From contig JBDRLP010000063.1 in NCBI GenBank assembly GCA_043812975.1, positions 1-38,616 of the forward strand: DNA of 38,616 bases, read 5' to 3'. Shown here in pieces: positions 1-38,616 of this stretch. This stretch comes from Candidatus Iainarchaeum sp. (GTDB taxonomy: Archaea; Iainarchaeota; Iainarchaeia; Iainarchaeales; Iainarchaeaceae). Positions within the stretch are counted from its first letter, which is position 1, and the number at the start of each line of letters is the position of its first letter. A program made the translations under genes and the position numbers. Below the pieces are notes generated by a model, which worked only from the letters and a program-made list of their open reading frames with translations, made no database searches and was not told where the DNA came from.

Positions 1-24
1 TAATGTTGTTAAAATTCTTTTCAA
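1..24 (-). CDS. Possible 5' end of a gene running off the left edge (MKRILTTL..., signal-peptide-like)
   Basis: Minus strand reads GGAAGGGGTGtat-TTG AAA AGA ATT TTA ACA ACA TTA: SD-like motif then TTG, open to the window edge; only 8 codons visible. Confidence 0.3.
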
Positions 25-159
25 ATACACCCCTTCCCTGTTTTAAAGAACTGAAATTTTTTATTTCTTATGAATCTGCATTAGAAAATGCTTTTAAAAA
101 CAATTGCAAGGCTCCTTATAAACAGAAGAACAAAAATAAATTTTTTTGGGGTTATGTAG

Positions 160-777
160 ATGGCTATTTTCAATGGTTTGCTCGAGTGGACAATGCAAAC
201 TTTCGGTGCTTATGGTTTGCTTGGTTTGTTTATTCTTGCGTTTGCTGAATCAAGTTTCTTTCCGGTTCCGCCTGATATCTTGTTAATTGCTTTTGCTCTT
301 GCTGAACCTTCAAATGCTTTTGTTATTGCTGGTGTAGCAACCATCGGAAGTGTTTTAGGTGGTCTTTTTGGTTACTGGTTGGGCCATAAGTTTGGTGAAC
401 CACTTCTCTTAAAATTTGCCAAAAAGGAGCAGGTTGAACATGTGCAGAGGGTGTATGATGAACTTGGGCCTTGGGCTGTATTTGCTGCTGGTTTTTCACC
501 AATTCCCTACAAGATTTTCACGATTTTCTCCGGAATAATGGGTCTTGACATAAAAAAGTTCATTATTGCTTCTGCAGTTTCAAGAGGAATGCGATTTTTC
601 GGCGTTGCAACAGTAATTTTCTTTTACGGAGAGGAAATCAAATCCCTGCTCGATCAGTATTTTGAATTAATCACAATAATCGTCGCAATTCCTGTTGTTT
701 TGTTTGTATTCTGGAAATATTACAAGCACAGAACTGAGAAGCACGGGAACCATCGTTTCGTCGGTGGGGTGCGATAA
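160..777 (+). CDS. DedA/YqaA-family (VTT domain) membrane protein
   Basis: Motifs 'LAFAESSFFPVPPDILL', 'GSVLGGLFGYWLG', 'GFSPIPYKIFTI', 'SRGMRFF' typical of YqaA/DedA. Confidence 0.9.
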   Translation: MAIFNGLLEWTMQTFGAYGLLGLFILAFAESSFFPVPPDILLIAFALAEPSNAFVIAGVATIGSVLGGLFGYWLGHKFGEPLLLKFAKKEQVEHVQRVYDELGPWAVFAAGFSPIPYKIFTIFSGIMGLDIKKFIIASAVSRGMRFFGVATVIFFYGEEIKSLLDQYFELITIIVAIPVVLFVFWKYYKHRTEKHGNHRFVGGVR

Positions 778-801
778 CGACCGACCCATCTGCGATGGGT
801 C
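747..801. repeat. GC-rich inverted-repeat element at a convergent gene junction (terminator- or REP/MITE-like)
   Basis: Perfect hairpin GACCCATC(783-790)-TGC-GATGGGTC(794-801); alternative pairings GAACCATCG(747-755)/CGATGGGTC(793-801, 8 of 9) and GTCGGT(760-765)/ACCGAC(780-785). Confidence 0.55.
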
Positions 802-1495
802 ATAAGTTTTCTTCTGCATTTTTTATTCTTTCAAAAGTATCAGTAGTAAACCACTTCCCTAAATGTTTATAAGAAAATAATTTCCCTTTCTCCGCGAGTG
901 TTGGGAACATTGTTTTTTCGATTAAGTTAAATCCTTCCGGTAAAAACTCAAGTGCTTTTTTTTCTATTGCATACGCTCCTGCATTAACCCAGTTGCTTGG
1001 CGCTTTGTCTGGTTGCGGTTTTTCCACAAATTCAATTATTTTCTCGCCCTCTAATTTCGCTACTCCGTAGCTTGAAACATCATCTACTTCTGAAAGTGTT
1101 AAAGTTGCAAGAGCATTTTTTTCAAAGTGTGTTTTTGCCAACTTTGTTAGATTATAATCCGCAATATTATCTCCGTTCAGCATGAAAAAACTTTCACTCA
1201 GAATTTCCTCTGCCTGCTTCAAAGCCCCTCCGGTTCCGAGTGGTTCCTCTTCAATCGCATAAACAATACTAAGTCCAAAATCAGAACCGTCTTTGAAATA
1301 ATCAATGATTTTTTCGTGTAAATAACCAACTGAAAGAATTACTTCTGTAACTCCGTGTTTTTTGAGGATTTCAATAGAATATTCTAGAATTGGCTTTTCC
1401 TTTACTTTCACAAGCGGTTTTGGAGTTTCAATGGTTAAAGGTCTTAATCTTTCTCCTTTTCCGCCAGCTAGCACAAAGGCCTGTTTTATTTGCAT
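800..1495 (-). CDS. Sugar-phosphate nucleotidyltransferase (mannose-1-phosphate guanylyltransferase-like NTP_transferase)
   Basis: 'LAGGKGERLRPLT..TPKPLV', 'EEEPLGTGGAL', 'NGD', 'FVEKP', 'NAGAY'. Confidence 0.9.
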   Translation of the reverse strand: MQIKQAFVLAGGKGERLRPLTIETPKPLVKVKEKPILEYSIEILKKHGVTEVILSVGYLHEKIIDYFKDGSDFGLSIVYAIEEEPLGTGGALKQAEEILSESFFMLNGDNIADYNLTKLAKTHFEKNALATLTLSEVDDVSSYGVAKLEGEKIIEFVEKPQPDKAPSNWVNAGAYAIEKKALEFLPEGFNLIEKTMFPTLAEKGKLFSYKHLGKWFTTDTFERIKNAEENL

Positions 1496-1517
1496 GAAAA
1501 AAGTAACGCTAAAATAC

Positions 1518-1525
1518 TTTAAAAA
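1518..1525 (-). promoter_or_regulatory. Archaeal TATA-like box (TTTTTAAA) for the 800..1495 gene
   Basis: 22 nt upstream of the ATG at 1495, no SD between; consistent with a leaderless mRNA. Confidence 0.5.
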
Positions 1526-1550
1526 TAGATTTTTTCCTATTTTTTTATTT

Positions 1551-1913
1551 TTATGCTGTAATTGGGGACATGTAATTTAAATCTTTAACAGTTAATGTGT
1601 CCTCAATTGGCTCTCTGTTTTTTTCCTGAAAATAGAGTTTAAAGTTTATATAAACGATTCCGGATTTCTCTTTTATGTCGAGCCTGCAGTTGTGCACTTG
1701 GCTTAATGTTTTTTTAGTAATTTTAGTTTTAGTAAGGTTAGTCAGCATTTTTGAAGCATTATTCAAAAACAGATTTACTAGTTTTCCATTTTTGTCATAT
1801 GACAATTCCAGATCTCCCCATTCTATTCCTGTTGAGCCTCTTTTTATCTGGTCGTATATTAGGAGATTATCATACTCCTCATCATACTTCAGCTTAAAGT
1901 TATCTGTTGACAT
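1551..1913 (-). CDS. DUF2283-like protein (putative antitoxin)
   Basis: 'KYDEEYDNLLIY...GIEWGDLELSYDKNGKLVNLFLNNASK' fits the DUF2283 pattern (YD...D.LY ... DYD..G.LVGIE...AS); ATG at 1913 preferred to 1943. Confidence 0.75.
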   Translation of the reverse strand: MSTDNFKLKYDEEYDNLLIYDQIKRGSTGIEWGDLELSYDKNGKLVNLFLNNASKMLTNLTKTKITKKTLSQVHNCRLDIKEKSGIVYINFKLYFQEKNREPIEDTLTVKDLNYMSPITA

Positions 1914-2232
1914 ACTTCTCAAACCTTTTTTGTGATTTTTCATGTATTTTATGGATAGTAACTAATCTTATTTTTTTCTCATTATCTCTAATATCAATTA
2001 CGTATTTGTGATATATATGCTTAGTGTGGCGAAAGTATAATATAAACTTATTTCTGTCATGACATACATAATTCGTTAAATTTTGGAAGTTTTCTGCCTT
2101 AATTTCCTCCAGATAATCAATCACATCTTGTTCATTTATTTGTTCAGAAATAAGCCTGAAATGCGTTACATGCAGCCTAAGGTCAAGTTCATATTGGTTG
2201 CACTTTTTAATTCGGTTTTCGAGTTTTACCAT
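1900..2232 (-). CDS. DUF4258-like small protein (putative RelE/BrnT-type ribonuclease toxin)
   Basis: 110 aa, N-terminal 'LHVTHFRL..QINEQDVIDYL', C-terminal 'KIRLVTIH'; overlaps the DUF2283-like gene; divergent from consensus. Confidence 0.5.
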   Translation of the reverse strand: MVKLENRIKKCNQYELDLRLHVTHFRLISEQINEQDVIDYLEEIKAENFQNLTNYVCHDRNKFILYFRHTKHIYHKYVIDIRDNEKKIRLVTIHKIHEKSQKRFEKYVNR

Positions 2233-2374
2233 TAAATTAAGTTATATGCTATTTGTTTCTTTAAATATAATTGAATTATGAGCAATTGTACCAATTTATT
2301 TTAAAACGTTGGCGTAGTTGACTATATTAGATTCTCTTATTTCTGTAAATAAATAAAATCAAGGATTTTTGATA

Positions 2375-3661
2375 ATGATGAAAATAGCAGTTTTCGGAAC
2401 TGGTTATGTGGGTTTAGTTGCAGGAGCATGCCTTGCAGATTTAGGTAATGAAGTAATCTGTGTAGACGTCGATGAGAAAAAAATTTCTGATTTAAAAAAA
2501 GGCAAGATTCCTATTTATGAACCCGGACTTGAAGAAATTGTAAAGAAAAACTTTGAAGAAAAAAGATTAACTTTCACAACTGATGCAAAGAAATCAATTG
2601 AAACAGCGAAAATTATTTTTATTGCAGTAGGAACTCCGCAATCAGAAAACGGAGAGGCAGATTTGAAATATGTTTTCAAGGTTTGTGAGACTATTGGTAA
2701 AAATGCAAATGAACCAAAAGTTATTGTTGATAAAAGCACGGTTCCGATAGGTACTGCAAAAAAAGTAAAAGAAAAAGTAAGTAAATTCACTAAGCACAAT
2801 ATTGCTGTTGTTTCAAACCCTGAATTTTTGAGGGAAGGTTCTGCAGTAAAAGATTTTTTAGAACCTGATAGGGTTGTAATAGGTTCTGATTCGGAAGAAG
2901 CTTCTAAGTTAATCGAATCTCTTTACAAGCCGCTTGATTGTGAAATTGTTATTACAAATCCTGAAAGTGCTGAAATGATTAAATATGCGTCAAATGCTTT
3001 TTTGGCAACAAGAATTTCTTTTATTAATGAAATTGCAAACCTATGCGAAAAAGTAGGTGCTGATGTGGTGGAAGTTTCAAAAGGAATGGGTTTAGATCAC
3101 AGAATCGGGAAGTATTTTTTGGATGCTGGTGCCGGTTATGGGGGAAGCTGTTTCCCAAAAGATGTGAAAGCTTTACAGAAAATTGCGGTTAATGTGGGTT
3201 ACGAACTTTCAATTATAAGAGAAGTTGAAGCTGTTAACAAGAAACAAAAAACAATTCCTGTTGAAAAACTCAGAAAGGAATTCGATTCATTGGAAGGAAA
3301 AAAGATTGCTGTTCTGGGTTTAGCATTTAAACCTAATACTGATGATATGAGGGAAGCTCCATCAATTGAAATAATTAATTATCTTCTCAAGGGAAAAGCA
3401 AAAGTAATTGCTGTTGATCCAATTGCTGAGAAAAACGCGAAAAAAATTTTAAGCAATATTGAATATGCAAAGGATCCTTATGAAGCATCCAAAGGAGCAG
3501 ATGCTTTGATTCTTGTTACTGATTGGAACGAATTTTTGGAAATTGATTTTGAAAAAATCGGAAGCAAAATGAATTCGAAAATAATCATTGACGGTAGAAA
3601 TATTTATGATAAAGAAAACCTGAAAAAATTAGGTTTTAAGTATATTGGAATTGGAAGGTGA
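2375..3661 (+). CDS. ugd: UDP-glucose 6-dehydrogenase
   Basis: 'GTGYVG', 'IYEPGL', 'SNPEFLREG', 'KYASNAFLA', catalytic 'GYGGSCFPKD', 'GLAFKPNTDDMREAP'; start ATG 2375 or 2378. Confidence 0.95.
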   Translation: MMKIAVFGTGYVGLVAGACLADLGNEVICVDVDEKKISDLKKGKIPIYEPGLEEIVKKNFEEKRLTFTTDAKKSIETAKIIFIAVGTPQSENGEADLKYVFKVCETIGKNANEPKVIVDKSTVPIGTAKKVKEKVSKFTKHNIAVVSNPEFLREGSAVKDFLEPDRVVIGSDSEEASKLIESLYKPLDCEIVITNPESAEMIKYASNAFLATRISFINEIANLCEKVGADVVEVSKGMGLDHRIGKYFLDAGAGYGGSCFPKDVKALQKIAVNVGYELSIIREVEAVNKKQKTIPVEKLRKEFDSLEGKKIAVLGLAFKPNTDDMREAPSIEIINYLLKGKAKVIAVDPIAEKNAKKILSNIEYAKDPYEASKGADALILVTDWNEFLEIDFEKIGSKMNSKIIIDGRNIYDKENLKKLGFKYIGIGR

Positions 3662-3666
3662 TGTGA

Positions 3667-4404
3667 ATTAAAGCACTTATTTTAGCAGCAGGTTATGCAA
3701 AAAGGCTTTGGCCATTAACCAAAAACAAGCCAAAACCCCTTTTAGAGGTTAAAGGAAAACCTCTTGTGGAGCATATAATCAAGCATTTTGATGAGATTCC
3801 TGAAATTGATGAAATTTTTATTGTTACTAATGAAAAATTTTCCCTGAACTTTGAACAGTGGGCTGAGGAATTTGACGGAAAATTGAAGATAAAAATTATC
3901 AATGATATGACCACTTCTAATGATGACAGAAAAGGTGCTGTCGGGGACATGAAGTACTCAATAGACGAAGTAAAAATTGATGATGATCTTTTGGTAATTG
4001 CAGGTGATAATTTATTTGAGTATAAGTTAGCTGATTTTTACAAGTTTTTCAAAGAAAAAGGCCGCTCTGTTGTTGCATGCAAAGACATGGGGTCCAAGGA
4101 TGAAGTAAAAGAAAAATTCGGGGTTGCGGAGTTAGATTCTGATGGGAAAATAATTGGTTTTGAAGAAAAACCAATTGAACCGAAGAGTGCGTTAGCTTCA
4201 ACAGCTTGTTACATTTTTTCAAAAGAAGATCTAAAAGAAATTAATAATTATATTGAAGCAGATAACCCTCCTGACAATGCAGGAGACTTTGTCAAATGGT
4301 TATCAAATCACAAACCAGTTTATGGTTTTGTGTTTAATGAAAATTGGTTTGATATTGGTTCTTTTGAAAGTTTGGGTAATGCAAGAGAGGATTTTGATGG
4401 CTAA
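3667..4404 (+). CDS. Sugar-phosphate nucleotidyltransferase (glucose-1-phosphate thymidylyl/uridylyltransferase-like); true N-terminus 33 codons upstream of the ORF-track start, apparent ATT start
   Basis: Frame from 3667 reads IKALILAAGYAKRLWPLTKNKPKPLLEVKGKPLVEH (nucleotide-binding signature) and runs into the 3766..4404 ORF; 'IAGDN', 'FEEKP', 'WFDIG'. Confidence 0.88.
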   Translation: MKALILAAGYAKRLWPLTKNKPKPLLEVKGKPLVEHIIKHFDEIPEIDEIFIVTNEKFSLNFEQWAEEFDGKLKIKIINDMTTSNDDRKGAVGDMKYSIDEVKIDDDLLVIAGDNLFEYKLADFYKFFKEKGRSVVACKDMGSKDEVKEKFGVAELDSDGKIIGFEEKPIEPKSALASTACYIFSKEDLKEINNYIEADNPPDNAGDFVKWLSNHKPVYGFVFNENWFDIGSFESLGNAREDFDG

Positions 4405-5323
4405 AATTATTGTTGCTGGCGGAGCAGGTTTTATTGGAAGTCACTTGTGTGATTTTCTTATTGAAAAAGGCGAAGAAGTTCTTTGTATTGATAATTTGAT
4501 TACAGGTGATTGCAAAAATGTTGAGCAATTAATGCAGAATGAAAACTTTTCTTTTTTAGAACAAAATGTTTCTAAAAAATTTTCAGTCGAGGGGAAAGTA
4601 AAACAGATTTATAATTTGGCTTCTCCTGCTTCGCCTGTTGATTATCAGGAAAAACCATTAGAAACCTTGGAAGCAGGTTCAAGTGGTGTAAGAAACTTGT
4701 TAAAGCTTGCAAAAGAAAAAAAAGCAGCTTATTTGTTTGCTTCAACTTCCGAGATTTATGGAGATCCTTTAGAGCACCCTCAAAAAGAAACTTATTGGGG
4801 AAATGTTAATTCTGTGGGTCCAAGAAGCTGTTATGATGAAGCAAAGAGATTTGGTGAGGCTTATTGTGTGGCATTTGCAAAAGTTCATAAGGCTGATATA
4901 AAAATCGCGAGAATTTTCAATACTTATGGACCGAGACTTGCAAAGGATGATGGTCGAGTGATTTCTAATTTTATTATACAAGCTCTTGAGAATAAGCCAA
5001 TTACTGTTTATGGAAAAGGAAATCAAACAAGAAGTTTTTGTTATGTGAGTGATATGGTTCAGGGGCTTTATTCTTTAATGAATTCTCAGGAAAAAGGGCC
5101 TGTAAATCTTGGAAATCCGCAGGAAACAACCATACTTGAACTTGCAGAAAAAATAATTTTTATTACAAAAAGCAGTTCAAAAATCATTTACAATGACCTG
5201 CCTGTTGATGATCCTGAAAGAAGGCTTCCGGATATTAGTTTTGCAAAGGAAAAACTCAGATGGAATCCAAAAGTTTCTCTAGAAGAAGGACTGAAAAAAA
5301 CTATTGAATTCTTTAATAAATAA
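4397..5323 (+). CDS. uxs: UDP-glucuronate decarboxylase (UDP-xylose synthase) SDR
   Basis: 'GGAGFIGSHL', 'LASPASP', 'ASTSEIYGDP', 'YWGNVN..GPRSCYDEAKR', 'RIFNTYGP', 'DGRVISNF', 'QTRSFCYV'; start at ATG 4397 (MAKIIVAG). Confidence 0.92.
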   Translation: MAKIIVAGGAGFIGSHLCDFLIEKGEEVLCIDNLITGDCKNVEQLMQNENFSFLEQNVSKKFSVEGKVKQIYNLASPASPVDYQEKPLETLEAGSSGVRNLLKLAKEKKAAYLFASTSEIYGDPLEHPQKETYWGNVNSVGPRSCYDEAKRFGEAYCVAFAKVHKADIKIARIFNTYGPRLAKDDGRVISNFIIQALENKPITVYGKGNQTRSFCYVSDMVQGLYSLMNSQEKGPVNLGNPQETTILELAEKIIFITKSSSKIIYNDLPVDDPERRLPDISFAKEKLRWNPKVSLEEGLKKTIEFFNK

Positions 5324-6049
5324 TTATTTTATTTTAGCTATGCAAATAAGACTTATCCCAAACGGTAAATAAACCCCTTTTTTTATCAGCCAATTTTCAG
5401 TTTTTAGTAAGCGAGTTAGGATAAAATTGATCTTTTTATTAGGCGTATTAATATCTGACTTGATGTGTATTTTTAACACATATTCATTCAAAATTTTTAT
5501 TAGTGCTATTATTGGAAATAGAAAAAAATTCCAATAACTAATAAGCTCTATTTCAAAACCTTCTTTTTTTAGCAATTTTAAAATCTCTTTTTTTTCATAT
5601 CTTCGATAATGGTGGCCTATTCGGTCATGTGCTGAGAACAATATTTTGAATGCAGGTATTGTCAGGAGCAAGCGACTGTTTTTTTTCATGATTTTTTTTG
5701 CTTTTTTTATTGCCCCTGCATCGTCTTTTATATGTTCAAGTATTTCAGACATTACTATAAAATCATATTTTTTTTGGGGCTTAAAGTTTTCTAATGAAGA
5801 TAAATACACTAAAACATTTTTCTTTTTTGATTCATTAACTGCTATTTTATTTATATCTAATCCTTCTACAGAATAACCTTTTAGCATAAAAGCTTCCAGA
5901 GTGTTTCCAGTACCGGCTCCTATTTCAAAAATACTTTTTGTTCCTTTTGGCACTAAATCTATTAATAACTGTCTTTTTGATACAAACCACCAATGGGTGT
6001 TTTCAACATCTTTCATTTTGTTTATTGCGCTTTTTTCTATTAAAATCAC
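5324..6049 (-). CDS. Class I SAM-dependent methyltransferase of the glycosylation-locus type
   Basis: 'HWWF', 'EIGAGTG', 'ILEHIKDD', 'FSAHD..GHHYRRY'; start uncertain (GTG 6049, ATA 6040 or ATG 6016). Confidence 0.88.
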   Translation of the reverse strand: MILIEKSAINKMKDVENTHWWFVSKRQLLIDLVPKGTKSIFEIGAGTGNTLEAFMLKGYSVEGLDINKIAVNESKKKNVLVYLSSLENFKPQKKYDFIVMSEILEHIKDDAGAIKKAKKIMKKNSRLLLTIPAFKILFSAHDRIGHHYRRYEKKEILKLLKKEGFEIELISYWNFFLFPIIALIKILNEYVLKIHIKSDINTPNKKINFILTRLLKTENWLIKKGVYLPFGISLICIAKIK

Positions 6050-6133
6050 CGTATAAACTTTAAATAACGAATTTTTTTTGAAAAGATATTTGTTTTGTAG
6101 TTTAAAATTTTCGATTAGGTACTCGTGACAGTA

Positions 6134-6141
6134 TTTATAAA
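6134..6141 (+). promoter_or_regulatory. Archaeal TATA box (TTTATAAA)
   Basis: 24 nt upstream of the ATG at 6166, no SD. Confidence 0.55.
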
Positions 6142-6165
6142 GAGTATTCTGCTATTTGTTTTAAA

Positions 6166-6708
6166 ATGAATGCAATTAAAGAAATAGGTTTTAAAAACGC
6201 ATTAAAATATTTGGTTTTCTCGTTCTTTTATCTTATTTTTAAATTCTTGTTTATTTCGCCACTTAGAGTTTTTTTTCTTTCTCTTTTTGGAGCCAAAATA
6301 GGCAAAAATGTGGTTATTGAGGATATAAAATTTTTTAACCTGTATCGTACTGGTTGGTCTGGTTTGAAAATTGGAAATAATTGTTATCTTGGATCGGAAT
6401 CTGTTTTTGATCTTGCGGAAAGCATTACTATTGAGGATAATGTTACTGTTTCTGCAGGGGTAATACTCCTTACTCATACAAATGTTGGTTACAAAAATCA
6501 CCCTTTACAAAAAATATTACCAAAAACAAGTAGTCCATTAATTATTGATTCTGGTTGTTTTATTGGTGCTGGTTCAGTTATTGTAGGTGTGAAAAAGCTT
6601 GGTGTTAATACTGCAGTTGCTGCTGGGGCAGTTGTCACGAAAAATAATAAAGGCAACGAACTTATTGCAGGTTCGCCAGCAAAAATTTTACGCTCTTTTA
6701 AGCTTTGA
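6166..6708 (+). CDS. Hexapeptide-repeat (LbH) sugar O-acyltransferase
   Basis: 'GAKIGKNVVI', 'LKIGNNCYLG', 'ITIEDNVTVS', 'LLTH', 'AAGAVVTK', 'AGSPAK'. Confidence 0.85.
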   Translation: MNAIKEIGFKNALKYLVFSFFYLIFKFLFISPLRVFFLSLFGAKIGKNVVIEDIKFFNLYRTGWSGLKIGNNCYLGSESVFDLAESITIEDNVTVSAGVILLTHTNVGYKNHPLQKILPKTSSPLIIDSGCFIGAGSVIVGVKKLGVNTAVAAGAVVTKNNKGNELIAGSPAKILRSFKL

Positions 6709-7455
6709 TAATTTTCTGAATTCTGCAGAATATTTCCAGAGGTTTTTTAAGTAATTAATTGTATCAGCGAAAATTTTTACAGTGCTTGCAGCATTCTCAT
6801 TTTTTATGAACAGTACAGGGACTTCAATTATTTTTAATCCAGCAAAGTAAGGCCTTAACACGATTTCAGTGTCCCAGAACCAGTGGTTCTCTTTGGTTTG
6901 AGATAGGAATGGAAGTATTTTTTTCCTATTGAAAAATTTACAGCCTGCTTCAGTATCAAAAAAAGGATGTGCTAGCATAACCTTGCTTAGTAGTGAATAA
7001 GCCTTGCTCAGAATGTGTCTGTGAATATACTTTGGTTTTGTCACATAAATCCTTTTTCCAATTGCAATATCAGACCCATTTTTTATTGCCTCAATAAGTG
7101 ACAATGTTTGTTCTATTGGTACCTCAAGATCAACGTCCACAAAACCAACTATTTTTCCATTAGCTTTTTTTATTCCGTCAGAAACAGTTTTGCCTCTGCC
7201 TTGATTCTTTTCATGGAAAAAAGTTTTCACATTTTTTTTGCCTTTTGCAAATTTTTTAATAAGTTCAGCAGTATTATCCGTGCTTTTGTCATCAACAAAA
7301 ATCAGTTCATATGAATATTTCCAGTTTTTGAAAAATTCTTCTATTTTTTTCATTGAATCATTGAAAATACCTGATTCATTGTAGCATGCCAAAATTAGTG
7401 AAAGTTCAATCTCGGAATTATTTTTTGTAAAACTTGGCGATTTTTTTGACTGCAT
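6688..7455 (-). CDS. GT2 glycosyltransferase (polyprenyl/dolichyl-phosphate glycosyltransferase-like)
   Basis: 'LSLILACYNE', 'VDDKSTDNT', 'NQGRG', 'DVDLE', 'DTEAGCK', 'WFWDTE'; ATG 7455 preceded by AGGAGG. Confidence 0.9.
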   Translation of the reverse strand: MQSKKSPSFTKNNSEIELSLILACYNESGIFNDSMKKIEEFFKNWKYSYELIFVDDKSTDNTAELIKKFAKGKKNVKTFFHEKNQGRGKTVSDGIKKANGKIVGFVDVDLEVPIEQTLSLIEAIKNGSDIAIGKRIYVTKPKYIHRHILSKAYSLLSKVMLAHPFFDTEAGCKFFNRKKILPFLSQTKENHWFWDTEIVLRPYFAGLKIIEVPVLFIKNENAASTVKIFADTINYLKNLWKYSAEFRKLSKLKRA

Positions 7456-8620
7456 TAATCACGTCCTCCTGATCCTTTTCTGTTAAACCGCTTGAAAATG
7501 GAAGAGAAAGAGTTCTTTTAGAAATATCATAAGAATTCGGGAAATCATTTTCCTTGAAACCGAATCTCTCCCGGTAATACTTGTGCAGATGCAGTGCAAT
7601 ATAATGCACTCCTGTTCCAATATTTTCTTTATGGAGTGCCTGCATGAATTCATCTCTTGAAATTTTCAGTTTTTCAAGTTCAAGTTCTATTGTATAAAGA
7701 TGCCTTGCGTGTCTGGTTTTTGGTTCCTCCAATGCAGGAGTCTTCAATGGCAGATCTTCAAATTCCGAATCATATTTTTTCCACATCTTCTGCCTTTTTT
7801 CAAGGTTTTCTTCAATTCTTGCAAGCTGAGGTATTCCCATTGATGCCTGAATATCAGTCATGTTATATTTGAATCCGGGGTAAATAACCTCGTAATGTTT
7901 GTATCCTTTGTCTGTAAATCTTTCCCATGCTCCTTTGCTCAGACCGTGCAAAGCAAATTTTTCAATATCCTCTGCGGCCTTTTTATTGTTTGTTGTAACC
8001 ATTCCCCCTTCGGCAGTAACCACATTTTTGGTCACATAAAAACTGAAGCAAGTATAAGGAGAAATTGAACCTATTTTGTTGTTGTGATATTCTGCTCCTA
8101 TTGCATGTGCAGCATCTTCAATAACCATCAAAGAATGTTCTTCTGCAAGTTTGGTTATTTCATCCATCGGGCATGGTCTACCGTACATATGCACTGGCAC
8201 AATTGCCTTTGTTTTGTCAGTAATTTTTTCTCTGATTGTTTTTGCGGAAACATTACAGGTTTCTCTGTCAATATCGCAAAAAATAGGAATTCCTCCTGCG
8301 TGTGTAATCACGTTTGCGGTTGCGGCGAAAGTAAAAGAAGGAACAATCACTTCGTCTCCTAGTTTTATTCCGGATGCAATCATGCTTAAATGTAGTGCAG
8401 CTGTGCATGAATTTACTGCCCTTGCAAATCCTTGCCTAGTATATTCCTCAAATTTTTTTTCAAAAAGCTTGACTTTAGGGCCTGAACCAATCCACTTGCT
8501 TTTCAGGGTTTTTACAGTTTCCTCAATTTCCTCGTTTTGAATATCAGGTTCGCCAAAAACGAGGTATTTTTCCCTTACAGGCTTTTGCCCCTCATGTGTA
8601 GGTTTTTCCAGCGTGCTCAT
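7418..8620 (-). CDS. DegT/DnrJ/EryC1/StrS PLP-dependent sugar aminotransferase (ArnB/SpsC-like)
   Basis: 'VNSCTAALHL', 'EDAAHAIG', PLP lysine in 'SFYVTKNVVTAEGG', 'GFKYNMTDIQA'. Confidence 0.92.
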   Translation of the reverse strand: MSTLEKPTHEGQKPVREKYLVFGEPDIQNEEIEETVKTLKSKWIGSGPKVKLFEKKFEEYTRQGFARAVNSCTAALHLSMIASGIKLGDEVIVPSFTFAATANVITHAGGIPIFCDIDRETCNVSAKTIREKITDKTKAIVPVHMYGRPCPMDEITKLAEEHSLMVIEDAAHAIGAEYHNNKIGSISPYTCFSFYVTKNVVTAEGGMVTTNNKKAAEDIEKFALHGLSKGAWERFTDKGYKHYEVIYPGFKYNMTDIQASMGIPQLARIEENLEKRQKMWKKYDSEFEDLPLKTPALEEPKTRHARHLYTIELELEKLKISRDEFMQALHKENIGTGVHYIALHLHKYYRERFGFKENDFPNSYDISKRTLSLPFSSGLTEKDQEDVINAVKKIAKFYKK

Positions 8621-8896
8621 TTTTAATCAGAACAATTTAGAGTGGGATTGTTTAAAAAAGATTGTAAAACTGAAAAATAACCTTGATTTTTTTAGCTTTC
8701 AAGATATCTAATTAAAATAGTTCAAAATCAGAGTTCTAAAGATATTAATCAATCCAGAATAACTTCATGTTTTTTTTGTTTTTGAACCGATTCAATTAAA
8801 AAAGAGTTTAATTAAAACTATTTGTATTTAAATGAAAGTTCTGTGTTGAACAAAATTACACGGGTCTGATTTTACTTAATTTTCTAAGGTGAATAA

Positions 8897-9871
8897 ATGG
8901 TTTCGGTAAAAAAATTTGTTATTTTATTTGGGTTGCTTATTTTTGTTTTCATTTTATCTTCTATAAATCTTGAATCTGTTTTGGAAATACTTTTTTTAAT
9001 TAAATTTGATTTTTTCATAATTTCTCTTTTACTTTTATTTATTATACTGATTTTAAAAGCGTTTAAATGGAAATTAATTTTGAAAAGTCAAAATACTGAA
9101 ATAAGTTTATTGAATTCTCTGAAATATTTTTTGATTGGTTTTTTCTTTAGTTCTTTTACTCCTGGCAGAATAGGGGATGTTACTCGTGCTACTTATTTAT
9201 CTCAAAGTTCGAGTTTAGCCTTAGCTGTAAGTTCTGTTGTTTTGGACAGGGTGGTTGATATTGTTTTATTGGTTATATTTGCTTCTCTTGCTTTGCTAGC
9301 GTTTTTCTTTACTTATAATTTGATTGTTCTTCCATTTGAAATTTTAATTTTGATAGGCGTTCTTATTTTTGCAGTGATTTTTTTGTTATTTAAAGAAAAA
9401 TATCTGAGAATTATTTTAAGGCCGGCATTTAATCTTATAATTCCAGAAAATTTTAAGAAAAAAATTAAAATAGGTTTTTCAGATTTTTTCTCATCTATAA
9501 AATTAATATTCCAAAATAAATCTGAATTTTTATTAGCTGTTATAACCGGAATTGTAATATGGATTATTTCAATTATTTTTAGTTATTCTTTAGCCCTTTC
9601 AATTAACCTAAATATTCCTTTTGAGTTTATGTTTTTGTTATATCCTATAATTACTCTTGCAGATATTTTACCTATTAGTGTATCTGGTTTAGGCACTAGA
9701 GATGCCATGATTATTTTCTTGTTTTCTTTTATTTATTTTACCCCTGAACAGGCAGTTTCATTTTCAATTTTGTTATTTTTAGTCGGTTATGTGTTCATAG
9801 CATTAATCGGATATTTATTGTTTCTTTCTGAACCGATTGAACTAAAAAAGATGTTACAAGAAAATTTTTAA
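8897..9871 (+). CDS. UPF0104 / lysylphosphatidylglycerol-synthase-TM family flippase-like protein
   Basis: Polytopic; 'KWKLIL', 'TPGRIGDVTRA', 'DRVVD', 'PISVSGLGTRDA'; GGTGA SD 4 nt upstream of ATG. Confidence 0.85.
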   Translation: MVSVKKFVILFGLLIFVFILSSINLESVLEILFLIKFDFFIISLLLLFIILILKAFKWKLILKSQNTEISLLNSLKYFLIGFFFSSFTPGRIGDVTRATYLSQSSSLALAVSSVVLDRVVDIVLLVIFASLALLAFFFTYNLIVLPFEILILIGVLIFAVIFLLFKEKYLRIILRPAFNLIIPENFKKKIKIGFSDFFSSIKLIFQNKSEFLLAVITGIVIWIISIIFSYSLALSINLNIPFEFMFLLYPIITLADILPISVSGLGTRDAMIIFLFSFIYFTPEQAVSFSILLFLVGYVFIALIGYLLFLSEPIELKKMLQENF

Positions 9872-9956
9872 ATAAACAAAATTATTTGGGGTTGTTCCAA
9901 TGATTAATTTATGATTTTCTTGTTTTTAAATGGTTTTCGGAGCAATGCTATTCTAG

Positions 9957-11585
9957 ATGAATCCCCTAAATTTTGTTTCTAAACCGAAGTTTTTGAATGT
10001 TATTCTTTTCGTATTGGTTTTCTTTTCTATTTCAACTATTCTTTCTCTCTGGAGCCTTTACATTTTCAGATTTGCGCCGTTGATTTTTGTTATTTCGTTG
10101 ATTTTATCTTATTTTGTCCTGAAAAAATTCCCTGTTGAAATGCCTCAAATAAGCATATCTGCTATATATATCGGTCTTGTGATTGTCATTCTTGCAGCTC
10201 AACCTTTTCTGTTTATTACTCCTTTTGCGGATGCCAGTGCTGATCCTGCTGCCCACATAGGCAGTTTAGCAATCGGTCAGACAATGCCTGAAACTTATGG
10301 TAAATTTTCGGATTTGGAATATCGTTATCAGATTGGTTTTCCTCTTCTGGCAAAAATGTTCATTGACCTTTTGTCTTTTGTTTCCAGCAATTTGATTGTC
10401 TGGCTCTTGGGAATTGTTTTTGTTTTTCTTTCTGCGATTCTTATTTATCTGGTTTCACGCGAGTTTTTTTCAGATGAGAAAGCGGGGCTTCTCGCTATTA
10501 TGTTTTTTATTGGTTCTAAAATAGTTTTTCAGAATCTTTTTTGGGGGCAATATACCTTTCTGCTTGCATCAGTATTTTTCTTAGCGACGTTTCTTGCCGT
10601 TCTGAAAAAAAACCCGCTTGCATTTTTGTTTTTTCCACTGATTTTAATTGCTCATCCGGGCGTTGCCTTGTATGCCGTAATTTTCTTCGGCATTTATTTT
10701 GTTTTTTCCAGAGATTTTGAACAAACTGCAAAACTCTTTTTGAGCGGAATTTTGGGTTTACCGAGTCTTTTTATCACTTATATTCCTATGCTTGCTAATC
10801 TTGGAAATGAAAAGGCAATACCGTTTTTAATTTCAAATATACCCGGCAACATAATAATTTTTTCTCTTTGGATTGGTCTTCTGATTTTTGCATTTGCAGT
10901 TTTGGCAATACTTTTTATTATTATTAAGAAAAAATTCGACAAAAAGAACATTTTCTTAATTGCTGTTTTCATTGTTGCGTCTGGGCTGTCAATATATTTT
11001 GTATCTATTGGGCGAGTTCTTGGAGGGCGGGTTATAGAACTTGCAATGTTTTCAGGATTATTGCTGGCAGTTTATGCTGTTCTTCAGATTATTCGTTCTG
11101 AGTTACCCAAAAAAATTTCGAATGAGCGCAACTTGTTCCTGATTTCTTTTTTCTTAATTTTTATTTTTTCAATAGCCTTATTTTTTACTTCTAACCAGTT
11201 AAACACTTTGAAAAGCGGTTCAAAAATTAATGCTGAGGGAATAGATTTTGCTTTTGCATTCAAAAGTTTTGATCCTGAATATAAGAAAACTCTGTTTTTG
11301 ATTGAATATCGTGCCAAAATTGCTGAATTATCCCAAAAAATACCTTATGATGTAAATTCTGGTTTTTATCTTTCTTATGCTCCAATGGTATCTGGGGATG
11401 ATCCGTTTTATGCGGAGTTAGAAAAAAGACATATTTTGGCGGAAAATGCCAGAAAAAATGCTTGTGTGGAATGCATACGTGAGGCGGAAGTTGAGTATGT
11501 TGTTGCTAAAGATGATTTTTTTTCGGAAGAACTTGGTTTAAAAAAAGTTTTTGAATATAAAGCGTATAAAGTTTTTTCGAGGTAA
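9957..11585 (+). CDS. Large polytopic membrane protein, GT-C glycosyltransferase-like
   Basis: Many TM segments, loop motif 'DASADPAAH' then 'YQIGF', soluble C-terminal domain ending 'VEYVV...KVFEY...KVF'. Confidence 0.55.
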   Translation: MNPLNFVSKPKFLNVILFVLVFFSISTILSLWSLYIFRFAPLIFVISLILSYFVLKKFPVEMPQISISAIYIGLVIVILAAQPFLFITPFADASADPAAHIGSLAIGQTMPETYGKFSDLEYRYQIGFPLLAKMFIDLLSFVSSNLIVWLLGIVFVFLSAILIYLVSREFFSDEKAGLLAIMFFIGSKIVFQNLFWGQYTFLLASVFFLATFLAVLKKNPLAFLFFPLILIAHPGVALYAVIFFGIYFVFSRDFEQTAKLFLSGILGLPSLFITYIPMLANLGNEKAIPFLISNIPGNIIIFSLWIGLLIFAFAVLAILFIIIKKKFDKKNIFLIAVFIVASGLSIYFVSIGRVLGGRVIELAMFSGLLLAVYAVLQIIRSELPKKISNERNLFLISFFLIFIFSIALFFTSNQLNTLKSGSKINAEGIDFAFAFKSFDPEYKKTLFLIEYRAKIAELSQKIPYDVNSGFYLSYAPMVSGDDPFYAELEKRHILAENARKNACVECIREAEVEYVVAKDDFFSEELGLKKVFEYKAYKVFSR

Positions 11586-11632
11586 ATGAATATAATTATT
11601 GTTAAAATTATTTATAGTGGAAAGGTGTTTTT

Positions 11633-12340
11633 TTGAAGGGTAAAGTTTCAATAGTAGTTCCTGTATTCAATGCTGAAAAAATAGTTCTTCATACGCTTAA
11701 TGCTTATTATAATTTTTATTCAAAAAATTTACCTAATTTTGAGATTATCGCGGTTGTAAACAATTGCTCTGATGACTCATTGAAAATAGTCAGTGAATTT
11801 GCAAAATCCCGAAAGGAAATGAGTGTGATGAATTTTGATTATTATACCGGTAAAGGCGGCGCTGTTATTGAGGGTTTCAAGAAAGCCAAAGGTGAAATAA
11901 TAGGGTTTGTTGACCAGGATAATTCTGTTGTGCCAAAAGAATTTTTGAAACTGATTCATGAATTTAAAAATGGTTTTGATGTGGTTATAGCTTCCCGTGC
12001 AGTGAATGATTCTGTTTTATTAAAAGCACAGCCAATCTATCGTCAGATTCTGGGCAAGACTTTTAATGCTATTGTAAATTTGTTTTTTGATTTAAGAGTT
12101 AATGATTCTGTTTGCGGGGCTAAGATTTTTTCAAAGAAAGCGGTTAATCTGTTCCTCAAAGAAAAAATTGTTAAGGGGTTCGAATTTGATGTACAATTAT
12201 TGTGGATAGCCAAAAAGAATGGTTTTAATATAAAGGAAAAAGGAATTGCTTGGTCGAACTATGAAGCTTCTACGATGGGTTTTACAGACCCGTTTAAAAT
12301 GTTCATTAGTGTACTAAAATTGAGATTTGGTTTAATCTAA
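11633..12340 (+). CDS. GT2 dolichyl-phosphate glycosyltransferase-like protein
   Basis: 'SIVVPVFNAE', 'GKGGAV..GF', 'FVDQD', 'IASRA', 'DSVCGAKIF', 'GFEFDVQLL'; TTG start after AGGTG. Confidence 0.9.
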   Translation: MKGKVSIVVPVFNAEKIVLHTLNAYYNFYSKNLPNFEIIAVVNNCSDDSLKIVSEFAKSRKEMSVMNFDYYTGKGGAVIEGFKKAKGEIIGFVDQDNSVVPKEFLKLIHEFKNGFDVVIASRAVNDSVLLKAQPIYRQILGKTFNAIVNLFFDLRVNDSVCGAKIFSKKAVNLFLKEKIVKGFEFDVQLLWIAKKNGFNIKEKGIAWSNYEASTMGFTDPFKMFISVLKLRFGLI

Positions 12341-12365
12341 TAGGGTTTAATTGTTTTTATAGTTT

Positions 12366-13307
12366 TTAATGTTGACTGTCTGTTGTGAAATAATAGTAAA
12401 TTGAATAAAAAGGCGCTGCTAAATCTCTTAACATGGCTAATGCACTAAACAAAATAAAATCTCCAAATTCAAATGAGTATTTTCTAAAGTTTACTAAATA
12501 TCTGAAGATAAAATAAACTGCTAGAAAAAAAAATGCATAATAATAGTTCATTCGTATTACCGCGCCAAAAATTAATGCTGTTATGCCCCAAGAAAAAAAT
12601 GATTGTTTTAACAATCCTGCTACAGGGAAACCAAAATATTTTTTGAATAATTTCGGATATTGTTTTGCAAGAAGTATTTCAGTGCGTATATAATAAAGTT
12701 CTTTGAAAATATTTAAAGGGCTGGATTTTCGCAATGGGTGGTAAACTATTGCGTTTGGTTCGAAAACAATTTTTTCATTTTTAGTAAGCAGCTTAAACTG
12801 CAGTACTGTTTCTTCTCTGTAAAAACGGAAATTTTCATCATATCCTCCTATTTCAATTAATTTATTTTTTTTGAAAGCCATGTTGCTGGCTGGTCCTAGA
12901 ATTCCTTTTAAATGCTCAACTCCATGGTCGAATATTCTTCCTTTATTCTTAATCGTTTTTCCGGTTACTGCTGAAATTTTTTTATCTTCATCAAATGCCA
13001 GGTTTATTTTTTCAAGCCAGTCTTTTTTCGGAATGCAATCATCGCTTGTAATTGCTATTATTTCTCCTTTTGCTTTTTTTATTCCAAAATTATTTTTAGC
13101 ATCAGGCCATTGAGATTCAATATCAAAATATATTATTCTTTTGTTAGTTGAAAATAGTTCCTTCATAGAATTTTTTTTGCATCCTACAAAAATTATTTCA
13201 TGTTTATTTTTAGGGTATGTTTGGTTTTCTAATGCCGTTGCTAGGTTTTTTGTGGATTCTATTCTGTGAACTGGGACTATAATGCTAATGAAGTTTAAGT
13301 TTGTCAT
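12366..13307 (-). CDS. GT2 glycosyltransferase with C-terminal TM helices
   Basis: 'ISIIVPV', 'AITSDDC', 'WLEKI', 'SNMAF', 'GGYDENF'; ATG 13307 (MTNLNF) preferred. Confidence 0.88.
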   Translation of the reverse strand: MTNLNFISIIVPVHRIESTKNLATALENQTYPKNKHEIIFVGCKKNSMKELFSTNKRIIYFDIESQWPDAKNNFGIKKAKGEIIAITSDDCIPKKDWLEKINLAFDEDKKISAVTGKTIKNKGRIFDHGVEHLKGILGPASNMAFKKNKLIEIGGYDENFRFYREETVLQFKLLTKNEKIVFEPNAIVYHPLRKSSPLNIFKELYYIRTEILLAKQYPKLFKKYFGFPVAGLLKQSFFSWGITALIFGAVIRMNYYYAFFFLAVYFIFRYLVNFRKYSFEFGDFILFSALAMLRDLAAPFYSIYYYFTTDSQH

Positions 13308-13323
13308 AATAAAGCACTTGTAA

Positions 13324-14304
13324 TTAAGACGGATTTTCTTTGAACCATTCAATTGTATTTTTGATTCCTTCTTCTAAAGAAATTTTTGATTGAAATTTTA
13401 ATATTTTTTCTGCTTTAGAGGTATCACATATTCTCATGAGGCTTCCAGGGTCTGAAGAATTATCATACTCTATTTTTGGGTTTTTACCCGTAATTTTCCC
13501 GATTTTTTCTACTAAATCAGTTATTTTAACTTTTTCTTTTGTCCCAAAGTTGATTGGATCAGGTTTGGGATAAATTTCAGCAAGTTTCACAAGACCTCTG
13601 GCGAGTTCAGTTACATAGATAAAACTTCTTTCTTGTTGTCCGTTTCCAATTATTTTCACCTTGTTTTTTTCAAGTATTTCTTTGATAAATGTTGCAATAA
13701 CATGGGTTTTTACTCTGGGGCCATAAACATTAAATGGTCTGGCAATACCGATTTGTATTCCGTGTTCTTTGGCAAATGCGGTTGCATAGATTTCTGAAAA
13801 TATTTTACTCCAAGAATAAGCTAATTTTGCACTATCAGGGCGGTCAGATAATTGAGTATCTTCTTTTATGTAACCTTTAGCATTTTTTGGGTATACGCAT
13901 GCTGAACTAACCAGAATTGTTCTTTCTACTTTTGATTCTTTTATTGCGTCAAGAATATTTACTGTCATAATAAAATTATTTTTAAGCAGTGTAGCAGGAT
14001 GTCTTGACCCTTGGCGTGTTTCTTCAACTATTGCTGCGAGATGAAAAACAACATCTATATCTTTAGTTGCTTTTTTGCATTCTTCCGGATGTTCCAGATT
14101 AACTTCAATAATTTCAATTTTTTCTTTACTTTCTGAAAGATTGTTCTTTGTTCTTTCGCTGTTTTTGTTCCTGGTGATTACTCTAACAACAGCTCCTTTT
14201 TTTACCAGTAAATCCACAAGATGACTTCCAATAAAGCCGGTTCCGCCTGTAACTAAAACTTTTTTGTTTTTCCAGAATTCCAAGTTTATCCCTACAATAT
14301 CCAT
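13324..14304 (-). CDS. Extended SDR, GDP-L-fucose synthase / GDP-sugar epimerase-reductase-like (paralog of 28542..29510)
   Basis: 'TGGTGFIGSH', 'SSACVYP', 'YSWSK', 'RPFNVYGP', 'THVIA'. Confidence 0.8.
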   Translation of the reverse strand: MDIVGINLEFWKNKKVLVTGGTGFIGSHLVDLLVKKGAVVRVITRNKNSERTKNNLSESKEKIEIIEVNLEHPEECKKATKDIDVVFHLAAIVEETRQGSRHPATLLKNNFIMTVNILDAIKESKVERTILVSSACVYPKNAKGYIKEDTQLSDRPDSAKLAYSWSKIFSEIYATAFAKEHGIQIGIARPFNVYGPRVKTHVIATFIKEILEKNKVKIIGNGQQERSFIYVTELARGLVKLAEIYPKPDPINFGTKEKVKITDLVEKIGKITGKNPKIEYDNSSDPGSLMRICDTSKAEKILKFQSKISLEEGIKNTIEWFKENPS

Positions 14305-14408
14305 TTGCTCTGTTAATAAAAATTTAACTTGCCTTCAGAGGAAATTGGCGCTAAAAAACGATTTTTGTACCTTGACAGTTTAAAATAACTTTATTATGGA
14401 GAGTCTTT

Positions 14409-15350
14409 ATGAAAGTTCTTGTTACTGGCGCCTGTGGATTTATCGGAATTAATCTTTGTGAACGCCTGTTAAACGATGGTCATGAAGTAATCGGTTTTGA
14501 TAATTTTTCCGGTGAATATGCTAAGTCAGTGTACAAACAAAATCAGGATTTGCTTGAAAATTCTGATAAAGCTCTTTTTGTCAGAGGCGATATTAATGAT
14601 AAAAAAGCCGTTTCTTTTTTGAAAGGAAAAGGCATTACCCATGTTGTTCATCTTGCCGCAAAAACAGGGGTTAGGGATTCTGTTTTACATCCGCGTGAAT
14701 ATATAGAGACCAATATTATTGGAACTCAGAATATATTGGATTTTGCTGTAGCTGAAAACGTCAGTTCAATTGTACTAGCTTCAACTTCAAGTGTTTATGG
14801 AAAAAATATTCCTCCTTTTGATGAATCAATGCCAACTACAACTCCGCTAAGTCCTTATGCTGCTACAAAAATTGGCATGGAGTCACTGGCTTATTCGTAT
14901 AACAACCTTAGTGGTTTGCCGATTAACATACTCCGGTTTTTCACTGTTTATGGTCCCAAAGGAAGAACAGATATGGCTGTTTATAAATTTACTAAATTAA
15001 TTAATGATGGAAAACCAATAACTGTTTTTGGAGACGGTTCTGCAAAAAGGGATTTCACTTACGTTGATGATATTGTTGAAGGCATAATTTCTGCAATGAA
15101 ACTTAAAGCCGGATTTAATGTATTTAATTTAGGGTACTCGAAAAAGATAACTATAAATGAGGTCATTTTATTGATAGAAAAGAATCTCGGGAAAAAAGCG
15201 ATTGTGAAACACGTTGGTTTCCATGCCGAGGATGCTCTGGAAACTCTGGCTGATATAACCAAAGCAAAAAAAGTTCTCGGGTATTCCCCGAAAACGAGTG
15301 TTGATGATGGAATAAGGTTTTTCGTTGATTGGTTCAGGAAAAATGCTTAA
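14409..15350 (+). CDS. UDP-glucuronate 4-epimerase-like SDR
   Basis: 'HLAAKTGVRDS', 'ASTSSVYG', 'SPYAATK', 'RFFTVYGP.GR.DMA', 'RDFTYVDD'. Confidence 0.85.
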   Translation: MKVLVTGACGFIGINLCERLLNDGHEVIGFDNFSGEYAKSVYKQNQDLLENSDKALFVRGDINDKKAVSFLKGKGITHVVHLAAKTGVRDSVLHPREYIETNIIGTQNILDFAVAENVSSIVLASTSSVYGKNIPPFDESMPTTTPLSPYAATKIGMESLAYSYNNLSGLPINILRFFTVYGPKGRTDMAVYKFTKLINDGKPITVFGDGSAKRDFTYVDDIVEGIISAMKLKAGFNVFNLGYSKKITINEVILLIEKNLGKKAIVKHVGFHAEDALETLADITKAKKVLGYSPKTSVDDGIRFFVDWFRKNA

Positions 15351-15402
15351 CTGAACCAAAATGGTTTTTAAGCACTTAAAGAGAACTATTTAAGGATTAA
15401 AA

Positions 15403-16713
15403 ATGTCAAATCTTGCTAGTTTCGCAAAAAATTTTTTGTTTTCCTATACCAACCAGATTTTTTTGCTGTTGAATGGACTTTTATATACTTATATAATTGC
15501 AAATTATCTGGGGCCTGATAATTATGGTGTGTTCATTTATTTGTTTGCCTTTGTAACCAACACTGCATATATTTTCGGGTTAGAAAGTATCATTGAAACC
15601 CTCAATGTTTTTATTGCAAAATTCAGATCAAAAAAGCTCTTTTCAAAAACCCTAAAAATAAGTTATTTTATTGCAATATTTTTATTCATTGGCTTGCTGT
15701 TTTTGGGGCAGTATTTTGTAGGAAATCTTGGTAGTTCTGCTGTTTCGGTTCTAACTCTTGTTTCAATAACAGTCCTCTTGTTCCCGATTTCACTAGTGTA
15801 TAATTCCCTCTTTAAGGGTTTTAAGATGTTTGGCAAGGTTCTCAAAATTGCTGTTCTTGAAAACCTTTCAAACCTTGCTCTTGCCTTTGCGTTTGTAATC
15901 ATTATGGATTTTGGAATAGTTGGGGCAGTTTACGCAAAAATTATTTCACTCACAATTGCTCTGGTTTTATCTATCTTTTATTCAAAGAAAATAAGTTTTG
16001 AGAATACAACTATTGAAAGCAGGGTAGTCCTGAAGTATGCGAAAATAAGTTTTTTCACGAATTTTGTGAAGAGAGCAACTGCAATAATAAAACTGTTTTT
16101 CATTGGTTTATTTATCAATCCAGTCATGATGGGTTTCTATTATCTCCTTGAAAAGATATCCAATTATGCTATAAACATTCCAAGTGCATCAATCAACGAG
16201 GTTTTTATCCCTTATCTTGGTGAAAAGGTTGATGATATGGGTGTTTTGTCGAGTTACGCTTCTTTGAATTTTAAAGCTGTTGCACTGCTTGCTTCTGGAA
16301 TAGGATTGACAATTTTTTTCCTTGCTCCAATAATACTCCCGATTCTTTTTCCCGCTTACTCTGATGCGGTTTCACTCGTACCGTACTTTACCCTTACTAT
16401 AATACTCTCAAGTTTCACGGGCTTTGGAAATCTTTATCGTATAATGAACAGGAACGATTTTCTCCTGACCCTTTCTTTCATCTCTCTTATCAACACAGTA
16501 ATCATTGGTTATTTTCTCATATCTTATTTTGGAGTTATAGGCCTTATTCTGGTTGAGGCTGTGAGACAGCTTGTGTCTTTTCCATTTCACTACATGTTTC
16601 TCAAAAAACTTGGGGTAAAAATAGATATTCTTCCAACTAGAAGCGATTATATAATAATCAAACGCCTCATCAGTCCTGTTTTTGGATTCCGTAAAGATAA
16701 GGGGGCGGGTTGA
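15403..16713 (+). CDS. Wzx/MOP-family oligosaccharide flippase
   Basis: About 12 TM; 'ANYLGPDNYG', 'FGIVGAVYA', 'GFYY', 'FGVIG'. Confidence 0.85.
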   Translation: MSNLASFAKNFLFSYTNQIFLLLNGLLYTYIIANYLGPDNYGVFIYLFAFVTNTAYIFGLESIIETLNVFIAKFRSKKLFSKTLKISYFIAIFLFIGLLFLGQYFVGNLGSSAVSVLTLVSITVLLFPISLVYNSLFKGFKMFGKVLKIAVLENLSNLALAFAFVIIMDFGIVGAVYAKIISLTIALVLSIFYSKKISFENTTIESRVVLKYAKISFFTNFVKRATAIIKLFFIGLFINPVMMGFYYLLEKISNYAINIPSASINEVFIPYLGEKVDDMGVLSSYASLNFKAVALLASGIGLTIFFLAPIILPILFPAYSDAVSLVPYFTLTIILSSFTGFGNLYRIMNRNDFLLTLSFISLINTVIIGYFLISYFGVIGLILVEAVRQLVSFPFHYMFLKKLGVKIDILPTRSDYIIIKRLISPVFGFRKDKGAG

Positions 16714-18401
16714 TGGCGTCGAAAAAAAGTACAACAAAAAAATTCACAAATTTTGAGTTAGTGAAATGGCTGTCAGGAATTTCTTTCAAGGAATTTCAGA
16801 ATGGAAAAAACTTGGTTGAACTATGCTCTTACAAAAAAATTTCCCTCTGGCCATCAGTTATTTCTGACGTGTGTGTTGTTCTGAATAATAAACAGGTTTA
16901 TTTCAAGGAACCGGACAAGACAAATAAACTCGGAATTATATATAAAAAATTGTTTTTTGCCGAGCCTTTGCTGGATTTCGGAAAAAAGCTTTTTGCTCTT
17001 TCGCTTTATTGCCTGCAGATTTTTAAAAGGAAAAAAAGGAAACACAAGGTAATGTTCTTTTCTCTTCCGAAAGCCTGGAGGAATGTTTATTCTCTGAACG
17101 GCTCTAACAGATTCGGTGATGTACATTATGATTCGCTGATAAAGAAATTTTCAAAAGAAAAATATGGCGTGGAATCCATAAGCGTTTCGCCAATAATGAA
17201 CTTCAGGGATTTGTACAACCCAATCAGCATGCTCAAGAGGGCGCTCAATCCGGACAATCTTCTCCTGCCATTGGAAATGTTCTGGTCATGGGGGGTTTTT
17301 AAGGAAAGAAATTCTGCATCAAGGCATTTTGCAGAAAAATGGGGAACCATAAAAAAAGGAGATAGTAAAGCAGGGTTTTTCACTTATCATTCCACAGATT
17401 TTTCATTGAAAATTTTTTCACAGCTTGGTGATTTTTTCACTGCACACTTTGCAAACATGGTAAAGAACATTTCAATTGTTGACAATCTCATAGAAAAAGA
17501 GAAACCCAGCCTTATTGTTGTGCCGAATGTTGGCGGATGGTTCTGGCAGTCAGTGCTCATAGCGGCGAAAAAAAATAATTGTCCGGTTCTTTCCACACAG
17601 CATGCAGTGATATATCCGTCAAATTCTCATTACTATACTCACCCGGCTAATGATTCAAAAGCAAAATCATTTTTGTGTTCTCCACTTCCTGAAAAATTTG
17701 CAGTTTATGGTGATTGGACGAAAAAACTCGTTGTGCAAAAATTTAATTATCCGGAAAGCTCAGTTGTTGTTACTGGCCAGTCTAGATATGATGTTATTTC
17801 ACAACCGGAAAAAATATTTAATAGGGAGACTTTTTGCAGTAATTATAATCTCAATTCTGCCAAAAAAATTGTGCTTTTTGCTGTTTCTTTGCCAATAAAA
17901 CCATTCATTGATTCTGAAAGAAAAATTTTCAAAGCACTCAGAAAAATTGATGATATTCAGGTTGTTCTGAAGCCACACCCTAGAGGAGACTCAAAAAAAT
18001 ACCGTGAAATAGCATTGGAAGAAGGACTTGATGTGAAAATAATCCATGAGGACTCGAGTGTTTTTGAGTCCATTTTTGTCAGTGATCTTGTTATTACTCA
18101 TCCATCAACCATTGTAACTGAGGCTGTAATGTTGAGCAAGCCTGTTATACTAATTGAGTTTACTGATGAAAAAGAGGAAATTCCCTGGATTGAAAGCGGA
18201 GTAGCTTTAAGAGTTTCAGAAGAAAAAAATGTTGAGGAAAAAATTCGGCAGATGCTTTTTGATAAAAACACAATCAAAAAAATGTCTCAAGCTAGGAAAA
18301 AATTTGTTGCAAACCATTTGTATAACCTGGATGGAAAATCTACGCAAAGGCAGATAGATTTGATTTTTCAAATGATAAAAAATAAAACTAATCAGAAGTA
18401 A
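16713..18401 (+). CDS. GT-B protein of the CDP-glycerol glycerophosphotransferase / capsule-synthesis type; candidate nonulosonate transferase
   Basis: 'QHAVI', 'VYGD', 'VVVTGQSRYD', 'LKPHPR', 'SDLVITHPSTI..EA....KPVI', 'DGKST'; TGATG coupling to wzx. Confidence 0.65.
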   Translation: MASKKSTTKKFTNFELVKWLSGISFKEFQNGKNLVELCSYKKISLWPSVISDVCVVLNNKQVYFKEPDKTNKLGIIYKKLFFAEPLLDFGKKLFALSLYCLQIFKRKKRKHKVMFFSLPKAWRNVYSLNGSNRFGDVHYDSLIKKFSKEKYGVESISVSPIMNFRDLYNPISMLKRALNPDNLLLPLEMFWSWGVFKERNSASRHFAEKWGTIKKGDSKAGFFTYHSTDFSLKIFSQLGDFFTAHFANMVKNISIVDNLIEKEKPSLIVVPNVGGWFWQSVLIAAKKNNCPVLSTQHAVIYPSNSHYYTHPANDSKAKSFLCSPLPEKFAVYGDWTKKLVVQKFNYPESSVVVTGQSRYDVISQPEKIFNRETFCSNYNLNSAKKIVLFAVSLPIKPFIDSERKIFKALRKIDDIQVVLKPHPRGDSKKYREIALEEGLDVKIIHEDSSVFESIFVSDLVITHPSTIVTEAVMLSKPVILIEFTDEKEEIPWIESGVALRVSEEKNVEEKIRQMLFDKNTIKKMSQARKKFVANHLYNLDGKSTQRQIDLIFQMIKNKTNQK

Positions 18402-18425
18402 ATGAAAAATATTTTAGTGCAAAAA

Positions 18426-19859
18426 TTATCCGTTCTTGTCGAGATGTCTTGCACCTCTGAAATTATCTATTTCTCCAGCGTAAAGAGCGGTAAAATCCTT
18501 TATTATCTTTTTTGCCTCTTCCATGTTTCCTGATGTGTGCTTATAATGATCCATAACAAGATCAGTGTTCACCTCAAGAAGTAGTTTGTATGCTTGCGCA
18601 TCAGGAATACTCATATTATTAATAAAAATCAAATCAGAGTTCTTGAATTTCTTGAAAAAATCTTCTGCTCCGCCAAGTTTTCCCTGTTTAATAAGAGTGT
18701 AATATAATGGGCTTCCCGGGTAGGGAGTTACAGGCCTGATTGTTCTGCACTGGTCATAGGTGTTGTATTTCATTATGAGGTTGGCGTTATTCCTCAGTAT
18801 TTCTGCAGTATCTCCAAAGTTGTTCCAAATAAAATTCAGCCCCATTCCTACTCCGCCGACTTTTTTCACGACCTCAAGGGCATTAATGTTCTTTTCAACA
18901 GTAGTATTCTTTTCCATTATCTTGAGAACGTTATCATCAGATGACTCGAAACCGAAATTAATGAATGTGCATCCGCATCTCTTAAGTATTTCTATAAGTT
19001 CTTCATCAATTAAATCAACACGGGCATTGCATGAAAATTTTATTTTAAGATTTGCCTCTTTAAGAGCTTTCTCAAACTCGCGCAGGCGTGTTTTTGACAG
19101 TACAAAAAGTTCGTCCAGAAAATAATAGCAGGTCACTCCATATTTTTCATAAAGAATCTTTAGTTCTTCTATAATATTCTGGAGGCTTCTTACTCTAATT
19201 CCTCTCTCGAGCCTATAACAAAAATTACATCTGTTGATGCATCCTCTGCTTGAAAGAAAAACAAAAGTTTTTTCCCCTGGGTCCTGTTTGAAAAATTTTA
19301 TTGAGTTAACATATTCTTCCATTGGAAAAATTTCCCAAAGCGGAAATGGAATTTCATCAATATTACTAATGGGAGCATCTCTTTCGTTAACAATCAGTTC
19401 TCCGTTTTCTATGTAGGAAATGCTCTTAATATCCTTCAATGGTTTGTTGTGTATTTTTGCATCCAAAAGTTTGATTATTCCTTTTTCAAATTCACCAATT
19501 GCAATGATATCTGCTTTTGTTTCTTTGAGCATATATTCTGGAATTGGAGATGGACCAGAACCTCCAAGAACAAACCATGCATTTTTTTTATGAGCATTAA
19601 TTGTTTTACATAACTCTCTTATAGTTTCCTCGAAACGTGCTGCCATGAAGCCTAATCCTATCAAATCATATTCATTTTCATCAAGGTGTTTTGCAAGATC
19701 CTCATTAGTGTAATGAAAAATATCCATGCAGTATGCTTCCACCTGAGCGCCATTCTCATGCAGAACTGCAGCAAGATATGCCGGACCAAGAGGAAGAAGA
19801 TTGTCATCTTGGTAAACATCATGAATAATGAAAAGAACCTTGTTTTTCTTTGTAAACAT
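18426..19859 (-). CDS. Cobalamin-binding radical SAM protein (class B methylase-like)
   Basis: N-terminal B12-binding domain ('PLGPAYLAAVL', 'VLGG', 'GEFE'); 'SRGCINRCNFC' CxxxCxxC; 'GFES', 'TPYPGS'. Confidence 0.9.
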   Translation of the reverse strand: MFTKKNKVLFIIHDVYQDDNLLPLGPAYLAAVLHENGAQVEAYCMDIFHYTNEDLAKHLDENEYDLIGLGFMAARFEETIRELCKTINAHKKNAWFVLGGSGPSPIPEYMLKETKADIIAIGEFEKGIIKLLDAKIHNKPLKDIKSISYIENGELIVNERDAPISNIDEIPFPLWEIFPMEEYVNSIKFFKQDPGEKTFVFLSSRGCINRCNFCYRLERGIRVRSLQNIIEELKILYEKYGVTCYYFLDELFVLSKTRLREFEKALKEANLKIKFSCNARVDLIDEELIEILKRCGCTFINFGFESSDDNVLKIMEKNTTVEKNINALEVVKKVGGVGMGLNFIWNNFGDTAEILRNNANLIMKYNTYDQCRTIRPVTPYPGSPLYYTLIKQGKLGGAEDFFKKFKNSDLIFINNMSIPDAQAYKLLLEVNTDLVMDHYKHTSGNMEEAKKIIKDFTALYAGEIDNFRGARHLDKNG

Positions 19860-20045
19860 CAGTTTAACCCTTTAAATCCGTATTTTTATATACAGATGAA
19901 TAGTAAATATTTTCACAACATTGTTTAAAACACTTGTCTTTTTTCTTTCTGCCGTATTTTTTGGCAAATTACCAAATTATTGTTGTAACAAAAATAATAT
20001 TAACAACAAAAAATTTAATATAAACAAACTAACTGAGACAATCAT

Positions 20046-20732
20046 ATGAACAATTACAATATTCTAGCAATAATTCCTGCAAGAGGCGGTTCTAAAGGCT
20101 TGCTAAAAAAAAATATTAAACTGCTTAACAAAAGGCCACTTATTTATTATGCTATTAGTGAAGCGAAAAAAGCAGGAATAAAAAAAATTGTTGTATCTAC
20201 TGATAATAAAGAAATAGAAAAAATAGCAATTAAACACGGAGCGCAAACAATTATTCGGCCTAAAAAACTCGCAGGAGATTCAACCCCATTGCTTCCTGTT
20301 ATAAAACACGCATTATCAGTTTTGCGTAAAGAAAAATATTTTCCTGATGTTGTTTTGGTTTTGCAGCCAACCAGCCCGCTCAGAAAGGCTTCTGACATAA
20401 AAAAAACATTAAAACTTCTTTATGGTTCAAAATCTGATTCAGTTATTTCTGTTACAAAACTAAGAAAACCTTTAGAGTGGATTCTTGAGAAAAATAACAA
20501 AGGTTTTCTTGTGAATAATTCCAGCAAAAAAATTTATGCAAGACAGCAGGCTAAAGAAAGATACTACCCTAATGGCGCAATTTTTGCGTCACGGACAGAA
20601 TCAATAATGAAAAATAATCTGCTTTATGGTCCTAAGACAATAGGTTATGTAATGCCTGAGGAATCATCAGTTGATATTGATACAGCACTTGATTTTATTC
20701 TTGCAGAAAAATTATTGAAGGGGAAAAAATGA
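20046..20732 (+). CDS. neuA: CMP-nonulosonate synthetase (acylneuraminate cytidylyltransferase, NeuA/LegF)
   Basis: 'IIPARGGSKG...KNI', 'VSTD', 'LQPTSPLR', 'PNGAIF', 'SVDIDT..DF'. Confidence 0.93.
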   Translation: MNNYNILAIIPARGGSKGLLKKNIKLLNKRPLIYYAISEAKKAGIKKIVVSTDNKEIEKIAIKHGAQTIIRPKKLAGDSTPLLPVIKHALSVLRKEKYFPDVVLVLQPTSPLRKASDIKKTLKLLYGSKSDSVISVTKLRKPLEWILEKNNKGFLVNNSSKKIYARQQAKERYYPNGAIFASRTESIMKNNLLYGPKTIGYVMPEESSVDIDTALDFILAEKLLKGKK

Positions 20733-21778
20733 ATATAAAAATAGGTAAAAAAAACATAGGTCCGAATGAAAGGGCATTCATTATTGCTGAAGCAGGAGTC
20801 AACCATAATGGCAGTTTCAGGATAGCTAAGAAGCTTGTGGATGAAGCGGTTGCTGCAGGGGTTGATGCCATAAAGTTTCAGACATTTTCTGCAGACAGGT
20901 TAGTCACGAGAGATGCTCCGAAAGCCGAATATCAGAAAAAAAACACGCATAATTCTGATTCTCAATATTCAATGCTGAAGAAACTCGAGTTAAGTGAAAA
21001 GAATCAAAAAGCACTGAAGAAATATTGTGATTCGAAAAAAATAATTTTTCTTTCTACTCCGCATTCAGGATTGGAGGATGTAGATTTTCTGTCAGGTCTT
21101 AATGTTGAGGCTTTTAAGATTTCTTCAGCCGATTTAACAAATATTCCTCTTATAGAACACGCCGCAAAAAAGCGAAAGCCAATAATTCTGAGCACTGGAA
21201 TGTCCAATTTTGAAGATATTTCAAAAGCAGTTAGTACAATAATAAAAAATGGCAATAAAAAAATAATCCTCTTGCAATGCACTACTTCATATCCATGTAA
21301 ATTGGAGGATGTTAATCTCCTTGCAATAAAAGCAATGGAAAAAAAATTCAATCTCATTGTGGGTTTTTCCGATCATACAACAGGAATACTGGCTTCGCAG
21401 TTGGCTGTTGCAATGGGTGCAAAGTTAATAGAGAAACATTTTACGCTTGATAAGAATATGCCAGGCCCAGATCACTGTGCATCCATTAACCCAAAGCAGC
21501 TTTCGGAATTTGTTCAAGGTATAAGATTAGTTGAAAAAATAATGGGGTCTGAGAAAAAAACAGTTTTACACTCTGAGAAGAGTAATATAAAAACTATTAG
21601 AAAAGGCATTTATGTGACACAACCAATCCCAAAAGGTACTAAAATAACCAGAAAAATGCTTTGTATAAAAAGACCTTTTGCAGGATTACCTCCAGAAAAA
21701 CTCGCTTCAATTATAGGGAAAAAAGCAGTGAAAAATCTTGAAAAAGACATGGCACTGAAAAATAGTTATGTTCGCTGA
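20729..21778 (+). CDS. neuB: Nonulosonate synthase (NeuB/LegI) with C-terminal SAF domain
   Basis: 'IIAEAGVNHNG', 'KFQTF', 'ILSTGM', 'QCTTSYP', 'GFSDHT', 'EKHFTLDK..PGPDH', 'KRP..G'. Confidence 0.95.
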   Translation: MNIKIGKKNIGPNERAFIIAEAGVNHNGSFRIAKKLVDEAVAAGVDAIKFQTFSADRLVTRDAPKAEYQKKNTHNSDSQYSMLKKLELSEKNQKALKKYCDSKKIIFLSTPHSGLEDVDFLSGLNVEAFKISSADLTNIPLIEHAAKKRKPIILSTGMSNFEDISKAVSTIIKNGNKKIILLQCTTSYPCKLEDVNLLAIKAMEKKFNLIVGFSDHTTGILASQLAVAMGAKLIEKHFTLDKNMPGPDHCASINPKQLSEFVQGIRLVEKIMGSEKKTVLHSEKSNIKTIRKGIYVTQPIPKGTKITRKMLCIKRPFAGLPPEKLASIIGKKAVKNLEKDMALKNSYVR

Positions 21779-21781
21779 TTT

Positions 21782-22930
21782 TCAGTTCTCGAAAATTTTT
21801 TTCTGAAGAAGCTTTTGATTTATACTAGTTTTTGCAAGTATTTGGCAAATTTTTTTGCCTGCAGTTCCATTGCCGTAAATTATTCTGGCTTTTTTTGCTT
21901 TTTTAATAAATTTTTTGTCATACAGTGCTTTTATAATTGCCTTTTCAATCTTCTTTGCATCATGAGGCGCATCAATCACATTTGTGCTTCTTTCCCTGCC
22001 GTCCTGTCTAATCCCAATGTTAACTGCAGGTATTCCAAATGCTGCGCTTTCTATTATTCCGCTGCTTGAGTTGCCTACTATTGCTCCTGAAAATTTTAAG
22101 GTACTCAAATATTCCCTTTGTGACAGATTTTTGGATACAATAATCTGTTTCCCCGCATATTTCTTTATTTGTTTTATTATTTTTCTGGCGCCTGAATCCG
22201 AGTTAGGGTAAATCAAAATTGCCTGTACATCTAATCTCATAATTGCATCAAGGGTTTCTTTCATTTGTTTTTCTGCTTTTTCAGATTCAGTTGTCACAGA
22301 ATGCTGAACAACAACAACAAATTTTTTCCCCAGGACAATTCCGTATTTTTTTTCAATCCATTTTTTTCCAAACAATTTTTCTTTAAGAATCGTGTCCATA
22401 CAAGGCGCTCCAACCACATTAATTCTCCATGAGGACTCCCCCATTTTTTTTATTCTTTCAGCGCTTTTTTTTGTTGCAGGAAAATGAATATTTGCAAGTT
22501 TTGTTATTGCGTGTCTTACGGATTCATCAATCCCTGCTCTGCTTATGTCCCCTCCGTGAATGTGTGCAATAGGAATATTCATATAAGTTGCCGCAATTGC
22601 TCCAGCAAAAGCTTCTGTTCTATCCCCAAGAACAACAAGAAAATCAGGTTTTATTTTTTTCATTGAGCTAGCAATTCCTGCAATTCCCTTTCCCATTGAT
22701 TCGGCCATTGAAAAACCATTGTCCTTTTCAGGGTTCATTTTGACTCTGGCGCTAATTCTAAAACCATCTTTTTCTATTTCTTTCACACTGTACCCGAATT
22801 CTTTTGAGAGGTGCATTCCAGTTGCTATCACAAAAAGCCTAAGTTTCGGGTGATTCCTGATTTCTTTCATCACAGGTTTCAAAAGACCGTATTCTGCTCT
22901 TGTTCCGGTGAGTACGCACACATTAATCAT
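21782..22930 (-). CDS. neuC: Hydrolysing UDP-GlcNAc / UDP-diacetylbacillosamine 2-epimerase (NeuC/LegG)
   Basis: 'TGTRAEYGLL', 'TGMHLS', 'LGDRTE', 'HIHGGD', 'DESVRHAITK', 'GNSSSGIIE', 'NIGIRQDGR'. Confidence 0.94.
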   Translation of the reverse strand: MINVCVLTGTRAEYGLLKPVMKEIRNHPKLRLFVIATGMHLSKEFGYSVKEIEKDGFRISARVKMNPEKDNGFSMAESMGKGIAGIASSMKKIKPDFLVVLGDRTEAFAGAIAATYMNIPIAHIHGGDISRAGIDESVRHAITKLANIHFPATKKSAERIKKMGESSWRINVVGAPCMDTILKEKLFGKKWIEKKYGIVLGKKFVVVVQHSVTTESEKAEKQMKETLDAIMRLDVQAILIYPNSDSGARKIIKQIKKYAGKQIIVSKNLSQREYLSTLKFSGAIVGNSSSGIIESAAFGIPAVNIGIRQDGRERSTNVIDAPHDAKKIEKAIIKALYDKKFIKKAKKARIIYGNGTAGKKICQILAKTSINQKLLQKKIFEN

Positions 22931-23673
22931 TTGAGTTCAGCTCTCCATAAAACTAATTTTTTTCCCTTATTGCTGATGTATGCTCCGTTGTATGGTTTTG
23001 AAAAAGCCCTTATTTTTCTTGATATTTCTTCCAGAGTTTCTTTTTCCGGATTAATGCAATTATCCTCTTTCTTTGGTTTTTCAAATTCACTTGCCTTTGA
23101 TTCGTCCTGCTTTTTCCATAATACTTTTTTTTGTGCGATTAGAGGAAGGTATTTTTTCACAAGTTTCTTTCCTGCGTTAATAACCTTTTCATAAACTTCA
23201 GAAGAGTGATCATTTTTCTCAATTAAGAATTTTTCTTGTCCTGCAATATCTCCGTTGTCTATTCCTTCAGAAACACGGAACATTGTTACTCCTGATTCCT
23301 TCCAACCATGGAGAATGCTGTTTATAATTGGAGCAGAGCCTCTTCCTTTTGGCAGAAGAGTCGGATGAAATCCAATGAATCCTTCTTTTGGTATGTTCAA
23401 AATTTCTTTGCCAATAACCTGCCTCCATCCGCACATAACAATCAAATCCGGAGCGAGTTTTTTGATTAATTCTGCTTTGCGGTCCAATCTTTCTATTTCA
23501 AAAACATCTATTCCAAATTCTTTCCATTTTTTGTTTTCTATTCCATCATACATCACGGTTTTCGTTCCTTTTGCGAGTGTGATTATGCCGATAATATTTA
23601 CTTCTTTAATAATAATTGCTTCTTTGAGTAGCTCATATCCAAATTGATTTGCAGACAGCCACAATACATTCAT
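22927..23673 (-). CDS. N10-formyl-THF-dependent formyltransferase (sugar N-formyltransferase)
   Basis: 'GFHPTLLPKGRGSAPI', 'GVTMF', 'GIDNGDI', 'RAFSKPYNGA'; start ATG 23673 or GTG 23682. Confidence 0.88.
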   Translation of the reverse strand: MNVLWLSANQFGYELLKEAIIIKEVNIIGIITLAKGTKTVMYDGIENKKWKEFGIDVFEIERLDRKAELIKKLAPDLIVMCGWRQVIGKEILNIPKEGFIGFHPTLLPKGRGSAPIINSILHGWKESGVTMFRVSEGIDNGDIAGQEKFLIEKNDHSSEVYEKVINAGKKLVKKYLPLIAQKKVLWKKQDESKASEFEKPKKEDNCINPEKETLEEISRKIRAFSKPYNGAYISNKGKKLVLWRAELK

Positions 23674-23675
23674 TG

Positions 23676-24317
23676 CTACCACATTTCCCTGATAATCATG
23701 AATGCTTCCGCGTTTTCTGTGCAGATTTCACTTCCACGTTTTCCTGCTAAAAGTTGTATTCCCTTTGCACTTCTAGGGTGAGGGTTTTTTTTCAATTCTG
23801 ATTTGTAAATTTCAAATGCGCTTATTTTCTTTTTTAAAAATTTTGTTATATCTACCCAAAAATTCGGGCGAAATGTACCAATACCCCATTCAGTTTCCGA
23901 AAGTGTTTCATAACAAAGCAGCCTTATTTTTTTTGGAGGTCTGATTGCAACCATCGTGCCGTTGAAAACCATTGCATGATCCTGATTTAAATCACCCCAA
24001 AAATTAGTGTATACAATATCCGGATTTACTTTATCGACAACTTCTGTTATTTTTCTATTAATTTCTCCATGGGCTATTTCATTAAGTTTTATTGTTGGAA
24101 AATCCAGATTGAATCTTTTTTTTATTTTAAGCAGTTTGTCAACTTTTTTTTGCTCTTGAATTTTTTTTGCAATATATTCCTTTGACCATTTCGGTTCATG
24201 CGCTTTTGTAACAATGCAAACATAAACATCATCTTTGTTAGAGATGTGCCTGCAAATCGTTCCGCCAACCCCAAGTATTTCATCATCCGGATGTGCGCCT
24301 ATAACAAGTACCTTCAT
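23676..24317 (-). CDS. PIG-L/LmbE-family de-N-acetylase
   Basis: 'AHPDDE..G.GG', 'GDLNQDH', 'YETLSETEW', 'PHPRS', 'AEAF'; ATG 24317 with GGAG SD. Confidence 0.9.
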   Translation of the reverse strand: MKVLVIGAHPDDEILGVGGTICRHISNKDDVYVCIVTKAHEPKWSKEYIAKKIQEQKKVDKLLKIKKRFNLDFPTIKLNEIAHGEINRKITEVVDKVNPDIVYTNFWGDLNQDHAMVFNGTMVAIRPPKKIRLLCYETLSETEWGIGTFRPNFWVDITKFLKKKISAFEIYKSELKKNPHPRSAKGIQLLAGKRGSEICTENAEAFMIIREMW

Positions 24318-24410
24318 TTTTTCAGCTCCTTTTAATACTGTTAATTCACTCAAATTAAAATGTTTGGGTACATTCCTTAACCTGTTTAAAGTTGGCTATT
24401 TTAGAAATTG

Positions 24411-24418
24411 TTTTTAAA
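24411..24418 (+). promoter_or_regulatory. Archaeal TATA-like box (TTTTTAAA)
   Basis: 22 nt upstream of ATG 24441, supporting that start. Confidence 0.5.
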
Positions 24419-24440
24419 TATAAAGTATCCTATTTGGTTA

Positions 24441-24839
24441 ATGTCCTCTGAAAGATTCAAAAACTGGGAAATGCCAGAAATAGAAGATGGAAAATTAACC
24501 AAATACAACTGGCTGGTTCAGCACAAGAATGGCTTTGTTTTGGGCGAGAAAACCGATATAGGCGCGTTTACTTACATTAATGCAAAGAACGGAGTGGAAA
24601 TTAAAGAGTTTTGTCAGGTTGGTTCGCATTGCAGTATTTATAGTGAATCAACAATTGATGGTAAAAACGGCAAAGTTATTCTGGAAAAAAACAGCAGAAT
24701 AGGTTCACATACAGTAATAATGCCTGGGGTTACAGTAGGCGAGAACAGTATTATAGGTGCCCATAGTTTTGTGAACAAAGATATTCCTGCCAATGTTGTT
24801 GCACTTGGATGCCCCGCAAAAGTTGTTAAAAAATTGTGA
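24441..24839 (+). CDS. LbH acetyltransferase (functional LegH/PglD candidate)
   Basis: 'TDIGAFTYINA', 'RIGSHTVIMPGVTVGENSIIGAHSFV.KDIP', 'GCPAK'. Confidence 0.85.
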   Translation: MSSERFKNWEMPEIEDGKLTKYNWLVQHKNGFVLGEKTDIGAFTYINAKNGVEIKEFCQVGSHCSIYSESTIDGKNGKVILEKNSRIGSHTVIMPGVTVGENSIIGAHSFVNKDIPANVVALGCPAKVVKKL

Positions 24840-24842
24840 GAA

Positions 24843-26000
24843 ATGTTTTTTATGGAAAAAAAATCAATACCTCTTTTCAAGATTTATTGGGATGAGGAAG
24901 ATGTGAAATCTGTTGAGTCTGTTATAAGGCGCGGAACTTATTGGGCTACGGGTCCTGAGATTGCGGAATTTGAAAAAAATATTGCTGAATATATAGGTAA
25001 AAAATATTGCGTAGCATTCAATTCTGGCACCTCTGCTTTGCACTGCATGCTCCTTGCATATGATATTACAAGCGGTGAGGTAATAGTTCCTTCTTTTACT
25101 TTTATTGCTACTGCAAATGCTGTTGTCATGGCCGGAGCAAAACCGGTTTTTGCGGAAGTTGAAGAAGAGACATTTGGCCTTGATGTTAAGGATGTTGAAA
25201 GGAAAATCAATGAAAAAACAAAAGCAATTATTGTAGTGCATTATGGAGGCATGCCTGCACGCGATACTGAAGTTTTAAAGACTCTTGCAAAAGAAAAAAA
25301 CATTTTATTTTTTGAGGACGCGGCAGAGTCGTGCGGTGCAGAAATTAACGAAAAAAAAACAGCATCTTTTGGCGATGCGGCCATACTAAGTTTCTGTCAG
25401 AATAAAATAATTACTACAGGGGAAGGCGGAGCAGTGCTTACCGATTCTGAAGAAATTTATGAAAAACTCAAATTGTTACGTTCTCATGGAAGACTTGATG
25501 AAGGTGAGGATTATTTTTCTTCGACTAAGGACATGGATTACATTAGTTTGGGTTATAATTTCAGAATGCCTGTAATGTGTGCTGCGCTTGGGAATTCCCA
25601 GCTTGCGAAAATTGACAAGATAATTGAATCCAGAAGAAAAAATGCGGAAATTTTCAACAAAGCACTTTTAGTAATTGACGGGGTGAAAATTCAGAACAAT
25701 CCTGAAAATTTTTTCAGTGTTTATCAAATGTATACTATAAAATTAGAGAATAAATCCGCAAGGGATTCTCTCCAAGAATATTTACAAAAAAACAGTATAA
25801 CCAACAAGATTTACTTTCCTCCATTGCACTTAAAGACCTTCTATAAAAAAATGGGTTTTGGGAAAGGCAATCTTCCAAGAACGGAACGCTTGTCAGATGA
25901 GGTTCTCACAATTCCTTTTTATCCGTCTATGACAAGAGAGGAAATACTATCAATTTGTGAAAAAATAGCAGAATGGTCCGAATTAAGGCGGAAAAATTGA
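24843..26000 (+). CDS. DegT-family PLP aminotransferase (functional LegC/PglE candidate)
   Basis: 'FNSGTSALH', 'EDAAES', 'SFCQNKIITTGEGG', 'LGYNFRM'; start 24843 or 24852. Confidence 0.92.
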   Translation: MFFMEKKSIPLFKIYWDEEDVKSVESVIRRGTYWATGPEIAEFEKNIAEYIGKKYCVAFNSGTSALHCMLLAYDITSGEVIVPSFTFIATANAVVMAGAKPVFAEVEEETFGLDVKDVERKINEKTKAIIVVHYGGMPARDTEVLKTLAKEKNILFFEDAAESCGAEINEKKTASFGDAAILSFCQNKIITTGEGGAVLTDSEEIYEKLKLLRSHGRLDEGEDYFSSTKDMDYISLGYNFRMPVMCAALGNSQLAKIDKIIESRRKNAEIFNKALLVIDGVKIQNNPENFFSVYQMYTIKLENKSARDSLQEYLQKNSITNKIYFPPLHLKTFYKKMGFGKGNLPRTERLSDEVLTIPFYPSMTREEILSICEKIAEWSELRRKN

Positions 26001-26047
26001 GTTTTGAACCAGAGAGTATTAAAACATTTTCAGGGGCTTTTTTAGTA

Positions 26048-27067
26048 ATGGATGCAGAGAAATTTTTCAAGGACAAGGATATTCTTGTTACTGGTGGTTG
26101 CGGATCTGTTGGTTCAGAGATAGTAAAACAACTTCTTGAGTATGACTTGAAAAGAGTCAGGGTTCTTGATAACAGTGAAGTTGCTCAGTTTAATCTTCTT
26201 CAACGCATGGAAAACAATCCAAAGCTTAGAGCACTTATTGGTGACATAAGAGAACCGCAAAGAGTGAAAAGAGCAATGAGGGGTGTTGACATCGTTTTTC
26301 ATGCAGCTGCACTAAAGCACGTTCCATTATGCGAGTACAATCCTTTTGAAGCTGTTTCTACAAATGTTTACGGTACTCAGAATCTTGTTAATATTGCAGG
26401 CGAAGAAGGAGTTGAAAGATTCATTTCAATAAGTACTGATAAGGCAGTTAATCCTATCAACACAATGGGGGCAACAAAGCTCTTAAGTGAAAAAATAGTT
26501 CTCAATGCTTCAATTGGTGATGTGGATACAAAGTTTTCCTGCGTTCGTTTTGGTAATGTTTTGAATTCAAGTGGATCTGTAATACCTATTTTTGAAGAGC
26601 AGATAAAAAAAGGAGGTCCTGTTACTTTGACTTCAAAAGAGATGGTAAGATTTTTCATGTCTCTTCCAAATGCGGTTGAACTCATACTTAAGGCGGCTCA
26701 GGAAATGACCTCCAGAGAAATTTTTATACTAAAAATGAATGCTATGAAAATAATTGATCTTGCAGAAATTATGATTGAAGAAGTTGCTCCAAAATACGGC
26801 TACAATCCTAAAGATATTAAAATAGAAATAATAGGAAAGAGACCCGGTGAAAAAATGTCGGAACTGCTCATGACAACTGAAGAAGCAGAATATGCTGTTG
26901 AAAAAGATAATTTATTCATAATTAAGGAACAGCCGATAAGCATGTACAATACGGAGAAAAAACAATTCTCGGAACCCCTTTCAAAGCAATATGGTGCTAA
27001 TAGTGCAAAGCTCCTTACTAGAGAAGAAATAAGAGAACTATTCAAAAATAATAAGAATCAGGACTAA
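26048..27067 (+). CDS. UDP-GlcNAc 4,6-dehydratase (PglF/CapD-type, soluble)
   Basis: 'TGGCGSVGS', 'FHAAALKHVP..EYNP', 'STDKAVNPINTMGATK', 'RFGNV..S.GSV.P.F', 'RPGEK'; ATG 26048 with TATA 23 nt upstream. Confidence 0.9.
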   Translation: MDAEKFFKDKDILVTGGCGSVGSEIVKQLLEYDLKRVRVLDNSEVAQFNLLQRMENNPKLRALIGDIREPQRVKRAMRGVDIVFHAAALKHVPLCEYNPFEAVSTNVYGTQNLVNIAGEEGVERFISISTDKAVNPINTMGATKLLSEKIVLNASIGDVDTKFSCVRFGNVLNSSGSVIPIFEEQIKKGGPVTLTSKEMVRFFMSLPNAVELILKAAQEMTSREIFILKMNAMKIIDLAEIMIEEVAPKYGYNPKDIKIEIIGKRPGEKMSELLMTTEEAEYAVEKDNLFIIKEQPISMYNTEKKQFSEPLSKQYGANSAKLLTREEIRELFKNNKNQD

Positions 27068-27108
27068 TGCCCCACTATTTTTAAATATCCTATAAGGCTA
27101 ATATTTAA

Positions 27109-28545
27109 ATGATTCATATTGAAAGCAATAAAATTATTTATACAATGGCAATTATTGCGTTTATTCCAATCCTCATTGTTTGTGCTGGATTCATCCAGAA
27201 TGCGGATTCTTTTGCATCTGCTGATTTGAGTTCCAATATTGTTAATTTGTTTTTTTTGGAAAAATACGGTTATTTAGAGAATGCCGCTGAATGGCAAAAC
27301 GGAAATTATTTAGCTCTTTCATTTTATTTCCCGCTGTCTTTTTTCTTTGCCCTGCCGATTTACAAACTGCTTTTGTTTTTCTCTGTTCCAAATGCGCTTT
27401 CATTAAGCGGTTTTGCGGTTATGCTTTTATCCGTGATTTTTTTACTTTTTATTGCAAAAAAAGAGTTTGCGAGTTTATCTTTAGGAATTATTTTTCTTTC
27501 TCTGGCTTTTTTTAATAAAATTTCAATTAATACTTTTTTTGAAACCCAAAGAATGGCCACTATTTTTGCATGGATTTTCTTTTTAGCATTTATGTTCAAA
27601 TGTTTCCGTATTTTTAATAAAAAAGAATTCTCTTTCAAGGATGCGGTTTTCGTCGGCCTAACATGGTCTCTTTCAGTAATGGCTTATGCGCATTTCCTGT
27701 TATATGGTTTGTTTGTTTTCCCGTTTATTTTACTCATTAATAAGTTTGATTTTAAAAAAATCGGAATTGTGGCATTTTTAGTTTCATTAAATCTTATCTG
27801 GATTATTCCTGCATTCAGTTCTTATTCAGATTCTGCTATTTCAATAATGTCCTGGTTTTCAAACATTCCCTTAACTTTTTTTGCTTTTTCACTTTTGGTT
27901 TTGTCTGCACTTATTTATTTTTCTTTTAGTGAAAAAAATGAGGTGACAAAAAAATTCCTAAAATTTAATGCATTGATATTCGCATTTATTGTTTCAGGAG
28001 TATCAAGTTTCATCCCTGTTTTGAACAAGTTCATGTTTACCTTATATCTTCAGTACTTCACAGTTGTTGCAGTATATTTTTTAATCATGAAAATTTTGTC
28101 TTCAGATAAAAAAGTTCTTTATTCAGTGTTCTTGGTTGTCCTTGCTTCATCAGCATATTCAGCGGTTTATTTTTCTGATTTTAGTGATAGGGCCAATTTT
28201 AATAATACTATTTGCAAGGAAGCAGATGGTATTGCTGAGGATATAATAGAACCTTACATGTTTATTGGTGATTCGAAAGGATGTTACATTTCTGGTTATT
28301 TAGCCGCACAACATGGCAAGGTAACTTTATTTGACGGACTTTCTTATTCGCTTCCCATTCATTTGTATGAATCATATAATGAAATAAAAACAGAAATTGA
28401 GGTTGATTGTGATTCAACAGTTAAACTCATGAAAAAATTAAAAGCAGGTTCTGTTATTTGTACAAATGAATTTTGCGAAAAATTAAATTGTATTGAAACA
28501 ATTGCATCTACTGAAAATCTGCAGGTTAAATCACTGAATAATTAG
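27109..28545 (+). CDS. Polytopic membrane protein, GT-C-like (hypothetical)
   Basis: Multi-TM; first loop 'SADLSSN...WQNG...FYFPLSF'; Cys-rich soluble C-terminus. Confidence 0.5.
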   Translation: MIHIESNKIIYTMAIIAFIPILIVCAGFIQNADSFASADLSSNIVNLFFLEKYGYLENAAEWQNGNYLALSFYFPLSFFFALPIYKLLLFFSVPNALSLSGFAVMLLSVIFLLFIAKKEFASLSLGIIFLSLAFFNKISINTFFETQRMATIFAWIFFLAFMFKCFRIFNKKEFSFKDAVFVGLTWSLSVMAYAHFLLYGLFVFPFILLINKFDFKKIGIVAFLVSLNLIWIIPAFSSYSDSAISIMSWFSNIPLTFFAFSLLVLSALIYFSFSEKNEVTKKFLKFNALIFAFIVSGVSSFIPVLNKFMFTLYLQYFTVVAVYFLIMKILSSDKKVLYSVFLVVLASSAYSAVYFSDFSDRANFNNTICKEADGIAEDIIEPYMFIGDSKGCYISGYLAAQHGKVTLFDGLSYSLPIHLYESYNEIKTEIEVDCDSTVKLMKKLKAGSVICTNEFCEKLNCIETIASTENLQVKSLNN

Positions 28546-29510
28546 TTTTTTTTGTACCAATCAATCGCATGTTTTAATCCTGATTCAAATGGTTCTTTTG
28601 CTTCAAAACCGAGTATTTTTTTTGCCTTTGAATTATCGCTTGCTCTTCTTGGCTGGCCGTCAGGATAACTTGAATCTAATACAAGTTTCTTTTTTGATCC
28701 GGATATTTTTAGTATCATTTCAGCAAGTTCTTTTATGCTGATTTCCTGGTCGCTTCCGAGATTTAAGGGATCCGCAACAGGGTATTTTTCACAAACTTCA
28801 AGCAGACCTTTAGCAAGATCTTTGACATAAATAAACGATCTTGTTTGTTTTCCGGAGCCCCAAACAACCATTTTATCTCCTTTTGCAAAGGCTTTTTTTA
28901 TCAATGCAGCGATTACATGGGATATGCTATCATCATACTTGTCCCGCGGACCATAAGCATTATAGGGTCTTGCAATAGCTATTTTCATCCCGAATTCTTC
29001 ATAATACGCTTTTGCCTGTATTTCGGCCAGTCTTTTTGCCCAGCCATAACCGTAATTTGTCGGTTCAGGGCTATCTTTGAATCCTTCGCTTTCAGGAGTT
29101 GGAATTGTTACTTTTCTTGGATAAACACAAGCACTGCTGACAACCAAAAATCGTTCAATTCCTTCAATACGGCTTGCCTCCAGTATGTTGGTGTTCATGA
29201 TAATATTTTCAGTTAATATTGAACCTGGGTGTTTAATGTTATACTCTATACCTGCAACATTACTGGCAAGGTTCAGTACAATGTCCATATTTTTTACTGC
29301 TTTTTTACAGTCTTTTTCATTAGAAAGGTCGGCTTTAATTATTTTGATTTTTTCAGGATTTTCAATATTCTGTTTGATTTTTTTGCTTTTGGAATCTCTC
29401 ACGGTTATTGTGGTATTTGCGCCTAATTTAATCAGTTCATCAACTACATGGCTTCCTACAAAACCAGCTCCGCCTGTTACCAATACATTTTTGTTTTTAT
29501 AAAATGACAT
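28542..29510 (-). CDS. GDP-L-fucose synthase-like extended SDR (3,5-epimerase/4-reductase)
   Basis: 'TGGAGFVGSH', 'LASNVAGIEYNIKHP', 'SSACVYP', 'PEPTNYGYGWAK', 'SHVIAALI', 'VWGSG..TRSF', 'PDGQPRR'. Confidence 0.85.
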   Translation of the reverse strand: MSFYKNKNVLVTGGAGFVGSHVVDELIKLGANTTITVRDSKSKKIKQNIENPEKIKIIKADLSNEKDCKKAVKNMDIVLNLASNVAGIEYNIKHPGSILTENIIMNTNILEASRIEGIERFLVVSSACVYPRKVTIPTPESEGFKDSPEPTNYGYGWAKRLAEIQAKAYYEEFGMKIAIARPYNAYGPRDKYDDSISHVIAALIKKAFAKGDKMVVWGSGKQTRSFIYVKDLAKGLLEVCEKYPVADPLNLGSDQEISIKELAEMILKISGSKKKLVLDSSYPDGQPRRASDNSKAKKILGFEAKEPFESGLKHAIDWYKKN

Positions 29511-29637
29511 AATTAAAATCCCTTATTTTTAATGTGTTTTTTCCATCCTGCATTATTGTGAATATTAAATAATATTTTTATAACATTATGTATTTTTAGT
29601 TTTTGAATAACTAATTGAAGATTCATAGTTATACAAT

Positions 29638-30888
29638 TTATCTTCCTTCAAATTCTATTAAATTAAAAACTTTGTATCCTGCTTTTTCAAGTTTATTTTT
29701 TCCGCCTAACTCCGGGAGGTCGACTATAAAACTGCATTCAACAATTTCTCCGCCAAGTTTAGTAATCAGTTTACATGCAGCCAATGCGGTTCCTCCTGTT
29801 GCTATTAAATCATCGGCAAGCAGAACCTTATCTCCTTTTTCAATTGCATCTTTATGAATCTCTATTTTATCTTTTCCATATTCAAGATCATATTCTTCAA
29901 AAATTGTTTCAGCAGGAAGTTTGCCGGGTTTTCTGATTAAAACAAAGCCTAATCCTAATCTATTAGCCAGAACTGCGCCTGTGATAAAACCTCTGGATTC
30001 TATTCCAACAACAACATCGATTTTTTTATTTTTGTACCTTTCCACCAGCAAATCAATCATCTGATTAAAACCGCCTTTGTCTTTGAGAAGAGTTGTGATG
30101 TCCCTGAACATTATGCCTTTTTTTGGCCAGTTTGGAACAGTTCTTATTTTCGATTTTATAATTTTTTGAATATCAATTTTTTCTTTTTTATTTTCTTTTA
30201 AATTCGAAATCAGTTCCTTCACAAGTAAGAATGAGTTTTTTGATGCTACTCTGCAGAATTCCGTAAAATCAACTGCTGCTGAGTGATCGGCTTTATCTGA
30301 AATTGACCGGATAATTAAATGATGCGTATTATTTAATCCGCATACATGTGCTACCGCAGCACTTTCCATGTCAACACAATCTCCCCTGAATTCTTTTCTT
30401 AGTGATTCGGATTTTTCTTTTGTGGTTATGAATTGGTCTCCTGTAAGTATTCTTCCCTCAATTGCATTCAATCCGATTGATTTTGCTGCAGTAGAAGCAA
30501 CTTTTCTTAGTTCTTCAGAAGCTGTAAAAATTCTTAATTCAGTGAAGGGAATTTGACCTTTTTCAAAGCCTAAATCTTCAGCATTGATATCATGCTGAAT
30601 ACTATCTTTGGAGATAACTATATCTTTTATATTTAAATCTGGGTTGAGTGCTCCTGCAACACCAGTAAATATAATTGATGTTACTTTGAAATTAATAATC
30701 AATATTTGAGTGCATATTGCAGAATTAACTTTTCCTGCACCGGATTTTACAATCACAACTTCTTTTCCTGCAAGTTTTCCTGAAAAAAATGTAAATCCGC
30801 ACAATTCTGTTTTAATCGTTCCTTCTAACTCAGATAAGTATAATTCTATTTCTTCATCCATTGCCCCGATTAGACCTATTTTTTGCAT
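29638..30888 (-). CDS. mtnN-apt: Fused 5'-methylthioadenosine/S-adenosylhomocysteine nucleosidase (aa ~1-230) and adenine phosphoribosyltransferase (aa ~240-416)
   Basis: MtnN: 'IGAMDEE', 'GKVNSA', 'TGVAG', 'TGDQF', 'DMESAA', 'RSISD'. Apt: '[18 protein letters not shown]', 'GIESRGF', 'RKPGKLP', 'YDLEYG', PRPP motif '[13 protein letters not shown]'. One uninterrupted frame. Confidence 0.93.
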
Positions 30889-30945
30889 AATACTTTTTCC
30901 CCCAGTTAATTTTAACTTTGTTTATATTTATTTGGATTTTTCAAA

Positions 30946-32259
30946 TTAGAAATTTTTGACCATTTTACGGGATTTAATGTATTCAAGAGATTTTTTCCTT
31001 TCTTCTTTTAATTCCTCGTTTGACATCACATCATGCTTGAAAATAAAATCTGCATCCATTTCTTCTTCCTTTCCAAGACCGAGTGTCATTATATATTTTT
31101 TGAAATCCTCTTCATCCATTTCCAAACCGAATGTTTGCATATTGTCGTGAATGTCACATCCAGGAAACGGAACCAAAGTTGAAACATCAACTGCGTCAGG
31201 ATTTGTTTCATCACAGAATTGTATTAATCGATCAGCATAACCGAGTTTTTCTCCAGGCAGACCTATTATGAAAAAAGTCCTTACCTGCATTCCTACTTTT
31301 TTCGCGATTTTTATAGCGCTTTTTACATCTTCAATTTTTATTCCTTTGTTTATTTTTTCAATTACATTCGGATCAAGAGACTCAACACCGTAAGAAATTT
31401 CTTCGCATCCTGCATCTTTCATCAGTTGTAAAATTTCTTCAGTTATTTGGTCAACTCTTGTTCCTGCTCTCCACCTGATTTTAAACGGCTTTATTTTTTC
31501 GCAAACTTCTTTTATCCAGTCTTTTCTTGCAGTAATAGTGTCATCGTGAAATCTAAAATTTTTCACATTATATTTTTCTATAATATATTTTATTTCTTTT
31601 ACAACATTTTCAGGAGTTCTTAATCTTAATCTTCTTTGCCACATTTTTTTGCTTGCACAGAATGCACAATTGAAAGGGCATCCTCTTGAAGTAATTACTG
31701 TTGCCGTGGGACCTGCTCCTACAAAAAGCCCGTTTGCACTGAAAACATTTTCAAAAGGCAACATATCTCTGGCAGGAAATGGAATGCTATCCAGATCTTT
31801 AATAAGGTCACTTTGGTAAAATCTTTTTTCATTATTGCCTTTTCTAAAATCATTTAATATTTCCAATATTGTGTTTTCGCCTTCTCCTATTCCGATTTTG
31901 TCAAAAATAGGATCTATTTTATTAGGCACAGATGTTGCATGTATTCCTCCGATTATTGCCCAAGAATTTTTATTTTTGGATTTTGCGATTTCGGCGATTT
32001 TTTTGGCTGCGAGATAATCAGGAGTAGTGGCGGTCAGTGCATAAACATCTGATTTTCCTATATGCTTTGAGAATTCTTCTGGAGCTTTACATCTCAGATC
32101 AGTTATGACAACATTGTACCCTTCTTTTAGAGTAACCGCTGCTAAGTACATTATACCAAGTTCTGGGTTTCTCATTTCATCTCCAAGATAAGGTTTTGGA
32201 GGTATTAAAAATTCTATTTTTGTGTCCTTTTTTTCTATTATTTTTTTTTCAGAATCCAT
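30946..32259 (-). CDS. Cobalamin-binding radical SAM protein (class B methylase-like)
   Basis: 'ELGIMYLAA', 'IGGIHAT', 'GEGE', 'TSRGCPFNCAFC', 'FHDDT', 'YGVES', 'FIIGLPGE', 'PFPG'. Confidence 0.92.
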   Translation of the reverse strand: MDSEKKIIEKKDTKIEFLIPPKPYLGDEMRNPELGIMYLAAVTLKEGYNVVITDLRCKAPEEFSKHIGKSDVYALTATTPDYLAAKKIAEIAKSKNKNSWAIIGGIHATSVPNKIDPIFDKIGIGEGENTILEILNDFRKGNNEKRFYQSDLIKDLDSIPFPARDMLPFENVFSANGLFVGAGPTATVITSRGCPFNCAFCASKKMWQRRLRLRTPENVVKEIKYIIEKYNVKNFRFHDDTITARKDWIKEVCEKIKPFKIRWRAGTRVDQITEEILQLMKDAGCEEISYGVESLDPNVIEKINKGIKIEDVKSAIKIAKKVGMQVRTFFIIGLPGEKLGYADRLIQFCDETNPDAVDVSTLVPFPGCDIHDNMQTFGLEMDEEDFKKYIMTLGLGKEEEMDADFIFKHDVMSNEELKEERKKSLEYIKSRKMVKNF

Positions 32260-32300
32260 TTAAACACTCAATAAACCATAAATTGAACCTTTTAAAAAAA

Positions 32301-33398
32301 CTATTCCTTAAGCAATCCTCTTAATTTTTGTTTAAATGCACTTATAGAAAGAGTTTGTTCAAAAAATTTCCTCGAATTAAAACCCATTTCCTTAATTTCT
32401 TTTTTGTTTTTTTGCGAGAATTCCAGCATTAAATCCGCCAGTTTTTTGTAATCATTCTGTGGAAATGTTTTCCCACAATTATTATCATCAATTATTTCTT
32501 TCAAATCCCCGGTGGAAGTGCTTAGAATAGGTTTTCCAAGTTCAAGATAAGTAGAAATCTTATGTGGGTAGGTGTATTCTGCAAAATCTCCCCTGTAACC
32601 GCAGAGAAGAACATCACAGCTCTCAAGAGCATCTAAAAATTCTTTGTCATCAACTCTGCCCAGAAATTCAATATTTTTTTCCGGAATTTTGGAGTATTTT
32701 TCTTTATCAACTCCCGCAAAAACAAATTTCAATTCAGAATCTTTCTTCAGGCACAATTTGGCTGCTTTCAGTAGCGTGTCAACTCCCTGATAATAAGCAT
32801 CATTCCCTCCATATCCAAAAACAAAACCATTGTGGTTTTTTCCATTTTTTTCCGCAGTGCTTTTCACAGGCCCGTAAATTAGATATATTTTGCTTTTCAT
32901 AAACCCATATTTTTTCTCTAAATAAATTCCCATTTTTTTGCTTGGAATAACTATCTTGTCTGCACTTTTCACTGCTATCCATTCGCATATGCGAATGAGA
33001 AAATTTTTTTGAAATTTTCCAAGTGAATGAATTTCTAAAATATGTTCGCAGCCAAAAAGCAAACGATAAAAAGCGACAACACAACCCGCAACAAGCGCTA
33101 TTGAATAAATTTTTTTAGGCCTCTCTTTCACAAGTTTTATGAAAAGTATAGCCATTACAATCGGCTCTCTGAAAAGCTGCGTTACTGCATAAATCCCCGG
33201 AAGTTTTCTTAATTTGCTTTGCCCCAATCCATCGAGTTTTTTTGTAAAATCTATTGTGTTTGAATTGTAGCTGCTTGTTGAGAGTACCTTAATTTTAGTT
33301 ATTTCTCCAAGTGAATCGATTGTTGTTCTGGTTCTTGTCGGAGTTCCGGTTTTTGTTTTCAAATCAAAATTCGTGACTACATATAACAGTTTATTCAT
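32301..33398 (-). CDS. GT4 glycosyltransferase
   Basis: 'ADKIVIPS', 'YQGVDTLLKA', 'FLGRV', 'YPHKISTYLELGKPI'. Confidence 0.85.
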   Translation of the reverse strand: MNKLLYVVTNFDLKTKTGTPTRTRTTIDSLGEITKIKVLSTSSYNSNTIDFTKKLDGLGQSKLRKLPGIYAVTQLFREPIVMAILFIKLVKERPKKIYSIALVAGCVVAFYRLLFGCEHILEIHSLGKFQKNFLIRICEWIAVKSADKIVIPSKKMGIYLEKKYGFMKSKIYLIYGPVKSTAEKNGKNHNGFVFGYGGNDAYYQGVDTLLKAAKLCLKKDSELKFVFAGVDKEKYSKIPEKNIEFLGRVDDKEFLDALESCDVLLCGYRGDFAEYTYPHKISTYLELGKPILSTSTGDLKEIIDDNNCGKTFPQNDYKKLADLMLEFSQKNKKEIKEMGFNSRKFFEQTLSISAFKQKLRGLLKE

Positions 33399-33553
33399 TG
33401 TATTGCCTCAAAAACTTAATCAGAGAGAAACTGCTTTTTTTGATATCTCTTCTCATAACTCTTGGTTTGTGCTTTTTATAATCTTTTGGTACAGGGATAC
33501 TAATTCCTTTTTATTGAACTATTTTTATGGTTAACTAACTATCAATTAATTCT

Positions 33554-35083
33554 ATGAATCTCCCCTCAACAGATTTTTTTAAACATAATTTTGAATCTAA
33601 GATTATAGCAATAGCTGTTTGTGTTTACATTTTATCCTTTCTGATTTTTTACCCGTCTTTTTATGCTTCAATAGATGAACATGGTTATCTGCAGAATACA
33701 GTCCGTCTTGCAAATGGCTCTATAGGGGAACCAGATGCTGAATATGCTGGAAGAGCCATATTTAATGGAGAAGAATATATTTCCACAAGAGTCATCGGGA
33801 AATCAGTTTTTCTTCTTCCATTCATAGTTTTTGGTTTGAGCGGTGCAATGTTTTCAGGTCTTGTTATTCACCTTCTGAATTTTTGCATTCTACTTTTGCT
33901 GTTCAGAAAAATCAAAATTAATAAAATGTTTTCCTTGCTTTACCTTCTTCTGCCGACTTTTGTTTGGGCATCAAGAACTCTTTATCCGGGTTTACTTGTA
34001 CTCACATTTTTCCTTGCTGCATTTTATTTTTATTTCTCTGAAAAAAAGAAGCACAGTTTTTTCACTGGTCTTTTTTTCGGGCTGGCAGTATTAACCCGAA
34101 ATGATGCAGCCTATGGAGTTGTTGCCCTGTTAGTAGTAATGCTTTTCAAGGACAGAGAAAAATTATTTTACACAGTGCTTGGCGGAATAGCACCAGCTCT
34201 TGCACTATTTTCAATTAATTATTTCCTGTATGGAGGTGCCTTATCAACCGGTTCTGGAAGCATTTCTAATCTTCTATTCAATTATGCATCTGACAACATT
34301 GTAACTTTTGCAGTTTACGTTGCATTGCTCATGGTTTTTTTGCCTCTGATTCTAATCTCGCCTTTCTTTGAGAAAAAAACAGGGGCCAAGTGGGAGTTTG
34401 CTGCATTTTCCATTGCTTATCTTGTGATGAACAGCACGTTTACAAACTTTTTCACATTTGAATTCTCATTCCATTCATTGGTGACATCGAGAATGCGTTA
34501 CCTAATTCCTTTAATCGGAGTCTTACTAATTCCTTACTCTGCTTTTCTGACAGAGCTATCAGAAAAAGGATTTGCAAAAAAGCACTTTAAAAAAATAGTC
34601 GTAGTTGTTTTAGTGTTACTTTCAGTTGGCACAATTGTTTTGTCTTCCGTCCATGCAGATTTTTTGCATGAGAAACGGACATTAGTTTTCGAATCGGTTT
34701 ACTCAAATACTCCTGCTAATGCATTAATTGTCGGAAGCAGTGATGATGCGATGTTTTTTGTGAAAAAACTTTTTCCTGACAGAAAATATCTCAACATAAA
34801 CCCTGGTTCAGATCTCGGCGGAAACCCTGAGAATATCAGAGTGATTGAAAAAATTAAAGAAAATAAGGAATCTTATCTTTTACTGATATCCTATACTCAT
34901 GTTGAGGAAAAAAATTCTCCAAGATCTGAACTAGTTGACTCTGAGAGGAAAGAAATATTCAATTTTTATGAAGCTAATGCAGAGTCATTTGATTTGATTG
35001 CTTTTGAGCCTGAAATACAGATGTGGCTGTATAAGTATAATGGCGGAGAACTAAAAAATTCTGTGTCAGGTGAACAAAAGTGA
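33554..35083 (+). CDS. GT-C (ArnT/PMT-like) membrane glycosyltransferase
   Basis: 'SIDEHGY' DE motif after TM1, 'GLFFGLAVLTR', 'RYLIP', soluble C-terminal domain. Confidence 0.7.
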   Translation: MNLPSTDFFKHNFESKIIAIAVCVYILSFLIFYPSFYASIDEHGYLQNTVRLANGSIGEPDAEYAGRAIFNGEEYISTRVIGKSVFLLPFIVFGLSGAMFSGLVIHLLNFCILLLLFRKIKINKMFSLLYLLLPTFVWASRTLYPGLLVLTFFLAAFYFYFSEKKKHSFFTGLFFGLAVLTRNDAAYGVVALLVVMLFKDREKLFYTVLGGIAPALALFSINYFLYGGALSTGSGSISNLLFNYASDNIVTFAVYVALLMVFLPLILISPFFEKKTGAKWEFAAFSIAYLVMNSTFTNFFTFEFSFHSLVTSRMRYLIPLIGVLLIPYSAFLTELSEKGFAKKHFKKIVVVVLVLLSVGTIVLSSVHADFLHEKRTLVFESVYSNTPANALIVGSSDDAMFFVKKLFPDRKYLNINPGSDLGGNPENIRVIEKIKENKESYLLLISYTHVEEKNSPRSELVDSERKEIFNFYEANAESFDLIAFEPEIQMWLYKYNGGELKNSVSGEQK

Positions 35084-36171
35084 ATGTTCTAATGCATGCG
35101 GCAGGCCCATTCTTTGAAGAAGGAGGCGTGAGCAGGGTTGTAATTGAGTTATCTCGTGAACTGCGGTTGAAAGGAGTTGAGGTTGATTTTATTTTTGGAA
35201 CCAATCCGGAAAATTACCCTAATGTGGATTCTTATCTGGACTTCCTCAAAGGCCCGTTGAAAATAATAAAGCATTCTTCATTAACCGGATTGTTATTTTC
35301 AAACAAAATAGCGGGAAGAAAATATGATGTTATACATTCACATACTCCGGAAGCTGCTTTTGATTCGCTGAAATTTTCCTCTAAAACCAGGACAAAAACT
35401 CTTGTTCATTTGCATGGTTTTGACAAGAGCCTTCATGAGGAATGGCTCAAGGAAATAAAATTGAACAGACTTCAAAATGATTTTTTTACAAATTATTATC
35501 TGAGAAAATCGATTTCAAAAGGTGACAAGGTATTTGATAAATGTGAAAATTTCTGTGCGATTTCAAGAAGCGTGATTAGTGAAGCAGAAAAATTTTACAG
35601 CAAAACACCTGCGCTGGTTTACAATGCATTTAATCCTGAAGAAAAAAAGTTCTCGATTTCCCAAACTACACTAAGAAAAAAACTCGGGTTAGGTAAGGAT
35701 GAAAAGATTGTGCTTTTTGTTGGAAACAACGGCTGGCGTAAAGGCCTTCCTTATCTTTTGGATGCAATGGAAATTCTCCCATCTAATTACAGGCTTGTTG
35801 TTATAGGTTTGAATGAAACAATCAATAATAAAAAAGTGATTAATATTGGATGTTTACCTCATACTGCTTTGTTTGATTATTATGCTTTGGCAGATGTTTT
35901 TTGCATGCCGTCTCTCTATGAACCTTTTGGTCTCGTTTATCTTGAGGCACAGTCATGTGAAACTCCATGCGTGGGTTCCTTTGGTACCGGCGCAGAGGAA
36001 TTAATTACAGATAAAAGAAATGGATTTCTAGCAAAAAAAAGAGATTTTCAAAGCATTGCGGATTCGATTGAAAAGGCAGTAGAAATCAAGGGGAAAATTA
36101 AAACTGATTTTAAGAAATTCTCTTGGGAAAAATCCGCCAAAGAACTTCTGAAAATTTACGATTCATTGTGA
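35080..36171 (+). CDS. GT4 glycosyltransferase
   Basis: 'GGV', 'DVIHSH', 'LFVG...RKG', 'PSLYEPFGLVYLEA'; GTG start 6 nt after GGTGA. Confidence 0.92.
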   Translation: MNVLMHAAGPFFEEGGVSRVVIELSRELRLKGVEVDFIFGTNPENYPNVDSYLDFLKGPLKIIKHSSLTGLLFSNKIAGRKYDVIHSHTPEAAFDSLKFSSKTRTKTLVHLHGFDKSLHEEWLKEIKLNRLQNDFFTNYYLRKSISKGDKVFDKCENFCAISRSVISEAEKFYSKTPALVYNAFNPEEKKFSISQTTLRKKLGLGKDEKIVLFVGNNGWRKGLPYLLDAMEILPSNYRLVVIGLNETINNKKVINIGCLPHTALFDYYALADVFCMPSLYEPFGLVYLEAQSCETPCVGSFGTGAEELITDKRNGFLAKKRDFQSIADSIEKAVEIKGKIKTDFKKFSWEKSAKELLKIYDSL

Positions 36172-36181
36172 TTTAAATAAA

Positions 36182-37234
36182 TTAATCAGTTTTCCACCAT
36201 CTTTCAGGGAATTTTTTTGCAAGGATTTCATCCCCTTCTCCAACAGGCTCAAGACCTACGGCTCTCATGTCTGCATCAACCATTATTTTTATCAAGTCAT
36301 CAAAACCTATTTTGAATTTCCAATCTAATATCTTTTTGGATTTTGAAGTGTCCGCCTTAAGTACTTTCACTTCTGTAGGTCTGAAATATTTTTCATCAAT
36401 AATAAGATATTTGTCATAATTAATTCCTGCATATTCAAATGCTTTTTCCACAAATTCTTTGACTGAATGGGTTTCTCCGGTTCCGATGACAAAATCTTCA
36501 GGATTTTCTTGTTGCATCATCTTCCACATGAATTCAGTATATTCAGGTGCGAATCCCCAATCTCTTTTCGCATCCATGTTTCCAAGATAAAGCTTTTCTT
36601 GTTTTTTTGCTAAGATATTTGCAATTGCGCTTGTGACTTTTTTTGTAAGGAATGTTTTTCCTCTTCTTGGGGATTCATGATTGAAAAGTATTCCATTACA
36701 TGTAAAAATATTGTAAGCATCACGATAATTTATAGTCATGTAATATGCATAGGCTTTTGCGGCAGCATAAGGGCTTTGAGGCTGAAAAGGGGTTGTTTCG
36801 GACTGTGGAGGTGGCGATGAACCAAACATTTCACTACTTGAAGCCTGATAAAATTTTGTTTTCATTTTACTTTTTCTAAGAACTTCAAGAATTCGGGTGG
36901 TGCTTAGGCCAGTTACATTGCCGGTATACTCTGGAATGTCAAAGCTGACTCTTACATCGCTTTGTGCACCCAGATGATAAATTTCGTCTGGCTTGGTGTT
37001 GTATATAAGATTTGACAGTTGCCCAGAATCTGACAAATCTCCATAATGTAAAAACATTTTTGCCTTAGGGTCATGGATGTCAAGCAATATATGGTCAATC
37101 CGTTCAGTATTGAAAGTTGAAGCCCTCCTAATAATTCCATGTACAATGTAACCCTTACTTAAAAGAAGCTCGGCAAGATATGAACCGTCTTGGCCGGTTA
37201 TCCCAGTTATAAGTGCTGTTTTTTTCTTTGCCAT
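36182..37234 (-). CDS. gmd: GDP-mannose 4,6-dehydratase
   Basis: 'ITGITGQDGSYLAE', 'RRASTFNT', 'QASSSEMFG', 'SPYAAAK', 'LFNHESPRRG', 'RDWG', 'YFRPTEV'. Confidence 0.96.
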   Translation of the reverse strand: MAKKKTALITGITGQDGSYLAELLLSKGYIVHGIIRRASTFNTERIDHILLDIHDPKAKMFLHYGDLSDSGQLSNLIYNTKPDEIYHLGAQSDVRVSFDIPEYTGNVTGLSTTRILEVLRKSKMKTKFYQASSSEMFGSSPPPQSETTPFQPQSPYAAAKAYAYYMTINYRDAYNIFTCNGILFNHESPRRGKTFLTKKVTSAIANILAKKQEKLYLGNMDAKRDWGFAPEYTEFMWKMMQQENPEDFVIGTGETHSVKEFVEKAFEYAGINYDKYLIIDEKYFRPTEVKVLKADTSKSKKILDWKFKIGFDDLIKIMVDADMRAVGLEPVGEGDEILAKKFPERWWKTD

Positions 37235-37258
37235 CAATATAACTTTTGTGTTATCTAT

Positions 37259-38362
37259 TTAAACTATTTTGGGTTCATTCATCGAGGTTTCCGAATAAAT
37301 TGTCTCAAGAAGAGTAATTTTATTTTTCCATTTGAATTTTTTTGCAGCACTGACAATACTTTTTGCTATGTTTAAGTTGTTTTTTTGCATAATCTTAACA
37401 ATCTTCTTTGCACTACTTTTTTTGTCTGTAAAATCAGTGAAAAAATCCGTTTTATCTTTTAATATTTTTTCAAATCCGTTATTCCTTTGCACTATGGGTA
37501 TACATCCAGAAGCCATTGCCTCAACTAAAGTTAGACCAAAGCCCTCATATTGTGAAGCAGACACAAAGAATTCCGAAGAAGCATATAATTGGACGATTTC
37601 TTCCTGTGAAGGATTTAAGATGAAGGAAATGTTTTCTTCCAGACCTAGCAGATTTACATTTTCCTTAAATTCCGAGAAAAGATTCCCCCAATCTGTTCCT
37701 GCGATTATGAGGGAAAAATCTTTTTTGGATTTTTTTATTTCTGCAAAAGTTTCAAAAAGCAATTTAATTTTCTTGTTACTTGAAAATCTTCCCACAAAAA
37801 TGAAAGAGTTTTTTTTCTTTTTTCCAGACTTGAATCTTTTAAGATTGACCCCGTTTTCCATGAGAATAACATTGCCTGATATTTTTAAGAACAACTCTGA
37901 ATCATTTTTACTTACTGCGATTATTTTGTCTGCTAATCCTAAAACAATTTTTTCAAAGAAATTGAAATAAATTTTTTTCACAAGTCCGAGGCTGGGTGTG
38001 TGGAAAATTCCTCCATGTGTTGATACTACTACGGGTTTTTTATGGATCCATTTAGTAAGGAGCAAAAAATCGGAAAAAAAACCAATGCCGTGCACGTGTA
38101 CAACCTCGCAATTTTTTATTTTGTTCAAAACCGAAAAGCCAATTTTGTAATATTTTAAATCCACAAAAGGAATTCTTTCAACAATAATTTTTCCAATTTT
38201 TTCTTTTGCTTTTAATCTTTTGCCTGAATTAGCGCATTTATCAAGACAAATCACTTTTACTTCGTGTCCATGTTCTATAAGTATATCGGAAATATCTTCA
38301 ACCACTCTTTCCATGCCGCCGATACACGGAGAATAATGGTTAACTACTTGAGCTATTCTCAT
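37259..38362 (-). CDS. GT4 glycosyltransferase
   Basis: 'IGGMERVV', 'STHGGIFHT', 'ENGV', 'FVGRFSSNK', 'EGFGLTLVEAMASG'. Confidence 0.92.
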   Translation of the reverse strand: MRIAQVVNHYSPCIGGMERVVEDISDILIEHGHEVKVICLDKCANSGKRLKAKEKIGKIIVERIPFVDLKYYKIGFSVLNKIKNCEVVHVHGIGFFSDFLLLTKWIHKKPVVVSTHGGIFHTPSLGLVKKIYFNFFEKIVLGLADKIIAVSKNDSELFLKISGNVILMENGVNLKRFKSGKKKKNSFIFVGRFSSNKKIKLLFETFAEIKKSKKDFSLIIAGTDWGNLFSEFKENVNLLGLEENISFILNPSQEEIVQLYASSEFFVSASQYEGFGLTLVEAMASGCIPIVQRNNGFEKILKDKTDFFTDFTDKKSSAKKIVKIMQKNNLNIAKSIVSAAKKFKWKNKITLLETIYSETSMNEPKIV

Positions 38363-38616
38363 TTTTTTCCCTTCAAAATGTTGTGGGTAATAAATCCTGT
38401 TACTAATCCTATTTGGAAAGCAATTGTTCTTAGTGGAATTATTACAATTGATGCAAGAGCAACAGTTTTGTCTTTAGACCATGCGTAAAAAGTGAACTGC
38501 AGTGTACTCAACAAACCAAGTGCGCCAATTATTCCAGAAATTCCGAGTGAAATCGCCGCCAATACTAGCTGATTTGCCCAAAAGAGTGGAATTGATGCTA
38601 AAAACAGCACAATTCC
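38359..38616 (-). CDS. 3' end of a membrane protein (probably the TM tail of a GT2), truncated by the window edge
   Basis: Hydrophobic frame open to 38616; its stop overlaps the next ATG. Confidence 0.6.
   Translation of the reverse strand, partial: GIVLFLASIPLFWANQLVLAAISLGISGIIGALGLLSTLQFTFYAWSKDKTVALASIVIIPLRTIAFQIGLVTGFITHNILKGKK

Follow-up and report, generated by a model that had tools for sequence, protein, structure and literature searches.

A putative bifunctional MTA/SAH nucleosidase-adenine phosphoribosyltransferase for clean-up of SAM by-products in Candidatus Iainarchaeum

A single open reading frame of Candidatus Iainarchaeum sp. joins an MTA/SAH/5'-deoxyadenosine nucleosidase (MtnN) to an adenine phosphoribosyltransferase (Apt). 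Judged from its sequence, it is confirmed as a genuine single-polypeptide fusion, with both active sites intact by residue conservation. The protein is quite probably a bifunctional enzyme for the general, accessory clean-up of SAM by-products with conversion of adenine to AMP, and is not dedicated to the radical SAM enzyme encoded next to it. The gene and its surroundings are described in Table 1; the window is the whole analysed stretch of 38,616 nucleotides (contig JBDRLP010000063.1).

Table 1. Fusion gene, its parts and neighbouring features, with positions in the window
Feature	Position	Strand	Size or residues	Remarks
mtnN-apt fusion gene	29638..30888	-	416 aa	single open frame, ATG start
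MtnN (MTA/SAH/5'-dAdo nucleosidase) domain	30196..30882	-	residues 3-231 of fusion protein	NF004079, catalytic residues
Lys/Glu-rich linker	about 30178..30195	-	about residues 232-237	low model confidence reaches ~residue 240
Apt (adenine phosphoribosyltransferase) domain	29644..30177	-	residues 238-415 of fusion protein	NF002634, TIGR01090
Spacer between radical SAM stop codon and fusion ATG	30889..30945	-	57 bp	
B12-binding radical SAM gene	30946..32259	-	437 aa	B12-binding PF02310 and Radical_SAM PF04055
GT1-family glycosyltransferase	32301..33398	-		first gene of co-directional run
NAD-dependent sugar epimerase/dehydratase	28542..29510	-		127 bp downstream of fusion, co-oriented
Second B12-binding radical SAM gene of island	18426..19859	-		context only
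Class I SAM methyltransferase of island	5324..6049	-		context only

The fusion protein contains the Pfam domains PNP_UDP_1 (residues 3-227, 6.8e-55) and Pribosyltran (residues 271-393, 1.4e-15). With NCBIfam models, the MtnN half scores 246.3 bits against NF004079 (cut-off 169; model positions 2-231 of 232) and 164.8 bits against TIGR01704 (cut-off 73.8). The Apt half scores 266.2 bits against NF002634 (cut-off 170) and 235.9 bits against TIGR01090 (cut-off 185.85). The DNA of the linker, at about 30178-30195 and further on, contains no in-frame stop codon, no in-frame ATG, GTG or TTG and no G-rich Shine-Dalgarno-like run. The frame, the scores and the linker scan thus bear out the sequence-only reading, which had described one MtnN-Apt frame with no stop, start or Shine-Dalgarno box at the junction.

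The same linker DNA is rich in A-runs. Among sequencing runs, two DNA runs (each with 0.05 of the sampled words) and no RNA run matched; at 85% likeness the two yielded short fragments of relatives, none spanning the junction, and they bear on neither the junction nor expression. A frameshift or assembly error at this place could have joined two genes, or one half could be inactive. Unfused adjacent mtnN and apt genes do exist, each pair being one event away from the fused state: those of one genome (G056) are separated by an in-frame TGA, and those of one locus (L174) overlap by 11 nt. However, 32 of the best 120 database clusters are full-length MtnN-Apt proteins from independent sources (ENA, JGI, Logan, NCBI, Tara), and six genomes of the phylum sample carry fusion frames of 427-502 aa that no stop codon interrupts. 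Both halves have invariant catalytic residues, and the linker, whose length and sequence differ among 31 fused proteins, always keeps the frame. An artefact or a non-functional protein is thus extremely improbable. On sequence grounds misassembly does not account for the fusion, because a 95% identical copy is present in a second genome (G069/L001) and there are 30 further full-length fused clusters.

The MtnN half can be aligned over its full length with the E. coli MTA/SAH nucleosidase chains 1jys and 4wkc (147 bits). In this alignment E13 corresponds to E12 of the E. coli protein, M174 and E175 to M173 and E174, R194 to R193, and S197 and D198 to S196 and D197, in agreement with the matches proposed earlier for E13, E175, R194 and D198. 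The E. coli residues E12, E174, D197 (catalytic acid/base), M173, R193 and S196 are those which we take to have catalytic or ribose-binding roles. Their counterparts E13, M174, E175, R194, S197 and D198 are invariant in the alignment of 31 fused proteins (the query and thirty full-length fused clusters from several sources, aligned end to end). The Apt half matches the solved APRTs 7xi2 and 2dy0 over its full length (~204 bits), and its PRPP-binding motif and flexible-loop LEYGKD line up with theirs. Across the same 31 proteins D359, D360, G366 and T367 of the PRPP-binding motif are invariant, as are E336 and Y337 of the flexible loop, while conservation of T364 and G365 is 90% or higher. The AlphaFold (AF2) model of the protein has a mean pLDDT of 91.1, and the linker alone is weak (about 64 in the block of residues 231-240). 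Its pTM is 0.64 and the mutual placement of the two domains is not fixed; therefore the model lends channelling no support.

Other identities were also considered. The N-terminal domain is not a purine nucleoside phosphorylase (DeoD, 72 bits, cut-off 232) or a futalosine/aminodeoxyfutalosine nucleosidase (TIGR03664, 70.7 bits, cut-off 124.7), and AMP nucleosidase was dismissed as the domain fits the MTA/SAH nucleosidase equivalog instead. With other phosphoribosyltransferase models the Apt half scores far lower than with the Apt models, at 55.9 bits (HPT_Archaea, cut-off 200) and 54.2 bits (XPRT, cut-off 177), so that adenine may be its preferred base. A PurR-like regulator was rejected (TIGR01743, 39.8 bits, cut-off 258.7), and the fusion protein has no DNA-binding domain. 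The database names of fusion proteins are inconsistent ('MTA phosphorylase', 'adenine phosphoribosyltransferase', 'hypoxanthine/guanine phosphoribosyltransferase'), the last of these being the name in the record of homologue P0007. Base composition gives no sign of recent transfer, the GC content being flat (0.30-0.36) throughout the window.

Both halves resemble well-known families. The E. coli-type MtnN/Pfs (1jys, 4wkc; NF004079, TIGR01704) is matched over its full length and above the equivalog cut-off, with the active-site residues conserved, whereas here MtnN is the N-terminal half of an archaeal protein. Similarly, the bacterial-type Apt (2dy0, 7xi2, 4mb6; TIGR01090, NF002634) is matched over its full length and above the cut-off, with the PRPP motif and the EYG loop conserved. 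However, here Apt is fused behind MtnN, whereas a stand-alone Apt of about 175 aa is usual in the order: among the 57 genomes with a match, 52 have this form alone. The bifunctional MTA/SAH nucleosidase-phosphatase (NF005213/PRK06698) is a natural fusion with an N-terminal MtnN, and the query covers its first 228 positions. However, its C-terminal partner is a phosphatase and not Apt, and the score of the query is 159.8 bits (cut-off 768); therefore the query does not belong to this family.

MtnN is rare in this archaeal group, being present in 8 of 215 genomes of the phylum sample. The fusion gene is accessory and patchily distributed: PNP_UDP_1 proteins are entirely lacking in 16 of 23 genomes of the family. 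These relatives live without the function, and therefore its benefit may be small or condition-dependent. On the other hand, the MtnN-Apt architecture is fairly common in related uncultured or metagenomic DPANN-type archaea, as the 32 clusters mentioned above demonstrate, and the automatic JGI name of homologue P0009 already says bifunctional. The supposed rarity of the fusion was thus not upheld when architecture and range were checked in databases. A quick tree has a poorly resolved backbone, with 56 of its 115 inner branches open. The estimate of fusion events from it is therefore loose: parsimony gives 11 changes, whereas the starred branches force only 2. This tree omitted three tandem proteins of more than 520 aa, and the fusion of G035, whose Apt part is cut by a contig end, is labelled 'alone' in it.

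An analogous MtaP-Apt fusion accounts for 67 of the best 120 database clusters, and the reversed Apt-MtaP form and a Maf-Apt form also occur. The MtaP-Apt proteins of Pacearchaeota-type archaea (such as P0034, P0096 and L002; TIGR01694 and Apt) share with MtnN-Apt the two-step logic, the domain order and a similar length, and occur in similar organisms. However, the N-terminal domain of these proteins is a phosphorylase and belongs to another subfamily, and therefore they represent an independent fusion event. Further, the MtaP-Apt loci have a recurrent neighbourhood that MtnN-Apt loci lack: Elp3, a 5'-dAdo-producing radical SAM protein, adjoins in 9 of 23 cases, and a class I methyltransferase in 10 of 23. 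Therefore there is a looser tie of such fusions to SAM-using enzymes. In one locus (L156) a PfkB-AdoHcyase fusion adjoins the MtaP-Apt gene.

The entire window represents an island for glycan synthesis. The radical SAM gene 57 bp upstream of the fusion and co-oriented with it, the second B12 radical SAM gene and the class I methyltransferase are all present, as the sequence-only reading had noted. The translation of the adjacent radical SAM gene contains the CxxxCxxC motif (as CPFNCAFC), and it has the B12-binding domain and radical SAM core expected of class B (cobalamin) radical SAM methyltransferases. It reaches no NCBIfam cut-off, the best match being BchE (149.5 bits, cut-off 481), with AprD4 at 86 bits (cut-off 500), and these two non-methylases are among its top matches. 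The spacer contains no long T-run. It does contain the TA-rich TAAATATAAA at 30930-30921, a possible TATA-like box, and GGGGG at 30903-30899, 10 nt before the ATG; both were noticed by eye and may be due to chance in a genome of 33% GC. Thus the spacer is compatible with either co-transcription or an own promoter of the fusion gene.

One possibility is that the fusion is a dedicated part of this island, co-transcribed with a B12 radical SAM methylase, removing SAH and 5'-dAdo locally and recovering adenine. The short spacer with no long T-run would agree with this, as would the two B12 radical SAM genes and the methyltransferase of the island, and the frequent occurrence of MtaP-Apt beside Elp3 and methyltransferases. 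G069 shows the same gene order, GT1 - rSAM - fusion - epimerase, and the fusion of G164, which belongs to a different genus of this family, also lies within a glycan cluster. However, the B12 radical SAM neighbour is present in just two of the six fusion-bearing genomes, and these belong to one genus and carry 95% identical copies, so that they constitute one observation. No radical SAM gene is among the 9 ORFs scanned in G164. In G169 (same genus) the neighbours are ABC-F, DnaJ, RNase HII and TatD, and the neighbours in G005 and G035 are unrelated, although the contigs there are short. Neither of the two unfused mtnN and apt pairs has an adjoining SAM enzyme. The possible TATA-like box and the G-run of the spacer are a further point against a dedicated module, and the neighbour, being below every equivalog cut-off, is only a putative methylase. 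Thus adjacency to a B12 radical SAM gene is not conserved across independent fusion-bearing lineages, the fusion is not specifically tied to its radical SAM neighbour, and a role dedicated to the island is quite unlikely. The earlier interpretation is therefore supported in part: the fusion itself stands, and its reading as a module for glycan methylation, with SAH removal as a main role, is not supported.

The host genome (1.24 Mb, about 94.5% complete) contains 7 Radical_SAM matches and two ribose-phosphate diphosphokinases that can supply PRPP. A check for ahcY, mtaP, pur genes and a second apt yielded an ahcY-type gene and pur genes, and neither mtaP nor another apt: the fusion is the sole MtnN/MtaP-type enzyme and the sole Apt/Hpt-like purine phosphoribosyltransferase found. 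AdoHcyase (SAH hydrolase) is present and LuxS was not found in the genome, and therefore SAH is probably not the main substrate, contrary to the suggestion that SAH detoxification is the main role. Nor were an MtnA-type isomerase, a class II aldolase or a spermidine synthase above the cut-off found there, although genes scored as absent (LuxS, MtnA, aldolase, MtaP) could sit in the missing portion of the genome. The lack of MtnA and the aldolase implies that seemingly adenine alone is recovered. Unlike in the case of E. coli-type MtnN, no MTR/5-deoxyribose salvage genes were found in this genome, and since LuxS was not found either, the MtnN half belongs to neither a methionine nor a DHAP-shunt pathway. 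The de novo purine genes (AdSS, PurM/PurL-like, PurF-like) indicate that adenine salvage saves cost and is not required, which speaks against the supposed need for purine recovery.

Small genomes are typical of host-dependent DPANN-type archaea, and the size of this one would fit scavenging of purines from a host or the environment, with the nucleosidase acting mainly on imported adenosine-type nucleosides. A xanthine/uracil-family permease adjoins one MtaP-Apt locus (L128), and an MFS transporter adjoins the split pair of G056 (L187), which would also agree with import. However, the N-terminal domain is an MTA/SAH nucleosidase equivalog with a DeoD score far below the cut-off, and enzymes of the MtnN type require a 5'-substituted ribose. 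The presence of de novo purine genes is a further argument against scavenging, and no transporter adjoins the fusion gene within the window. We consider this explanation very unlikely.

Clean-up of SAM by-products with reuse of adenine therefore remains the preferred role. MtnN and Apt catalyze consecutive steps, as the sequence-only reading had pointed out; this is established biochemistry, for which the substrates of MtnN are given in published abstracts (PMC8102628, PMC10986504, PMC6079011). According to the same abstracts, MTA, SAH and 5'-dAdo are SAM by-products of the pathway, and 5'-dAdo inhibits radical SAM enzymes. The MtnN domain would hydrolyze the glycosidic bond of 5'-substituted adenosines produced by SAM-consuming enzymes, releasing free adenine, which the Apt domain would combine with PRPP to form AMP. 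The main substrates are probably 5'-deoxyadenosine, given the seven radical SAM proteins encoded in the genome, and MTA left over from transfers of the aminocarboxypropyl type, whereas SAH may be a minor one. The fusion would ensure that both activities are expressed together and in equal amounts, and probably limits leakage of adenine from a very small cell. Since the sugars are most likely discarded, the fusion may constitute the whole salvage route in this host and serve all SAM-dependent enzymes of the cell. The same two-step logic recurs in MtaP-Apt, in Apt-MtaP and in the unfused adjacent mtnN and apt pairs, which we count in favor of this role. In bacterial DHAP-shunt operons a by-product nucleoside is likewise cleaved and adenine is reused, as described in the abstracts of PMC10986504 and PMC6079011. 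However, these operons encode separate proteins and the sugar is also metabolized, whereas the present genome unites both steps in one protein and yielded neither an isomerase nor an aldolase.

A wider interpretation is that single proteins converting SAM by-products to AMP arose several times independently in DPANN-type archaea (MtnN-Apt, MtaP-Apt, Apt-MtaP and probably the PfkB-AdoHcyase of L156). These would be kept by selection beside radical SAM or methyltransferase genes (Elp3 with MtaP-Apt, the B12 radical SAM gene in the host genus), because a cell with so reduced a metabolism would have to remove 5'-deoxyadenosine where it arises and could not afford the loss of adenine, and the fusion would be a kinetically coupled, possibly channelling unit. 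This interpretation is tentative and, taken as a whole, rather unlikely.

No published description of MtnN-Apt or MtaP-Apt fusions was found in full-text literature searches whose scope did not extend to subscription journals and about 1.7 million PubMed Central articles. Within that scope the fusion seems to be undescribed in print, as had been suspected. Both enzymes are textbook ones and fusion of consecutive steps is familiar in evolution, so no principle is changed. Still, the independent architectures, together with the Elp3 and methyltransferase neighbours of MtaP-Apt, point to real selection for coupling. The fusion offers a natural test system for whether joining a nucleosidase to Apt yields kinetic coupling or channelling of adenine. 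It also illustrates how genome-reduced archaea may handle 5'-deoxyadenosine and MTA without the methionine-salvage or DHAP-shunt routes, by recovery of adenine only.

The mtnN-apt gene is one open reading frame that encodes a full MtnN (MTA/SAH nucleosidase) followed by a full Apt (adenine phosphoribosyltransferase), as the sequence-only reading had it. The Pfam domains PNP_UDP_1 and Pribosyltran cover residues 3-227 (6.8e-55) and 271-393 (1.4e-15), and both halves exceed the cut-offs of curated NCBIfam equivalogs: MtnN NF004079 scores 246.3 bits (cut-off 169, residues 3-231) and Apt NF002634 scores 266.2 bits (cut-off 170, residues 238-415), with the further NCBIfam Apt profile TIGR01090 at 235.9 bits (cut-off 185.85). 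Residues 2-230 align with E. coli MTA/SAH nucleosidase (1jys, 4wkc; 147 bits). This alignment confirms the matches proposed earlier, E13, E175, R194 and D198 to E. coli E12, E174, R193 and D197, and also pairs M174 with M173 and S197 with S196; the six E. coli residues have catalytic roles. Along its entire length the Apt half aligns with the solved APRTs 7xi2, 2dy0 and 4mb6 (~204 bits), matching their PRPP motif and LEYGKD loop. When the window protein is aligned with 30 fused homologues, the six MtnN residues are invariant, as are D359, D360, G366, T367, E336 and Y337 of Apt (T364 and G365 are conserved at 90% or more), and the linker varies in both length and sequence. Each half is an ordinary member of its own enzyme family. 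The absence of a stop, a Met or a Shine-Dalgarno box at the junction also holds, as the linker DNA contains neither an in-frame stop nor an in-frame ATG, GTG or TTG, and lacks a G-rich run. An AlphaFold2 model built on the fused-homologue alignment has a mean pLDDT of 91.1, the sole weak block being 231-240 (~64); at a pTM of 0.64 it does not fix how the domains are oriented to each other.

Coordinates of the genes and junctions discussed
Feature	Position	Strand	Length	Assignment or remark
mtnN-apt fusion ORF	window 29638..30888	minus	416 aa	ORF call and domain profiles
B12 radical SAM ORF	window 30946..32259	minus, 57 bp upstream of the fusion	437 aa	B12-binding and Radical_SAM (Pfam)
Island membrane protein	window 27109-28545	plus	478 aa	apparently multi-pass
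Island membrane protein	window 33554-35083	plus	509 aa	apparently multi-pass
PNP_UDP_1-like protein (locus L061)	G000:C3:10678-11970	plus	431 aa	weak AMP-nucleosidase-like N-terminal half, ~200 aa
PRPP synthase paralogue	G000:C29:1363-2238			ribose-phosphate diphosphokinase
PRPP synthase paralogue	G000:C19:1250-2203			ribose-phosphate diphosphokinase
Unfused mtnN, apt	L187:301-480 (G056:C20)			same frame; TGA and two codons between
Unfused mtnN, apt	L174:8640-8720			overlapping by 11 nt
PfkB-AdoHcyase	L156:5153-7624	plus	823 aa	directly upstream of MtaP-Apt
MtaP-Apt	L156:8001-9281			
Family B DNA polymerase	L116:9876-13526	minus		intein with LAGLIDADG domain

A word-indexed protein search (8000 candidates scored) yielded 1679 proteins at E <= 1e-10. 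Among the best 120 of these 1679, 102 carry both PF00156 and PF01048 according to the precomputed domain column, and BLAST against domain probes assigns 67 to MtaP-Apt, an analogous fusion whose first domain is MTA phosphorylase, 32 to MtnN-Apt, 16 to MtnN alone and 5 to Apt-only or partial proteins. Therefore fusions of this layout are not rare among sequenced proteins, and no fewer than two independent first domains have become fused to Apt. NCBIfam agrees with these assignments in the sampled proteins, MtnN+Apt (P0001, P0009, P0011, P0029) and MTAP+Apt (P0034, P0035, P0051, P0070, P0088, P0096, P0121, with TIGR01694 above its 274.85 cut-off). It also identifies a reversed Apt-MTAP (P0250), Apt-Apt tandems (P0127, P0140), MtnN-MtnN tandems (P0130, P0156) and one further Apt fusion, to the nucleotide pyrophosphatase Maf (P0083, 370 aa, source name Candidatus Woesearchaeota archaeon). 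When 1.84 billion representatives were searched exhaustively, 21,199 matched at E <= 0.001, and the best 150 of them include six clusters (50% identity level) with the MtnN-Apt architecture (P0023, P0030, P0032, P0125, P0214, P0238). The few organism names that the sources supply are those of uncultured archaea, Woesearchaeota and Pacearchaeota. Database names of the fusions are partial and inconsistent (P0007, P0036, P0040, P0013 and others), 'Hypoxanthine/guanine phosphoribosyltransferase', '5'-methylthioadenosine phosphorylase' and 'adenine phosphoribosyltransferase' all being in use. The name of one JGI record already covers both activities. A literature search at the level of titles and abstracts found no description of the MtnN and Apt combination. 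The fusion naturally combines two textbook enzymes in one bifunctional protein, and parallel forms arose independently.

Among relatives the gene is patchy. In the order, the fusion protein has matches in 57 of 151 genomes, 52 of which have a stand-alone Apt only (~175 aa). Of the 215 genomes sampled from the phylum, 8 match the MtnN half: six are fused (G000, the window's own genome, and G069, G164, G169, G005 and G035; frames of 427-502 aa with no internal stops), G180 has a stand-alone MtnN, and G056 has a split adjacent pair. In the window's family the domain occurs in 4 of 23 genomes, always fused, and 16 of the 23 have no PNP_UDP_1 match whatever. Thus the fusion gene is accessory. The unfused pairs in G056 and at locus L174 look as though one mutation separates them from the fused state, and might be its precursors or its fission products. 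A quick tree built from 120 MtnN domains places the window copy in a clade that is supported (SH-aLRT 96) and comprises seven fused proteins, including those of G069, G169 and G164 (identical to P0007), P0001 and P0002. The backbone is poorly resolved, with fused and stand-alone domains intermixed; parsimony counts 11 changes between the two states, and branches with support require only 2. The fusion of G169, a genome of the same genus as G000 and G069, has an MtnN half only 66% identical, lies in a different, housekeeping neighbourhood (contig C135), and groups with the copy of another genus, G164, which could reflect transfer or an old paralogy in this family.

The whole window is a surface-glycan island, with NeuB, a cytidylyltransferase, DegT aminotransferases, epimerases, GT1, GT2 and GT4 glycosyltransferases and a flippase-like protein. 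The second B12 radical SAM gene and the class I methyltransferase reported earlier are indeed there, and the 57-bp gap to the co-oriented cobalamin radical SAM gene is as described. This spacer contains a TA-rich TAAATATAAA and, 10 nt ahead of the ATG, a GGGGG run, and it lacks a long T-run; co-transcription is possible. One possibility is that the fusion is a dedicated glycan-methylation helper of this radical SAM protein. The same arrangement occurs in G069, where the fusion is 95% and the radical SAM protein 96.6% identical. However, no radical SAM gene was found at the other four fusion genomes. In G164 (same family, other genus) the fusion lies in a glycan cluster with two epimerases, GT1 and NeuB, and the nine ORFs scanned include none; the neighbours are ABC-F, DnaJ, RNase HII and TatD in G169, Fic and DUF7544 on the 4.8-kb contig of G005 (same order), and Kae1/TsaD and an amino-acid permease on the 6.4-kb contig of G035 (same order), where the gene is at the contig end. 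The adjacency is thus one effectively independent observation, and the dedicated role is improbable. The radical SAM protein falls below every NCBIfam equivalog cut-off, and may or may not be a methylase. The unfused pair at L174 adjoins SepF/ZPR1/threonine synthase, and that of G056 an MFS transporter. The two large membrane proteins of the island, both conserved in G069, have no Pfam match or a sub-threshold one only (PMT_2, 20.1 bits vs 26.1), the 478-aa protein having none in G069 either; possible functions are glycan polymerase or transferase.

A looser link to SAM-consuming enzymes has some comparative support, which comes from the sister architecture MtaP-Apt and not from this gene's own family. 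Upstream of 9 of 23 MtaP-Apt genes, directly or nearly so, is a divergent gene of ~455-464 aa with Radical_SAM and Radical_SAM_C, sometimes also GNAT, domains (L117, L120, L129, L134, L136, L139, L143, L145, L155); 3 of the other 14 loci have less than 400 bp of upstream sequence. All four tested divergent genes are Elp3 (TIGR01211, 531-536 bits, cut-off 350). A class I methyltransferase of ~200 aa follows within two ORFs downstream in 10 of the 23 loci, often after the conserved divergent elp3/mtaP-apt pair, and L123 has a weaker match on the opposite strand. The nine Elp3-adjacent fusions are only 55-90% identical to one another (median 63%), so the arrangement has outlasted considerable divergence, the lineages being related and not independent samples. 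Further neighbours from adenine or SAM metabolism are PfkB (L161), an IF-2B/MtnA-like protein (L144), a purine permease (L128) and AdSS (L133). At L156 a PfkB-family, adenosine-kinase-like domain is joined to a complete AdoHcyase; this would be a second two-step fusion from a SAM by-product to AMP (SAH to adenosine to AMP), beside the first. At L116, 600 bp downstream of the MtaP-Apt gene, is an intein-containing DNA polymerase.

The window's genome (1.24 Mb, 68 contigs) is 94.5% complete, and the searches that follow apply to this assembly. Its other PRT-family proteins are two PRPP synthases of different subfamilies, OPRT, a ComF-like protein and a PurF-like amidotransferase. The one other PNP_UDP_1 protein, L061, has a C-terminal half that is long and highly charged and matches no protein family; five further genomes of the window's family have similar frames of 430-470 aa. 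Thus the fusion is the only Apt-type and the only MtnN/MtaP-type enzyme found. SAH hydrolase (AdoHcyase, a 420-aa frame), AdSS, PurM/PurL-like proteins and seven Radical_SAM matches are present; LuxS, an MtnA-type isomerase and a class II aldolase were not found, and no spermidine synthase scored above the cut-off.

The abstracts of PMC8102628, PMC10986504 and PMC6079011 name MTA, SAH and 5'-deoxyadenosine as the SAM by-products that the pathway handles, the last inhibiting radical SAM enzymes. The metabolic inventory suggests that SAH is probably processed by AdoHcyase and that 5'-deoxyadenosine and MTA would be handled by the predicted nucleosidase of the fusion. The adenine released would be converted to AMP using PRPP made by the cell, the sugar parts would not be recycled, and adenine recovery would be a cost saving and not a requirement. 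The earlier interpretation is supported in part: the fusion and the two retained active-site sets stand, a general link to SAM-consuming enzymes has some support, and the dedicated glycan-methylation role is unlikely. Probably, the protein is a by-product nucleosidase of general scope joined to an adenine-salvage enzyme. It deserves attention for the recurrent, convergent fusions and for the Elp3 and methyltransferase neighbourhood, and channelling between its two activities would be easy to test.
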